Positions 1 to 64,000 of a DNA stretch of 64,000 nt are shown here, in pieces. Every line of letters starts with the position of its first letter. Within the stretch, counting starts at the first letter, position 1. The DNA comes from Dimorphilus gyrociliatus (taxonomy: Eukaryota; Animalia; Annelida). The stretch covers positions 3,467,891-3,531,890 of the forward strand of contig CAJFCJ010000002.1 of the NCBI GenBank assembly GCA_904063045.1, written 5' to 3'. The notes under the pieces were generated by a model that was not told the origin of the DNA, did no database searches, and saw only the letters and a program-made list of their open reading frames with translations. The translations under genes were made by a program, and so were the position numbers.

Positions 1-896
1 TTTCGGTGAATTGTTATAAATTGAGCATCTTTAAAGACTGTGAATAGGGCTTTCAAATTTACATTCGAATTTAAATGGTGCATTAAGAGAAATCTTCTAT
101 TTTTCATATTCTGTTGAAATGCTATTGCCTGAAGAGACCTTTTAATACTTTTGTAAATTTTTATATGATCATCGAATTTGATTTTCTCAATAAACTTGGA
201 ATATTTTGGTAGGTTTAGCATTTTTGGAATCAGAACGAATATTCCTTCAGCTTTTAAAAGATTTGCCAATTCCTCTGGATCCTTCATTGTTGTACCATGG
301 GCAGCCATTATTTCTTTAGAGCCTACCAAGTATCTTCGGAATTTTAAAGATTTGTCAAAGTTTAAAATTGTTTTTTCATTAGTTTCTGTTGTCGGTTCTT
401 CAGGAAAAGGAATAGACGAAATCATTTCCCATAGAGCAGGAGCTTTCCACCTTTTATCTTTACTCATAAGAAGATGTAGAAAAGTGCTGCCAGTCCTTGG
501 TAGAGTTATAATAAAAACTGGCTTTTCGAACGGAACATCTTCAATTTCGGGATGGACCTCTACGGCTTGAATTATTTTATCCTTATTTATCAAGCTTGAA
601 GTAATTTCAGATTTCAATCTGATGTAGCCTGAAAGGCTAATCTCTCTCTTTTCATCTATTTCATTGAATAAAATTGTTAGTGCTTCTTGAGTGTGTTGTT
701 CTCTCTTTAGTAACTCTTTTAGGCTATCTGGTAAAGAGGAGTAAAATTCTTGAAAGGAGAAAGAATTGAGTCTTATTCCAAAAAAAGTGAACATTGAAGC
801 ATCAATAAAATCAGAAAATCTGATAATCAATGAATGAAAGATAAAAATACATCTTTCAATAAACGAAGCCAGTAAATTCGTGGAATAGTCTTCCAT
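1..896 (-). CDS. PAPS-dependent sulfotransferase (Sulfotransfer_3 / mycobacterial Stf1-like), copy ST1; intronless over the visible part, 3' end runs off the window
   Basis: Hand translation from ATG at 896 (MEDYSTNLL...) is open to base 1. It contains KPVFIITLPRTGSTFLHLL (5'-PSB loop), WKAPALWE and DAQFITIHR, collinear with ST2-ST5. Absent from the ORF track because it is truncated. Confidence 0.9.
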   Translation of the reverse strand, partial: MEDYSTNLLASFIERCIFIFHSLIIRFSDFIDASMFTFFGIRLNSFSFQEFYSSLPDSLKELLKREQHTQEALTILFNEIDEKREISLSGYIRLKSEITSSLINKDKIIQAVEVHPEIEDVPFEKPVFIITLPRTGSTFLHLLMSKDKRWKAPALWEMISSIPFPEEPTTETNEKTILNFDKSLKFRRYLVGSKEIMAAHGTTMKDPEELANLLKAEGIFVLIPKMLNLPKYSKFIEKIKFDDHIKIYKSIKRSLQAIAFQQNMKNRRFLLMHHLNSNVNLKALFTVFKDAQFITIHR

Positions 897-1174
897 TATT
901 TTTCAAAAGAGATATAAACTGCTAATAAACTAAATTGCACTACCTGATAGCTATAACACATATGTGGAAATGGATAGCTATGGGTCCGATAATAATCCTG
1001 ATCAATGCAGTATCATTTAAATATTTTTTATAGTTATTACTTTTACTCTATTCAATTAGTGTCATTATTAAAATATGTTGCCGTGACTATTACCATTTTC
1101 CAATAAAAAACGATATAATAATATATTTAAATAAATATTCAATGTAATAATTTATGTGACGTTAGCAAAAAAAG

Positions 1175-4100
1175 CTAGCAATATTCTTCATTTGTTGCTA
1201 AATTTAATACAAATAAGCTAACATCTTCTTCAACGGCTAGCGTGTACGCATTAAGAATGTCATTTGAAATATAAGTTTTTGACAAACTGCACCTTTTATG
1301 TCTTTTTATATAAGATCCACTTCGACAACCACTTAATTCTTTACATAGACGAGAGCAATTAATAATATTTGGTACGTTTTCGTGAATTTTATTAAGGTAT
1401 GTGTTTTGAATAGTTCTTTTAGCTGTCTTAACGATAAAAAACATTTCTGGCAGTAAAAATTGAAAAGGATTAGAATTTATTAGAATAGTTTTAATAATCT
1501 AAATAATGCTTACCCTTTTGATAATCTTCAATAAAATAAGCATACTCATTACAAATTCTTAGATTTACATTGTTTGCTATTAAAAGGACAGAATCAGTAT
1601 AAATTGCCGATTTGCAGTGGAAGGTAAATGTTGCTGGCTTTTTAGGATATATAGTCATTTTAGTTTCGCTACAGATGCTTACTTCCGTGTTTGTTGTGCT
1701 AGTTATTTTCAGAGTAGACGTCCAATATAAATCACTAAACATTTGAAATCCGATCGCTGTTATATTGTAGTATCCATCAAAGTACATACTTAAACTCTTT
1801 CCGTGGTGAAGGGATTGACAATCTTCTCGAGGGTATACTTGTGAATTAGAAGTTAGCTTTCGATATGTACTGTTTATCACTCTTTCTACTTCAAAAATGA
1901 ACAATTAATTAGTTATAGTTAACTCGCAATATATAACTAATACCTCCAAGTGTACTGTCGGTTACGTTTAGCCCAAAAACCACAACCTCGCAAACCCTAA
2001 TTTTCCTTTCTGCTGATTGATATAGAGAAATTCTATTACCCAACAGAGGTTTTTCGCATACTAGAGAAATCGGCCTGCTGTAAATTTCTGTGTCCCTTGT
2101 TGAGTCACAAAATTGCCTCTCGTAAACCTTGTTTGAATTTTCAACAGATGCGACAATTTTATGGGGAAAATTGTCTGAAAAAATTATCATATCAATATTA
2201 ATAGAAATTTTAATAGCCATCTATTTACTGAAGTCAGAGCTGGGTTGAATAAGAATTTCTGTAACCATCTTAAATTCATAAAAATAAAAAGTAAGTTGGC
2301 TTTCTTCAGCATCAGTTATTAGAGAGGTACAAGACGAATAGATGAGACTATCTGTACTAACATGATATGAAAAATCTCCATCTATTGATTTAAATGGTTC
2401 CCTGCCATAGGAGTTTAGAGTATCTGACTTGGATTCTACTCTCTGCAGCGGAATAGTTTCTGAACTTTTACGGGGATTTTCTAAACCATAGACTTCTACT
2501 TCAATAAAATGAATAGCTGAATGATCAACAGCTAACATAGCAAATCTGCCTGAGATATTGGGATCGGTACATTCCCATATTCTATATTCCATTGGTGAGA
2601 AAGAATTTGCATTGTTAAAACAATTACAAGTCAAAGAGAAGGGAGTTGATGATTCTAAAGATGAATTATAGACTCCTCCACACAAGTTATGGTAATTCTC
2701 TAACCCTTTTAATTTTTTAGATTAGTCTAGGGGTATGATGATAAGATGAATGCAACTTACAATACATAGTCACTGTTACGGCAATTTGTTGCACAATATA
2801 TTCTTGTATGAGATCAACACATATCCAATTTTTTGCACCAGTCGAGTAAGAAGTTTGGTAAAGGTATTTTCCATCCGTCAAATATATATTTTCACATCCA
2901 TTAAAGGAAAAATAGCCACTCCATGCAGGTTTACCACGAGCAATATTTGTTGCAATATTATCTATTAGATGACAAACGTTAGATGACGTCATTTACAGTA
3001 ACTGTTAGTATTGTGAAAACATGATTTACCCGTACTATCAACATGGTTGCCCCAAACATATATTTCACTGAGGGCAAATTGATTCGTATGCGATTTATAT
3101 AAATAGAGATATCTGCCCTTTACCCCACCAACTTTACATAGAATGGTTGTGTATTTTGGGAGGGTGGCAGGTGGCCCTTGGTAGGAATGGCATAAATCCA
3201 TACTTGAAGAATTCAATGTGAGAAAAGGATGAGTTTTCGATAGAAAAAAATCAATATTGGTTAAGGTATGTTCTTGATTTTGTTTTGCTACAATATCAAC
3301 TCCATAAACTTCATAAATACGCTCGAGGTCGATTGATATTTTAACTTCGCTATTTCTAATTTCGTAATAACTAGTGATATCAGAATCAACAAGATGTCCT
3401 TGAGCTTGTTGATTGTGTACTGCCGCAACAGCCACTGGCTTTAAGAGAGCTAAATTTCCTATAAATTAAATATAAAGAATATATTTTAAAAGTCTATATT
3501 ATTCAAGTAAGAATTTTGTAATAAATACCTGTATAAAGTTCTACTTCACACAAATGAATATCTCCTATAATATTATTAAAGTATATCTTTTTACCAAAGT
3601 CTGAGAAAGTTTCAACACAATGAATTTCTGAATATGTTTGATTGTTTATTAATATTCCTTCTGTACATGTTGTACTTAATGTTTTACTGTCGACGTAAAT
3701 TTGATAAATTTGATAAACTGTATAGGAAAAACTTTGACAGGTTATTTAAAAGAAATTTTACAATGAATATTAATATTTACCGTCATAGTTTGGAGTTAAA
3801 ACGATAATTTTATTTATTAAAATATCTACTGATAATTCAAAATAAATGATGGTATTGCTTATTCCCTCTATTATTGTGCAACTGCCGAACTTAGGATCAT
3901 TATATGGCATAAAATCCCCTAAGCGCACCTGTGAGGATCCTGATGTACTACCTTTATCAATTGCTATATGTTGACGGAGCTTGACGACATTAAGCATGTT
4001 CGAAGCTGTTTTTTCAAAACACCTTGTTCGATATAATGCTTTACGGCCTCGGTGTTTAGTATACAGATTGGAATAACGGAAGTAGACTCCCATATCATTT

Positions 4101-4797
4101 CTTGATGATTTTATGCTTAGTCGCCTATGATAACCATATTCAATATCTGCATTTTCTAATACGCAACCAACCGATTTCCAACTAAACTGAATACATTCAT
4201 CCCAATATGCCTTTCTATCAATATCTCTACCACATATTCCTAGAGATTTTGCTGTAAAAGAAATTATAAATAACAATTTTAAGCATAGTAACGAAAGTTT
4301 CTAACTTTTTCTCACTAATAAGTGCCTTTCAAATGCATTTATTAGATCATATATTACTTCGGTTAATAGTGAACATTGTTTAGGATCATTTACATTCAAT
4401 TCAAAAGCAACACAGTCGTCGTTCGCAATACATTGTCTATTGCATTCGCTATAATTTTCCACCGTAATAGTAGTCTTCTGACTCGATGTTGTTTTAAAGC
4501 GAGCTAGTCTTAATTCTTTACCTATAGTAAATTTAATATGTTCCTTAGAGATTATTACTAAATTTAAAAAACTACACCATAATTGCAGATATCTCCGGAG
4601 AATTCGTCACTACAAAGGCAAGTACCAGATACACATTTTCCAGTATCAAGACAGTCAGTATTTAATTTACAGCACTCTTTTCCAAAAATATTAATTCAAG
4701 ACTTTGTTAATAAGAGTATTTTTTACTTACTACAAAAAATGGAGCTCTTTATTAGGATTATTAAATTCAGATAAATTGTTACATAAATATAACTCAT
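1175..4797 (-). CDS. Secreted multidomain lectin-like protein L1: signal peptide, EGF-like, PAN, Cys/Trp module, 5 degenerate F-type lectin (FTP)-like domains, PAN; multi-exon
   Basis: ATG 4797 gives MSYIYVTIYLNLIILIKSSIFC. Next exons: CCKLNTDCLDTGKCVSGTCLCSDEFSGDIC (EGF-like) and a PAN exon (ECNRQCIANDDCVAF). FTP-like hallmarks: NLALLKPV, NIARGKPAW..TDG..WICVDL, LCEVEL, LSEIYVWG, IEVEVYG, VCEVVVFG. C-terminal PAN: CSRLCKELSGC..CSLS. GT-AG introns are in phase at the junctions I checked. Confidence 0.8.
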
Positions 4798-5723
4798 GAT
4801 CAATGACCTGTAAGAATATAGTTAACTTCTAAGCTTACATAGAGCAAAATGGAAAACATAAATATCTAAAAAATTCAATGACTGATATTTCTTATAATAT
4901 ATTTATGTTTGAAATATAACTTCGAGGCATTTTAGAACTAGATTCTGAAAGCTAAGACAATACTTTCTTATGTTTTATGAATTATATCTATAAAAATACT
5001 CGATAATGATGGAAAATTTATTACTTTTGTTTCACAATATTCCGCGTACTTGCCTTCTCTATATATGAAGCAATGTCAGCGAAAAGTTCATTATGTATAA
5101 TTAATGTCTATATTTTTGTTCTATTATAAAATTTTAATGAAATTTTCACTCATTTAATAAACATTGAATAACTTTATATGCAATAATATAAAGTCATGTG
5201 ATTTTTTTAAAACTAGTTTCTTACACGTTTTAATCAACTGCAAAATAATAAGTAGAGCGTATTAAACCGTTAATTGAAATCATCAAGTGTCTGTCTATTT
5301 GCTGAACTAAAAACAAATAAATCTTTAAACCTATAAAGAACATTCTTAATTCTCTATTAATAGACCTGTTTTTTTTTTATTATAAGCATAATCTATTGTT
5401 TACTCTTTCTTTCGTCTGGAAAATATAGCAAGATGTTTTATATTGTTAAATAGAGAAACTGTCTATTTGTCTATTTTAACGAATTATCAACTATTATTTA
5501 TACTTTCGATTATTATAATCCTTACTTGGAAATGGTATAAATATGCTGTTTTCTATATTTTCACACAGTTTATTGTTAGAAATGAATGAGAAATAAAATT
5601 GAACAATTTACAGAATATATAAAAATATTTAAGTTGTCGATTTCAAGTTGCGTGCATATATTCTGCCATTAATTATTTACTAAAACTGTAATAAAACAAC
5701 AGAGAAATCCATGTAATAGAATC

Positions 5724-8700
5724 TCAGCAGCTAGGAAGTGAATTTACATCAAGTCTGGTAAAAAGTACATATTTTTCATTTGAAAACGTCGTGAATGCTG
5801 TAAAAGTGTTGGTAGTAAGCCTAAATGTAGATAATGAACATTCTTTCTTTTCATAAGAATATGTACAACTTTCACACCCTGATGTTTGATTACACGTTGC
5901 TAAACAGTTCAGTACATTATGTATGTTGCTTTCCTTTAAGTTGATTAATTCGGTTCTCATATTATTATTTGAAACTATTGCCCTAAATTTATCTATAAAT
6001 ACAAAAAAGAAACAAATAGATAAAATATATGAATGAAAACGTTTGCTTACCGAATTCCGAAGAAAAATTGCGAAAGAGAACGTAAACTTTACATATATTG
6101 ATATTGCTTGTGTGCGATCGAAGGTGTATATACTTAGCAATTAGCTGTGAGCTACAAGGAAACATTAATCGAGTCTTTTGAGCAACATTTACATAGCCGT
6201 TGAAATGTGTACAGTTTTCTTGTGAATCTCTATTTAAAGCAGAAAAAGCTATTTTTTGCGACCAATTAAAACTCTCCGGTACTTCAAATCCAATACCAAT
6301 AATTTCTAAAAATTGTTCGAAATGTACAAAAACTTCTTGTGCCATAGATCCTATAGTACAATGGGAATTTGGCAAAACTCCGTAAGTAGGTAATTTAATA
6401 ATAGACGAAGCATTTTTGTCAACAGTAACGTCTGAATGATATTATTAAAAGTTATCTTTACGATAAGAATATAAACTGTATTCTTTAATTGGAAATAAAT
6501 AACTTACTTAAAGGATTTTGCTGCGCAGCTTTCCCAAAAATAATAACTTCACATATACTAATAATCTTACTTCCATCGCTTCTATAAAATGAAATTTTAT
6601 TTCCAAAATAGTTAACAGGGCATTTAATGTGTAAAGGAGATCGATCAAAAGAAGGTCTGTCCTTCGCATAGCAAAGTTGCCTCTCTTCTTCCCTTTCATC
6701 ATTTTCTACAGATACCATTACAGAATTAAAGACGTCTGCAAATCATAATAGAGTTTTTAAGACATATTACAATTAGTTTTTGCAATAGTGTTTACCATCT
6801 TCATACGGAATTTGCACGAATATTTCATAAATTTCGAATATATCTGAGAAGGTTATGGTAAATTTACTCTCGAAATTGTGTTGTACGCTTGAACATGAAT
6901 GAGAAATATTATTTCCAAATCTATTATCTGTATTTCCATCGTATATCTTAATTGGAAATTGTTCATATTGTTCATTTGAAATATTGGCTCCCAATTCTGT
7001 ATTTCTCGTAACGTTAACTATCTCTATCTTCTTATGCCTTTCATCACCTATCCTTGTTCCGTAGGCTTCAATTTCGGGAAAATGAAGTTTATTAACGTCT
7101 CTAAGATATAATACTAAATATCTTCCAATAGGATTTGGATCAAAACATTTCCACATTTTATACTCTCCGCTTAAAAAATTAACATTATTGTCAAAACAAT
7201 TCGCAGTTAAAGTATCAGTTGAGTCTCCTTTGTTTAAACGATAATTCAATAGAGTTCCACTAACCATATTTGCTCTTGATTCATCTGTAAAAGAGAATTT
7301 CTTTCTTTTTTAATTTTCTGCATAAAGCAACAAAATAATATATTTACATCCTGGTCGGGCCTGAGCTGCAACTACGTGCAATTCATAAATATCCAAAAAA
7401 TCTACACATACCCATGACTTTTCTTCCAATGTATGAAAGAATTTCTTATCTGTGAGTCCATCAACGGAGAAAAGTTCAAGATTAACCTCAGGGTGATAAG
7501 AAGAAGAACCCCATAAAGGTTTATTCAGTGCAATATTTGCAGAAGTTACATCTATGAAATAAAGGATGGAGCTAAAAACTGAGTTGTAAAAAATAAAATA
7601 TGTACTAACTAGATTTTGCAACAAAATCTCCCCAAATTTCAATTTCACAAAATGAAAGTACGTCTGTTGTTGATATTTCAAGGAGAAAATACTGCCCTAC
7701 AACACCTCCTTTTGAACAAATAACTACAAAATAATTAGCTGAGGACACGGATTTTGCAAAATTAGAGCAAAGATTCTTTTGAATAGATTGCCAATAGGTC
7801 CTTGAATTTTCATATGTTAAGTAAGCTTTCGCTTGAAAGGAATATGCAGAGCTTACATATGTTGGTGCAATATCTGCACCATAAATTCGGTAAACATCTA
7901 ACAAATTTACTGAAACCCAAGGTGAATCTTGGAGTGTAGAATAAAAACATGATAGCGTATCTCCATCAACAATTGAACCGGGACTAAAATTGGCTTCAGT
8001 TGAGCTCGCATATACTGGTCGATATTCAGCTAAATTTTCTGTAAGTAGAGTACTTCTATTTAATTAAGTGAGTAATAATTAATAAAGATGAAAATTTACC
8101 TGTAAAGGCTTCAACTTCACAAATATGCAGAGTATTTGTTACCTTTTGTTCGATCGTAAATGAATTCTTCCTGGCTAAGTTTCCTCCTGTACACATTACT
8201 TCAGTCCATGTTTTGTTTTTTAAATCTACGCTGTCTTGGCACATGTTCGAAGTTGTATCAAGGTAAATATCGACAAGTTGATAAACTTTCGGAAAAAGAT
8301 AATCAATATATTAATACGAGAAGCTCAATAACTAACCATCAATGTTTGCCGACCAAATGACAATCCGTCTAATGAGTAAAGGTCTGTGAAACATTATTTT
8401 TAAAAATGGAGAAGGTTGTCCAACGACACTACAAGAATTTAGTTGTTCATTTAGCAAGTATATTCCATCAGTTACATGGGAAGGATGAAGCGATAAATCA
8501 GTAGGTGTTGTGGAAGCCTGAACTTGTCTATGTAGAGCGACATTGAGATGGCTTGTTGCCAGACTTCCAAAGCATTCCATTCTATAATAGACTGTACCAC
8601 CTTTCAGTCTATCTCTTCGCGATCTAGAAGAATAATAACTCATATCGTTTGCAGCAGTAGTGATAGCATTAGTTCGCCAATAGTTATTAGCTTTAAATTT

Positions 8701-9447
8701 GCTTGAAAGGCATTTCGCGTCCAACCATAACTTATGTAAACAGTCATCATTTGGCGGAACTATTGAGTTTACCTTTCCACATATTCCATCACGAACATCT
8801 TCGTAAAACTTGAGTTATTATTTTAACAAATTGGGAAACTACCTTACCTTTTCGAATGAGCAAATAAGCTCCTATATCATTTGTTAAAGCATACGCAACT
8901 TCCGAATAGCATTTACATAAGTACGCTGGATTTGTAAATTTAACATAAAAGGCAGCAAAATTAGGTGTACTTTGGCAGTAGGCTAAACAATCCTCTATAT
9001 TTGGTTTTATTCCTGACTTTGCTTCTGTCGCACTGGTCATTTTGTCAGTCTCCAACCTATACGTTTCTCCTTGAAGAATAGCCGATAAGCTAAAGTCGAA
9101 CTAAGAAATTTAAACATTTTACCTTCGTTACATATGTTCCAATCAAAGGGCGTGGGACAGTTGCAAATTCCATTACTACATAATCCATTTGACAAGCAAT
9201 CAGAATTGCTTGTACAGGATAACACTGAAAAATACAAGAAACTACTATAACGGCTTTTATACAATCTATAGAAGTTTTGTTTAAACAATCAACTTTTCCT
9301 TTCAGTATTCTCTTAAAAAATTATATTCGATTTTTTTTTAATTGGAATAATTAATAATAAAATCCAAAAGAACAAACCTGATTCTTCTACACATTTCATT
9401 AGTATCAATAAATGAAGAAAAAGCTTTCTGACAAGTATCCTTTCCAT
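5724..9447 (-). CDS. Secreted multidomain lectin-like protein L2 (paralog of L1, same architecture)
   Basis: ATG 9447 gives MERILVRKLFLHLLILMKC. EGF-like CTSNSDCLSNGLCSNGICNCPTPFDWNIC; PAN CLAYCQSTPN; NVALHRQV..VTDG, NIALNKPLW..VDG..WVCVDF, FCEIEIWG, ICEVIIFG; terminal PAN CLATCNQTSGC ending at stop 5724. Confidence 0.8.
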
Positions 9448-9850
9448 TTCAAGATCAAACTGACTGAAATACTGTCTTGCGTAAATGTCGTTGGATATCG
9501 AAAGTATTTGATTGCATTAACTGATTCTTTGTTGGTAGATTGTCGTTAATCGATACTATCTAATCTATAATAATGGGTTACATTCTAAAGTCTCTTTTAT
9601 TTTGTAGCTTAGGAAATTGAATGAGCTCAAGGGAATCTGTATTTAGTCGACTATTGAATATTTAATAAATTATTCAAGTGTTTCTTATTTGTTACAAAAT
9701 ATATTTTTTTCGCCAGATAGTAACATAAATTTATAGACAAAAAACATGTATTGGCTGCCTCCGAGTACTTTGTGATTATGAACAAGGTTAAATTGATTAT
9801 TAAACTTACAATTTAGAAAGTAACATTAATTATTAAAGGTCGGGTAATTG

Positions 9851-12800
9851 TTAGCAGTTTGCACTTGAACAGTCTGTACAGTATGTCTTTTTTGAAAAGA
9901 AATATATACTTCCTGGTGCACTGTCGAGAAACATAGTTTTATGTGACTCTATTATATTATAGACTGATGTAGAACAAGTTCTATGCGAGAATAAGAATGA
10001 TATGCTACTGCAAGCTTCATCCCTTAGGCAAAACTTTATACATTCGATTGGGTTTAATATATTGGATTGAATTGTCGATAATCCTCTTTTGAACTTTTTT
10101 GCAGCGTGAATGACATCCATGTTCACTGAGGTGAAATAGTTTGTTTAGATAGTTAACCTATTTTAAAAAGAATAAGAACAAGTGTTTCCCAATACATACT
10201 GTGTTTAATAGATTTTTCGGCGATTATGTAAACACTACAAATCTTTAATTTTACGTCATCAGCCGATTGGATATTGATGTACTTAATATTTATCTTCAGA
10301 GAACAATAATACACAAAAGTACTATCAATCAAAAGACTTTCGTTTCCAGTAGATTGTTCGTGAGAGGCACAAAGGACGTTTATGTTATCATTAATAGCGT
10401 AAAATGAAATATTTGAATGAAATGGAGCCTTTGAACTTATTTTTATAGCAATTGCTACAAGAGTAATTTCTTTCCCAAAGGAAAGTAAGAATTCACCAGC
10501 CGTATCTTCACAATTAATAGTATTAATATAATCAGGTAAAATGAGTCTTCCAATTGGCTCCATGGGAAATAATTCTACAAATTATCAACAAAAAGTTAAG
10601 AATATATTAAAATCTATATGTTACACTTAAATTTATTACCTGATTGATTAATTACTCGTCCTAAAACGACTAATTCACATATTGATAATTTCCTGTCACC
10701 AACTCTTTTATATACAATTAACTGATTGCCATAAGCTTTTCGTTGACAAAAATAGGAATATAATTTTTTTCTCAATCGAACTTTTTCAGTGTGAATTGAA
10801 CATTTTTGCATTTCAAAGGGTCGTTTATGATCCTGTATTGAGATCACTATGCCATAAAGAGCTGTTGAAAATGTATACTTTTATCTTAATATTCAATAGA
10901 AAATTTAACAAATTTGTACCAGATTCCATCGGATATTCGATTAGAACCTCGTGAACAGAGTACCATCCATCAAAACTTACAATAACTTTACTATAGTCTT
11001 CGCCTAGAAAAGTCGTGCAATATAAACGTTGATTCATTGTAAGAAAGTCATATTTTCCATCAATAATCTGTTCTTTTCTTTGGTGTATATTATCTTCCGA
11101 GGTGGATGCTTCAACATCTTTTAAATTTATTTGCACCATTTCTGCATTAATTACTTTTATACCATATACTTCTACTTCGTTCAGACTCAGAATACCCTCT
11201 GTTACATACAGAATTACAAATCTACCCTCTGGCATAGGATTCATACAAGTAACTGGTACTGATTGCCCACGAAATATTGGTCTGGTCACTGACGCACAAT
11301 TGGTGATTAGCTCATCGCTAGATATTCCTTCTATAGTTTGATCTCTAATGATTACATCAAATTCTAGATTATTCAAGGTGACCCTGTCGGTGTCTTGAAC
11401 AAAGGAAAATTACTATTTCTTATTGAGTTCTTATCATATTTTATTTACCCTCAGATGTCATAATATTAATTATTATGTCCTTGATTGTATACATAACCAT
11501 CAAGTCAATTGATAGCCACTCTTTTATAGTAATTACGTAACCATTTATATCGCTGGCGCCATCTGTTGCATAAGCAATTGATTTATAATGTTCGTTTTCT
11601 GTATCAGACCATATCAAAGGCTTTAAATAAGCTATATTAATTTTGTTCTCATCTGAAGAAATATTGCAACTTTTTATAATATAGTATAAACACTACTTTA
11701 TGAAGTTCTACCTAATTCTGCGACAAATTTACCAAAAATTTCAATTTCACAAATGTCCAATTGTATACTGTCAGAATGAACCAAAACAAATTGGCCAATC
11801 GTTTTATTTGAACAGAAAAGAGTTTGGTATTCGTTAGAAGCAATTGATTGCAGATCTCCACAATGACTTTTTACTGTGTCATCAAACACAGGGTTAGTAG
11901 ATGTTATGTAGACATTCACTGAGCTTGCAGGATAATCTTTTGGAAACAGAATATCAATACCATAGACTTCATATGTTTTTAATAAATTAATTGCCATCCA
12001 TAATTCTAAATCTGATGATGTTGTGGGCATTTCACTTCTAAGGCAAGTAGCTGGATCATGATCGACAGCTAGTGTAGAATAGTGTTGAGGGGATGCATTT
12101 TTTACATATGTAGGCTTCATGAAAGCTAAATTGTCTGAAAAAGAAAGAAATAATTTATTTCAACAATCAGAGTATTATTGTTTTCCTTACTTGTAAATAT
12201 TTCAACTTCACATATGGCCAAATAAGAATTTGCTGTAATCAATACAGTCATTCCTGGAATAATTTGCAAATTTTGACAAACAATTTCCTTTGTTCCAGCT
12301 TTTCCTGATGGTAGAATCACATTTTCTATGCATATATTATTGGATGCATCAACATGGATATTAAATGTCTGTTGTTCTAAGGTAAATGAAAATGTTAATA
12401 AGCTATACATAATTTAAAAGTTACCTGTTATATTAGGATGAACAATATGCAAACTACGCAATAGAAATACCTTTTGTAAACTAATTTTAACAATTATCGA
12501 GGAACTTTTAACATAAAGACAGCTTTCAATGTTTGATAGTGTACTTCCGTCAATAATCCAGGCGGATCGATCTGGAGAATTTAAAGTTACTCCTGCAGTT
12601 TCTAAGTTTGCTTCGGAATATAAAGCAATGTTATTTTCATTTAGAGCTAAATTCCCGAAACACTCAATCCTATTATATCTTTTTGATGTAGTATGCCGAG
12701 AAACATGGGTTGAGTGCGGATAGTATAGTAGCATATCTTCTTTGACGGATGCAACTGATAGCTTTCTCCAATTGTTGAAACTGCTGGTTGGCACTTTTCC

Positions 12801-13445
12801 AGTACAGTCGCTCTTTTGCCATAAAAATGATAAACAATCGATTGAATGCTCATAAACCAAATCATTACGTCCACATATTCCTTTTAATTTATCTATCAAT
12901 TAAGAAATGAGTTGTAGATTTTTCATAATTTTTGAGTATGTTACAAGCCTTTTCTAATAAAAAATTCTTTTTTAGTGCTGCTAATTAAATCATAAGAAAC
13001 TTCAGTTACTAAATAACAACGGTTATAATAAAGTATTCCTGCTCCAACACAATCATTCAAAGATACGCAATGGGTTATACAATCATTATAACTATTAGCT
13101 TGCCATCTCCTTATTCTGGTGTTTGCAGGTATATCTATAGCGGAGTTCTTTATGATTTTAAACGTCTTTCCTAAAAATATTTCATGCTTTTTAAAAATGA
13201 AACTTATTTCGAAACTAATCTGTACCATAGGAACACATTAACCCATTGTACGGTTCTGGACAGACGCATACACCATTAACGCACGATCCAACTTCGAGAC
13301 AATCGTCGTCATTAATACATGTAGTCCCTTAGAGAAATTTTAAATTGGAATTTTGCTTTATTAAGAAAGAAATGAAACAAAACTTACAACACAAAGAAGC
13401 ATATACAATCAGTAGAGCAATGGAAATATTCCATGATTTGCACAT
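9851..13445 (-). CDS. Secreted multidomain lectin-like protein L3 (paralog of L1/L2)
   Basis: ATG 13445 gives MCKSWNISIALLIVYASLC. EGF-like CINDDDCLEVGSCVNGVCVCPEPYNGLMC; PAN CITHCVSLNDC; five FTP-like units ending ICEVEIF, ICEIEIFG, LNEVEVYG, ICELVVLG, ICSVYII; terminal PAN CIKFCLRDEAC. Confidence 0.8.
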
Positions 13446-13652
13446 TTTGATTCAAGCAGAAATAAAGTTAGTTGTACTACAACACTGACATTTAAGCGAT
13501 AATGTAAAATTTAAATACATTTAATATTAGTAAGAATTATTAAAATATATTAGAAAATGGAAAAATGTCATGAACTTTCTTCAATCAAAACGAATAATAT
13601 ATTCATGTTCCTTAGTGATAAAGTACTTTAGCTCTTTACGCTTTAGGATTAC

Positions 13653-14918
13653 TTATAGTCCTTTCTGAATAGAATATTTATTACAATACTCTCTAGTTTT
13701 ATCTTCTATTTCCTCTTTGTCTATATTCATATTTCGGTATTTATGCTTGTTCCTTTTGTGTTGTTTTTGTTCGTCGATGTATGTTTTAAATAATGCTTCG
13801 CATTCATTTGTATACGTCATATCTACTGCATTGTATATAGCCTTAACAGTATCTAATGGGAAATCCACCAATTCTTTAAAACTAATGTGGTGAACCCTTT
13901 TAAAAGACGTATTTTGAAATTTTTCGTGATTTAGCCAATCATCAATCGTTTCCGTCTCTCTTATGTATCTTTTAGTTAAATTATTGCATATCAATTGAAC
14001 ATCTTCTTTATTCCTCGGGTAGTATTGTCGAGCTATATAGCTGAATAGTGATGCTACCGAAGGAATAATCTTTGATAAATCTCTATGGAGAAATATAAAT
14101 TGAGCATCGGGAAAGACATCTAAAAGAGCCAGCTTATTGTTATATGACCCCAGATGAAACATTAGCATAAGACGTCTATTTTCCATGTTTTGATATCTAG
14201 ATAAGACCTGCAGTCTTAATTTCATATTCTTGTATATTTTTACCCATGTATCGTAGGGTAGGTTTGACAAATACCTCTTATAATTCGGCAACTCAAATAT
14301 ATCGTTTAGTAAAAAGTGTAAGCCTTCTGCTGCTAGAAGAGTTGCTACATCTTCAGGATCAGTTATATCCATCAAATGGGAATTTTCTATATCTTCTCTT
14401 CCCCAGATATCTTTCAAAAAATTAGTATTACGATTAAAGGTCTTTATAATATTCTTGTGCTCTTCCATTAAAGGATCAGTTATAACAGGTATTTGTTGCA
14501 AAATTTCCCAATAAGCTGGGGCTTTCCATCTGGAATCTTGAGATAGTAAACAATGAAGAAATGTACTTCCTGTTCTCGGCAGTGACAATATAAATACTGG
14601 TCTAAAAATTTTTGTCTCGGCTAAAGATGGTTCTATATCAATTGCCTTATAAACTTTTGATTTACTGATTAGATAACCCTTTATTTCATTTATTATCATA
14701 TACCTTCCGTGAGAGCTAACATTATTATTGTTTTCAAGATCTTTCAACAAGATTGTTAAACCTTGAGTGATATGTTCTTGTCTTTCAGTCATCAGTTGTA
14801 TATCAGAATTTAAAGATTTATTCATAGTTTCAAACGAAAGTTCATAACGCCTAAACCCAAATAAGTCGTAAATACGTCCCAGATTGTCTTCAATAATTTT
14901 TATCAACAGAAATGCCAT
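13653..14918 (-). CDS. Stf1-like sulfotransferase ST2, single exon
   Basis: 421 aa ORF with RPVFILSLPRTGSTFLH, FIFLHRDLSKIIPSVASL (3'-PB) and C-terminal KHKY. Confidence 0.9.
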   Translation of the reverse strand: MAFLLIKIIEDNLGRIYDLFGFRRYELSFETMNKSLNSDIQLMTERQEHITQGLTILLKDLENNNNVSSHGRYMIINEIKGYLISKSKVYKAIDIEPSLAETKIFRPVFILSLPRTGSTFLHCLLSQDSRWKAPAYWEILQQIPVITDPLMEEHKNIIKTFNRNTNFLKDIWGREDIENSHLMDITDPEDVATLLAAEGLHFLLNDIFELPNYKRYLSNLPYDTWVKIYKNMKLRLQVLSRYQNMENRRLMLMFHLGSYNNKLALLDVFPDAQFIFLHRDLSKIIPSVASLFSYIARQYYPRNKEDVQLICNNLTKRYIRETETIDDWLNHEKFQNTSFKRVHHISFKELVDFPLDTVKAIYNAVDMTYTNECEALFKTYIDEQKQHKRNKHKYRNMNIDKEEIEDKTREYCNKYSIQKGL

Positions 14919-15221
14919 CTCCAGCGAAATTATACTTGCAGAGCTTCTACTTCCTTGATTAACAGTATGGAATTAATGTTCAATACTGATTTATAGCTAT
15001 TGAAAATTTGAAAAATACCCGATTAATTTTCGTTTGTATTGTATTAGTTTCAACGATAGTCAGCGGAACAATAGAATGATAAACTCAAAGCATATGCTGT
15101 GCAATGATACACAGTATAGATAAAGTACACAACACAGATAACCCATATATAAATTACAACTGATTGAAAGTGGAATATTTTATATTAATTAGAGTATCAT
15201 TGGATATACGACATTTGTTCG

Positions 15222-16526
15222 TTAGTATATTTTAACATGAAACTTTTTAACATAGTCTTCAGTTCTCTGTCTAATTGCTTCTTTATCTAATAACATTTTT
15301 TGATAATTGTGAATTCCATGTTTATGATCTTGCTGCTTATTTATATAATTCTCAAATATTTCATTGCATTCGTCGTTATATTCCATTTTAATATCTCTAT
15401 ATAATTCTCTAATCACTTTTTTTGAATCTTTGACTAAATCCTCAAAATTTATATCAATAACTCTTTTAAAAGGAGCCTTCTTTATCAGAGGATCGTTTCT
15501 CCATTTCATCATCTTTTCTATTGATGATACGTAACTTTCCGTTAGACGATCGCATATTTCTTGGGTGTTGTTGTAATGCGGCTTTAAATAATGCTCGCCC
15601 AGATAGGAATACAGTGATGTCATTGAAGGAATTATTTTACATAAATCTCTGTGAAGTGTTATTAGTTGTGCATCTGGAAAAACATTTAGCATAGCTAAAG
15701 CATTTACGGATGGGCCTAAATGTTGAATTAGTAAAAATCTCTTGTTTTCCATATTTTGATGAGCAGCTAACACACTAAGATTTAATTTAATATTTTTGTA
15801 AATTTTGACAAAAGTATCGTGTGAAAGATCGTTGATATATTTGGAGTAGTTAGGTAATTTAAGAATTCTTTGAGATTGGACGTAGAGTCCTTCACCTATT
15901 AGGAAGGCCAAAAAATCGTCCGGATCGGTTGGTCCAACAGAATGAATTTTAAATAAATTCTTATTTGACGCTAACCTGTGGACTGCAAATGATGTTTCAT
16001 ATGTTTCCAATAGGGCCTTATTTTCTATAGATAAAGGTTCTTCTCTTATCGGTGTGGTACGGAGTAATTCCCATAGTTCCGGGGCTTTCCATCTTTTATC
16101 TTTAGCCAGCAGACAATTAATAAAAGTGCTGCCAGTTCTTGCCAAAGTTAAAATTATGACGGGGCTTTTAAATTTTGTTTTTGCTAGCTTAGGATCAGCT
16201 TTTACGGCTGTTCTTATGCTGGCTTTATTTTCTAAGCCATTCGTCATGTCTTTTAAAATGTTCCGATATCCAACGGAGCTTAATTCACTATTTTTTTGTA
16301 AATCACTAAACAATACCTGAAAGCCTTTTCTTACGTGATCTTCATTTCTTAGAATAGCTTGAGCCTCTTTAGATAAAGATAATTTCCAGTTCTCATAAGA
16401 CACTTTATAAAATTTGATACCTAGAGTTGATTTGAAAAATAATTCAACACAACCAAGAAGATACTTATGCCATACAATATATTTGGCAATAATTAATAGA
16501 ATTATATGTTTAAAATGTTCAGCCAT
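15222..16526 (-). CDS. Stf1-like sulfotransferase ST3, single exon
   Basis: LARTGSTF and LHRDLCKIIPSMTSL motifs. The ORF track starts at a TTG; the first ATG is at 16526 (MAEHF). Confidence 0.9.
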   Translation of the reverse strand: MAEHFKHIILLIIAKYIVWHKYLLGCVELFFKSTLGIKFYKVSYENWKLSLSKEAQAILRNEDHVRKGFQVLFSDLQKNSELSSVGYRNILKDMTNGLENKASIRTAVKADPKLAKTKFKSPVIILTLARTGSTFINCLLAKDKRWKAPELWELLRTTPIREEPLSIENKALLETYETSFAVHRLASNKNLFKIHSVGPTDPDDFLAFLIGEGLYVQSQRILKLPNYSKYINDLSHDTFVKIYKNIKLNLSVLAAHQNMENKRFLLIQHLGPSVNALAMLNVFPDAQLITLHRDLCKIIPSMTSLYSYLGEHYLKPHYNNTQEICDRLTESYVSSIEKMMKWRNDPLIKKAPFKRVIDINFEDLVKDSKKVIRELYRDIKMEYNDECNEIFENYINKQQDHKHGIHNYQKMLLDKEAIRQRTEDYVKKFHVKIY

Positions 16527-16778
16527 TGCTGAAAATTTTTTCCCAAGCTTATGCAACCTCTAAAATAGATAAATGAGGAAAATGAAAACGAGATAGAATC
16601 TGTAATCATTTTTTATTAAGTTAAAACATATGTGATTAAAACTATTTGAAACATATTTAATATATTTTAGTAATTTATAAATATAGATAAACGATAATCA
16701 TTCAATAAAGATGAAAAGTTATATATTTTATTGTTTTTAATCTAACTTTTTTTTGAGATTTTCTAATAAAGTTCTATA

Positions 16779-18101
16779 CTAATTTGCAATTAAATTAAAT
16801 TTTTTATTGTATCTAAAAGATTTTTGTCTTATCTTTTCTACATTTAATACCATTTTTTCGTACTTGTGCGGATTTTGCTTCTGTTTACCCTTTTCATAAA
16901 TCGAAACGGTAAATTTCTCTTCGCATTCTTTTGTATATTTCATATTTGATTTTTTATATATATATTTTACAACCTCTTCCGGATTATCTAATAGATCTTT
17001 AAAGTGTATATCAATAAAGGAATTTGCAAATTGTTTCTTTGTGGAGTATTCTTGTCTCACTTGAACAATTTTATCAAGAGTATCCAGATATCTATCAACT
17101 AGATTATCGCATATTAATTGAATAGCAGATAGGCGATAATTTTGATACTTTATTGCAATATACGAGTATAGAGATGCCATTGAAGGAACAATCTTCTTGA
17201 TATCTCTATGAATAGTTATTATCTTTGCGTCTGGAAATACCTCTAGCAAAGCTGGAATATTTGTTGATGGTCCAAAATGCTGATTAAGAAGATAGCGCCT
17301 ATTTTCAATATTTTGGTATCTTCCTAATACTTTAAAGTTTCTTTCAAGGCTTTTGTAGATATCTATATAATCATCATGCGAGAAACTTTGTAATTGCTTG
17401 GTATATTTGGGTAATTTTAATATAATTGATAGAATTCCAAAAATTCCCTCAGCTTTAAGAAAGGGAAGGAAACCTTCTGGATCACTTGCTTTCATATTAT
17501 GAGACGAAATTAAACCTTTAGAGTTTGAAAATTTCTTATTGATATCTAGAGAATTATCCAATTGTTTTATATATTCTTTATTATCTTCTGATAAGGGATC
17601 TCTAGGAAATGGTATGGTTTTAGTCATTTCCCAGAATTCTGGAGCTTTCCATCTTTTATCTTCTGCTAGTAAGGTGTGTAAAAATGTACTGCCAGTCCTG
17701 GGTAATGTAACTAAAAAAACAGGATCTTTAATCTTTACATCTAAAAGAGTGGGATCATCTTCAACAGCTTTTTCAATGTTTCCTTTATTTTCAATAGCTC
17801 TTTGAAATTCTGTTTTTATGCTATACCATCCTGAATAACTTAGTTCCTTGGAATTTCGTAAATCTTCAAATAGTATCTTGAACAATTTTCTTCTGAAAGG
17901 TACGTTTAACACATTCTTACCATGATCAGATAGCTCCTTGTAGAAACTTTCGAAAGAAATTTCATACACACAAATTCCACAGAATTTATATAAAAGCAAA
18001 TATAAGATATCTCTTAAAAGATTCTTGTAAAATATCATCTTAATTATAAAGATCCTTATATATACACTTAAAAATTCATCCAGCTGTGATGAATCCTTCA
18101 T
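16779..18101 (-). CDS. Stf1-like sulfotransferase ST4, single exon
   Basis: LPRTGSTFLH and IHRDIKKIVPSMASL motifs. First ATG at 18101 (MKDSS); the ORF track start is a TTG. Confidence 0.9.
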   Translation of the reverse strand: MKDSSQLDEFLSVYIRIFIIKMIFYKNLLRDILYLLLYKFCGICVYEISFESFYKELSDHGKNVLNVPFRRKLFKILFEDLRNSKELSYSGWYSIKTEFQRAIENKGNIEKAVEDDPTLLDVKIKDPVFLVTLPRTGSTFLHTLLAEDKRWKAPEFWEMTKTIPFPRDPLSEDNKEYIKQLDNSLDINKKFSNSKGLISSHNMKASDPEGFLPFLKAEGIFGILSIILKLPKYTKQLQSFSHDDYIDIYKSLERNFKVLGRYQNIENRRYLLNQHFGPSTNIPALLEVFPDAKIITIHRDIKKIVPSMASLYSYIAIKYQNYRLSAIQLICDNLVDRYLDTLDKIVQVRQEYSTKKQFANSFIDIHFKDLLDNPEEVVKYIYKKSNMKYTKECEEKFTVSIYEKGKQKQNPHKYEKMVLNVEKIRQKSFRYNKKFNLIAN

Positions 18102-18395
18102 TGTTATAGAGAATAATTCTTTGAACGATATTCTACTGAATGTGAGATAATCTGGCAAAATTATATAAATATATATATATATAAAATTTATAGTTGATTA
18201 ACAAACTACAGCTTTATTATATATTTTGGGAACATATTGAACTATTACAGAAAATAAATAAAAATCAGATAAATATTCTTTTGATATGTTTTTATATATA
18301 AAGAAGTAATTAATCTATATTCATGATAGATTTGGTGCTTTTATTTAACTATTGTTAATGATTAATTAAAAAAACCATAAAAGTTTGGTCAGATT

Positions 18396-19697
18396 TCAGT
18401 AAACATATTGATGATGATAATCCTTAGATCTCTCTAACAATTTTTTATCAACATTAACTTTTTGATAAACATGTTTTACTCGTTTAATTTTGTTTTGTTC
18501 TTCGAAATGCTTCAAAAATGATTCATTACATTCTGGTGTATATTCCATTTCCAAATCTTTGTATAAACTTTTAAAAACTTGAATTGGATCTTTTATGAGA
18601 TCTGTAAATTTGATATCGATTATTCTTTTAAAGTTACAATCTTGAAATTTTTCACTATTCCTCCAACTTTTCATCTTTTCCAGTTCTTCAACATATCTCT
18701 CAGTTATTCCATCGCATATGAATTGTTTATTATCTAAATTTTGTTTCTTATAGTCTAGTTGAAGATAGCTGTACAGCGATGTAGCAGACGGAATTATTTC
18801 CGTTAAATTTCTATGAAGCATGATAAATTGAGCGTCTGGAAATGTTTCTAATAGGGCTTCTATATTAGTATTTAAACCTAGATGAAGCATTAGTAAAAAT
18901 CTTCTATTTTCCATATTCTGATATCTACACATGAGTCGTATACGTTTCTTAATGATATTATAGCTTTGGGCGAAATCTTTTTTTGGTAAGTTTTTGATAT
19001 AGTCCATATAATTTGGTAAATTGAAAGCTTCAGCCATATAGCACCATATACCTTCTCCAATGAGTATTTCACCGATGTCTTCAGGACTTGTAGCTTCTAC
19101 ATGATGAGATCTGGTAAACGATTCTCCCAATCTAATTTCCATACTTCTGAGGGATTTATTAAAAGATCGAACCTTTTTTACATATTCTGATGGTAGAGGA
19201 TAAACGTGTGGCAGAGGTTGGTGAAATTCCCACGAGGTTGGTGAATTCCATCTTTTATCTTTTAGGAGTGAACAATGAAAAAAGGTACTTCCTGTCCTTG
19301 GTAATGACAATATAAAAACCGGCCTTTTAAAATTTGTTTCTTGCACTTCTGGAAGATATTCCATCAAATGAATCGATCTTTGTCTTTGGTTCAAATTTTC
19401 CCCTATAAACCTTAATAACAAGTATTTTCCTGTAGCCGAAAATTCTTTGAATTTATTAACATCCTCTAAAAGAATTTTCAAGCCTCTTAGAGTTATGTTT
19501 TCTTTTCCTTCCTTCAACAATTCTCTGCCAGACTCTTTTGTAAAGTAAGGCAGAGTTTCCAGGGAAACATGAAACATACTAACTCCAAAGCATATTTCAA
19601 CTAAATCATCAAAAAGATTTATTATTTTAAAAAATAATAAATGTAATTGAGTATTTAAAAAAAGCATTAAACTTTCAATCCAAGTTAAATTCGCCAT
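18396..19697 (-). CDS. Stf1-like sulfotransferase ST5, single exon
   Basis: 433 aa ORF with LPRTGSTFFH, LHRNLTEIIPSATSL and KHVY. Confidence 0.9.
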   Translation of the reverse strand: MANLTWIESLMLFLNTQLHLLFFKIINLFDDLVEICFGVSMFHVSLETLPYFTKESGRELLKEGKENITLRGLKILLEDVNKFKEFSATGKYLLLRFIGENLNQRQRSIHLMEYLPEVQETNFKRPVFILSLPRTGSTFFHCSLLKDKRWNSPTSWEFHQPLPHVYPLPSEYVKKVRSFNKSLRSMEIRLGESFTRSHHVEATSPEDIGEILIGEGIWCYMAEAFNLPNYMDYIKNLPKKDFAQSYNIIKKRIRLMCRYQNMENRRFLLMLHLGLNTNIEALLETFPDAQFIMLHRNLTEIIPSATSLYSYLQLDYKKQNLDNKQFICDGITERYVEELEKMKSWRNSEKFQDCNFKRIIDIKFTDLIKDPIQVFKSLYKDLEMEYTPECNESFLKHFEEQNKIKRVKHVYQKVNVDKKLLERSKDYHHQYVY

Positions 19698-21848
19698 TAT
19701 TTAATTTATTTGTTCAAAGTAGCAGAACAGATAGGTTATAATAAAAATTGGCAAATTCCAAATGAAATTTAGAAGAATATAACAACTAATTTAGTAATTA
19801 CAAATTATAGATATCATATTCAATCTAAACTAACAAGTACATTATCAGTTAATATATATATTGATAGACTTATAGTTAACTTGCCTTTATACATATCATT
19901 ACATTATTCTATGCGAAACAGATGTATACATTAAATGTTTTTTAATTATACAGCACGTGTATACTTTTTAACTTGAACAATACCGTATCGATTGAATTTA
20001 TATAATAGATTGATTGGGCATATGTATTTTTCATGTATATACAGAAGATTTTGAAAATCTTAAATACTGTAAAAGTTATTTCCAAAGTACAATAACTATT
20101 TAAAAACCTGCATCGAAAGCTTTTTACAGACTATTAAAAAAGTTCTTATAATAACAACGGCTGGTTCTGCTAATGGAAAAATACGAGAACATTAACTATA
20201 CATGTAAATAAAGGTTATAATCTATTTTATGCCAAATCTTTTAGAAAAGCTTGAATAATGTAAAGATAATTTACAATAGTTTTGTAGAAATTAACTTACA
20301 AATTAAGATGATTAATTTACTTTGTATTAGTATATGCATTATATAGTAAATAGTACTTTTGGAAATATTAGGTTGGAATCTGTATTGTGAAAAGCAAACA
20401 ATAATGTATGATTTATTAAAAAATAATAAATTAGCTCAATAATCATATTTTATATTAATATAAGAAAGCAAACTGTATTTATCTCTCTCTTTTGAGATTA
20501 TTCGTTGTTAGCATTTTGAAATGCTCCTTCTATTATTAGATTTTCATGCATTCATAAAAAATGTAATATTACTAGATAAATTAACTTGTCTGCTATTTTT
20601 TAATACATTATGTTGTTATAACAGTTGTATATGTTTTTAAAGACTATTAATATTAATATATATCGATATCTAAATTTGTTCATTAGTTATGAATGGTTGA
20701 AATGTAATTTTTTTAAATAATTAGTCATGGTGTTATCGATATGACAAAATGTTATAAATCTTTCTATACTATATTATTATTATTAATATTCCAATCTGGT
20801 TAACCATAGTTAATTTGAAGTTATCAGGAAATTTCAATGATTTTAAATATTAACACGACCTGTCTGAATAATGAAAATATAGATCAAAACATACAAAATC
20901 GCCCTTTTTTTTAGCTATATATTAACTTTGGAAATATGCTCTTGTTCGCTAAAAGTATTTCCAATATTTTTATTGTTTATATGTATGAAAATCATAACTA
21001 ATATATGATTTCAGCTTTATTGCTAAATATCATTGCTAAATATTTAGAAGACGAATTAGTCAATCAAGGTCATTTGTTTATTAAAATAGCATATTTTTGT
21101 TGTTAGATCTTTTATTATTTACTTTGCATTGACTTTTTGCTTGTGAAGGGAAAACTTAATTGTTAAGCTTATTGTTTTTTGGAGGTGACTTCATTTGGCT
21201 GGTTAAAAGTAGCAAAAATTTTAAAAGAATATATGAATATATCGTTAAATAATCAAGCTATAATAATTTAAAACATTATCTAGAGTTTTTGTCCTTTGAA
21301 CTAATTAATTAGCTAATTTTTTTCATTAACAACATCCTTCAGTTTTCTATAGAGTGCAATTTTATCTTAACGAATAACTATTTCGACAACAATTGACTAA
21401 ATTGAAGAAAATTGGAAAGACAGTATTTAAAAAGGGATATGACTCTAAACACTAAAGAAGAATAGTATGGTAATTTTCGGTTTGATTTCTATGGTAATTA
21501 TTTTGCAGATAAAAGTAATTAGAATATAAAAATTTAATAACTAAGCATAGAAAAAATACAAAAAATGAAATATGAAAACTCTATCGGAAAGTTAATCAAC
21601 CACTAACTTGTCAATTTTCATTGTATATCGAAAGTTGCCTACATATTATCAGGAAGATTTCTTTATAGGACTTTTATTAAGACATCTACAGATAGCTCCT
21701 CTCTTGAATAGTTGATCAGTTTTCTCGATAGAGGAAGATAGCAATCATTATTTTATTAGACAAAAATATCGATGTTAATCTTAAGTCTTTACAAATATCT
21801 AACCAAAAGCATTCGTCTTCATTCAAACACCGACATAATCATTTAGTA

Positions 21849-22089
21849 TTTTCACTTTTGATTCAAAGAGAAGTGTGCTAGTTTACTTCTCCTTCCACTG
21901 AAACAGTGTGTAATTCGTGAATTTGACAGTAACCCAATATGAATTGCTATTAATTTAAATGAATATATCGGAATTATATTCAAAAATGAGAGTTTACTAA
22001 TAGTAGTTGATTTGTAATGCATTATAAAAAAGTGGTAGATACATCTGTGAGTCGTCCTAAGATACTTCTCTTTGAATCAAAAGTGAAAA
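21849..22089. repeat. Perfect 26-bp inverted repeat enclosing ~190 bp (MITE-like)
   Basis: ttttcacttttgattcaaagagaagt at 21849-21874 and its exact reverse complement at 22064-22089. No target-site duplication seen. Confidence 0.6.
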
Positions 22090-23200
22090 CGCGACTGGAG
22101 ACTATAGGTTGTAAAGTAAAATTCGCCTTTCTCGTTCTTTTTCCAGCTTTCCCTATATTCTTTAGAGTTTACTAGAGAGTAATCCTAGATTGGATACATC
22201 ATGCCTTGAGGATTTATATCAATATCCTTTAGATCGCTTTTATAATCGCATTTATGAGATAAGATGAGAATCCTAAATTTTGCAATGGTTTTTTTCGAAA
22301 CAAATCAATAGATATGTATAATATATATTTTATACTTATAATCCAGCATTCCAAGAAAAAATTTTAAGTATATCATGATTATTCAGCACTCTCATTCTTT
22401 CTTTTGACCGGATAAAGACTCAGATTATATAATAAATTATAATTTAGCTGTGTTATACGCACAATTCTTTATCCATTTTTGTTTCAGTATTTTGAATCTA
22501 TTTCGTGTTCTTTATTAAAAACATATTGAATAAAAATAATCAATATAATAATTAGTTAAACTTAAGTGTTTATATGATTAACTAAGAGATGTAAACATTT
22601 ATCTTTGCAAGCCTCTGCTCTTCTTTCTCTATATCTTGCCTTATTCAGAAAGAACCAAATTTATAGGGTGCATTTTCTGGGCGAGATATCCTTTTATATT
22701 ATCAATAAGAGTTTTATTTTTTCAATTAATAATTAGACTTTCGAAGTGTATTATTTTATATTTGCGGTTGTCGTTTTAGGACGTCCATTTTCTAATGGCT
22801 AAGAGAGAAAAATTTTATAGAGCGGGAGGATCTTCTAAATGTAATTCGTTGTCATTCTCAACAGGAATATTTCCCGAACAGCATCTCTTAAACTTTCTGG
22901 TATATATAAATTTTTCAAGTAAAACTATAATAATACTAGCATATACTCTTTCCTTAAAAATATATCGTACGTCTTTTTAATGGAAGTATATGAAAAATTG
23001 TTTAAAATCTTTATTTTTATAAATATAGATAAATGTTCACAGTAAATATAATTTGTATAATTATTGTTTTCGTATTCAAGTAGAACACTTAGTATAATTA
23101 TCATATAAAATATTCATGAATGATACTAAAATACATTCATTATTATTGTTCACTTATTGAGCTAATAAATCTGTTTAGGCTACTAAAAGAGATTGACAAA

Positions 23201-23224
23201 GAGAGAGAGAGAGAGAGAGAGAGA
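23201..23224. repeat. (GA)12 microsatellite upstream of the GPCR
   Basis: Read directly from the sequence. Confidence 0.95.
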
Positions 23225-23474
23225 ATGATATTTAAAGTCTTTGGACTTCTTTAAAAGTTTTGTAATAATTATCCCAAAGATACAAGTCTTTAATAAATAT
23301 TCATGCTAGTAATAACATTAAAAAGTTTGTAACAAAATTAAACTTCGGCCGCATCACTCGGGTGATGCTTCCTTTATTACTCTAATATTGGGAAGTTAGC
23401 CCATTTCTAAATAGGAATGAGTAATTACTGCACTTTTTGTCAAACTTTCGATCTTTCTCTCAACAGGATTTATT

Positions 23475-24662
23475 ATGGGGGATTGTATGACAGCGAATCA
23501 AGACAATGATGTGATACAGGACGTAGTTTTTTATATGAACGTTTATGTTGATGGTGTTGTATCCGTTATTGGATTAATTGGAAATTTATTTATAGTATTA
23601 GTTTTGAGAAATTCTATTCAGTCGGGATCCAATTCTATTTATCTAAGAGCACTGGCCATCGTTGATTTTATTTTCCTAATTTTCACATTATTATATACAA
23701 CTCTCAGAACAGCTGCAAAGGAGACATCGTGCTTGTCTTCTTTCCTAAAGATCGAAGATTTCTTGATAGCTTATTCATTACCAGTGGGGTGGATGATGCA
23801 GACGTCAGGTATTTGGTTAACAGCAGTGATAGCAATTGATAGGAGAATTTCTATAGAAAAACCATTTAAATCTCTTATTTATTGTACATCAAAAACAGCT
23901 ATTAAGGTTTTTAGTACATGTATTAAGCAATGATTAATTAATTAATTTCATTTAGCCATATAGACATTGATTTATCTAAGTTTTATCTAAGTTTCAGTAA
24001 AGTGGAAAAAGGCTAAAAGAATCCATAATATATCTTGGAGCTAATGTATCTAAAGACTAATTATTGGAAATATCCACTTATAACATGTACTAAAGATATC
24101 GTCAATTACAATTACTTTTTGTATCTTTCTGAATTGTCCTAGATTAATTTATTATGCTAAAGTTGCAAAACAGAATTCTAATACAACTTATATACATATT
24201 GCTCACCTGAGGAGAGACGTACCTCGATGGAATGATACCCTATATTACTGGCTCTATCATACGGGAATAACGTTTTCTTTGATATTTGCATTACCATTAT
24301 GTATTATTGGAATTTGTAATATTTTTCTTATAAAAGCATTACATGATTCCCAAAATTTCTGTAATTTACATGTTGGAAATAATCAAAGAGTATTCGGTAA
24401 GAATTCAGAATATTCAAGAACAATAGTTCTAAATATGGTCGTTGTTATATCAAAGTTATTAATATGCCAAACTCCTGATTTCTTGCTGTCGATAATTCAA
24501 GTAGCTCAAGTTGATCGCAATGCTACAGCCTATAAAATATTTTCAACAGTTAAGGAAATGTTATTAATTGTAAACGCATCGTGTAACTTTATCATTTATT
24601 TTATGTTAAACGCTTATTTTAGAAAAGCACTTTTCAGAAATTTAAGCTTCTGTCGTCAGTAA
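23475..24662 (+). CDS. Class A GPCR, FMRFamide-receptor-like family; 2 exons (23475-23906, 24096-24662), ~332 aa
   Basis: GLIGNLFIVLVL (TM1), YLRALAIVD (TM2), AIDRR (DRY position), CQTP (TM6), NASCNFIIY (TM7). A phase-0 GT-AG intron joins the two track ORFs and adds TM4-TM5 (LNCPRL...LIFALP). Confidence 0.85.
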
Positions 24663-24752
24663 AAGCTTCACTTGATCAACAATAACAAAATTAGAAAAAC
24701 TAGGCTTAACTTGAATCGATTATTTACAAACTGTATAAATTTATATATGCAG

Positions 24753-24776
<24 letters not shown>
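24753..24776. repeat. (TA)n microsatellite
   Basis: Read directly from the sequence. Confidence 0.9.
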
Positions 24777-24784
<8 letters not shown>

Positions 24785-26090
24785 AATAGTAATATATACA
24801 CTATTGTGAATAAATGCCTTGTTTAAAAGTTATAGCTAGTGTGTTTATTATAAATACAGTATATGTATAAAATACTAGAAGACAAAGGACGATCTTGTTT
24901 AAACTATCACTAATTAATTTAATTATTTATTTTTTTTTACTAAATAGACGGCGCTTGTTTTCGAACAATTTATTTAGTAAATAAGGAATTCATTTATTTA
25001 CAACTAATTATTATTTATGAAGTAAGTCTTTTCAAATCTACAATTCAATTGGTTAGTAATAATTTATAACTTATTTTATACTTTCCAAGGCAGACCTATA
25101 ATTACTTAAAATTGATTGGTAGCTATTTTTAAAACTATTATATTATATAGCATATTCATGTAAGATGAGACATTAAGAATCACTTTAAATTGTTCATTTC
25201 TTGAATAATTATATTCAACGTTGAAAAAGAGAATATTATTATGTAAAAAACCTTTATGCTAAAAATATAATATCAATAATGATTCCTCTCCTTTCTTTAA
25301 AATAATTGTACTTAAGCAATTAAAAGCAAATTAAGCCTATAATTTGGATAATTTTAAAATTAATATTAACCACAGCAGAAAATAGTATTTCTACTGTGAA
25401 AGAGAAAAACCATAAATGAAAGGAAAATATATTTTTATTAAAATCAATAATTATTACATTTCTCTGTATTATTAAGACCTGAACCTTTCTGATTTCCAGG
25501 ATAATCACATATAAATAGCATAAAATTCAATAAATTCCTCAAATTAAATGGTAAATATACAGTATATATACTTTGTAGGTAAGCAATGTATATATTTATT
25601 GAGCATAAAAAGATTTGAATAGGTTTAGAAAATATCTATATGTATTAGTGATGTCATAACTTGACTTTATTCCATAAAAAATATTATTTCATCTCTTAAT
25701 AATTAACTACTGTGTAAACAAGAGAATTTATAGAAATGCTAGTGCTTACGACAAGCTAGGTAATAAGTATTTTAGATAGTAAAAAAAAAACAAAGATCTA
25801 ATATAACTATAGTTGTATAGTAGATAATTTTTTACTAATTTAGAATTTTAACTTTTAAGTTGAATATGTTGAAGTATGACAATTATTCATATATAGCTAC
25901 TTTGCATATGGCTTTCTACTTAATTGATTGAAACAATGAACTCAATCTACGTAATAATTCATTCGCTGAAATGAGGATTGTTAATAGTTACAAACAAGTA
26001 CTAAAAGGTCTATAAAACTTCGTCGCCTACTCAGTCAATCTCTTTGAGTTGGAAAGTGTACTACTAAACCTGATATATTTGTGTGTTACA

Positions 26091-27540
26091 ATGATTACAG
26101 TTACACTAATAATAAAATTAACTTTTTCTCTCATAACCTTTTCAACTATTGAGAAACCTTATGTATCTTCAGCTACAAATATAATTCATATGGACTTACT
26201 TAACGATAATTCGACATTTTCTCTAAAAACTGAACAAGCAGACCACAAATTATGGTTCGATGTAAGTATTAATAAATTCAATAGTGTTATAAACTATCTT
26301 AACTCCTTATTTGCTTTTTCATTTAAAGATAAAAGGAAATTTTGTATCTGTTATTTTGTATTCAAGTTGTTATATTGCAACTGAAGATAGTATACAATTT
26401 GCAACAGTTTTACTTATTCGAACATACTCAATGACCAATTTACTTTCCTGCAAAGCAAAATTAACTTCATTAAATTTTTATAACACGAAAGGAATAGTAT
26501 TTATCTTTTCAACTGAAGTTACTAACAATAATATATATAGTTGGATTTATACAACATTTTCTGATAAAGCTATAGCATGGAATCACTTAGATTCAACTCT
26601 ATACTATTTAGCTATACCAAGTCCTAAAACTGTTTCAATATTCTGGGAAAAAAGCAGATTAGATTCTATTAAGAAAATTAAATACTTCGGCACTTTTGTT
26701 GATCAAGATAATACTTATCAAAGCTGTCTCAAGGATGACAAATTGTATATACAAGAAGATGGGCGGTTCTTTCCAATAAGGAACAGCAATTCTGATTATA
26801 TACAAGTGAGATTTCCTTCAAACAAGTATCGCTTTGACTTGATGATGTTTTTTGCTTATGCTGACTCATATCAAAAGAGGTCAATTAAGGCAGAAATGTC
26901 TCACACTCTTACAGTTTGTACTATAACTTATTCAATATATACTTCAAAAAAATACTTCTGGTATGGAATGGATTGTACTGATGAAGGTTTTGAGACAGTG
27001 AAAATCTCTTCTGCAAACTCGCTCGAAATAACTTTTAGAGAAATTGAGTTCTTTGATTTCAATACTCCGATAGAAACAACAACAATATTAGAGACAACAA
27101 CTCCAGAGGAAACAACAACAGTATTAGAGACAACAACTCCAGAAGAAACAACAAAAGCCCTGGATACAACATCGGTAATAGAGACAACAACTCTAGAAGA
27201 AACAACAACAGTATTAGAGACAACGACTCCGGAAGAAATAACAACAGAACGGGGCACAACTGAAGAAATTACGACAACTTCTCAAACTTCTCAATCATAT
27301 TATTTCAAGGTTATCGTTGAAAAAACTTTGAATCTTTTAATCACAAATACTATATTAAATAATACGAATTTTAACAACTGTTATAATGCTTGTAACAATA
27401 ATTGTAGTGCTTTCTCATACGATTTTTTGATGAAAAGGTGTGTGCTAAATTTCTCACCAAACAATCCTACCAATACTTATTGTGAGAGTGGTTCTCTGTT
27501 TCTAAGAGTTTACTTGAACCAGATCGAAATTCATTGCTAA
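26091..27540 (+). CDS. Secreted protein: signal peptide, ~290 aa unassigned region, Thr/Glu mucin-like stalk, C-terminal PAN domain; 2 exons (26091-26261, 26329-27540)
   Basis: MITVTLIIKLTFSLITFS signal-like start. Phase-0 intron gtaagt...tttaaag joins both track ORFs. ETTT repeats, then CYNACNNNCSAFSYDFLMKRCVL. Confidence 0.75.
27073..27279 (+). repeat. Coding minisatellite, 18/36-bp units encoding ETTT[IV]LETTTPE
   Basis: Repeated gaaacaacaacagtattagagacaacaactcc units in frame. Confidence 0.9.
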
Positions 27541-28228
27541 AACAAATATAGCTTAAGCAAAATTTTTTCTAGACGTATTCTTCAATTTAAGAATTAAATT
27601 GCTTCATTTGTATACCTTTTTTTAAAAGTTATTAAGTTTCTTATATAAAGTTTTAATAAATATCATACTTGTATAGGAGAGGTTGATACATTTCGATGTG
27701 ACTTTTATGTTTCTTTCTTAATTGTTCAAGATAGCTGAAATGCTTTTGTAGGGTATACTCAGCCATCTAAAGATAGGATATTTAATTATGGGGTATAATG
27801 CGTTTTATAGCAGAATATTACAAATAAACATTTACAGATTCTAATACTGTAATTCATCCTTTCGGAAAACCTTTACTGTTGATTCAGTTATCGTTTTGTA
27901 TGAATATTATTAATCCCGGCCTCTTTCCCCAGCAACGATCCCCTTTAAGTTGTTTATTCAAATAAACATCGTACAATTTGATAAATTTCGTTTTATGAAA
28001 AAGTTTATTTGTAAAGATAGCTTGTATCATATCATTTTTATATATAGTAGTATATAAATATAAACTTTCTTATAAATCACTGACGAATCGTCATGTGAAC
28101 TACTTTCAGGACCCTAACAATAGCTCTTTTGCATATCAATGTCCATATTAGTCATACACCTTAAATAAAACGCAAACCACTTCAAACCAAAGGACAGTCT
28201 TAGCTCCACCTGAACTCCAGCTCTCAAA

Positions 28229-31200
28229 ATGATTATTAAAACTATAATATTTTGCAGTTTGCTACAATTGGCAACCTCTTTTCCAGCAGTGTCTGAAGAT
28301 TTTACTCATTCCTTGATATTAAAAGCACCAGATATTTATAAAGTTTTCTGGAAGTATAATGAGACACACATTACTTTCGAGGTTCAAGTAAAAACTAAAG
28401 GTTGGATTGGTTTTGGAATCTCACCTAACGGAGGAATGCGAGGATCCGATATTGTAATTGGATGGGTAAAGGATGGCAAAACTAGCTTTACAGTCAGTTA
28501 ATACTTCTAATTCAAATTGATAAATAATAGTAATTAATTAGTATGCATTCTAGGATAGACATGCAACAGGAAATACAGTTCCTGTAATCGATAAAAGTCA
28601 AGATTGGACGTTGCTTATGGGAAAAGAGACCCCAGAATATACTGTTTTTAAATTTACAAGATTGCAAAAAAACTGTGACCTAGAAGACCGAACTATTACG
28701 GTTTGTTGTATTCTAATTTTGTTCGCTATTTAAACAAAGTTCTTTTGGTATTTTTAATAATTTCATTTAAAGACTGTAATATTTAAAACACATCTGTTCT
28801 AAACTATGTATTAAATAAACCTATTTAAGATTTCCAATGTTTCTTTTTTAAGGAAGGCACATCAAGACTGATCTGGTCTTATAATGACAATGATCCAGAG
28901 TCTGACACACCTACATACCATGGCGCATCTAATAGAGGAGTTCATAGCACTCAATTGATATCTACAGCCCCTGTGAAAAATAGACAAGAGATATTAAAAG
29001 ATGCTTTTCCCATCGAAATCGTTATGAATAAAGTTAGTAGTTAATATTAGACTGCATATCATTAATTAGTATTTTTTTTTATTTAGAACAACATACCAAA
29101 TTATAGCGATACTCAATATAAATGTGCTATATTCAGTATGCTTAATAGCACAGAAAAACATCATATTATTATGGTATTATATGATATTAAATATCTTCTT
29201 CAAAAATAAACTGCATTAACTAATGTTAAAAAAATAGATGGAGCCTATAATTCAAAAGGGAAATGAAGATTATGTTCATCATTTTATTCTCTCTGGTTGC
29301 AATGCAGATGCTCTTACTGATGAAGATGTTGGAGAAGCTTATAACTGTTACGAAGACGACGAGAGAATAAAGAAACAAAAATGTTCAAATATAATAACTG
29401 GATGGGCTGTTGGTGGTCAGGTACATAAACAAACTAAACACTTTCAAATAGGTTTTAAAACTTCTTTTCTTCATCAATAAAGGAATTTTACTTTCCTGAT
29501 GAAGTTGGGTTTCCAATAAGCAACGATCAGGCTAAAAATTATGTGCAATTGGAAGTGCACTATGATAACCCAAAGTTACGCTCTGGTATTGTTGATAGTT
29601 CTGGAATAAGGTTATGGGTAACGAAAAAATTGAGAAAATACGATTCTAACATCATTGAAGCAGGGCATATTGTTAAACATAGTCAAATTATACCTCCATA
29701 TGCAGAAAATTTTGTGTCCGTTGGCCATTGTCCCAAAGAATGCATTACAGAAGTAAATTTATTACTCTCTTATCATAGAATTTTTAATATCTTTTTAAAA
29801 AATAGGCATTTACTAAGGACAATTTGGAAGAAGTTAATGTATTTGCAGTATTTTTACACTCTCACTTAAAAGGCGTCGGGATAAAAATTAGACATTTTAG
29901 AAATGATATAGAATTGGAGCCAATGGCTTATGATGATAGTTATGACTTCAATTTTCAAGAGATAAGAAATTTAAAACAAATTCGTAAGATTAAAAAGGTG
30001 AGTTTCGAATGTAAACAATTTGATTTAGTCAATTATACAGATAAAGAATAACTTATTATATTCTATTAAAAGGGAGATCAACTTACAGTTGAGTGTACAT
30101 ACAATACTCTATCGGAAACTAAACCTGTTTACGTATGTTTCTTATTTTGATGATTAGAGCAAATTCAGTTTGAACATTCTTTTATATGTTTTAGGGAGGA
30201 TTAAGAACCAGAGATGAAATGTGTCTTGCTTTTATCCTATATTATCCCAAATCTTCTTTATCAATATGTTTAACGGAACCTAAGCGTAAAGTACTTGCGT
30301 TCTTTAAAAGAGATTTAGATTTTGAGGATGTAGATTGGAAGAATCGTAATATTAGAGATGCTTTTCAATCGGTAGTAAAGTTACCGGAAGTTACTGCTGC
30401 TTGCGTAATCAAAAATCAAACAGTAATGACATTTTCAAAACTATCAAACTATTTGTACAAATTTTATGTCCTTAGATTAAGATTTGGAGCTACAAATTTC
30501 AAGAAGCTAAACAAATCTACGAAAAAAATGATACATGTCCTACACCGGAGACAACCCAAGCTCCAACACCAGCTCTACCACCATATGTTATTTTAGAATT
30601 TCCAAGACCATCTGAAATTTTCAATCATGAAATTGTATTGAAAGCTCCTGATGTTTACAAATTATTCTGGAAATACGACGATAAAAAGATTACTTTTGAG
30701 ATTATGGTTAAAACTAAGGGTTGGGTTGGATTTGGTCTATCGCCTAATGGAGGTATGAAAGATAGCGATGTTGTTATTGGCTGGGTGAAAGCAGGAAAAG
30801 TCTCCTTTGAGGTAAATTCTATATTAAACGTTAAGCTATATTATCATATAATAAAATAGTATTATTTATCTGTGCACGGTTATTAGGATAGGCATGCTGT
30901 TGGAAATTCGGAGCCACGACTTGACAAAAGCCAGGATTGGAGGTTATTATCTGGTCAAGAAAAAGAACATTATACTATTTTGAAATTCGAAAGAAATTTA
31001 CGCACCTGCGATCCTCAAGACAGGGACATAAATGTATTATTTCATATTGTCGTAATAGTGTAATATAAGAAAAACAAATTTTCAGGATGAAACAACCAGA
31101 TTAATTTGGTCATATAACATTGAAGATCCTAAAGATGGTTCACCAGCTTATCACGGAGTATATAACAAAGGAACAAAGAGTCTCCAATTGATAGCCACAC

Positions 31201-32798
31201 CCAAACCAAAAAATCGGGAAGAATTTCTAAAAAATGCATTCCCTGTTGACATATTAAATTCTAATGTAGTTAATAATTTTTAATAAGTAACTTAATTTCA
31301 TTAATTTCTTTATTAACAGTATACAATGCCCATTACTAAAGATACTAGCTACTATTGCGAAGTGTTTAAAATACCACCGCTTAAACAGAAACATCATGTT
31401 ATAGCCGTAAGACTTTTATGTTAATTATTTTTAAAAGAATCTTATGCCTAATGATGATAAATTCAGGCGGAAGCAATTATTGACAAAAAGAATATAGACG
31501 TATTACATCACATAATCATCTACGGCTGTGAAACAAGTAAACTGAAAGACGAACATGTTGGAACATCTTGGGACTGTTTTGATTATGAAATAAATATGGG
31601 CCCTCCGACAACAAGTTGTAGAACTGTGATGTTTGCTTGGGCTGTTGGTGGAGAGGTTTGCTTAATATTAGTTTTAAATTTTACTTAAAGACATTACATT
31701 TCAGATTGACTTTTATCCTGAAAATGTAGGATTTCCTCTCGGTGGAGATAACGACCCTGTTTATGTAAAAATGGAAACACATTACGATAATCCTGGTTAT
31801 AGAAAAGATATTGTTGACTCTTCTGGCTTAAGACTTTGGGTTACGAAAGATCTTAGAAAATATGATTTTAATATTATGCAGATGGGTCATATCGTTACAC
31901 CATTCCAAGTTGTTCCTCCTCATGAAAAAAAATTTAAAACAGTCGGTTATTGTCCTGAGCAATGCTCAAGTCAGGTATGTATTAGTATCCATTAAGTACA
32001 TGTATTAAATAATAATACTTGTGGAATAGGCTTTTGAAAAAGATAATTTGGAGGAAATTAATATATTTGCTATTCTCCTTCATTCTCATTTAAAAGGAGT
32101 AGCATTGAAAGTCAGACATTTCCGAGATGACATAGAACTAAAGCCTTTGGTGGAAGACAAAACGTATGACTTCAATTTACAAGAATATCGTCCTTTCAAA
32201 AAGATTAAAAAGTTTAAAAAGGGAGATAGACTAATGCTGGAGTGTATTTACAATACTCTTGATGAAGAAAAACCAGTCCTGGTATGTCATTGTTTTTGTA
32301 ACTATGTACCATAGTATATCATTTATTTCTCTTTTGTGAAGGGTGGCCTTTCAAGTAAAGAGGAAATGTGTTTGGCTTTTGTAATGTATTATCCAAGATT
32401 GTCAATTTCAAGATGTGAAACTATGCCTGATCCTGGAATATTGGGACAAATAAATAAATGGGGTAAAGAAGAGGTTGACTGGTCTGATAAATCCAAACGA
32501 AACAAGTATCAAATCCTCGTCGAAACGAATACAGTTAGAGTATCCTGCGCCGGGCACGGAATTGATTATAAAGTGAGATTTAAATCATAAACAATATATA
32601 ATAGTACTTAAAATTTAAACTACAAATTTTTTACAGATTGATCCACAGCCGATAACATTATCACTTCCAAAATCTCTCTACAAGCCTTTCGAGGAGAAAT
32701 GCTCTAAAACTACAACCACCGATTCTGCTTCAAGAAATGCAAGCACTAATCTAAGTAAAGCAGTAATCATTTTTCTATTGATGAAAAACTTTTTCTAA
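28229..32798 (+). CDS. MOXD1: Tandem double DBH-like (MOXD1-type) copper monooxygenase: signal-[DOMON-Cu2 N-Cu2 C]x2-GPI-like tail, ~18 exons, ~1150 aa
   Basis: Unit 1: GWIGFGISPNGGM, VHHFIL, EVHYDNP, LHSHL, DEMCLAF. Unit 2: GWVGFGLSPNGGM, LHHIII, ETHYDNP, LHSHL, EEMCLAF. Intron 30423-30475 (phase 0) leads into one open exon 30476-30811 carrying the end of unit 1, a Pro/Thr linker and DOMON 2. The last exon 32637-32798 ends SRNASTNLSKAVIIFLLMKNFF*. Confidence 0.88.
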
Positions 32799-34672
32799 AA
32801 ATTTTAACCTTAAGTTTTCTACGTCTTAAGACTCAATTCTGTTTAAGTTAATCATATATTCGACTAAAATATTTCTTTAGACATAGATAATAAATATCTT
32901 GAGACAATATTGACACAAAAAAATATTAAAACAAATTTTACGGGTATATTTAACAATCATATGACTCTCATTCCCAATTGACTCATAAAACACAAGTGAA
33001 ATATGTAAATTGAATCTTCATTACTATTCAAGCTATTAGAATTTAGTAAAAAACATAATAAACCTTTTATATTTAGGTTAATTTTGGTAATAAAAAAAAG
33101 TATAAGAATGAGTTTCCCCTAAAAATTTCACCCTATGCATCTCCCTTTTTGAAGTATTATATAAAAGTTAAATAGGACAATATGTGCAACAATAATTTAA
33201 ATGAACCTTATCTTCAATCTACGTCATCATATCTTCATATAAAATACAGATTATAAAAATAAATTACAATAAGGTGGTCAATTTACTTTAACTTATAAGT
33301 AAATTCTATTTAAACTATACAGAATACATCGATTTGGCTTTCAATGTCTAGTAACAATAGAAAATCTATGCTCGTTTGTAATGATATCTTTCATTTGTCA
33401 AAAGGTGAAAACAAGTATCAATTCGATGAAAACATAGCAAAAAAAGACAAAAAGTGAATAATAAAAACCTTATTCAGTAAGGTAAAACAAAGCAAGAGTA
33501 TTTTAGCTGAGGAAGTATTTTATAACATAAATATTTCATTCGTTGCATAAAGAACTAATCCAAAAAACTTCAATGCAAAACAAGAAAAGCATTACTGCTT
33601 TGTTCATCAACGTTTAAATGATTATAAGTCCCATTGAAATTTCTAAAGGGAATAGGTGGGCTTTTTCTTTTGTTTTTAATAGAAGATTATTTATAAATAG
33701 GAATATATAGTTGAATGTATTTTTAAGTTTAGTTGCAACGAATGGTAAACAGATATAAAGTCGCTTATATTTGAATATTTAAATAATTAATACGACTTTA
33801 GTTAAGAGTGAAATAATAATAGAAATTAAAAGTTAGTTAAAAATAAAGAATGACTAGAAAAATATAGTAAGAGAATACTTTGGATACGTTATATAAAAAT
33901 TCAATTATATTTGACTAGTTTACAACAGCATAATAGTTTATCTAGTAGTTTCTTCTAATAAGGTCATTATCAATCCCTTTTAACAACTTGTATAAACTTA
34001 AATATATTGAGCAAAGAAACATAGCTGATTCAATGATAAATAAGAAAATAGAATTATTAGTATGTTGATGAAATATTTATTCACTATATCTTTAGAAATT
34101 GTAAAATTATTTATAAAACTATGAAACTGTAGAAAAGACTTATTGTTTTTTTTCCATAGCAACTAATCAACAATTTCAAAAATCTTTTAGCTTTTCCTTT
34201 TTCTTCGAAATTTATGTTTGCCACACGCAAACAAACATTTAAAAGACTCATTGTACTGGTTAATAATGATCACAGGTTGAATTTTGCACACATATATTAA
34301 ACATAGCTCTATCTAACGTAATCGTTTATTTTCGTTCATAGTTTTTTCTTCTTTAAAAATCTTTTGACAAAATTAAATATTTTAAAACTGTTTTTTTGAT
34401 ATGAACGCTGAGAATTGTGAACAGATTTCTTTTTCATCTAGTTTTAGACGAATTCGCCATTTTTGAATTATAAACAGGACAGTTTGTAACAAATAATAAT
34501 TTTCTATTAATATGATAAGAATATGAGAAAATAGTAAAATTCAAATAGTAATTGGCAAAAGAATTTGAAGGATTAAACACTCTATCTATCCTCGTGTAAT
34601 TAAATATTTTAACAATTTCCTTTCAAATAAAAGGAGGCAGAAAACTGAACTGAAAAAATTCGCAATATATCT

Positions 34673-37600
34673 CTATTCAAGAACATAAAATACAGCTCCA
34701 TCTAATGGATTTAGATTCAAGCATTCAATATTCTTCATATAGCATTTGTTATTGTATAAAACGAAGCCTTTGCAGTTGGCTGTTTGTGAACATTTGTCTG
34801 TCAAAATTAGGAAAAGAAAGTCAAATTAAATGCTATAATAATTTAAAAGATATTTTATGATAATACCACAACACTCATCGATTGAAGGGCTTGGATAAAC
34901 TCTATCGCCAATATTTCCTTCTGGACAATCGCCTCTCCTGATTCGAAATTTTTGACCTTTAGCACTTTTATAAATATTCATAAATTTTTTCACGTAGGTA
35001 CGAAATACATCGTTTTTTCGTAGAACTATATTGGCTACTGTGCACAAACTTGCTTTCCTGAAGCATGGATAATCAGATTTTGGGTTAAAGTTATATGAAA
35101 ATCCTAGACAATTTATATCATTAGAGCAGAGTCTAGCGCATTCTTGAGGATTCATTTGCTGATAGCCAAATGTTTTCAGTGTACACTCTCCTTCATATTT
35201 ATGATATTCCTTATCAATCGTTGATACTACAATGGATTTTAAAAAAGGAATATTAGCTTGTATAAAACTGCTGTATCGTTTCTTACACTTATCTTTCTTT
35301 TCATATATGAAAGTATTTTCAGCAAAAGTGAGTTTCTTGCATAGTTGATAATAAATTATACACTTATCCTTGAACATGAACGAAGTGCACAATCCATCTT
35401 TATAGCATTCAATGGCGCAGTCTTCCGTTGTATTTAAGTAAACAATTCTATTATCGAGCTGATTATTCAGGCACATTGCTTTAACTTTGCGATATTCGTT
35501 TTCTTGAGCAACAACTAAAAGGTAAAAAGATGTTATTAATACCGAATTCAAAGAAAACAAACTTAAAGGAAAACTCACATAGATTGGCATAAATTTTAGT
35601 GTATAGCTTTTTTTCAATTATACGTAATACTTGATACTTTGTAGAGGTTACGCCTATTCTCTTATAAACATCAGGCCGAAATCTCAGAGATAAATGTCTG
35701 TTTTAATTAGCACAGTTTAATTGAAAATAAAAAGCAAATAGATAAATTACAATCTAAAAAGTAAACAAATCTTTCAAATTTTAGACTACAATTTGCCAAA
35801 CAATTGATCTATTTTTTAATTACTAATTAGTACATATATAGATATATAGATATGTGAGTTATAATGACTTCAGAAAAATTGTTATACCTATATTTATTAA
35901 ATGGATTTCTCCTATCTCTCTCGTGTTTTATCATCGTATACCGTGCTATTTCAGCTGGAAAGCGTGATATTGAATAGTTTGCACTACGTATTCTGAAAGG
36001 AAAAGTTTTCTATTTTATAATTATACAGTCGCGATATTAAGTAATTATAACAAGAGTAAAAATATCTAAAATTCCAAATATCTTGATTTACAAATGAAGT
36101 TTATGGTTAGGAATAATTTTTTCTGTAAGAGAGATGACTTAGGCAAAATTTTTTAAAATATCTATATTTTAATCATCAGTTTTTCATTCTTTTTTTTACA
36201 ATACTATGAATTTAGACCGCTATTAAGTAATTATAACAAATCAATCAGGTCCATCAAAAGTACTTTTTTTATTTTACTTATACATTTTTAGATAGGCAAA
36301 TGATTGTAAATGATAAAATTTTCAAATTTAATACTTGGTATGTATGCCTTTTGCCTTTCTTACTGCATTTAGCCTCCTTTCAATAGAGGCATACAATCCC
36401 TGTATCTCAAAATTTGATATTTTGAAAAATTCCTTCTCAAAAATTTCCCACAGCTCTTTCAAATTTCTCCTGGCGATTTTATGTGGTCTACCAGACATAT
36501 GCAGGTCATTTATTGTTCTAAATTGCTTGAACTGATTCTTTATATTCTGCACTGTAACTGGGCTGCAATTAAATTTTGCTGTTATGCCTTGAATGGTCAA
36601 TTTTGGCCTGCTTAAGTGGAACAGGATATCTTTGCAGATTTCTAAAGATAGCTGATGCATTTTTTAATATTTCCAAAAGAATTGTATGTTGTAAGTTCAA
36701 GGGAACAATATTTGTAGACCAAATTTTTTTTCAATGATACTACTCATACTTATGAGGTCATAATGATGATGTTATAATTTCTTAATAGCTGTCTAAATTC
36801 ATAGTATGGTAAAAAAGAAAGATAAATTGATTCTTAAAATATAGATATTTATCTGATATTTTCCATCATGTTTCACAAGTCATCTATCCTATAGAAAAAA
36901 ATATTCACAACCATACACTTTATTCGTATATCGAAATATTTTGATTTTTAGACATTTTTACTCTTCTTATAATTACTTAATATCGCGACTGTATGCTATT
37001 CAATGAAAACTACCTATTTTGCATATCGTCATCTTCTCCTCCCCATCCATAAAAGCCTGTTGAATATCCATTTACAATTTTAAATTGCAGAGGAGTAAAA
37101 GAAATTGCTCCTCCAACTAATCCACCATAAAACACTTTATATCCGTATTTATCAACATGACTTCCGATATGCCTAGGTGATTTATAACAATTGTATATAT
37201 TACGACCATCTTCAACTAGTAGATCAACATCATGAAATATTATACAGTCGAAAGTATATAATTTTGAAATTTCTAAATATCCTATATTCATAAGTGTTCC
37301 CTTATTAAATATCTGAGGCTGATCTTGCTCAATTACAAAAAATCTATATTCTATCTCTTGACTAGGCAAAACAGAATGCATATGATTCAGAAACATTCTA
37401 AGATGTTTATCTCTATCCCTAAAAGGAACTACAAATGCTACTCTCTGGAATGGTTTGCAATTTTTCGGAATAAATCTTCCTCCATGTAAAATGACATTTT
37501 TATATTTTTTCTCCAATGCTTTCCAAGAATAACTAGCGGTGTCGTTAATGAGAAGTTTCTTAACTTGAAAAGGACGCGTAAATAAATCTATAGAAAATCG

Positions 37601-37891
37601 CATGTATCGTTAATTCTCACCTATTGTGTCTGGGACACAATTACACAGTCTTTGCTCCTTCTTATGAAATCTTAGAGAGTGATATTTAAGTTCGCACTCC
37701 CACTCATATTTCTTCATAAACTCGCTTATTGACTTCTCATTTTGATCAATATACCTTTCAAGAATGCGTACTCGTTGATCTACATTCACAGAAGTTCCAC
37801 AATACTTCCAGGTAAAGAGACGAAAGATAAATGCAATTAATCCGAACTGAGCGATTAATTTAGGTAATCCAAAAATTTGCCTGCGATTCAT
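34673..37891 (-). CDS. GT7 (beta-1,4-galactosyltransferase family) type II membrane glycosyltransferase fused to 3 C-terminal PAN domains, copy G1
   Basis: N-terminal TM segment LIAQFGLIAFIFRLF; VVPFRDR, FNKG, FHDVD, GWGGEDDD. Exons ~35993-35889 (ISRFP..MIKH) and ~35698-35582 (YTKIYANL) complete GT7. A phase-1 splice then leads into PAN1-3; the last exon DKCSQTANCKGF...VLE* stops at 34673. Confidence 0.85.
36026..36991 (-). mobile_element. Non-autonomous Tc1/mariner element of the IR/DR type (966 bp), inside an intron of G1
   Basis: TA dinucleotides flank both ends (36024-25, 36992-93). Ends are CAGTCGCGATATTAAGTAATTATAA. Imperfect TIRs of ~215 bp (36026-36240, 36771-36991) each carry the motif tattaagtaattataac at their outer and inner ends. 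Confidence 0.9.
36328..36660 (-). pseudogene. Internally deleted Tc1 transposase: N-terminal HTH (SGRPHKI) fused in frame to the C-terminal end (SIERRLNAVRKAKGIHTKY); DDE domain missing
   Basis: 110 aa track ORF. GRP motif and the typical Tc1 ...RRL.AV..AKG..TKY* terminus are present; no DDE core. Confidence 0.85.
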
Positions 37892-38820
37892 AATAGTTTT
37901 TTTAGAGGATTAAACCTGTTTTTCGTCGTTAGAGGTGAACTGCTTCAGGCAATCTGCAATCACAACATATTTATTTTATTGAAATATGTCTTGAACTATT
38001 TATTAAAGCAATATACAACAACCTGTTCTATTTTTTATTTGTACGGTAAATATTAAAACATGCAAAATCAATTTGTTGACCTTTTCACATTTGTTCTCGA
38101 AAGTGTTAAATTTCTCAAATTATGGGATGAAATTATCCGAATAAACTAATATAGAAGACATTTTTATATGACCAATCAAAATGCAATTCTGCAATGTCGA
38201 CGATAATACAGTATCCATTTGTTTTAATTAATAATTTTTATTAATATACTAATGTCTCAGTAAATGAATGAATAAGAGGTATATACATTATTTTATAGAT
38301 TAGTGAATATACAGTATAATAGATATATACAGTATATATATAACTCCGAAACCATTATCTTGTCAGACAAAAAACTAACAGACAAATCAATTTTACGATA
38401 GCCACAATTATCCAAATCGTAAGATGTGATACTGTATAGTACAACATTGAAGATAAGATAATAAATTAAGTGCTGTTGAACAATGCGCCACCTTGTATTA
38501 AAAATCTTATAGCACCTTTGAATTATTTTGAGAAAATCAAATAGATTAAACAAACTTTCATATATCGTTTTACAAATAAAGCCATGTTATTCTTCTTGCT
38601 CATTACAAACTAGTTCAACAGCGATGTTAAACATACATTAATATTAAATAAATTAATAAATATTATAACTGATACTTGTAATATTGAGTTTTAAAAAATT
38701 GTCAATAACACTCTCGAACTCATCTCTTTCAGCAAGACAATTAAATATCAATATTTCTATCATATTTCTGTCTAACTTTATAAAACTAAGAAAACTTCAA
38801 TAATATTGATTAATTTTCTG

Positions 38821-41074
38821 TTATCTTTCCACTTTGTTCTTTTGTTTAATGTAAAAATATGCCCCTTCTTTTGGTTGACTTTCTATACAAACAACTCTTT
38901 TCATATAACATTTTTCTCTAAAATAAACGAATCCCTTGCAATTCCATATTTTATAGCAATGTTCTAATAGAAGAAAACAATAAGTAAATAGGAAAAAATT
39001 AGCGAAATTACACTCACCGGCACAATATTCTAGTGGACGATTAGCAATTGTCATTCCGTAATCATTTTTTAAACAGTCTCCTCTTCTAATTAGATAATTG
39101 TATCGATTTGAAGTATAATTAGTAGTTGATTTTTTTTCATAAGTAAAAACTGTTAAACTTTCACTTAAATTAATTTCTGGACACACTTCTGCTTTCCTTG
39201 AACATGGATAATTTGATGTTGGATGAAAATTATAAGTAAAAGCTAGACAACTAGGATCACTTAAACATAATCTTCCACATTCTTGAGGTGTTAATTGTTG
39301 TGATCCAAAAGCACGAGATGGACAATCTCCCTTGTATCTTCGAAATTTATCCTCCAGTGAAATGACTGAAAAATCATAAATAAATCATTATGTAAAGTGA
39401 ATTATGATTACTATACAGTATAATTACATTGTTCTATTCTCATGAAAGTCGTGCGATTTGTAAATTTTGAATCTACTTTACAATAAGTATGAAATTTTCG
39501 GCATTCTTTCGTTTTTTCGAAATACTCGAAGGACAAACAATTAGGAGTTTTATAACAAGAGAGAGCACAATCTTCTATTACTGCTTCAACAAATGTCACA
39601 GAAGAGCTAGGTGATTCCTTGCAACTCCCGTTTACAACACGAAATTGGTTATCTCTAGCTACAACTAAACATATTTAACAATAGTCAGAAATCTTCTTCA
39701 ATTAAATAACTAAATAACTACAGAGATTAGCTATCACTTTTGTAAAAATGCGTCCTTCCTCTATTTTAATAACCTTATATTTGGTTGAAGTTAACCCAAT
39801 CCTATCATAAGACTCGGGTTTCATCCGTAGAGAAACATGCCTGTTTTAAAAATAGCTAGTTAATGAACTATTTAACATAATATTTAAACAAGTTTATACA
39901 CTAATTATACCTGAGTTTATTTACCGGATTTCTTTTATCCCGTCTGTGCTTTATCATTGTAAATTTCGATATTTCCTGAGGAAATCGACTAATAAACATT
40001 TTCTTATTTATCAATCTGAAAAGGCAAACAAAGACAAAAAGAAACAATGAAGCAGGTCCAATTAAGACATGTGCTTTTTACCCAAAAAGATAAAAAATAC
40101 CATCTTATTTTTATGTTAATTGAGTTTTCTGTTGAACTCAACTTACGGATTGATAATAATTTACCTGTTCTTCATGTCATCATCTTCTCCTCCCCAACCG
40201 TAAAAGGCTGTAGAATATCCATTAATTGACTCAAATTGATGTGGAAAGAAAGCCAGACTGCCCCCAATTAAACCTGAATATAATATTTTATATCTGAATT
40301 TATTCACGTACGAACCAATATGTCTCGGAGCCAAAATACAATTGTACATGTTTCGATCATCTTCGGATAACATATCGACATCGTGAAATATAATACAATC
40401 ATAATTAAATAATTTCTTAGCTTCTATAAAACCAATGTTCATTAATGTAGCTTTATTAAATATTCTAGGTTGATTTTGTTCAATTACAAATATTCTGTAT
40501 TGTACAAGTTGGGATTGGAGAATTGGGTGAATATAATTCATAAATATTTTTAAATGTCTTTCCCTATCTCGATAAGGAACAATAATTGCAACCTTTTGAA
40601 ATGGAGTGCAAGATCTGGGTTTAAATTCTCCTCTTTCATTTAAAATACCTTTAAAAGATTCCTCTATCTCTTCCCAAGATGGAGTATAAGTCGTATTTAC
40701 AACTAATTTTCCCTCTGTTTATAGAAAAGTATTATTTTTACATTAATTATATTTTTCCATTCAATTTAAGATTGAATACAACTTAATGTTTTTGGTAGGC
40801 AATCGCATACTGGCAATGAGTGATTTATCCTAACAGTCCGGCTACGATAGTCTCTTTCACAAATATCTTCATAGTACATCAAAAATTTGTCAAGTTTTGA
40901 TGGAAACACTGCAGTTAATGGTATTTCAGTTGTTTCGTATGTTTTTTCAACTTTAATTGTTGCAGTAGGACGGTTCAGTCGTTTATAAATATAATAGCAA
41001 ATAAGTTGAATACAAATTAATAATACAAAAAGTTTTACAAATCTTCTAGTCATTTTTCCAAATTTCCGAATCAT
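38821..41074 (-). CDS. GT7 type II membrane glycosyltransferase fused to 3 C-terminal PAN domains, copy G2
   Basis: TM segment LFVLLICIQLICYYIY; IVPYRDR, FNKA, FHDVD, GWGGEDDD, MIKH, FTKVIANL. Phase-1 intron, then PAN1 (CALSCYKTPNC), PAN2 (CGRLCLSDPSC) and PAN3 (CAEHCYKIWNC), stop 38821. Exon structure matches G1. Confidence 0.87.
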
Positions 41075-43068
41075 TTTTCAATTTCTAGAGCGAACTACAA
41101 TGGAATAATGGCTGTCGTTGAATATCCGAAAAACTATTTTGTTTGATCTTGCGGCCTATCTCGTTAAAGGAGTTCTCAGTTAAACCTTAAAATAAATATG
41201 AAACTAATACTTTTATAAGCATTTCCTGTTTCGACTAAAGAGGCAATGTAAGAGAAACAAAATATTTACAACTTAAATGTCAGTTTACATTATTGTTACG
41301 ATGATTATTTAAAAAAAAGAGTTAATCTATATAGCTGAAATCTACATGCGTGAAATGAAAGTAGTCGTTCATAATTTTGTTAAGTAAATATTAATATATA
41401 GCTTTTAAACATTCTCTGGCTGTAGGTGAAATTATATATTTCCTTTCCTTTCTATTCTCTTCTTTAGAAAGAGTCATACTTTTAGCAAAACGCTGAGAAT
41501 AGTAAATATGTTACATTAAAATCAATTAACTATACCAACTATTACATTAATAATGATTTAACGTTATTACTAGATTACTTGAAATTTTACTAGTATTGTT
41601 TATAGGATAGAAAATATTCAATTTATAATGAGATATTATCAATTCATTCAAGGATATGGTTTTTCAAGAAACGTTGTGGCGCCATCTTTTAGCGATTTTT
41701 AGTTTACTTTCCACCGTTATGTACTTTAAGAATTATTTGCGTTTTACTTTGGTGCAATCTTACATATTTGCAAAGAGTGACAAATATAGAAAACCAAGTA
41801 GATTTTTACCAAAAAAATATATTACTGGGGGATAAGACCAAAAAGGGAGAAAGGGAAATTTTCTCCGCCCCCTACAACCGGAAGTTTAATAGGAAAAGAC
41901 CTATTTTCATAAAGTTTACCAATAACGAGAAAACTGATATTTTTCTCACACAGTATTGCGTATTAATATAGTTTACTAGTAAATAGGCAAAATTAGTCTA
42001 TTACAATTTTACAGGAAATGTTTTCCCAACTTCTATGGGAATGTATAGATATGGCAGGTGTATGAATTTGATATAAAATTTAAAAATAGCTAAATGTGCA
42101 CTCATGAAGTATATTTGTTTATTTAAGGTAGTACTGTGATCTTTGAATAGGCTACAAAATATCTTATTATTACATCAACTAAAACTCTGTAAACAGATAA
42201 AGGATACAAACTTCTACCTGTTAATGAATACTGATAATAACTCTAGTTTAAGAAAACGTTGATAATTTTCAAATAAACACTTTTCTTTGACGTTGTAAAA
42301 TAGACTCTCTCTCTACGGAAACATTTAATTTATTTCTATTTGTAAAATCAATGAAAGTTTAAAAAGCATAAGCAGTTTTATAATACTATTTTTCCAATTT
42401 AAAAATTGACAAAATACTTTTTTTTACCAATTGTACAATTTATTATCACAATGCAGCTTAACGTAAACAATTATATATCAAAACTGCCTAATTGCTTTCA
42501 TATCTCACCATGAACCTGTTTGCTTAAACCGCCTCTCAGCGTTCAGCTTATCAGAGTATTTATCGAATTATGACATCCAACACGTTAACCGGTACTAACT
42601 GGTCGTTGTAATATCCTTTGAGTATCTTAAATTTCACAACCAGCTAAATTAGTTTTATTCAATGCAATAATTCCTTCGAAATTTACTTCCTGTAGAATCA
42701 CTTTCCTACTTTATCTAAAACTATTTTTAACAAGCTCTTCTCATCTCATCAAAATTATATTTTTACTTTAAATGTTTAATATTTAAAATTATAATTTAAT
42801 TATTCATTCATTCATCTATTAAATTAGAATATTCATATTTTATATGTTCAGTAACTTCAAACGGTAGATAGATAAGAAACAATATTAATGAGCTAGTTAG
42901 TCCCCTTCATTTGAATAATGGTGCTAGAGTGCTGGAAGCGCCACTTAACCGAATGGCTCATTTTGTGAAGAGACGCAGAAAAGTGAGGAAAGGTCAATTC
43001 TTTTTTCAGATTTATTAATGTTTTTCTATTTTTTCGCACTTAAAATGAAAATTATTTTATTATTACAG

Positions 43069-43779
43069 ATGAATAAATTGATGAGCATCATTCTCGTTGT
43101 ACTATTTTTACAATGCGCTTGGAACTTACCACCAGAATACTTTCGTAATGGGTAAAAATCTCTTGTAATATATTTCTCATAAAATATAATTGTAAACAAA
43201 TGCTATGATCATTTATTCTTAAGAACATAAATAGTATTGATATAAAAGGAAAAAGAACAACTTTTTTCAAAGTAATTTACGACCATACTCGTATTTTCCA
43301 TAAAAATTACCATCTCTCTATTTTCTTTTTATTCTTCATAATTCTATAATATATTGTATACTGAATATTCAATTTTGAACTTTTTCCTTCTTTAGATTGA
43401 AAATTAGACAATAACTTATTTTAATAAATGTTTCCTAATTTGTAGAATCGTTATCTTAAACTTGAACTAGCAAACAACAAACTGTCTAAAAAGTAGAATG
43501 AGTTTTGCCATTCCTGTCAAACATTAGATAGATTAGTTATATTCAAAATACCTTAATGTATTATTTATTAACAGTTTTGCCTGTATTTTCTATTTCAATA
43601 GACGTTCAGCTTGGAGTTCACCTTACAACAGTAAATTTGAAAAAATTACTCAAGCAGTTTGCATTGAATGCGCAAAGCTAATTGGTGAATCGGAGGCGGC
43701 AGCCTGTCTGCAAAATCGTTCAAGCAGTTGGAAAGCATGTTTTCGAGCTGTTTTTATGGACTACCAAAAATCTGTATAA
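43069..43779 (+). CDS. Putative small secreted neuropeptide/hormone precursor (86 aa; exons 43069-43151 and 43602-43779)
   Basis: Phase-2 splice gg|gtaaaa...caatag|a gives MNKLMSIILVVLFLQCAWNLPPEYFRNGRSAWSSPYNSKFEKITQAVCIECAKLIGESEAAACLQNRSSSWKACFRAVFMDYQKSV*. Signal peptide, Gly-Arg site and four Cys. Not in the ORF track. Confidence 0.65.
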
Positions 43780-44644
43780 ATTATTAGATTAGATATGTGA
43801 TTGAGTGAAACTTTTCAATGTCTGGGTACAATAGTATATCATATATATATATATTTTAATATATAAGTATATATATATATATATGAATACTAACGAGCTG
43901 TGCATTTTACATATTTAAAAATAAAAAACATTTGACAAAATTTTAAACTATAATAGAATAAGTAGAAATATGTATATCTAGCTCTCTAAATCTGAAAGTT
44001 AAACTGTCTCTGCACCCCGGCACGAATCCTACAGAGCGAATTCATTTAGCAATTTTATTAAAATCCGGTGTTCGTAGTATAAAAAATAGTAGAGAAGTAA
44101 TCTCCATTATACATTATTAAAAAAGTAGAAAAATACAGTAATCATTAAAATTAATTACAGTTGTTAATGAATAAAAAATTTCTTCCTCTTTTCAAAACAT
44201 CCGATAACTCAAACGGTGCTACGGTTTAAACGCTATCTGTATTTTATACATCTATATAAATAAGTTATATGCACTCAGACATAAAATTGTTAAAAGAAGA
44301 TAACATATTGCAGTTTTAAGGAACAGAGGAAGAATTATAATTGGTGTAACTTTTGAAGCTATGTGTATGCATTTAAGAAGAGTATAGGAAAAGTTTCCCT
44401 GAAAGTGCTCAGTTGGAGAAAAGGGGCCAGGTTCTAAGCATTAAATCGTATTATCTTCTCTTCTAGTCCATTGAGAGTAAGTAGTTTATACATTCGATGG
44501 CAATAGTAACACTAAAAAAAGCACTTACATTCATCATTTCACATATTGTTTTGAAGTTAATCGAGTATAATATAAACTTTTTTATCACTTTTTTTTTCTA
44601 ATGACTTATAAATAGGACACACGTTCAATCCTAATCCATTCAAT

Positions 44645-45955
44645 ATGGTACAACTGAGCGGACTTTTCCCTTTCCTTCCTTTATTGTTTGTTGTGAGTCG
44701 TACTTGTAATTCAAGCTAATAGGAAACGCATATTTTTTAATTTACTCTCTAGACTTTATTTACGCTTATTGAAAATGCAAGTCAGAATAGAAAACGAAAT
44801 TTGGTAATATATGTCATTTTTGCTGTCATATTTTCAATAAGATTTATGAAGTAAATTCATTTTAAAGTGTCTGGGAATGAAATTCAATTCTGTGGACGCT
44901 GCACTCTTCGGCTGCGACGATGAGATTGATATAAAAAATTCCAAACCTGTCATAGTAAGTTGGAATTAACTTGAAAGAGAATTATTTATTATTTATAATA
45001 GAAAAGCTGCTTAATCATTGAATTTTTTTCTATAGATAAACAAAGCCAAGACTTCAACCGACTTTCTTCATTTGGAGAATATACAGGATAGTAAACCATT
45101 GAATTTAACTCGTTTAGAAGATCATTTCTTTCTTCCTAAATACATAACTAATAATGAAGAGGTTATATAATAGTTATTCAATAAGTATAATTATATGTAC
45201 CGCATAAACTGTTTATAATTGTGCAAGCATAAAAAATATCCCTTTTTTTTCATTATCCAATAAAGAAAGAGACTTTCATAAGCACAGCTGCAAACGGATA
45301 TTACAGAAGTACGCTAATTATACAAATTACACATTTTTTGAATAATTTCCATTTTTCTCTTTCTATTTCGTATTTTCATCGATGTTGAATAATCTTAGAG
45401 CTTCGAGAACTGTATAACGAATTTGATTGGGATAGAGATGGAAGTTTAAAACGAAAAGAAATTATTCATTTGAGAAATATACTTGGAAGAATTTCATTTG
45501 ATTACCTTGACTACTATGCGATCAAAGCTAAAGGAATTGGTTTGTACACTCTCATTAATGATTTTCGAATAATACTTTAAAATTAATCTATAAAAGCTAC
45601 AAGAGGTTCAAAAATGCTTTGTTTCGTTGATTTTATCAATTTGATTCAAGTAAATTTAATCCAATATTTTCGTATCAAAAAAATTTCTTAATTAATTATT
45701 TAATTATAAAACTCTAAAATAGCAAATTCATCGGAAAAGAATTTATTTAATGGAGTTTCATAAACTTGATAAATATCCAAGGGACAGAAGACTAGAAGGA
45801 TGGGATCTTTTTCATGTTCATCCCGATTTAAATATTCATTGTAAAGATTTGGGATCCCGCGAAAATATGTCAATATCACCTGGTAGGTATGAAACAGAAA
45901 CCCAATTAAATATATATATATATATATTGCAGTATATCTCCGTTATCAGCACTAA
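44645..45955 (+). CDS. Putative secreted EF-hand protein (multi-exon, hand-assembled)
   Basis: MVQLSGLFPFLPLLFV|CLGMKF signal-like start. Exons splice in phase through FDWDRDGSLKRKE (canonical EF loop) and FHKLDKYPRDRRL (SPARC-like EF with Pro insertion), then a ~50 nt intron to VYLRYQH*. Confidence 0.55.
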
Positions 45956-47081
45956 TTGATTATTTTTTCAAGTACTATCTATAATATTGAAAAAATTAAA
46001 GATACATTTTTATAGGACATTGTTTCAAATGTTTGCTATATTTTCTTAGAAATAGACTCATAAAAAACTATCCAAGGATAGTAAATATCAATGATAAAGC
46101 TCCTAGCTTTACTGATTAATATTTCGCCGATATTTCGCCAACAGCCTTTTAACCTCTACATATAACGAAAAGTGTAATTAGTAAAGCGATTAATACATAG
46201 CATCAGATTTTTTTATTACGTAACTTGTGTAATTGTTAATGAATTTATAGAAAAAGATATGAATATGATGTATTATTTATCCCAATGTAGTATGTTCTAT
46301 ATATTCAATAATGCACAAAAATCCATTATATTTCATATTGTAAAATATTTCTTATACAATTTCTTTGTGTAATCTAATAGATATCGAGCGTTATAGTACG
46401 TTACGCTAAAACGTCGTATAGTAGTATACTTTGTAGAATGTAAAAACCTATAGATTAGTATACATTTAAAGTAGATGTTTGTATGTTATAATCAAAGTCT
46501 GTTATCTTATCCGAATACTATACATTTTCAGTCTCAATCAGTCAATGACCCCTTAAAAATACAATACCCATTACTCTAATGATGTGGATTTTAGTTAAAC
46601 TTGTGAAGGACAATAAAATAAAAATTATTATTTAAACTAACTAACAAAGCTGATTTAACAAAATTGACTCTTTAAAGGACATGTTAAAAGATTTAATGAA
46701 AATAGCGACAAACCAAGATTATTTATTTCTCGCCTGTATGTAGATTATAGCTCCATCTAGTAGATAATAAGACTGTGCCTTTTCAAAAGCAATAATGCTA
46801 CATTTCTTATAAAGAAAATTAACTTTCTTAGCTTGTTTTCAAGTGAAAGTCCGTCTGAATATGGCTTTCGTAAAAAATTATCTACAAACATCTTATTGAC
46901 CTATTTCTACCAGAATATACTTTTACTATAAATAATAAATAAGTTTAATGGCTTTTTTATGATAGGAAATAATTCTTTTCTAGGGTTTTGTTACTATCCT
47001 AGTATATATGCTGTATATCCTTCAATGAGAGGAATATATGCTAATTAATATGCTTAATTACTATTTTTTTTTTCCATTCAG

Positions 47082-48879
47082 AAAAATATGTAATCTGTAA
47101 AGAAAAGCAAATTTTCGATGAACGTTTTGTTTCAAAATGGCATGGAGAATTATCACCAAAATATACATTTCCAATATTAATATTAGCCGAAATTCTTGGT
47201 CGATTTTTACCGTTTGAAAATAAATGCGAAATAATTAAAGATAACTTTATTATACCTTATATAAACTTTGCTGTAAATCAATCATACACTTCCTCAATTA
47301 AAATCCTACTAATTTATTTTAATTCATCAGGAATTTACTGGAATACTGGATGGTTTTCAATCTGAAAATTTATTTAAAGATCTTAATGGCAAAAATTTAT
47401 ATCTATTTTGTGTACGTTTCTTATAAATATTATCAAATTAGAATAATTTAAATAACTTATATAAAAATAAATATTCTTTCAGAATGAAAGTTTAGTAAGA
47501 GAAGTTTACGATTTTAAACTACCCAAATCATTTAAGCCTAATAATCTTAAGGAAATATGGAATATATACTTTTTAATTGGAAAAAAAACGCCACTATTTA
47601 AGACAAACTATAAATTATTCGAGGTGAAACTCATTTCTCTATTGCATATACTTTATCATTCCTATTTTAAACAAAAAAATGCTATAGACCATTGCTTACG
47701 GCTGTTTAAGACAATACTTTCTAACAAGTAAACTAAAATTAACATATAATTTATATATGTTTATAAAGAAACATTTATATTTAATCGTTGTTTGTATAGA
47801 TATATTTCAAGTGTTTTCTGAAAGCGACAAAGATCAAAATGGTTTTCTTATTAATAATCAAAAAGTGTCGGAAATTAAAAATTTTGGTGTTAAATGGATA
47901 AAATCCAACACAAATTTCCAGTATTTATTATTATTATAAACAGTTTTATAAGTAAATAATAAGGTTTTATTAAATAGAGATATCGAATACGTAATGATTA
48001 ATAGATCGGCAACCTTAATGCAATCAAAGGTAACTGCACAAAGGAGTCCAATAACTTTTGATCGGTTCTTATTGCGAGTAATTTGGGTTAGTAAACAACT
48101 TAAATTTACATAATAGATGAACGTAATTTTTCATTTCTTTGTTTATCATATCAAAGTATACGGAAATGTTAAATACATTCCTATGGCAATTTTCGATTTT
48201 TGACAAGGATAATGATAGAATACTCAGATACAAGGGAAAAGATCATAAGAGCGAAGTTGAATTGATTAATACCTGTGGTTTACCTGAATTGATTGAACCG
48301 CTCAAGAAAACTTTTATTAAAGGACAAGACATCGATCGTCAAAGTAATTTTTCAGAATAACTTAAATAATTGAATATTTGTAAAAAATTAATTACATTTT
48401 TTATCAATAGGCTGGATAGAGGCATTCTATAAAAATTACGCTAATTACGATGGTCATTCGATAAATATTTATGAACACTCGAAAGAATCCTTAAAAGTAA
48501 CGCCAAATTACGTCGGTTTATATTTCCTTGCATTTATTCAACTTACTAAAAACCAACTCGAAAAGGTTAATAATTCTATAACAATTGTGTAAATAATAGT
48601 TTTCATAAATAGCTTAAATATTGCATGAAACAGGCACCAAGTAAATATTTCTTAAATAGAGGAGCAGATCTATCATCTGGAAAACAATGGAATGAAAGGA
48701 AAAGTATATCGAAAGCGTATAAAAATGCTAGAAAATATCTATTCAAACTAGCGACAAACAATTCGATAGAAACTTTTCTTAAACCTAACCTAGAATTTTT
48801 TAAGAAAACCGGAAAAGATAAAGTATCGGAATTTCTAACAAATATCTATTGGAAAAAGGCATCTCCATGTCCAATTTAG
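47082..48879 (+). CDS. Uncharacterised multi-exon protein with EF-hand-like loops; 5' end unresolved (may start ~46570 or continue the previous gene)
   Basis: Chain of in-phase exons separated by ~50-70 nt GT-AG introns containing SESDKDQNGFL and WQFSIFDKDNDRIL; ends KKASPCPI* at 48879. Confidence 0.55.
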
Positions 48880-49478
48880 ACGAAATATCACTTTTAATAT
48901 TTAAAATTAATAAGACAAATACAATTCTTTTGTAAACTATTATTTAATATAATTGTTTTTTATTGTATTATTCGAAATGCTTCAAATAAAGGTATATGAA
49001 CATATATTCATTTTCGCATTTTTAACAGAGCTACTTCTCTTTCTTTTGTCGGCAAAAAGTTAACTAGTAGGCCTAAACATCGGTTTTGTCAAAAATGCTA
49101 ATTTGTAAACGAGAATAAAATGTTTTATATTTGCGTTCTAGTGCTATAAGTTTATTTAGTTATAGGCCTAAGTAATGAGTACGTAGTATATGATTGACAT
49201 GCGGAAAACTGACAAAATATAAAAAAGGAGGAAATAGACGCATATGCCATCGCAAGCGAAACAAAATTAACACAAACAGCTTATCCACTGTTCAATCAAG
49301 TTTAATTGAATCGGCCGACAATTAGCAACGCCAAACCGCCCGATTGACCATCAAACAATCTACCTTTTTTACAATCACCTTTAATGAACAAACCAAACTT
49401 GTCGTTCAATTCAGGATATCTTGGACAAGTTAGTTCATTCGGTATCTGCCCATCGATCGACTCATTTGAAACTTCAAT

Positions 49479-50766
49479 ATGGACTCGAATTTTGTTGGAG
49501 ATTATACAAGGATGAACTCTTTTCCTAATTATTATCCTGAGCAGTATCCTTTAATCGGACAATGGGGAATGCCTCAACAACCAATTTCTTATCCTGAGCC
49601 TATTGGCCCACCGATGCATCAAGTAAGTATATTATTTCTTTTTAAAGATTTTTCTTGGCAAAAATGAAACATATTTATAGGCCTTTATTGAGCATTTAAT
49701 GTAACACAGTTTTCTCGCGATCGAGAATGTATTCTTAATTGGTCTGCTGTGATATTTGCACTTGATAACTAATTAATTAACAGATTTTTCAAAATTGGTA
49801 TTTTTTCAAAAGACGAAAAAGATTGAAACTAGCAAAAGAAAGAGACAAATAATAGAAAGTGACGAATTTCGCTTGTTCGTTTTGTATAAAAGCTGTCATA
49901 CAATTGTTTATAGTTAACGAAGGTGGTGTTTGGTATTTTGGCAACAGTCTTGTCTTTTACGATTTATTGGGTTTTTATGTATCAGATATTCTTACTTACA
50001 TTATTATATAAAAAAAATGCCTTACCTGTCAGACCTCAGACAGTTTGAGCGTCTTGGTAAAAAACAAAAGAACTAAAAAAACAACGTCACACTCATATAG
50101 AGGTTTTAAATCTAACAGTGTGATAATTTCAAGGCTATTATAAAATTGTATATATTTTCTTTTTAATAGATGCAGGACCAGCGTGAAGAAAGATCTCATC
50201 GTTTAACTTATACAAAATACCAATTAGAACTCTTGAATGCCATTTATTCGAAATTTAAGTATCCGAATCAGCACCAAAAACAACTATTGGCTAAAAGAAT
50301 TGGTATAACTAGGAGTCAGGTGAAAATCTGGTTTCAAAATAGGAGACGGAAAGAAATTACCGAAAAACCGTGTCAAAGAAAATTTATCGAAAGAAAATGT
50401 GTTCCTCAAGCTGTTATAGATAGTGTAATAGCGGAATTATCTCAATACGATAATGAATTTAAACATAAAAACGTCGCTGCCTATTTAAAAACTAGTCCGA
50501 AATCTACTACAAGTTCCAGTTCGGATGAAGACTTACCTAAATTCGTACCGAAAGGTCAAGATAAGCCATCGTCGGAACCAATGTGTGTGAAAAATCCTCC
50601 AAATGCTGTCGCACCCGCTTGTGGCCAATTTAATGAGCAATTAGTGGCAAGAAAAACGGATTTTACAGTGTACGTTCCAAACTCTTCGACCGTAAGAGAA
50701 TTTTCTTGCTTCAACAAGGACAATTCACCGTTATACTTTGATACAAGTAGTTATTTATATAATTAA
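49479..50766 (+). CDS. Divergent Q50 homeobox protein, Lopx-like (lophotrochozoan-specific class, recognised from memory); exons 49479-49622 and 50170-50766
   Basis: Homeodomain RSHRLTYTKYQLELLNAIYSKFKYPNQHQKQLLAKRIGITRSQVKIWFQNRRRKE. Pro/Tyr-rich first exon with phase-0 gtaagt donor. Confidence 0.8.
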
Positions 50767-51360
50767 GAGTTTTTGGTATATTATTTTGTTTGGTAAATTT
50801 TCTCATGTTATTTATAAATCAGATAAAGAAAAGAAAGTTATTAAAAAAAATACCCGAAAAAGAAGTTATAAATAATTTTCATCACTAATAAATAACTTGA
50901 ATTTCTTAGCAAAATAAATGTACAATTTTTATTGACCAAAGCGTAAAGACAATTATAACATCAGGCACTTTAGTCATTCTCAAGCCGAAAAATACGAGAA
51001 GTGTAAGTTTTTTTTGTGTATACTTTTGCATACAATGAATAAATCTGCAGCAAGCAGCTCTTTTTTTAGTTTTACTTCATCATAAGAAATATAAAGAAAA
51101 AGATATTAAACAGTAAACAGAACGTCATGAAGGTAACATAAATCATTTTGTACAGTTTAAGCAGCCAGTTAGAAAAAAAAGATTTGTTAATATACTAATG
51201 TACATATTAAGACAAAGATAAATATGAAAAAATTCTAAACTCTGTCCCACAACCACATTTCTAATAGAAAATAAAATTTAAAAAAATATAATACTGTATT
51301 AAAAAATGAGTACATATTAAGCTAACTTTTTGATACCAGGCAGAAAAGTTAGAAAATTAC

Positions 51361-51560
51361 ATATATATATATATATATATAGATTCGTTTTCATGAGATA
51401 GACGTTACTCTATATATATATATATATATATATCTTTATTTTCTATATACTGTAAATATATATAAAATTATACTGAAAAATTTACTTACAGTACAGATAT
51501 TGCTGGGTATATACTCACATACATATATATATATATATATATATATGTGTGCATATATAT
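51361..51560. repeat. Cluster of three (TA)n tracts just downstream of the RhoGAP stop codon
   Basis: TA runs at 51361-51381, 51411-51433 and ~51523-51546. Confidence 0.9.
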
Positions 51561-51622
51561 ATCCAAGACGTGAAATATTTATACGGTATATATGTAGAAA
51601 AAAATAAAGGGTCTAAAAAAAA

Positions 51623-54600
51623 TCAACTAGCTGAACTCAACTGTTCAAATCTGTCCTTCAAACTTCTGACACTCTTGTTGCAATCAGAATTATTTTCTTC
51701 CATTCCAGGTGTCCAACTAGAGCTCATACTTTTGGGTAACTTTATTTCTGTTTCTTTGCTCTCCGGTTCGTAGGTCGAAAACCGATTGGGTAAAGTATTT
51801 TTTTGGGTTGGTTTTAAAACTTGAGCTGGTGTTCTGTCAAATGTAGCCGGTTTTGTGACTTTTAAGGAAGCTGCTGGTGAAAGTGTGTCAAACTCGAAAG
51901 AACTCAGGCGTTTTGTGATCGATAATCTATTATTTTCTTCGTCAACTGTTGAACGTATAATCGATGGAACTCGGGTACTTTGTGATCGCCGAATGCTCGA
52001 TTCGGTAGACGATTGAGGGGAAGACGTTGCAGTAGGAGTAGATGTAAACATTTCAGCCAGGCGTCTGAAATTTATCATACTTGAAATAAGAATATTTGAT
52101 TAATAAAATTATTGCGCAACTTTAACTAAAAAATAACAAGAAACTATAAAATTAGTAGAGAATAAATATCTCTTAAGGGAAAAAATATCGCAAAGTTTTT
52201 GGGACCCTTAAATCTCAATTTTCTTTTTTCCGTTGTTAATTCATGATTAGCTACTAGAAAGTGTTAAAATTCAATATAAAGACATCTAAAGTTAAATTCG
52301 AAACGGAGTGTAGTGGCAAAAACGTAGATCAATATAAAGAGTAAGTTAATTTTTGTTTTGTTACAATGGCAATCATTAATTTTTTGCAGAAATTAATCAA
52401 ATAAAGCGTAGACAGATGAGAAACGTTAAATTTCTTAAAAGAACCACAAATAACTATTGTAATAGAATTAAATATCTTTAAACTCTTTTCAAGTTCTCAG
52501 AAGCACAGTCTCTAAAGCAGTTTGTATAGATCGCATGCAAGCCAAGTTTTATAAAAAAAATATATATATAGAGTAGATAGTTTGTAAGAGCATAAAAGTT
52601 TATAAAGCATGGCCAAAGATTCTTATTTATACGCGTATAATGATAATTAAATGAATGGCAATTTAGCTAACTTGTCATTTAGAAAGGACCTGCAAAAATA
52701 TGTAAGATAGTATGAAAATAAGGTAGAAAATATACATAAAATGATAATGATGTTATATACATAATGAAAAAGTACTAAAGTAAAAATAGAAAACATTAAT
52801 TATTTCGAGTTTTCATTCCCATAACTTGTGAATGATAAGCTTTAAGAAGAAATTGATGAAAGATCTATATAATAGATAAAAAAATAAATAATAAAAAAAA
52901 GAAACTTAAAATAGCAAAGCCTTTTTATAATTTTTTGTTCAATAAATTCATCTGCTCAAATTTGTTCATTGATTTAATACCATTTATGTATAAATACATC
53001 ATTTGTATGTTAGAATTATGCATACCATATATTTGATACACCCTATATGGCATGTAGATTCTATTGCTAATAGAAAATTCTTTCTTACCTCACGCTTCCT
53101 TGTTTTGATGAATAAGAGGAATTATTAGTTGAGTTCTCTTCATCTCCTTCAATAGCTACTTGTTTTTCATCTTTTTCATCCTTAACTACTTTAGCTGAAA
53201 ACATTCGGCTAGTTTCACCAAACTTTGGCAAGTTTTCAGTTTTTCGTTGGGTATCCGGAGTGATATCTATTCTCTCTTGTGATTTTTGACTTGTTGTTAA
53301 AGAAAAAGTTGAGGAAGTTTTTGTTTCTAATTGTTTTACACCAGAATTAATAGGCCTTTCTCTGCTCCTTAAGGAGTCAAGGTGAGACTTAATAACATCT
53401 TTTCGAACTTCAGGTTCTGGAGCACTTCTAGCCACGTTGCTTTCAACCGACCTTCGAGGCTTTGGAATAGGTTTAGAACTAGCTTTTCCACTAAAGGAGG
53501 ATGTTAAACTGGGCTTGACTTTCACTGGAACGTTTTCTTTCACTTCCAATTGTTCAATTGTCATTTCATCAAGACTGTCTATACTACCTGATAGTCTAAC
53601 TTTTTTCTCCGGAGAATTAACAGTAGACTGACTGGAATCTTGTGATTCTTGCTTATTTAAAAACGGAGAAGACGAAACTTTTCCGAGATTGTTAACTTGT
53701 TCAGATTCTACAACAGAATATCTTCTTGCGACTTGTAATATGGGAGAATCAGCCTTTTCACCTATATTTTTTATACTTCTCTTTTTTGTAATTGGATCTT
53801 GTTCACTGGAATCGGACAAGTTTAAATCGATACGCTTGTCATCAGTAGCAGATATACAACTTTCATTTTCCGTTACATCAACCTTTTCAAATTTGTCAAC
53901 TTTAACAACATTTTCATATGAAAATTGCTGACGACGCTGAAAGTAGACATTTTTATTCTGTTTACTATTTTCTAAGGAATTGTTTTCACGGAATGTAGGC
54001 TTATCGTTATCGAACTTTTTTAAGTTTTCAACAAAACTTCCTTGTGACTTATCTGTGACAGTTTCATTATCATTTTGAGGCAGTTTGGTGGATTTAATTT
54101 TTGTAAATAATTTTTCACTGTTGACATTAGCAGGATTCTTGTTCATTTCGTCATAACAGATATTTGACTTTTCTTTTTCATTTGTTTGAGCTTTCTTTTC
54201 CTCATGAAAACTATCAATAATAGATTTATTCGACTTGGAAGACGATGGAGACCTCAATTCTATATTTTCTTTAATATTTACAGGGTCTCTAAAGATTGGA
54301 GTACTTTCTCCGAATTGAATTATATTTTCTTCCCAAGGCGATTCTACTTTTTCTTTAAAAGGTGATTCTACTTTTTCTTTCAAAGGCGATTCTACTTTCT
54401 CTTTCAAAGGTGATTCCACTTTTTCTTTCAAAGGCGATTCTACTTTTTCTGTCAAAGGCGATTCTACTTCTTCTTTCAAAGGTGATTCTGCTACTTTTTC
54501 TGTCAAAGATAATGACAATTGTACGTCTTCTTCAAAAGACGATTTAATTCTCTCTTCTAACAACGATTTAACTTTATCTGTCAAAGGCGCCTCTACTATT

Positions 54601-57600
54601 GGCTTATCTTCAATTGGAGAACTTTTTTCACTGGTAAAAGCATCATCTAAATGATTATCATTTACGCTGGTTTGATTGTTTAATGAACAAGTTGAAGAAG
54701 TGGGAACAATACTCTTCTCTTCTTCCTCAGGAGTTTTGTCTAAGGAAAATCTAGAAATTTGTCTATGTGTAGCGGCAGGACTCATAATTAAATCCGAAGT
54801 AGGAAAGGGTTCATCAATAATTGTAACAGGAACTTCTTCTTTTTCATCTGAGGTGCTGGTTAAATTTGAAGTTCTTTCCAGTTCCTCAGATATTTCATTA
54901 AATTTATCTATGTGAACGGATAGTGGGTCTGTGGAGGATTCATCAATAGTAATCAAATCTACCGAGACATTTTTTTCCTCAAATTTACTAAAATTTGAGT
55001 TTGTAATGGAAGGAGAAAGCTGTTTACTCCAGGCTTGGGAAACTTCGACTTCCTCTGGAAGCGTAGCAGTTGGGAATTCATCCTCAGTTAATTCTTTTTC
55101 ATATCGAGGACACTGCTTATAGCTGGAAAAGTGGCTATTCTTAACTTGTTGTAAATTTTCGTAAATCGGTTGCTCTCTTCGGAAAGTTGTAAAAGACGAT
55201 GTACGCTCCCTTTCGTAATCGGGAAATTCTTTGTCTTCTTTAGTTTCGTCAAAGCCTTTTAAAACAGAGCTAGCTAAACTTTCTTGTGAATTTAAAATTT
55301 CAAGACTATTTAAATTTTCAAAAAATTCCGATCTTTGTTCAGCTGGAGGTTCAACAATAGCAGCCGAATCTAATGAACACGCTCGGTGATGGGTAAGACT
55401 AAAATTAGCTTGTTTAATGCTTGGTCTATTCATTGGTGGAGGTTCTGAAAACATATAAAAATAATTAAAATCAATAGTTCTTCATAGAAAGAGAAAATTG
55501 TTTAATATAATTAATTAATAACGATTTTTTTAAACTGAAGAATTGAATTATATTTAACTTACTAAAAGTTTTAGTTTCAACAGAATTCCAATTATCGCTC
55601 TTTGAATAATTCTCATTTGACTCCAAACCAATAATATCTGAATAAAGGAAATTATTGCTTTGAATTACAAGATAAATTTTAAGCGTATTCTCGAAAACAT
55701 AGCTAAAAAACCGTTTATAAAAACAAATCATCTACAGTGCGATAATGTCTATAAAAAAAAGGGACCACTACACCAACCTGGTGAAGGATTAGCAAAAACA
55801 GTACATTTGTCCAAGGATTCAGCACTTTTCGACAATCTAAATGGCTGATGATGATGTCTCCATTCTTCAGGAATATCAGCAGCTGTAAGCGTTAGTGATT
55901 TCCCCGGGTCCGAAGCTTTTAAAAAGTGGGAAGGGATTTTGAAAGGGTGGTGAAAATAAACAACAGTCATGCTTTATATATTTACAATGGTCAGGGGATA
56001 AGCATCACATGAAAACTACTTACTGGCGGTAAATTTACTTGACTTGGATCTCATACTTCGGGGACTCTTCCTAAATAAAGATGATTTAGAATTACCTCTT
56101 TTAGATTTTCTGAATGAACAGTCAAGAAAAGAAATCATTGTTTAAAGAATCATTTTGAAGCAAAAGTACAGTAAACCACACAATGAAAATAAGATTTAAT
56201 TAGAGTTTAAGCATTATAGTTATTTTTTTTTTATTAAATCATTAGCTACCTAGAATTTTCTTTTTCGTATTCGAAATTTCGGCCCAATTTTCTATTTTTA
56301 GCCTCTTCAAGCGAAATAAGCATACTATCTGCACTTAATCTACAATCATATTTTGAGGGTGTTGACACAGCTAAGGACTTAGGTCTATGCCTTTTAATAA
56401 TTCCGTCTACATCTTGATACTTTTCATCCCCAAATACTTGATTTGCATAATTAATTAACAGCTCGGTAATTGTTGCTTGAACAGCAACGTCTTGCAACAT
56501 ATCACAACAGCGCTGAGGAGTTTCAAGGCGCTTAGAGCGAAGTAAATTTGGAGCCCAAACAATAGATAATTGTTTAGCGTGCATATTCGTTTCATATCCT
56601 CGAGAAGCCACTCGGGCTAAATGAAGAAATAGGAATCGTGCAGTTCTAGTGGGAAAAAAAATTGTATTACTTTAGAAGTTATTAATAAAGATTATTGTCA
56701 ACGAACTCTTTATGGACCGGTGGTAATAGTTCAACTACATTACTTATTCTCATTGGCTTGTCCTCCTCCGATTGAGCATATTTTACAGCATCCTATTATT
56801 ATTGTAAATTAGAAGTGCAATTTAATCATAAATAATTAAAGATGGATTAAATAACTTACCACAAACTGATCGTATAATTGGTAAGTAAGCAGGGGATTAG
56901 GCAATTCTCTAAAATACATTTTCAATAGTGATGATATACTATGAATATCTTGAAGAGTTTCTTCTTTGGATAAATCAGGTTGTCTATTCTCATCAAAATC
57001 TAATCTTAGCTTTTGAATGTTGGAGTTGATACCCGATAATCTATAAATTCCGTCAACAATTCCATGTTTTTCTATAATTTCTGCGCAACACTTGACAATG
57101 TCCGGTATTTTATCCTTTGCGTCTACGTTTACCACATGTTCGCCTAAATCGCAGCCAAAAACTCGTTCTTTTACTATCCCTTTTCGTTTCAAGTGGGTTC
57201 TAGAAGGTCTTGAAGTAAAAAAATTGAGAAGGAAGGCAAAAATTTTCCCGCGGGAACGTTGTACTGCAATAAAATAATAAAGATATGTTTAACTAATTTT
57301 TATCTACATTGAAGAGTTTTATTTAAAAAATAAATTTCTATTTAACTTGCGTATAACAAAACAATTTCATTGTTAGAATTTCATGTTTTTTTTTAATTAA
57401 AGTTTTCAAAAGAAATATTTACCAGGTTTTATTGGAGTATTTTTCAAGTTGTCCAAACTTTCAGGCAGTTTAGATCCCAACAGTTCAACACATTGTCTCG
57501 GAAAGTATCCGACCTAACATATCAAACATTTACGGTAAAAAATAAATAAAAGAAAAAAAATGTTTTTACCAACCTCAACAGTTTTATCTCTCTGTCTCTT

Positions 57601-60488
57601 TCCTCTCCACCAATGAGCAGGGGAGTCAGGCATTTCAATAATCGATACCATATCACCCACTTCTACAGAGATTTCGTCAAATTCTTGTTTTACATAAGGT
57701 TTTGTAACAGTTCCACAAGCTTTAGCTGGTATGTTGATCAACGTACTTCGAGCATGAATTAACTTTTTACCAGAATAATCCATCTGTGAAAAATGTGAGT
57801 ATTTCAATGAGTTTTGTAAATTTTGCTATTAAACTTCTTCAAAACGATAGAGATTGAAGTAAAAAGAAAGAAAGAAATTACAAATCTAGAATAATTTGCT
57901 GAAGTTCAACAAGTGAAACTGAATCGGAAAGACAATCAAACCCTTGCAATAAATACTACTATAAATTAGTAGATATTGGACGGTCAATGCCGTATCCTTT
58001 TCATTTTTTATAGCAATATTAAGCATCCCAATAACGGTAATAGCTTTTACGAGGGAACCGAATCTATTATTGTACAAAAAAGCTGTTTTTTACTCTAAAT
58101 GATCAATATTAAAGTATTGATCAGTGGTGGATGAAGAATGCTTCCTAATTAAAGGTATAATAGACAATATCCGACATATATATATTATAAACAACAAAAA
58201 GACTTTGCATTAATGTATTTTACAAACAATTAAAAAAGCAGCCATATTCTTACGTAGAAAACGAGAAATATTGTAAATAATTAACAAGATACGAATAGGA
58301 AAATTTTAGCGTTCGGGCAAAAAAAATGTGCTATTTAGGTAATAAAAAAATAATCTCGATTGTTCGTAGGAGAAAGTGATGGTTTGCATTTGTAAGCATA
58401 AATAACTGACTATCAGTTCTATCTTGGAAAGATATTACCAAACCTATATCGGTGGTGCACTTTCTTCATTACATTCGCATATTGAAATATATTGAAATAG
58501 TATACTGTATAGTTTATTTTATCTATCGAAGTTACTATAATTTAACTAAATATATCCCTCTTCGTGAAATTGGATTTAAACTTTCTTTAATGGTCGCTTA
58601 CTGCTAATGTTCTATGGCCTCTATAATAAAGTTTCGCATTAATGAAGGACAAAATAGGTTTCAATTAATAGTAAATCGTAAAAATATCTGAAACTGAATA
58701 GTATAACTTAAAACAATTTCACTATTAATTATATAAACTGTTACCCTACACTGCTTTTTGTATCTCTATAATTTGAACTGACAACAAATATTTATAAATT
58801 AAGACTGAAATAACAAGAATATTAATAATTAGGCTAATTTAGTTTTTTTTAAGGATTATATTCCAAATACAAAAACAGACATTGACCAAATTTTTCCTTC
58901 CTATTTATATACAGTTATAATATGAGCTAAAATGGTTTGCTTGGTATTATTTATTGCTATAATTATTATCAGGCTGCGCACTTAGTATGTCCATGAGATT
59001 CTGAGAGTATTTTTGGCTATGTCTTTTGCACAAAAATTCTTTAATCAAGCTTTGTTTCTGACCATTTTTTAAGAAATAAATGACGAAAAAAAGCAATATA
59101 CTTTAAATCTAAATAGTATTTAAACCATTTAAAAAAGGAGTATTTACAATATACCGATATAGTATATATTATATGTTAAACAGTTTACTTTATTATATAC
59201 TAAAGGTATCTAATTACTCCTAACATTGAAGAATGTTTTTTTTTTTTTTGAATTTGAAACCAGTTCGATAATACAATTACTCTTACAAATTTAAATAATA
59301 CCCTTGATCATCATTACAATTATCTTCAGAAAAATTCTATTCTTACTAACCTCGAAAAAATTTAATACTGTACTACATGGTACAGTTTTTCCAGAAACAG
59401 CCATTGTTGCAAATTTAGATAAATACGTTTGTAAGACGCTCTTGCTATTCTGTAAAACAAAAAAAATTAGATATGTTAACTCGTTAAAAGTTTTTATTTT
59501 TAAGTTCAATTAATTCAATTACTTTATCGTATTGTCGTAGAACTTTTAAATCTGTCAAGAGAGAACTATGCCTTTCCCAAATACATTTGTGTACAGCTTC
59601 GTCTAGAGCTAGAAAGTCATCTAGAGACCGTCTTACGATCCAAACATTAATATTCATCTCTGCATCTTTTACAGTTACCTAAAGAAACACTTGTTAGTAG
59701 TCTTTTCATTTGTCAATTTAATCAAATTACTTTTATGGTGAATTTTCCATTATCCTCAAGTAAGTCACTTTTCTTTCCGTCCTGATCATTGTTGCATATA
59801 ACCAACTGCAGAAAGAACAAATATTAATAATAATGAGGCTAATTTGGATTTTTTACGTTGATATATACTGATATATTGTGCTTAGTTATGCTTTTTACTA
59901 CGAAATTGTTGTTATCTAGTTCCTGTTGAAAGAATTCTGCGTAATACTGAGAAAAATTAACAAACAATTAATATAAAAGCTCTTTTAGCAAATAGGCATG
60001 TGATTTCACCTTTTTACTATCTTTGGTTTGTAAAAGAGGAATAGTGCTTTTCTAAAAATAACTCTAAAATCGATCACTACCCTAACTGTAGTGGATACTC
60101 TTACGTTATTGATTATTTTTTCTAAACAGGATAGACTATTACATTCCTTTATCAAGCTCTGTTTATTCATTATACTTAAAACTAATATGTAACATATACG
60201 TTCACCTCTTAGAGTATTTAAACTTATTCATAGACTTATAGAGCAAACAAGGACATTACATTATCGTAGTAAACCGGAAAATTTTTGCTCTTTGTTGACA
60301 CTAAATTATTCGGTCGTTTTTTTATATACCTATATTGTATAAAGTAAAAATATAACTCACCGCGAGATGGTTGAAACATTTATCGCTATAATCGTAGTGA
60401 AAATGTGGTTGATCCTCCAATTGAAAAACGGGTCTGTTACCAAAACTAGAAAAAACAATAGAAAAGTTTTCATTACTCACCATAACAT
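51623..60488 (-). CDS. ARHGAP32: Rho GTPase-activating protein of the ARHGAP32/33 type (PX-like, SH3, RhoGAP, long disordered tail)
   Basis: PHFHYD; WIVRRSLDDFLALDEAVHKCIWER (PX-like); DEISVEVGDMVSIIEM..WWRGK|VGYFPRQCV (SH3); KERVFGCDLGEH, YRLSG (Arg finger), YFRELPNPLLT, VWAPNLLRS. The start I propose is ATG TTA TG at 60488-60481 spliced in phase 2 to FGNRP. Confidence 0.85.
54328..54503 (-). repeat. Coding 24-bp tandem repeat, 7 units of E-[KE]-V-(A)-E-S-P-x-x in the RhoGAP tail
   Basis: gaaaaagtagaatcgcctttgaaa-type units read on the minus strand. Confidence 0.92.
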
Positions 60489-63400
60489 TCTCTTCCAAGT
60501 ACTAAGAGCCTACTAATGATAGCAAACAATTAACTGTTTTGTGAACTACACTAAATATGATTTCCGTTAGCACTTAAATAACGATCTAGACATTTAGAGC
60601 AATACAGTTCCCAATTTTCAATTTTATATTTTGTTGTTGAACAATCAACTTTGATAATTAGAATTTTGCGAGTTAATCCTTGTTTGGACCTTAATTAATT
60701 GACAACTACAATTGGAAAGTAACTGTAACAATTAATAGTGGTAAGAATAATACGAAACAGGAAGAAAGGTTTAACTAGTAGAGAGTTTGAATAATGAGAC
60801 AATACATATAACGGTAAACTACAAGATAATGTAAATATATCGTAATATTCCCCTAACATAAAGTTATTTGCTTACGGGAGAAACTTTTTGATAAATATTT
60901 AGGCTGATGAATAATATTGCTTTGAAGCATTTAGATGTTTTCAATTGAAAATATTTTTAACTAGTCTTAATATTTAGTTTCAACTTCCTGAAAAGTGAAC
61001 CCTTAGTGATAACGATATTAAACCTTGTTTATATACTCATTGAAGTATTAAAGTAAGATCAATTACAATTATCAATCAGTCTTCTTCTAAAATATAAACA
61101 TAATATAACCTAAAGAGTATGTATGTGATTTGAAAGGATTTACTGATAAATTACAATTACCTTTAACGTAAGACAACACTCTTTATAAATAAATAACAGT
61201 TTATCCTAAATTGAAATGAATAGCCATTTAAACAGACGAATGGTATCATGATCGCAACTCTTTTTTCATATACTCGGTATAATTCATTTGAATCTAACTG
61301 ATTAAAAATCACTTACTTTGATGATGTAGGTTCTATCTTTTCAATCGAAATATCATTTTTATTACTAGAAACACGGCGGATCTGGAAGAATAGGATTAGT
61401 AATTATAGTTTATCGTGACGACTTGTCAATGACTCAAGCATGAAGTCGACACTTGCCTTGGACCCTCTTCCATATTCTTCCTTGAGTTGAGAATGGGTAC
61501 GATTCGAGTGTCCTCCCTCCGCCATAGTTTGTATGATGAGATATATTATATTTTTAAGCCTGAATTAAAAATTGAGCACTATAGACCAGCATTAAAGACG
61601 ACTTTCCGTCAACTTACAATTTTTATGCAGGTTAATTTCATCAGTTACGATGGGAAAAGATTATAACAAAAATTTAGTCATAAAATGATGGCGTAAAAGC
61701 TATATATTAAGCAGATCTCCCTAAAAAATCCGATAATTTTAGCCTCGTAAAAATATTGTCGTCCATCTTTATTCTTAGACTGGTTCCCTTCTAATGCCTT
61801 TTAACTAAACCACGCTATCGGGCAGTTTCTAAAGGCTATACGCAAAGCTGACTATGCATGCAGAACAGGTGAACTAGAACACTTTGAAGGAACTTATTTC
61901 CGAAAACGAATGCTAATGAGCTATTTTAATTACAAATTCTTGAATTAAACTTGAAAATTACTTTAATATTAAGATTTAATTAAATTATTTTTTTGTGTCG
62001 TAGAAACTCTTAGAAAAACAAAAAAACTTTTCATTATTTCAATACTATTACATAATATTATAAAAATTATCATTATTTTATAAATATACTGTCATTTATT
62101 ATATAATATTACTAATAAGGTTAAACAAAATTTTATAGCAAGATGACAGTCTTATTTAAGTAAAAGAAAAGTGAAGATAGTATTTGCTCTAGGGTATTTT
62201 CTAGCGGGAAGGAATTCCGATTGGATTTTTATCAAAGTTTCCACATTTGTTACAAACGTTACCAACTGTTCTTTACTAGATGTACAAGTTGCGAACAAAC
62301 GTTGAATTCTTGCAAAGTTTGTTAAAAACATGGTTTCCTTTTCTACTCAACAAAGCCAAACAAATGAGTTTTAAGAAAATAGTTAAAAACTTTACTGTCT
62401 TTATTTTTTATTTTAATAGTCTGAATAAAATATAGAAGAATTTCTTTTTTTTTTCCACTGAGAGAATACAATTGGTAACTAAGAGAAATAGCAGGAAAAG
62501 TAATGTATTTGATATTTGTATCGTATCAGAAATTACTGACGTTTCTGTTCTTTGTTACTTTGATAGTGATAAACAGAGCTCAAGTTCCATGGATTTATTC
62601 TCGTCCATGTGTATGTATACATATATATATACAGTATATACATATACTAGTTAATATGTATGCATGTATGTAGGTGTACATGTACGTGTGCGTATGTGAC
62701 ACTTCAAATGTACAATTTGTAATAAAATCTACCATGATATAAACGATAATACTGATTGTGAATAACAAAAATTGGGGTTACAAGGCCACAGTGCTAAATG
62801 TAAGTCTTTCATTTAGATTCCTTTATCAAAGCATCTGGAACCAATCTTTATATTTCTAAAAAATGATCTAAAGGTCAAAACCTCAACCACTAGAGATAAT
62901 TATAAAATATTATTTAAACTACTTTCAGACTTTTTAAAACTTAGTTATTCATTTTCTTTTTTTTTCTAACAATTCTATGATTGATGTGTACGATAAGTTA
63001 GTAATAAATGTAATCTATTAATTACCATCGATATTTAGTGCTATTTTGTAATTACTTTGGTACCTTCATATAGCTCAATTAGCTTAATGACAAAATTACT
63101 GAGAGTTCAAAATAAATTGTAGGCCTTATAAAATTCAAATAGCCGTATCACATTTTACATATTTGACGGATGTATAGCTTGGCCTGTCATCTTTGTGGTT
63201 AATTATAACTCAGTTTCTATATGCTGCTTTCTTGGGAAGAATCCAACATTTTTTCGCTATAGAATGCATACATAATATGTTGATATTGCATTTCTCTCAT
63301 TTTTCTTATAGTAAGTAACTTAATTATCTTTTTATCATCTGCTATATGTAATAGTATAAACTTTATGCTCAAAACAAGCAAACAAACATTTCGGAGAGTA

Positions 63401-63816
63401 TACTGTTTTTTATTCCATTGATTGGGAGTTTTTTTTAAGATGATAGATGGCGCTGTGTATAGAAATTCATCCGTGTGTTTTTTATTAGCAGACGATGACA
63501 TATCAGCTGTTAAGAAAAAAGTTTCTAATTTTTTTTAGTTTTCAAACTGTTGAAAAACAATTTTGAAAATGGTTGAAATTTATTAAATATATATTTCATT
63601 GTCAATAAAATAGGTCAACAATTATTGTTTTTTGATTTCACAAACCTAATAAACATTGGAACATAGGATTATTACAATCAGACTGGCGGAAGAAAGTAAC
63701 TAATTCACAGATACGCTAATTCCATCGGTATTGATAAGAAGATTGGGAATGATTTTGATAAAATAGATAAGTTTGATTTTGTCTACTATTGAAAATGAGA
63801 AGAAACATATTTCATC

Positions 63817-63923
63817 TCATTTACGTTTCTTAGTTTCTCTTCTTTGAGCTTTGAGCTTTTTCTTTTCCTCAATAGCTCTTTGCTTTTCTCGAATAGATGA
63901 CACAAGTTTGTAACCAAAAAAAG
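63817..63923 (-). CDS. Last coding exon of a small protein ending in a basic, probably coiled-coil tail; upstream exons lie outside the window
   Basis: After acceptor tttatcaacag| the frame reads (x)FFGYKLVSSIREKQRAIEEKKKLKAQRRETKKRK*. Confidence 0.5.
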
Positions 63924-64000
63924 CTGTTGATAAAAAACAGAATCTTTATTAAAAGTTATCTTGATGTTACATAAACTTTTACACGTGTCACCTCAAACAA

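What the first reader, a model, noticed from the sequence alone, without database searches (positions are those of the whole stretch)
28229..32798. A single polypeptide containing two complete, catalytically intact DBH/MOXD1 monooxygenases
Seen: after the 53-nt intron 30423-30475 the frame reads IKIWSYKFQEAKQIYEKNDTCPTPETTQAPTPALPPYVILEFPRPSEIFNHEIVLKAPDVYKLFW, with no stop and no second signal peptide, running into DOMON 2. There is one signal peptide at the start and one GPI-like tail at the end. Both units keep all CuH (HH, H) and CuM (HxH, M) ligands, yet are clearly diverged, so this is not an assembly duplication. Established: DBH-family enzymes normally have one unit per chain and act as dimers/tetramers. 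Inference: a covalent pseudo-heterodimer that could do two sequential hydroxylations or fix an asymmetric dimer on the cell surface.
Basis: partly seen in the sequence, partly recalled or inferred. Interest (0 to 1): 0.85.

Follow-up and report, generated by a model that had tools for sequence, protein, structure and literature searches.

The report
Two-headed copper monooxygenase in an annelid
A tiny marine worm (Dimorphilus gyrociliatus) really does make one long protein from two complete, apparently active copies of a dopamine-beta-hydroxylase-like copper enzyme. The same doubling is conserved in a related species and recurs in oysters and other organisms, but it sits unremarked in public databases, so it is a real and modestly interesting variant, not a unique oddity.

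Summary
Window 28229-32798 (+) holds an 18-exon gene. All 17 introns are phase 0, GT..AG, 49-152 nt. It encodes 1154 aa: signal peptide, DOMON-CuH-CuM unit 1, a 20-aa Pro/Thr linker, unit 2, and a short hydrophobic tail.

- **Transcript:** one spliced 3450-nt contig from a public run spans 28192-32746 with all introns removed, including 30423-30475.
- **Units:** they share 53% identity, and all six Cu ligands in each align to those of human DBH (4ZEL).
- **Source:** the window is Dimorphilus gyrociliatus. The public model DgyrCDS1700 already contains this fused ORF, with a probably false N-terminal extension.
- **Conservation:** a syntenic ortholog in a related species (59% identity) keeps the same exons, fusion exon and ligands, with synonymous sites saturated.
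- **Paralog:** DgyrCDS3617 is also doubled, apparently by a separate event. The scan noted doubled monooxygenases on another piece of this genome (s1-080720).
- **Other organisms:** clean doubles with transcript support occur in oysters, Rhodelphis and unidentified organisms. About half of the database "doubles" keep an internal Met plus signal peptide and look like merged neighbouring genes.
- **Literature:** I found no description of the architecture.

The pseudo-heterodimer and sequential-hydroxylation ideas remain untested. AlphaFold2 gives two good DBH-like modules, a disordered linker and no confident packing between the units.

The parts
28192..28228 (+). 5' UTR as far as the transcript contig reaches
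   Evidence: The X2 contig starts at 28192 and is continuous into exon 1. It shows no joint to the upstream ORF that the public annotation merges in.
28229..28279 (+). Start codon and signal peptide (MIIKTIIFCSLLQLATS), the only N-terminal-type hydrophobic segment
   Evidence: Hydropathy scan. The ortholog also starts with Met plus a hydrophobic leader followed by FPAVSEDF.
28229..30422 (+). Unit 1 (DOMON, CuH, CuM), exons 1-9: 28229-28492, 28554-28700, 28853-29032, 29087-29173, 29238-29420, 29483-29752, 29806-29997, 30073-30132, 30195-30422
   Evidence: GT..AG phase-0 model. Every joint is present in the spliced contig. Pfam domains. Alignment to 4ZEL, E 9.5e-69.
29277..29282 (+). Unit 1 CuH ligands HH. 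The third CuH His is at 29558-29560, the CuM HxH at 29857-29859 and 29863-29865, and the CuM Met at 30219-30221.
   Evidence: These align to vHHm, evHy, lHtHl and eeMc of human DBH. Ligand table.
30423..30475 (+). The 53-nt phase-0 intron that joins unit 1 to the fusion exon
   Evidence: Joint 30422->30476, GT..AG, 228 letters on the shorter side, in the X2 contig. The same intron position occurs in the ortholog.
30476..30538 (+). First part of the fusion exon: tail region of unit 1 (IKIWSYKFQEAKQIYEKNDTC). It corresponds to the start of the last exon of unit 2 (IDPQ...KPFEEKC) and ends at the conserved Cys.
   Evidence: Read directly from the two translations. The Cys column is shared by most doubled proteins. 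In DBH the C-terminal Cys596 bonds to Cys154 of the DOMON domain (PMC4846438). Equating that Cys with this one is my inference, because the alignments to 4ZEL stop before this region.
30539..30598 (+). Pro/Thr-rich linker of 20 residues (PTPETTQAPTPALPPYVILE), with no Met, no hydrophobic segment and no dibasic site
   Evidence: AlphaFold2 pLDDT is below 50 over model residues 542-560. The fusion exon is exactly 336 nt in the ortholog too.
30599..32572 (+). Unit 2 (DOMON, CuH, CuM). It starts at FPRPSE, which aligns with the mature N-terminus FPAVSE of unit 1. Exons: 30599-30811 (rest of the fusion exon), 30887-31033, 31086-31265, 31320-31406, 31467-31655, 31705-31974, 32030-32281, 32342-32572.
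   Evidence: Alignment to 4ZEL, E 9.1e-75.
31506..31511 (+). Unit 2 CuH ligands HH. The third CuH His is at 31780-31782, the CuM HxH at 32081-32083 and 32087-32089, and the CuM Met at 32366-32368.
   Evidence: Alignment to human DBH. These columns are invariant in 16 doubled proteins.
32637..32798 (+). Last exon: tail region of unit 2, a Ser/Thr/Asn-rich stretch, a short hydrophobic C-terminus (KAVIIFLLMKNFF, 32757-32795) and the stop codon (32796-32798)
   Evidence: The ortholog ends in a comparable short hydrophobic tail, TVFLFSYFTIKYYF. The contig covers this exon only to 32746.

Best explanation
This is a genuine single-chain, two-headed copper monooxygenase of the MOXD1-like branch of the DBH/PHM family, in the annelid Dimorphilus gyrociliatus. 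It arose by tandem gene duplication followed by an in-frame deletion. The deletion removed exactly the parts that are normally cut off or used for anchoring: the hydrophobic C-terminal tail of the upstream copy, the intergenic DNA, and the start codon and signal peptide of the downstream copy. What remains is mature unit 1 through its last conserved Cys, a 20-residue Pro/Thr linker, and mature unit 2. There is one signal peptide at the front and one hydrophobic tail at the back. These steps are shown by the sequence, the transcript contig and the ortholog. The rest is inferred. The protein enters the secretory pathway, and each unit binds two coppers and carries out an ascorbate-dependent hydroxylation. 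The two heads sit on a flexible, probably O-glycosylated tether and stay in fixed 1:1 stoichiometry. They have diverged (53% identity; unit 2 evolves more slowly), so they may differ in substrate or role. Whether they pack as an intrachain dimer is open.
For: The 18-exon phase-0 model has no stop. One spliced 3450-nt contig at depth 127 covers 28192-32746 with all introns removed, including 30423-30475. Both halves carry the Pfam domains. Both halves align to human DBH with all six ligands, and the fold matches 4ZEL with TM 0.79-0.81 normalised to the target. The unit-to-unit alignment starts at FPAVSE/FPRPSE, right after the signal peptide, and the first part of the fusion exon matches the tail exon of unit 2. 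Only two hydrophobic segments exist, at the two ends. The public protein DgyrCDS1700 is 100% identical over model residues 10-1140. The orthologous locus L001 is syntenic on both flanks and 59% identical. It has the same exon structure, including the extra intron in unit 1, a fusion exon of the same 336 nt, and all ligands. Synonymous sites are saturated, while dN is 0.34 for unit 1 and 0.21 for unit 2. In the tree, u1 pairs with u1 and u2 with u2 between the two species, with support 98 and 100. The linker is predicted disordered, and both modules are confidently folded.
Against: The transcript evidence is an assembled contig from a run of unrecorded library type, not raw or long reads. It cannot show transcript ends or minor isoforms, and it stops 52 nt before the stop codon. 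No protein-level evidence exists. Activity, copper binding, secretion and anchoring are all inferred. AlphaFold2 gives pTM 0.51, so the relation between the heads is unknown. The substrate of any MOXD is unknown (PMC10244343).
Confidence: 0.85

Rival explanations
1. Two adjacent tandem genes are wrongly read as one. Unit 1 and unit 2 would be translated separately, and the apparent continuity would be an artefact of gene prediction or contig assembly.
For: This does happen in the family. About half of the doubled database models (Mytilus, Haliotis, Physella, Trichoplax sp. H2, Eriocheir, Anneissia) keep a Met plus a signal-peptide-like hydrophobic stretch between the units. Contigs cannot prove a single molecule (note).
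Against: Here there is no in-frame Met and no hydrophobic stretch between the units. The linker and DOMON 2 lie in one exon, which is spliced to the last catalytic exon of unit 1 in the contig. The junction, its frame and its length are conserved in an ortholog whose synonymous sites are saturated. Unit 2 would have no way into the secretory pathway on its own.
Confidence: 0.04
2. The fused chain is real, but only one head is an enzyme. The other would serve as a structural or regulatory partner (a pseudo-enzyme), as in many fused duplicates.
For: Unit 1 evolves faster than unit 2 (dN 0.34 against 0.21). In other predicted doubles, unit 1 has lost ligands: Physella has lost all six, and Trichoplax and Anneissia have lost part of the HH pair.
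Against: Both units of this gene, of its ortholog and of the paralog DgyrCDS3617 keep all six ligands. The examples that lost ligands are mostly models with an internal signal peptide, so probably separate genes.
Confidence: 0.1
3. The fused chain is a precursor that is cleaved in the linker after translation, releasing a soluble unit 1 and a tail-bearing unit 2.
For: The linker is exposed and predicted disordered. Nothing tested here excludes proteolysis.
Against: The linker of the window gene and of the ortholog has no dibasic or RXXR site. In the paralog DgyrCDS3617 and its ortholog, only three residues separate the conserved Cys from the FPxPSE start of unit 2 (DGF / DRF), leaving almost no room for a processing site.
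Confidence: 0.06

Closest known systems
Human dopamine beta-hydroxylase (PDB 4ZEL)
   Same: Each unit has the same domain order (DOMON, CuH, CuM, then a C-terminal region that returns to the DOMON domain) and the same six copper ligands. The sequence E-values are 1e-69 and 1e-75, and the fold TM-score is about 0.8.
   Different: DBH has one unit per chain. It forms an asymmetric dimer through a C-terminal helical dimerization domain with intermolecular disulfides (PMC4846438). Here two diverged units are joined covalently head to tail. The sequence alignments stop before the DBH dimerization domain, and I saw no CxC motif.
MOXD1 / 'DBH-like monooxygenase protein 1' (orphan single-unit enzymes of animals)
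   Same: These are the nearest named single-unit relatives, at 40-44% identity to either unit (Bulinus, Sinonovacula, Ptychodera). In the tree both units fall among lophotrochozoan MOXD1-like proteins. They share the N-terminal signal and the C-terminal hydrophobic end.
   Different: They have a single unit. The substrate is unknown for the whole group (PMC10244343).
DgyrCDS3617 of the same genome and its ortholog P0270 (a cDNA-size contig)
   Same: The same doubled architecture, with one signal peptide and all twelve ligands.
   Different: Only about 44% identical. Almost no linker: three residues (DGF / DRF) between the conserved Cys and the FPxPSE start of unit 2. Its two units group together beside unit 2 of this gene. 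A tree that holds all unit 1 sequences of this group together is rejected (p-AU 1.5e-5), which points to a separate doubling or to gene conversion.
Doubled predicted proteins of oysters (Ostrea edulis XP_056009644, Saccostrea echinata, and the cDNA-size contig protein P0155)
   Same: A clean mature-to-mature junction without an internal signal peptide, all ligands in both units, and a Ser/Thr/Pro-rich linker of about 30 residues. The unit 1 and unit 2 clades are shared between two oyster sequences.
   Different: Independent origin: the oyster units group with mollusc single-unit proteins, not with the annelid units. They are named only 'uncharacterized protein'.

Membership tests
Copper type II ascorbate-dependent monooxygenases (DBH / MOXD / PHM) | Cu2_monooxygen N-terminal domain (PF01082) with the CuH ligands HH...H | tested here: met
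   Pfam hits on exons of both units are above the curated cut-off. HH and H align to the DBH ligands in both units.
Copper type II ascorbate-dependent monooxygenases (DBH / MOXD / PHM) | Cu2_monoox_C domain (PF03712) with the CuM ligands HxH...M | tested here: met
   Pfam hits in both units. HSH and M align to HTH and M of DBH.
Copper type II ascorbate-dependent monooxygenases (DBH / MOXD / PHM) | PHM/DBH catalytic fold | tested here: met
   The AlphaFold2 model has mean pLDDT 80.9. Foldseek's best matches are 4ZEL chains, E 1e-43, TM 0.79-0.81 normalised to the target, followed by PHM structures.
Copper type II ascorbate-dependent monooxygenases (DBH / MOXD / PHM) | Copper binding and ascorbate-dependent hydroxylase activity | not testable with these tools
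   Needs recombinant protein, metal analysis and an assay. No substrate is known for MOXD-type enzymes.
DBH-like subfamily (DBH, TBH, MOXD1/2) as opposed to PHM | N-terminal DOMON domain (PF03351) in front of the catalytic core | tested here: met
   DOMON hits at 28229-28492 (E 7.7e-15) and 30476-30811 (E 3.5e-15).
MOXD1-like clade rather than true DBH/TBH | Phylogenetic placement with MOXD1 orthologs | tested here: inconclusive
   The nearest named proteins are 'DBH-like monooxygenase protein 1', and the units sit among lophotrochozoan MOXD1-like sequences next to vertebrate MOXD1. The tree held no verified DBH or TBH sequences, so exclusion from that clade was not tested.
DBH proper | C-terminal helical dimerization domain with the Cys528/Cys530 intermolecular disulfides | tested here: not met
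   The alignments to 4ZEL end at chain residues 467 and 487, before that domain. No CxC motif is visible in the region after CuM of either unit. The model shows only two short helices there.
GPI-anchored surface proteins | N-terminal signal peptide, plus a C-terminal omega site, spacer and hydrophobic tail | tested here: inconclusive
   Hydropathy shows a leader at residues 1-17 and a short hydrophobic end at 1138-1154. A similar end occurs in the ortholog. The hydrophobic run is only about 8-12 residues, I had no GPI predictor, and the public annotation splices this end differently.

The most novel reading that the evidence does not exclude
Covalent doubling of MOXD-type copper monooxygenases has evolved independently several times: twice in dinophilid annelids, in oysters, in Rhodelphis, and in at least one unidentified organism. 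Each time both catalytic sites were kept. That would mean these orphan enzymes work as obligate pairs, with the kind of functional asymmetry seen in the crystal of the DBH dimer. The natural single-chain forms, whose two halves have diverged, would then be ready-made tools to ask whether the two active sites of a pair do different jobs (half-of-sites behaviour, or two different substrates).
Probability: 0.25. Interest if true: 0.6.

Novelty: new variant of a known kind. Interest (0 to 1): 0.45.

Why it matters
DBH-family enzymes are textbook one-unit chains, and the MOXD branch has no known substrate. A doubled form that is expressed, conserved under selection and recurs in separate lineages suggests that pairing of two catalytic units matters for this branch. 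It also offers a natural single-chain heterodimer in which each active site can be mutated on its own. There is a practical lesson for annotation as well: doubled DBH-like models in databases are a mix of real fusions and merged tandem neighbours. An internal Met plus signal peptide tells the two apart.

Tried and rejected
- **Representative search:** the search with the fusion exon did not return the window's own protein, because the library holds only 50%-identity representatives. Its top hits were multi-DOMON proteins unrelated to the question. It did give the ortholog's exon (P0006) and the first doubled models.
- **Literature:**, plus reading PMC10244343, found no description of doubled DBH/MOXD proteins. 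One search failed on a term that was too long.
- **Pfam on the upstream ORF:** no family matched that ORF or the extra N-terminus of DgyrCDS1700.
- **Structure:** AlphaFold2 of the mature chain on a 16-row alignment gave good modules but pTM 0.51. The tool returns no PAE or contacts, so the intrachain-dimer idea could not be tested.
- **dN/dS:** no ratio could be given because synonymous sites are saturated. Only dN is reported.
- **Rejected, assembly duplication:** the units are 53% identical.
- **Rejected, intron retention to the stop at 30596 as the main form:** the contig is spliced there.
- **Rejected, one ancient doubling shared with molluscs or arthropods:** in the tree, units pair within lineages.
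- **Rejected, all database doubles being real:** several keep internal signal peptides.
Full report
**What is in the sequence.**
Reading 28100-33100 and assembling exons by GT..AG sites gives an 18-exon gene on the + strand from 28229 to 32798. All 17 introns are phase 0 and 49-152 nt long, and the open frame is 1154 codons.

Scanned exon by exon, Pfam finds DOMON, Cu2_monooxygen and Cu2_monoox_C once in 28229-30422 and once again in 30476-32572. The two halves align over 513 positions at 52.6% identity.

That alignment begins at FPAVSEDF in unit 1, directly after the leader MIIKTIIFCSLLQLATS, and at FPRPSEIF in unit 2. The first 21 residues of the fusion exon (IKIWSY...KNDTC) correspond to the start of the last exon of unit 2 (IDPQ...EEKC). 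So the join runs from the mature end of unit 1 to the mature start of unit 2, through 20 Pro/Thr-rich residues.

A hydropathy scan finds hydrophobic segments only at residues 1-17 and 1138-1154. The linker has no in-frame Met and no dibasic site.

**Is it one transcript?**
One search for public runs gave two, and both were laid on 27900-33200.

Run X2 (coded organism A, 2017, library type not recorded) holds a single contig of 3450 nt at word depth 127. It covers 28192-32746 with every intron removed at the modelled sites. That includes the joint 30422->30476, which has 228 letters on its shorter side. A spliced contig must come from RNA.

This is strong support for a continuous mRNA, with limits. 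It is an assembly, it cannot show ends or rare isoforms, and it stops 52 nt before the stop codon. Run X1, a coral metatranscriptome, holds only short fragments about 1% different. One of them keeps intron 31656-31704, so it adds nothing.

**Whose gene is it?**
The fused ORF is therefore already in the public annotation.

That annotation differs from my model in two ways. It adds 278 N-terminal residues from the upstream ORF (26311-27540) by splicing into the signal-peptide codons. It also removes 32755-32814 at the 3' end. The contig starts at 28192 and shows no such 5' joint, and the ortholog has its own Met and leader, so I take the N-terminal extension to be a merge of two genes. The 3' end stays open.

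**Conservation.**
The representative search with the fusion exon returned P0006, a 111-aa ORF that matches the linker as well as DOMON 2. Its contig L001 (9117 nt) carries a co-linear gene. The same exon structure can be fitted exon by exon, including the extra intron that unit 1 has and unit 2 lacks. The fusion exon is exactly 336 nt there too. There is a leader only at the front, a short hydrophobic end only at the back, and all twelve ligands are kept. The one difference is that the intron before the last exon is absent.

Both flanks of L001 match the window's flanks, so this is the orthologous locus in another, unnamed species. It is neither DgyrCDS3617 (40% identity) nor this gene itself (59%).

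Between the two species, synonymous differences are saturated (pS 0.75-0.81). dN is 0.34 for unit 1 and 0.21 for unit 2, and it is higher in the leader, linker and tails. Both units and the frame across the join have thus been kept under selection for a long time.

**Family and fold.**
Each unit aligns to human DBH (4ZEL) with E 9.5e-69 and 9.1e-75. HH, H, HxH and M sit on the DBH copper ligands. The alignments end before the DBH dimerization domain.

AlphaFold2 on a 16-row alignment of doubled proteins gave mean pLDDT 80.9 and pTM 0.51, with pLDDT below 50 for the linker (model residues 542-560). Foldseek puts 4ZEL first (TM 0.79-0.81 normalised to the target) and PHM structures next. The model therefore shows two well-folded DBH-like modules and a floppy tether. 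It says nothing reliable about contact between them.

**How common is the doubling?**
Pfam on long hits showed two copies of each of the three domains in models from Ostrea edulis, Eriocheir sinensis, Rhodelphis limneticus (a Trinity transcript), Anneissia japonica and Tegillarca granosa.

Two further searches added:
- **Molluscs:** Saccostrea, Crassostrea, Mytilus, Haliotis, Physella and Pinctada.
- **Crustaceans:** Homarus, Penaeus and Procambarus.
- **Other animals:** Trichoplax sp. H2 and Ciona.
- **This genome:** the paralog DgyrCDS3617.
- **cDNA-size contigs:** three contigs whose ORFs fill them (P0155, P0165, P0270; for P0270).
- **Four-unit models:** one each in Ostrea edulis and Penaeus japonicus.

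Looking at the stretch between the units separates two classes. Mytilus, Haliotis, Physella, Trichoplax, Eriocheir and Anneissia keep a Met followed by a signal-peptide-like run there. These are probably neighbouring genes merged by prediction. DgyrCDS1700, DgyrCDS3617, P0270, the oysters, Pinctada, P0165, Penaeus chinensis and Rhodelphis have a clean junction.

All clean cases keep all twelve ligands. Physella unit 1 has lost all six.

**One origin or many?**
I cut the doubled proteins into units and built a tree with single-unit relatives (55 rows, quick IQ-TREE). In most lineages the two units of a protein are each other's closest relatives.

Among the annelid sequences, u1 of this gene pairs with u1 of L001 (support 98) and u2 with u2 (100), so this fusion predates the split of the two species. 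The two units of DgyrCDS3617 and P0270 group together beside u2.

A tree that forces all four annelid u1 sequences together is worse by 39.8 log-likelihood units (p-AU 1.5e-5). I named that group after seeing the tree. This points to several independent doublings, two of them in this family. Gene conversion between units cannot be excluded.

**What is known.**
Full-text searches found no paper that describes doubled DBH/MOXD proteins. A recent survey of monoamine enzymes states that MOXDs are not functionally characterised, and it does not contain the words tandem, fused or DOMON (PMC10244343).

The DBH crystal paper shows an asymmetric dimer held by a C-terminal helical domain with intermolecular disulfides. 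In that structure the chain's last strand and Cys596 are tied back to the DOMON domain (PMC4846438). By inference, this may explain why the fusion kept unit 1 through its last conserved Cys.

The scan's notes list doubled DOMON-copper monooxygenases on another piece of this genome (s1-080720). That fits DgyrCDS3617, though I did not check that it is the same locus.

**Verdict.**

My best reading is a secreted or membrane-held enzyme with two independently folded, probably both active heads on a flexible tether, kept together by selection. It is a new variant of a known family, not a new kind of system. It is already present, unremarked, in public annotation.

The recurrence of clean fusions is the most interesting part. 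The mixture with merged gene models in databases is a practical caution. I left out no step as being of the referred kind.

Noticed in passing
window 26311-28255: The public model DgyrCDS1700 joins the upstream ORF (Thr-rich TTTPEETTTVLE repeats, no Pfam match) to this gene by splicing into the signal-peptide codons, which adds 278 residues. The transcript contig starts at 28192 without that joint, and the ortholog has its own Met and leader, so this is probably two genes merged by annotation. The upstream ORF is conserved next to the ortholog.
   Followed up: partly
window 32755-32814: The public annotation removes a 60-nt GT..AG intron inside my last exon, replacing the hydrophobic end SKAVIIFLLMKNFF with IFYVLRLNSV. 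The transcript contig ends at 32746, 8 nt before that donor, so the reads do not decide. If both forms exist, they might give tailed and tail-less isoforms.
   Followed up: partly
window 29998-30072 compared with 32030-32281: Unit 1 has one more intron than unit 2: exons 7 and 8 of unit 1 correspond to a single exon in unit 2. The ortholog L001 shows the same difference, so this intron gain or loss happened after the duplication but before the two species split.
   Followed up: yes
proteins P0158, P0159, P0163, P0271, P0019, P0016: These doubled database models (Mytilus trossulus, Haliotis cracherodii, Physella acuta, Trichoplax sp. H2, Eriocheir sinensis, Anneissia japonica) carry a Met followed by a signal-peptide-like hydrophobic run between the two units. 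They are likely tandem neighbours merged by gene prediction.
   Followed up: partly
protein P0163 (Physella acuta), first unit: All six copper ligands are replaced in the first unit (RQ, K, S.N, K), while the second unit is intact. This is a likely pseudo-enzyme copy next to an active one.
   Followed up: no
proteins P0267 (Ostrea edulis, 2310 aa) and P0268 (Penaeus japonicus, 2475 aa): These predicted proteins have four DOMON-monooxygenase units in a row. I did not check whether they are real or merged tandem arrays.
   Followed up: no
run X1 laid on window 29481-29753 and 31626-31975: A coral metatranscriptome holds fragments about 99% identical to this gene, one of them with an intron retained. 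The worm or a very close relative (or its DNA) was therefore in that coral sample.
   Followed up: no

What the first reader, a model, noticed from the sequence alone, without database searches (positions are those of the whole stretch)
34673..41074. GT7 glycosyltransferases fused to three C-terminal PAN/apple domains (two tandem paralogs)
Seen: in both genes the GT7 domain ends normally (YTKIYANL / FTKVIANL) but, instead of a stop, a phase-1 intron leads into three six-Cys PAN modules. Independent conservation in two diverged paralogs argues against a mis-join. Established: beta4GalT-family enzymes normally end at the catalytic domain; a C-terminal binding module is the hallmark of ppGalNAc-transferases (ricin lectin), and PAN domains bind proteins or carbohydrates. 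Inference: an undescribed reader-writer glycosyltransferase whose PAN array selects substrates or gives processivity.
Basis: partly seen in the sequence, partly recalled or inferred. Interest (0 to 1): 0.87.

Follow-up and report, generated by a model that had tools for sequence, protein, structure and literature searches.

The report
Annelid sugar-transferases with PAN-domain tails
Two neighbouring, expressed genes of the tiny marine worm Dimorphilus gyrociliatus each join an ordinary sugar-adding enzyme (beta4Gal/GalNAc-transferase type) to three small PAN/apple binding modules; the design is real, shared by other annelids and present unnamed in databases, but no paper found here describes it and its job is untested.

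Summary
Window 34673-37891 (gene A, 585 aa) and 38821-41074 (gene B, 597 aa), both on the minus strand, each encode an N-terminal signal anchor, an intact GT7 catalytic domain, and three six-Cys PAN/apple modules. The PAN array follows a phase-1 intron placed after ...IYANL / ...VIANL.

Spliced contigs of a public run bridge the GT7-to-PAN junction in both genes, so the fusion is transcribed. They also correct two splice sites in gene A.

The pair is not unique:
- The genome is Dimorphilus gyrociliatus. At least 9 of its 13 strong GT7 loci carry 1-3 PAN modules.
- An unnamed relative keeps the same tandem pair.
- Annotated proteins of the tubeworms Lamellibrachia satsuma and Ridgeia piscesae have the same layout. 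In Lamellibrachia the junction intron has the same position and phase.
- On a GT7-core tree, all PAN-bearing enzymes form one well-supported clade.

The fusion is therefore probably a single old event within annelids. It sits in databases under generic names. My literature searches found no paper on it.

The proposed function, a tethered binding module that chooses substrates for a probable beta4-GalNAc/Gal transferase, is inference. The scan noted another GT7-PAN gene elsewhere in this genome (s1-082684).

The parts
34673..37891 (-). Gene A coding span (585 aa). CDS exons: 37891-37621, 37563-37014, 35992-35888, 35697-35579, 35514-35287, 35226-34867, 34797-34673.
   Evidence: GT-AG model. Splice joints 37563/37621, 35992/37014, 35697/35888, 35514/35579 and 35226/35287 are seen in spliced contig record 1 of run X1. 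The last intron, 34866-34798, lies outside the laid stretch; it is inferred from gene B and the relative.
37954..38258 (-). Gene A 5'UTR intron (38022-37954) and upstream 5'UTR exon (about 38023-38258).
   Evidence: Joint 37953/38023 with 236 nt on the far side in X1 record 1.
35579..37563 (-). Gene A GT7 catalytic domain (exons 2-4). Motifs present: DVD, WGGEDDD, M..H, with Lys at bovine position 228 and Leu at 289.
   Evidence: Pfam PF13733 and PF02709. Best PDB sequence match is beta4GalT1, E 4e-43. Motif table.
35515..35578 (-). Gene A GT7-to-PAN junction intron (64 nt, phase 1).
   Evidence: Joint 35514/35579 with 119 nt on the shorter side in X1 record 1.
35287..35514 (-). Gene A PAN1, carried on one phase 1-1 exon.
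   Evidence: Own PAN HMM, E 1.7e-28. Six Cys.
34985..35226 (-). Gene A PAN2.
   Evidence: Pfam PAN_1/PAN_4 hit. AF2 model pLDDT 89. VIA Z 9.7 to the plasminogen PAN domain.
34673..34963 (-). Gene A PAN3, split by intron 34866-34798.
   Evidence: Own PAN HMM hits at 34868-34963 and 34679-34798.
36023..36994 (.). Non-autonomous DNA transposon inside gene A intron 2. It has long inverted terminal repeats and an HTH ORF at 36328-36660.
   Evidence: Inverted repeats of 140 nt at 83% complementarity. HTH_23 hit. Dozens of copies in the genome at up to 98-100% identity.
38821..41074 (-). Gene B coding span (597 aa). CDS exons: 41074-40783, 40714-40165, 40015-39911, 39840-39722, 39664-39428, 39365-39018, 38963-38821.
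   Evidence: GT-AG model. All six introns are seen as joints in X1 contigs.
39665..39721 (-). Gene B GT7-to-PAN junction intron (57 nt, phase 1).
   Evidence: Joint 39664/39722 with 118 nt on the shorter side in X1 record 3.
38821..39664 (-). Gene B PAN1 (39662-39429), PAN2 (39363-39130) and PAN3 (39111-39007 plus 38964-38836).
   Evidence: Own PAN HMM, E 3e-29, 4e-27, 3e-9 and 8e-17. Pfam PAN_1 24.6 bits on PAN1.
38254..38820 (-). Gene B 3'UTR as covered by the RNA contig.
   Evidence: X1 record 3 covers 38254-38963 without a break.

Best explanation
Shown: genes A and B are tandem paralogs that encode type II membrane proteins. Each has a short cytoplasmic tail, one N-terminal hydrophobic anchor, a stem, an intact GT7 catalytic domain of the beta4GalT1-6 / invertebrate 'bre-4-like' class, and a C-terminal (hence luminal) array of three PAN/apple modules. 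Both fused mRNAs exist.

Shown: the genes belong to a GT7-PAN clade seen so far only in annelids (Dimorphilus and a relative, the siboglinids Lamellibrachia and Ridgeia), apart from one contig of unknown origin.

Inferred: the clade most likely arose once, when a phase 1-1 PAN exon was placed behind the last GT7 exon. It then multiplied to at least 9 loci in D. gyrociliatus.

Inferred: the catalytic domain transfers a hexose or HexNAc from a UDP-sugar in beta1,4 linkage onto GlcNAc-terminated glycans in the Golgi. GalNAc is the most likely sugar, because the donor-gating Tyr289 is Leu, as in invertebrate beta4GalNAc-transferases.

Inferred: the PAN array is a tethered binding module, for a glycan or a protein surface, that recruits the enzyme to particular secretory substrates or holds it on them. 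Candidate substrates are the very abundant PAN-rich and mucin-like secreted proteins of this worm.
For: Gene structure and domains:
- Gene models and shared intron phases.
- GT7 and PAN Pfam hits.
- Catalytic motifs DVD, WGGEDDD and M..H are intact. The best solved relative is beta4GalT1 at E 4e-43, against beta4GalT7 at 2e-23.
- There is a single N-terminal hydrophobic segment and no other.

Transcription:
- Spliced RNA contigs bridge GT7 exon 4 to PAN exon 5 in both genes.

PAN identity:
- Six aligned Cys per module.
- phmmer hits to proteins that score strongly on Pfam's PAN models, such as P0003 and P0014.
- AF2 model of PAN2 with pLDDT 89. Its structural matches are PAN/apple domains: plasminogen Z 9.7, HGF N domain 9.6, the galactose-binding lectin SML-2 8.9, factor XI apple 8.2.

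Conservation:
- The relative's contig L001 keeps the B-A tandem with every PAN Cys.
- At least 9 of the 13 strong GT7 loci in this genome carry PAN modules on the same strand.
- Lamellibrachia and Ridgeia proteins have GT7 plus 3-5 PAN modules.
- In Lamellibrachia the junction intron lies after ...IYAEL in phase 1, as it does here.
- All 18 PAN-bearing rows, plus one short Ridgeia model, form one clade with support 99/97 on a tree built from GT7 columns only.
Against: - No activity, donor, acceptor, localisation or binding partner was tested.
- Leu or Ile at position 289 and Lys at 228 are common in PAN-less invertebrate GT7 enzymes, so they say nothing special about this clade.
- PAN domains bind proteins in many systems and sugars in a few, so the fold does not tell the ligand.
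- Four paralogs carry changes in the WGGEDDD motif (WGDEDxD), so not all family members need be active.
- Contigs cannot exclude minor GT7-only isoforms.
- Other annelids with public proteomes did not appear among the 120 best hits. The family is therefore patchy or under-annotated.
Confidence: 0.55

Rival explanations
1. The PAN array does not select substrates. It serves the enzyme itself, through oligomerisation, Golgi retention, folding or stability, or docking to a partner enzyme or chaperone.
For: - PAN/apple domains mediate protein-protein contacts and dimerisation in factor XI, prekallikrein and HGF, which are structural neighbours of the model.
- The full-length Lamellibrachia model has a fairly high pTM of 0.70 for a multi-domain chain. 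This is compatible with PAN modules packing on the enzyme.
- From my own knowledge, Drosophila beta4GalNAcTB needs a partner protein.
Against: - The module number varies from 1 to 5 among clade members, which fits an adaptable binder better than a fixed structural brace.
- PAN sequences diverge faster than the GT7 core (57% against 72% identity to the orthologue) while all Cys are kept.
Confidence: 0.2
2. The proteins act mainly outside the Golgi. They are shed or surface-exposed adhesion or matrix components in which the GT7 domain works as a sugar-binding unit and the PAN modules cross-link PAN-rich matrix.
For: - The genome has a very large PAN repertoire: 487 first-look PAN_1 candidates, and all 150 that were scored matched.
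- Several paralogs have altered WGGEDDD motifs.
- From my own knowledge, cell-surface beta4GalT1 acting as a lectin-like receptor is an established precedent.
Against: - Genes A and B keep every catalytic motif examined.
- They have the standard Golgi-type signal anchor.
Confidence: 0.12
3. The fusion is an artefact: GT7 and PAN exons belong to separate transcripts, or the join is an assembly error.
For: Pfam PAN scores on the window exons are only just above threshold.
Against: - Exon-exon junction sequences exist in contigs of run X1 for both genes, with 118-119 nt on the shorter side and no mismatches.
- The same order is found in an independent species.
- The same order is found in annotated Lamellibrachia and Ridgeia genes, with a conserved junction intron in Lamellibrachia.
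Confidence: 0.02

Closest known systems
Invertebrate beta1,4-N-acetylgalactosaminyltransferases and beta4GalT1-6 (CAZy GT7; C. elegans BRE-4, Drosophila beta4GalNAcTA/B, bovine and human beta4GalT1)
   Same: - Pfam 7N+7C domain pair, DVD, WGGEDDD and Met/His metal site, and a type II anchor.
- Non-Tyr residue at position 289, as in the invertebrate enzymes.
- The nearest named database relatives are 'bre-4-like'.
   Different: - Those enzymes end right after the catalytic domain or carry low-complexity tails. Here 230-250 residues of PAN modules follow.
- The clade also replaces the Pro before Tyr286 in the acceptor loop (LPY becomes VFY, ILY or LAY).
Polypeptide GalNAc-transferases (GT27 catalytic domain plus C-terminal ricin-type lectin)
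   Same: - One chain carries a catalytic domain followed by a C-terminal small Cys-containing binding domain in the Golgi lumen.
- From my own knowledge, that lectin domain reads prior glycosylation and steers the enzyme.
   Different: The catalytic family differs (GT27, not GT7), as does the fold of the add-on (beta-trefoil, not PAN). Binding by the PAN array is unproven here.
Vertebrate LacdiNAc synthases B4GALNT3/B4GALNT4 with a PA14 domain (own knowledge)
   Same: A beta4-GalNAc transferase equipped with an extra putative binding domain and with protein-specific substrate choice.
   Different: The PA14 domain lies N-terminal to a CHGN-type catalytic domain. There is no PAN module and no orthology.
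Lectin-type PAN/apple domains: Sarcocystis SML-2, Toxoplasma MIC4
   Same: The PAN2 model aligns to SML-2 with Z 8.9 and to the MIC4 apple domains with Z 7.2-7.7. The matched SML-2 entry is a complex with 1-thio-beta-D-galactose; that MIC4 apple domains bind galactose is from my own knowledge.
   Different: Sequence identity is only about 17%. Sugar-binding residues were not compared. Most other PAN neighbours bind proteins or heparin.
Mimivirus R655 (PDB 9crz), a putative GLT25D1-like glycosyltransferase
   Same: Its residues 234-319 align with the PAN2 model at Z 9.0. It may be another transferase with a C-terminal PAN-like domain. PMC9546862 calls it a putative collagen glycosyltransferase.
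   Different: It belongs to a different transferase family and is viral. I did not check whether the depositors describe that part as PAN.

Membership tests
GT7 beta4Gal/GalNAc-transferase | Glyco_transf_7N and Glyco_transf_7C domains above Pfam gathering scores | tested here: met
   Gene A: 147 and 56.4 bits. Gene B: 97.6 and 61 bits. Cutoffs are 27 and 23.
GT7 beta4Gal/GalNAc-transferase | Metal and catalytic motifs: DVD, WGGEDDD, Met344/His347 (bovine numbering) | tested here: met
   FHDVDLL/ML, GWGGEDDDM and TMIKH are present in both genes.
GT7 beta4Gal/GalNAc-transferase | Type II topology with an N-terminal signal anchor | tested here: met
   The only strongly hydrophobic 19-mer lies at residues 5-23 (A) and 12-30 (B). 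This rests on a hydropathy scan only.
GT7 beta4Gal/GalNAc-transferase | Transfer of Gal or GalNAc from a UDP-sugar to GlcNAc in beta1,4 linkage | not testable with these tools
   Only the donor-gate residue could be read: Leu at 289 and Lys at 228.
PAN/apple domain | Match to Pfam PAN_1 at or above the gathering score | tested here: met
   23.9 bits (gene A ORF) and 24.6 bits (gene B PAN1) against a cutoff of 21.4. The match is marginal here. Orthologous Lamellibrachia P0145 scores 31.8 on PAN_1 and 36.2 on PAN_4.
PAN/apple domain | Six-Cys pattern C...CxxxC...C...C...C in each module | tested here: met
   All six modules of A and B align on six Cys. The pattern is kept in the relative.
PAN/apple domain | PAN fold: a central helix packed on a curved antiparallel sheet | tested here: met
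   AF2 model of PAN2, pLDDT 89.1. VIA Z 9.7, rmsd 2.6 A over 81 residues to the plasminogen PAN domain, followed by the HGF N domain, SML-2 and factor XI apple. Foldseek E-values alone were not significant.
Reader-writer glycosyltransferase (ppGalNAc-T-like mode of action) | The add-on domain binds a glycan or protein determinant of the substrate and changes site choice or rate | not testable with these tools
   Only the architecture (a C-terminal luminal binding-type module) is shown. No binding data exist.
ppGalNAc-T family proper (GT27 plus ricin B lectin) | GT27 catalytic domain and beta-trefoil lectin | tested here: not met
   No Glycos_transf_2 or Ricin_B_lectin hit was found. The domains are GT7 and PAN.

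The most novel reading that the evidence does not exclude
The PAN array is a true lectin or protein-determinant reader. It binds either the enzyme's own product (GalNAc/Gal-terminated glycans such as LacdiNAc) or a feature of PAN-rich and mucin-type secreted proteins. This would make the enzymes the first GT7 'reader-writer' transferases. They would be an annelid solution, convergent with the ricin lectin of ppGalNAc-Ts and the PA14 domain of B4GALNT3/4, for processive or protein-specific glycosylation of mucus, cocoon or tube matrix.
Probability: 0.35. Interest if true: 0.7.

Novelty: new variant of a known kind. Interest (0 to 1): 0.47.

Why it matters
Most Golgi glycosyltransferases of the beta4GalT family are bare catalytic domains on a stalk. 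How they pick particular glycoproteins is poorly understood.

This clade offers a natural test of add-on-domain targeting in GT7:
- It is conserved, expressed and multi-copy.
- The module number varies from 1 to 5.
- Full-length and PAN-deleted forms could be compared directly.

It also links two features of these worms: very large PAN-domain repertoires and rich glycan-modifying gene sets. It may bear on how mucus, cocoon or tube materials are built. If the PAN array turns out to be structural only, the finding is a modest note on domain architecture.

Tried and rejected
- **First model of gene A (613 aa).** Rejected. The RNA contigs move the exon 2 acceptor and add an intron inside the former exon 5.
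- **First model of gene B.** It used the donor ACT|GTATAG after PAN1 and broke the frame. The donor CAAT|GTAATT restores the frame and is the one seen in RNA.
- **Representative-library search with the PAN region.** It gave only 14 hits and no full-length fused protein: exon-sized fragments of a relative plus unrelated PAN proteins. Own-genome records seem to be left out there, so this blank says little.
- **Search with a PAN-less paralog.** It found only GT7-only proteins, but it identified the species.
- **Long mollusc GT7 proteins (Mya, Mactra, 576-593 aa).** They looked like candidates but carry low-complexity Lys/Pro/Asn tails, not PAN.
- **Foldseek alone.** It gave no significant E-value for the 88-residue PAN2 model. 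The VIA re-alignment was needed.
- **Literature searches.** Searches on galactosyltransferase or glycosyltransferase with PAN or apple, LacdiNAc with annelid, and Lamellibrachia with galactosyltransferase found nothing on this architecture.
- The spliced full-length proteins of A and B have no tool reference. I therefore did not send them to the database, structure or complex tools, and used exon references and database orthologues instead.
- **dN/dS.** Not computed, because synonymous sites would be saturated at 57% amino-acid identity.


Full report
**What is in the window**

ORF listing and Pfam scans show two minus-strand gene-like series. Each has a large exon carrying Glyco_transf_7N plus Glyco_transf_7C, followed downstream by exons with weak but above-threshold PAN_1 matches.

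I assembled GT-AG models by hand. Gene B has seven coding exons:
- 41074-40783
- 40714-40165
- 40015-39911
- 39840-39722
- 39664-39428
- 39365-39018
- 38963-38821

It encodes 597 aa. My first gene A model had six exons and 613 aa. On those models A and B were 44% identical over about 560 aligned residues.

**Transcript evidence**

One public run (X1, 2017, library kind not on record) holds 61% of the sampled words of the gene A region. I laid it on window 35100-41090. Its contigs skip exactly the predicted introns, all with CT..AC ends on the plus strand, which is GT..AG on the minus strand. They show no mismatches in exons, so the contigs derive from spliced RNA of the same strain.

Record 1 (2598 nt) joins 35514/35579, the GT7-to-PAN junction of gene A, with 119 nt on the shorter side. 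It also joins 35697/35888, 35992/37014 and 37563/37621, and crosses a 5'UTR intron at 37953/38023. Record 3 (1613 nt) joins 39664/39722, the same junction in gene B, with 118 nt on the shorter side, and also carries four more of gene B's introns; the sixth (40714/40783) lies on record 4.

The contigs also corrected gene A. The exon 2 acceptor is 37563, and a 60-nt intron (35286-35227) splits my former exon 5. The revised gene A is 585 aa with seven coding exons. Its phases (1,2,2,1,1,1) and exon sizes (550, 105, 119 nt) parallel gene B.

The last intron of gene A (34866-34798) lay outside the laid stretch and is inferred. The length of record 1 fits the model.

**The GT7 part**

Exon 2 of gene A matches solved beta4GalT1 chains at E 4e-43 and beta4GalT7 at only 2e-23. 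The alignment and a family table show these features in both genes:
- FHDVDL/ML (the DVD motif)
- GWGGEDDDM
- TMIKH (Met344/His347 in bovine numbering)
- Lys at position 228
- Leu at position 289

From my own knowledge, Tyr289 gates the donor in vertebrate beta4GalT1, and Leu or Ile at that place marks invertebrate beta4GalNAc-transferases. However, Leu/Ile289 and Lys228 are also common in PAN-less invertebrate enzymes in the same table, so they are not special to this clade.

A clade-specific change is the loss of the Pro before Tyr286 in the acceptor loop.

A hydropathy scan finds one hydrophobic segment, at the N-terminus of each protein. This fits a type II Golgi anchor and places the PAN array in the lumen.

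**The PAN part**

The six modules of A and B align on six Cys. The evidence that they are PAN/apple domains:
- A phmmer search of 1.8 billion representatives with the PAN region found proteins that score strongly on Pfam's PAN models, for example P0003, P0013 and P0014.
- An AlphaFold2 model of gene A PAN2, built on a 27-row alignment, has mean pLDDT 89.
- Foldseek ranked almost only PAN/apple structures, though without significant E-values.
- VIA re-alignment gave Z 9.7 (rmsd 2.6 A, 81 residues) to the plasminogen PAN domain, 9.6 to the HGF N domain, 8.9 to the galactose-binding lectin SML-2 and 8.2 to factor XI and kallikrein apple domains.

Membership in the PAN/apple superfamily is therefore met by sequence, Cys pattern and fold.

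**Which organism**

A search with a PAN-less paralog returned DgyrCDS9314 of Dimorphilus gyrociliatus. It lies on a contig of 1,722,566 bases, exactly the length of contig C13 of this genome. The assembly has 349 contigs, and the introns here are 54-70 nt. The genome paper reports about 350 scaffolds and a median intron of 66 bp (PMC7854359). Earlier notes of this scan had named the species, and this check confirms it.

**A family, not a pair**

The genome has 13 strong Glyco_transf_7N loci. A search with PAN2 of gene A, tblastn with my models, and an HMM built from the six modules all place PAN modules downstream on the same strand at nine of them:

| Locus | PAN modules |
|---|---|
| Window gene A | 3 |
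| Window gene B | 3 |
| C4:2364963 (+) | 3 |
| C4:2370341 (-) | 2 |
| C4:2375601 (-) | 2 |
| C24:477103 (+) | 2 |
| C23:604711 (+) | 2 |
| C23:607195 (+) | 2 |
| C23:382555 (-) | 1 |

Four loci, on C1, C13 and two places on C2, have none.

The public annotation already holds fused models for four of these loci: P0137, P0139, P0142 and P0248. At least one of them looks truncated.

**Relatives**

Fragments found with the PAN query led to Logan contigs of runs SRR23372216, 228, 229 and 231, from an unnamed relative. Contig L001 (8 kb) carries the same B-then-A tandem. Both orthologues are collinear from GT7 through PAN3. Identity is 72-73% in the GT7 core and about 57% in the PAN region of A, and every PAN Cys is kept. 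A third paralog's PAN tail is on L005.

A profile search that admitted proteins up to 616 aa, followed by a search with the hit P0145, found annotated proteins with precomputed PAN Pfam hits:
- Lamellibrachia satsuma: 603, 629 and 697 aa
- Ridgeia piscesae: 773 aa
- one unnamed Logan protein: 709 aa

My HMM counts 3, 3, 3, 5 and 3 modules in these, in that order.

The same searches also returned P0147 (585 aa, one PAN module by my HMM). It carries no precomputed PAN Pfam hit, and it is an uninterrupted ORF on an 8.5-kb ENA contig of unknown origin.

In the Lamellibrachia gene the junction intron lies after ...IYAEL in phase 1. This is the same place and phase as after ...IYANL here.

**Single origin**

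I built an IQ-TREE tree of 49 rows from the 324 columns filled in at least 60% of rows, so PAN columns were excluded. It puts all 18 PAN-bearing rows, plus one 324-aa Ridgeia model that is probably truncated, in one clade with support 99/97. The canonical annelid bre-4 orthologues fall in a separate clade.

Rows left out of the tree: the C1 and C2:4319k paralogs, and most of the database hits.

The clade, the shared phase-1 junction intron and the phase 1-1 PAN1 exon together point to one exon-shuffling event. It happened before Dinophiliformia and Sedentaria split, and lineage-specific duplication followed. The root is set by two cnidarian outgroup rows only.

No non-annelid protein with this layout appeared among the 120 best hits of either search. 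Long mollusc GT7 proteins carry low-complexity tails instead. Other annelid proteomes did not show up either, so the distribution is patchy or under-annotated.

**How it most likely works**

Shown:
- An expressed type II GT7 enzyme with an intact active site.
- A conserved luminal C-terminal PAN array.

Inferred:
- beta1,4 transfer of GalNAc (or Gal or Glc) to GlcNAc-terminated glycans.
- PAN modules acting as a tethered binding unit that brings the enzyme to particular substrates.

Points that favour binding:
- The position mirrors the lectin domain of ppGalNAc-transferases.
- The module number varies from 1 to 5.
- All Cys are kept across deep divergence.
- PAN folds do bind galactose-type sugars in SML-2 and MIC4.
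- This genome is full of secreted PAN proteins: 487 first-look PAN_1 candidates, all 150 scored ones matching. Earlier notes s1-080422 and s1-080450 make the same point.

The full-length Lamellibrachia model is confident (pLDDT 84.7, pTM 0.70). I could not inspect its coordinates, so I make no claim about where the PAN modules sit.

Rivals are a self-serving structural or oligomerisation role, and an extracellular adhesion or matrix role. The second gains some weight from paralogs with WGDEDxD motifs. An artefact is excluded.

**Novelty and verdict**

The architecture is real and old. It is already present in public annotation under generic names such as 'Beta-1,4-galactosyltransferase 2' and 'bre-4'. 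Full-text searches found no paper that treats it.

It is a new variant of a known kind: a glycosyltransferase with a binding add-on. Its interest is moderate until binding or activity is tested.

- One read-laying run of 5,991 letters was used.
- The spliced proteins were never typed into a tool.

Noticed in passing
window 36023-36994 (intron 2 of gene A): A DNA transposon of about 970 bp with long inverted terminal repeats (140 nt at 83% complementarity, plus inner pairs) and a 110-aa HTH_23 ORF. The genome holds dozens of copies and fragments, several at 96-100% identity, so it was active recently. RNA contigs with a few mismatches also map here, probably from other copies.
   Followed up: partly
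window 38023-38258 against 38254-38820: In the RNA contigs the upstream 5'UTR exon of gene A ends where the contig covering gene B's 3'UTR begins, at about 38254-38258. The two tandem genes may be co-transcribed or read through. Contigs cannot show transcript ends.
   Followed up: no
window 40258-40315 (inside gene B exon 2): A minor contig (depth 12.8, against 38-45 nearby) skips 58 nt with GT..AG ends. This would shift the frame inside the catalytic domain. It may be a non-productive splice form.
   Followed up: no
L035:2716-4473 (ENA contig ctg228571 of ERZ25070167): An intron-free 585-aa ORF encoding GT7 plus one PAN module and a low-complexity tail, on an 8.5-kb contig of unknown organism. 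It falls inside the annelid GT7-PAN clade on a long branch.
   Followed up: partly
L028:3609-4126 (G000:C4, downstream of DgyrCDS3148 = P0137): The public model of this paralog (453 aa) stops after PAN1. The genome shows PAN2 and the second half of PAN3 further on in the same strand, so the annotation is probably truncated.
   Followed up: partly
G000:C4:2370341, C4:2375601, C23:604711, C23:607195 (L028, L034, L031; P0142, P0139): Four PAN-bearing paralogs have WGGEDDD changed to WGDEDKD, WGDEDDD, WGDEDVD or WGDEDMD. The single-PAN paralog at C23:382555 reads FGYGGEDDD. Some family members may have altered or lost activity.
   Followed up: no
whole genome G000 (for example C20:800-845 kb, C42:44-52 kb, C16:575-590 kb): PAN_1 gives 487 first-look candidates in six-frame search, and all 150 scored ones match. 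Many lie in dense tandem arrays. The PAN repertoire of this small genome is very large.
   Followed up: no
PDB 9crz (Mimivirus R655), residues 234-319: The C-terminal part of this putative GLT25D1-like glycosyltransferase aligns with the PAN2 model at Z 9.0. It may be another transferase with a PAN-like add-on domain.
   Followed up: partly
L036 (Lamellibrachia satsuma contig JAHXPS010002401.1): P0145 and P0231 lie on the same 196,720-base contig, so the tubeworm may also keep GT7-PAN genes in tandem. There each of the three PAN modules sits on its own exon. In Dimorphilus, PAN3 is split by an intron.
   Followed up: partly

Follow-up and report, generated by a model that had tools for sequence, protein, structure and literature searches.

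The window analysed here, a stretch of 64,000 nucleotides of AT-rich animal DNA (about 29% GC) from the annelid Dimorphilus gyrociliatus, very probably carries a genuine gene for a small neuropeptide precursor, a further copy of the 'sCAP-like' gene of this species that the published list lacks. Judged from its sequence and from its relatives, this paralogue among the annelid sCAP-like precursor genes is probably functional. The family itself is already known; the novelty lies in the additional copy, in which the peptide is unchanged and the tail, predicted to be CHH-like, has diverged strongly. For a miniature model annelid with one published sCAP-like precursor, the neuropeptide repertoire thereby grows by one gene.

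The candidate gene lies inside a 3.5-kb gap flanked by two other genes, and its two coding exons span C2:3510959-3511669 in the assembly. Its features are the following (positions are those of the window; a slash within a sequence marks an exon boundary):

41074, minus strand: ATG of a GT7 glycosyltransferase gene, one flank of the gap
42880 to 42982, plus strand: candidate 5' exon, mostly untranslated, with an in-frame ATG at 42954 (MAHFVKRRRK) and the end AAA/GTGAGG
42983 to 43068, plus strand: candidate 86-nt 5' intron, GTGAGG...ttattacAG, abutting the start codon
43069 to 43125, plus strand: ATG and signal peptide (MNKLMSIILVVLFLQCAWN), the cut site placed by homology
43126 to 43149, plus strand: codons of LPPEYFRN, the predicted amidated octapeptide, as translated
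43150 to 43151, plus strand: exon 1 ends in GG, two thirds of the split codon for the amide-donating Gly
43152 to 43601, plus strand: 450-nt phase-2 intron, GTAAAA...caatAG, GC 0.23
43602 to 43605, plus strand: third base of the Gly codon and the Arg codon, completing the R-N-G-R cleavage/amidation site
43606 to 43776, plus strand: 57-aa tail with four Cys, C-x2-C-x11-C-x10-C, a predicted three-helix, two-disulfide CHH-like domain
43777 to 43779, plus strand: stop codon TAA
43920 to 43925, plus strand: first AATAAA 3' of the stop, a candidate polyadenylation signal that would imply a 3' UTR of about 140 nt
about 44646, plus strand: apparent start of the gene on the other flank of the gap

Exon 1 (43069-43151) translates as MNKLMSIILVVLFLQCAWNLPPEYFRN plus the two bases GG and provides a 19-residue hydrophobic leader directly before LPPEYFRN. 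Exon 2 (43602-43779) has 58 codons, R-SAWSS...QKSV and then the stop. The donor AATGG/GTAAAA at 43152 and the acceptor ttctatttcaatAG at 43600-43601 join the two, whereby the Gly codon is composed of GG and A across the junction and the Gly-Arg site is present only once the transcript is spliced. Exon 2 was missed by the list of open reading frames (ORFs) because its frame has no upstream start codon. The earlier note had proposed just such a hidden two-exon product of 86 aa, in which a signal peptide precedes LPPEYFRN-G-R and splicing alone creates the Gly-Arg site, followed by a domain of the pattern C-x2-C-x11-C-x7-W-x2-C. Translations and splice signals confirm the product and its length (split Gly codon included), the GG+A codon confirms the origin of the processing site, and the Cys at positions 20, 23, 35 and 46 of the exon-2 piece agree with the pattern. 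The note had further suggested that an exon upstream could splice in frame. Here the candidate junction would run in frame, on the plus strand, from AAA/GTGAGG at 42982 to ttattacAG/ATG at 43069, and it is compatible with the structure of the paralogue described below, in which an acceptor also lies directly before the ATG; the exon itself is probably 5' UTR. Its GC content is 0.40-0.45 as compared to about 0.2 in its flanks, and the 86-nt intron is close in size to the published median intron of 66 bp.

Several further observations concern the surroundings of the gene. The candidate 5' exon contains a short upstream ORF (MVLECWKRHLTEWLIL, 42918-42968) that overlaps the in-frame ATG at 42954, and if the exon is transcribed, this ORF may affect translation of the main ORF. 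About 300 bp 5' of the exon, positions 42500-42640 form a patch with a GC content of 0.35-0.40 within intergenic DNA of 0.1-0.3, which may be a promoter or regulatory region; an Rfam scan of 41000-45000, patch included, gave no match. The downstream neighbour (44646-45560, plus strand) looks like a separate secreted-protein gene, with a first exon ATG...MVQLSGLFPFLPLLFVV/GTGAGT and, in a later exon near 45390-45550, an EF-hand-like stretch (DWDRDGSLKRKEI). For exon 2, a second phase-compatible acceptor AG is present at 43573-43574, the use of which would remove the Gly-Arg site. We judge it unlikely: it would add nine non-coding-like codons and a fifth Cys, making the Cys number odd, and it has no counterpart in the paralogue.

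That exon 2 is coding can be assessed against chance. As null model we used a third-order Markov model of non-coding DNA of the same genome, from which 817 non-coding open frames were simulated. Under this model about 17 open frames of at least 80 codons are expected by chance per 64 kb of such AT-rich DNA, which is a point in favour of the view that the locus is no gene at all but an open frame that arose by chance, with accidental splice signals. The codon usage of exon 2 gives log-odds of +7.1 bits, as compared to -6.6 +/- 4.1 for the simulated frames, none of which (0/817, P<1/817) scored as high; real coding chunks have a mean of 7.9, and exon 2 lies at their median. Its GC content is 0.40-0.41 versus 0.28 +/- 0.035 in the simulated frames. 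The 22 open codons 5' of the acceptor score -7.1 bits, i.e. non-coding-like, and GC contrasts between exon 1 (0.35), exon 2 (0.40) and the intron between them (0.23). Antisense to exon 2, all three frames contain stops. Concerning exon 1, 13 phase-compatible ATG..GT first exons were counted within 2.5 kb upstream of exon 2, and exon 1 (with in-frame alternative ATGs) is the only one among them that both resembles a signal peptide and lies close to exon 2.

AlphaFold2 returned a compact three-helix model for the exon-2 piece alone (pLDDT 80, pTM 0.62), but a control of the same length, a non-coding ORF of 57 codons (42004-42174, minus strand), was likewise given a confident-looking model, one long helix with pLDDT 73 and pTM 0.43. 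Because this control reached 73, we dropped pLDDT by itself as evidence for a real tail protein and give weight only to the compact fold; for translations of this AT-rich genome, single-sequence pLDDT says little on whether a gene is real. Even with this point conceded to the chance-frame view, an accidental frame does not explain an exact LPPEYFRN-G-R behind a signal peptide, as in a published gene, nor an intron whose position and phase equal those of the paralogue, nor Cys residues that align with it. Coding score, pattern matches in the genome, alignments and gene structure together effectively refute a chance frame, to which we assign next to no probability.

The peptide belongs to a published family. 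The Platynereis dumerilii sCAP precursor (Conzelmann et al. 2013), listed in the supplement of PMC3890597, contains LPPDFFRN-G-R, and LPPDFFRN-amide was detected in Platynereis by mass spectrometry (1003.524 Da, PEP 7.8e-126; PMC3890597 supplement). The annelid name 'sCAP' goes back to an assignment made by motif (PMC3890597). For D. gyrociliatus, a single 'sCAP/small cardioactive peptide like' transcript has been published, Locus_4026.0_Transcript_1 (Martin-Duran et al. 2020, PMC7854359 supplement), with ...LPPEYFRNGR... and a four-Cys tail. FRN-amide strings were not found in the main texts of the papers, the sequences being given only in supplements. The earlier note had not recognised the peptide and thereby implied a novel one, which does not hold, as the family is that of the published annelid 'sCAP/sCAP-like' precursors. 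Its reading of the locus as a neuropeptide precursor, on the other hand, is supported by both the mass-spectrometric detection of the Platynereis peptide, which comes from a precursor of the same layout, and the published LPPEYFRN-G-R of D. gyrociliatus.

Locus_4026 is not the window gene, from which its signal peptide and tail differ. A degenerate DNA pattern for PPEYFRNG has exactly two matches in the 78-Mb assembly, one in the window and one at C5:963015-963037 (minus strand). The published Locus_4026 protein is encoded exactly at C5, at about 960.8-963.1 kb and in three parts: exon A with signal peptide, LPPEYFRN and GG, a 2019-nt intron, exon B with the tail, and, after an intron of about 60 nt, a mini-exon with the last two codons. 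Since the pattern matches twice and the C5 match encodes the published protein, the window gene is a second gene, its paralogue. With exon 2 as query, the genome search found this exon to be single-copy at the protein level. None of four characteristic strings of the window gene (0/4) occurs in the PMC7854359 supplement, and the copy is absent from the published neuropeptide list. As to the end of the C5 copy, its exon 2 closes with ...CGTCGTG/GTTAAT and the mini-exon encodes Asp-Ile and a stop (L026:7683-7747, minus strand); left unspliced at this site, the frame would end ...RRG-stop. The published C5 copy is listed as a transcript only, without a DgyrP gene id, and both sCAP-like genes appear to be missing from the annotated protein set of the genome.

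The two copies, which lie on different contigs, share their architecture in detail. In both, an acceptor AG stands directly before ATGAAT, a phase-2 intron lies within the Gly codon (AATGG/GTAA), and the third Gly base, an Arg codon and a Ser codon stand first in exon 2. Between them, exon 1 is 56% identical; LPPEYFRN is identical in 8/8 residues with four synonymous codon changes, and the signal peptides align, with MN(E)K and L.V..LQ common to both. The tails are only 29% identical; their alignment matches all four Cys, C-x2-C-A, a Gly and C-[LV]-Q-N, and BLASTP of one tail against the other gives E = 0.006 as a single comparison. The four Cys described in the earlier note therefore all have counterparts in the C5 paralogue, and by eye the Platynereis spacing is similar. 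The copies differ in the spacing between Cys 2 and Cys 3 (x10 in C5, x11 in the window), in the length of the phase-2 intron (2019 nt versus 450 nt) and in the third mini-exon of C5, the window copy being able to end within exon 2. Over the codons of LPPEYFRN-G-R, six of ten differ and all six changes are synonymous. It follows that the duplication is old and that purifying selection has preserved peptide and processing site in both copies; no other argument for a functional window copy is as strong as this synonymous-only pattern. The pair offers a natural experiment, in which octapeptide and Gly-Arg are frozen and the tail, its Cys framework excepted, can vary freely. Because amino-acid changes are lacking in the peptide while the tail has diverged, LPPEYFRN-amide would seem to be the constrained product.

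All searches and all folding were done exon by exon. A Pfam scan of each exon piece found no family at E<=10. With exon 2, a word-index protein search of a 5.8-billion collection gave no candidate, HMMER against 1.84 billion representatives gave zero matches, not even the sequence itself, and the ESM Atlas gave only meaningless helical look-alikes at 0.82 or below. A PDB sequence search with the tail and a metagenome scan returned nothing, and the 45-aa exon-1 ORF was not on record in a look-up of the exact product. A word search with the tail exon of the C5 paralogue returned nothing either. Since even this published and expressed copy is absent there, the collections are uninformative on whether the window copy is expressed.

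This bears on the idea of a silent or decaying duplicate, a window copy that is unexpressed though intact-looking, which we consider quite unlikely. The lack of a product in the collections searched would agree with it, as would a transcriptome-derived published list that holds the C5 copy only, a tail as diverged as this one and an atypical cleavage context of the signal peptide. The first of these points is uninformative for the reason just given. Moreover, ORF, both splice sites, all four Cys and R-N-G-R are intact, and they are so after time enough for 6/10 codon changes in the peptide region, every one of them synonymous; the codon usage of exon 2 is normal.

Taking the window copy as a functional precursor gene, we propose the following processing, in which the steps are modelled on established prohormone processing and the Platynereis peptide serves as guide for the signal cut before Leu. 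The signal peptide would take the pre-propeptide into the secretory pathway, and a prohormone convertase would cut after R-N-G-R, with Arg at P1 and P4. A carboxypeptidase would then trim the Arg, and the exposed Gly would be converted to a C-terminal amide, yielding LPPEYFRN-NH2. The 57-residue tail would be released along with it, two disulfides stabilising its three-helix, CHH-like fold, and may be a second signalling product. The tail of the window copy would have a mass of about 6.4 kDa, less 4 Da for the two disulfides. Residue -1 of the predicted signal cut is Asn in the window copy (CAWN/L), Ala in the paralogue and Ser in Platynereis; since Asn is atypical at -1, the N-terminus is possibly two or three residues longer, as in WN- or AWN-LPPEYFRN-amide. 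The analysis shows the gene structure, the coding signal, the paralogy and the constraint on peptide and R-N-G-R site, and the orthologous amide has been detected in Platynereis; expression of the window copy, the exact signal cut, the processing and any activity of the tail are inferred.

Could the tail rather be the main bioactive product, a spiralian hormone of the CHH superfamily, with the octapeptide no more than a pro-piece, as the CHH precursor-related peptide is? A structure search of the tail model among 48,161 chains gave CHH, MIH and HAND toxins as best matches, all weak; their scores lie within the noise zone of helical models, and the library's few CHH-superfamily entries are concentrated at the top. 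HAND toxins derive from the CHH/ITP/MIH superfamily. The molluscan 'CHH DREPs', whose exon structure is the same, are regarded as mature signalling peptides (PMC10501145). Even so, conservation across the paralogues and Platynereis is highest in the octapeptide, which is amidated and detected by mass spectrometry in Platynereis, whereas the tails of the paralogues share as little as 29% identity. We therefore hold the pro-piece reading to be rather unlikely, and the two readings are not exclusive, as both products may act. CHH-like tails could also be hormones with diverged specificities alongside a constrained amidated octapeptide.

Among known systems, ecdysozoan CHH/ITP/MIH precursors have a layout like that of the window gene, i.e. 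signal, pro-piece, basic site and helical hormone. The C-x2-C...C...C of the tail may correspond to Cys 2, 3, 4 and 6 of the six-Cys CHH pattern. As compared to the superfamily, the window gene has no intron inside the mature peptide. Membership of CHH/ITP/MIH by sequence was rejected: a PF01147 profile search of the whole genome gave no match at E<=10, and the mature part has four Cys, not six. Eclosion hormone was rejected likewise, since the PF04736 profile gave only weak matches elsewhere in the whole genome, one of them in an EGF-like region, with no true match, and the tail has four Cys versus six.

The CHH DREPs of molluscs, cone snails among them, also termed CHH doppelganger peptides (Koch et al. 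2023, PMC10501145), are secreted peptides with two disulfides and the pattern C-x2-C-x11-C-x11-C. They have a three-helix fold with kappa-Ssm1a, Ta1a and CHH as nearest solved structures and are encoded by two coding exons, and the phase-2 intron between these follows a short stretch behind the signal peptide that ends in basic residues (PMC10501145). The window gene has the same two exons and phase-2 intron, and the tail model has two predicted disulfides, three helices and kappa-Ssm1a, Ta1a and CHH as its nearest structures; the fold search on the window tail, made independently, thus returned three of the entries also given for CHH DREPs. Of the resemblances drawn in the earlier note, that to CHH is borne out by the fold prediction and by Koch et al. 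2023, while those to proenkephalin, luqin and vasopressin are not needed. The N-terminal pieces of the CHH DREPs read ...LVRR, ...IRR or ...RHYAG[KSE] in place of LPPEYFRN-G-R, and the FRN-type motif is absent from all sequences in the PMC10501145 supplement. In gastropod and Conus CHH DREPs, ...RHYAG[KSE] lies at the exon 1/2 junction (PMC10501145 supplement), with a Gly, in some followed by a basic residue, at the position of the annelid FRN-G-R. The CHH DREP family, too, might have a short amidated peptide at the N-terminus that has so far been overlooked.

As far as we have seen, annelid 'sCAP' genes and CHH DREPs have not been joined in print. It is possible, if doubtful, that the annelid 'sCAP' genes are no sCAP orthologues but the annelid branch of the CHH-DREP/CHH superfamily, each precursor carrying two signals, a conserved amidated octapeptide and a CHH-like helical hormone. 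If so, the gene was duplicated in Dimorphilus with octapeptide and processing site kept invariant while the tail diverged to 29% identity, a pattern to be expected if the tails have come to differ in receptor or role.

The layout of Platynereis sCAP is that of the window gene, a signal peptide, LPPDFFRN-G-R and then a four-Cys tail, and its octapeptide is identical to LPPEYFRN in 6/8 residues, both changes being conservative. Its tail reads C-x2-C-x10-C-x10-C, as compared by eye to x11 between Cys 2 and Cys 3 in the window, and an extra spacer ending in Lys-Arg, absent from the window gene, separates peptide and Cys domain. Taken as an annelid sCAP-like gene, the window gene has LPP[DE][FY]FRN behind a signal peptide and before Gly-Arg, a four-Cys tail of the form C-x2-C-x10/11-C-x10-C and, as compared to the C5 paralogue, the acceptor before the ATG and the phase-2 intron in the Gly codon.

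Molluscan sCAP and the pyrokinin/neuromedin-U PRXamide group resemble the window gene in having one or two short amidated peptides behind the signal peptide, processing at Gly-Arg and an Arg two residues before the amide. Molluscan sCAP itself has -[FY]PR[ML]-amide ends and six conserved Cys in the precursor (PMC5996578), and the window gene was rejected as a molluscan sCAP proper, its peptide ending in FRN-amide and its precursor having four Cys. Because of this FRN-amide end and these four Cys, as opposed to -FPRM/L-amide and six Cys, orthology to true sCAP is doubtful, and the name 'sCAP' for the annelid family merits re-examination. In gene structure, Cys pattern and predicted fold, this family fits the spiralian CHH-like peptides described in 2023 better than the molluscan sCAP precursors.
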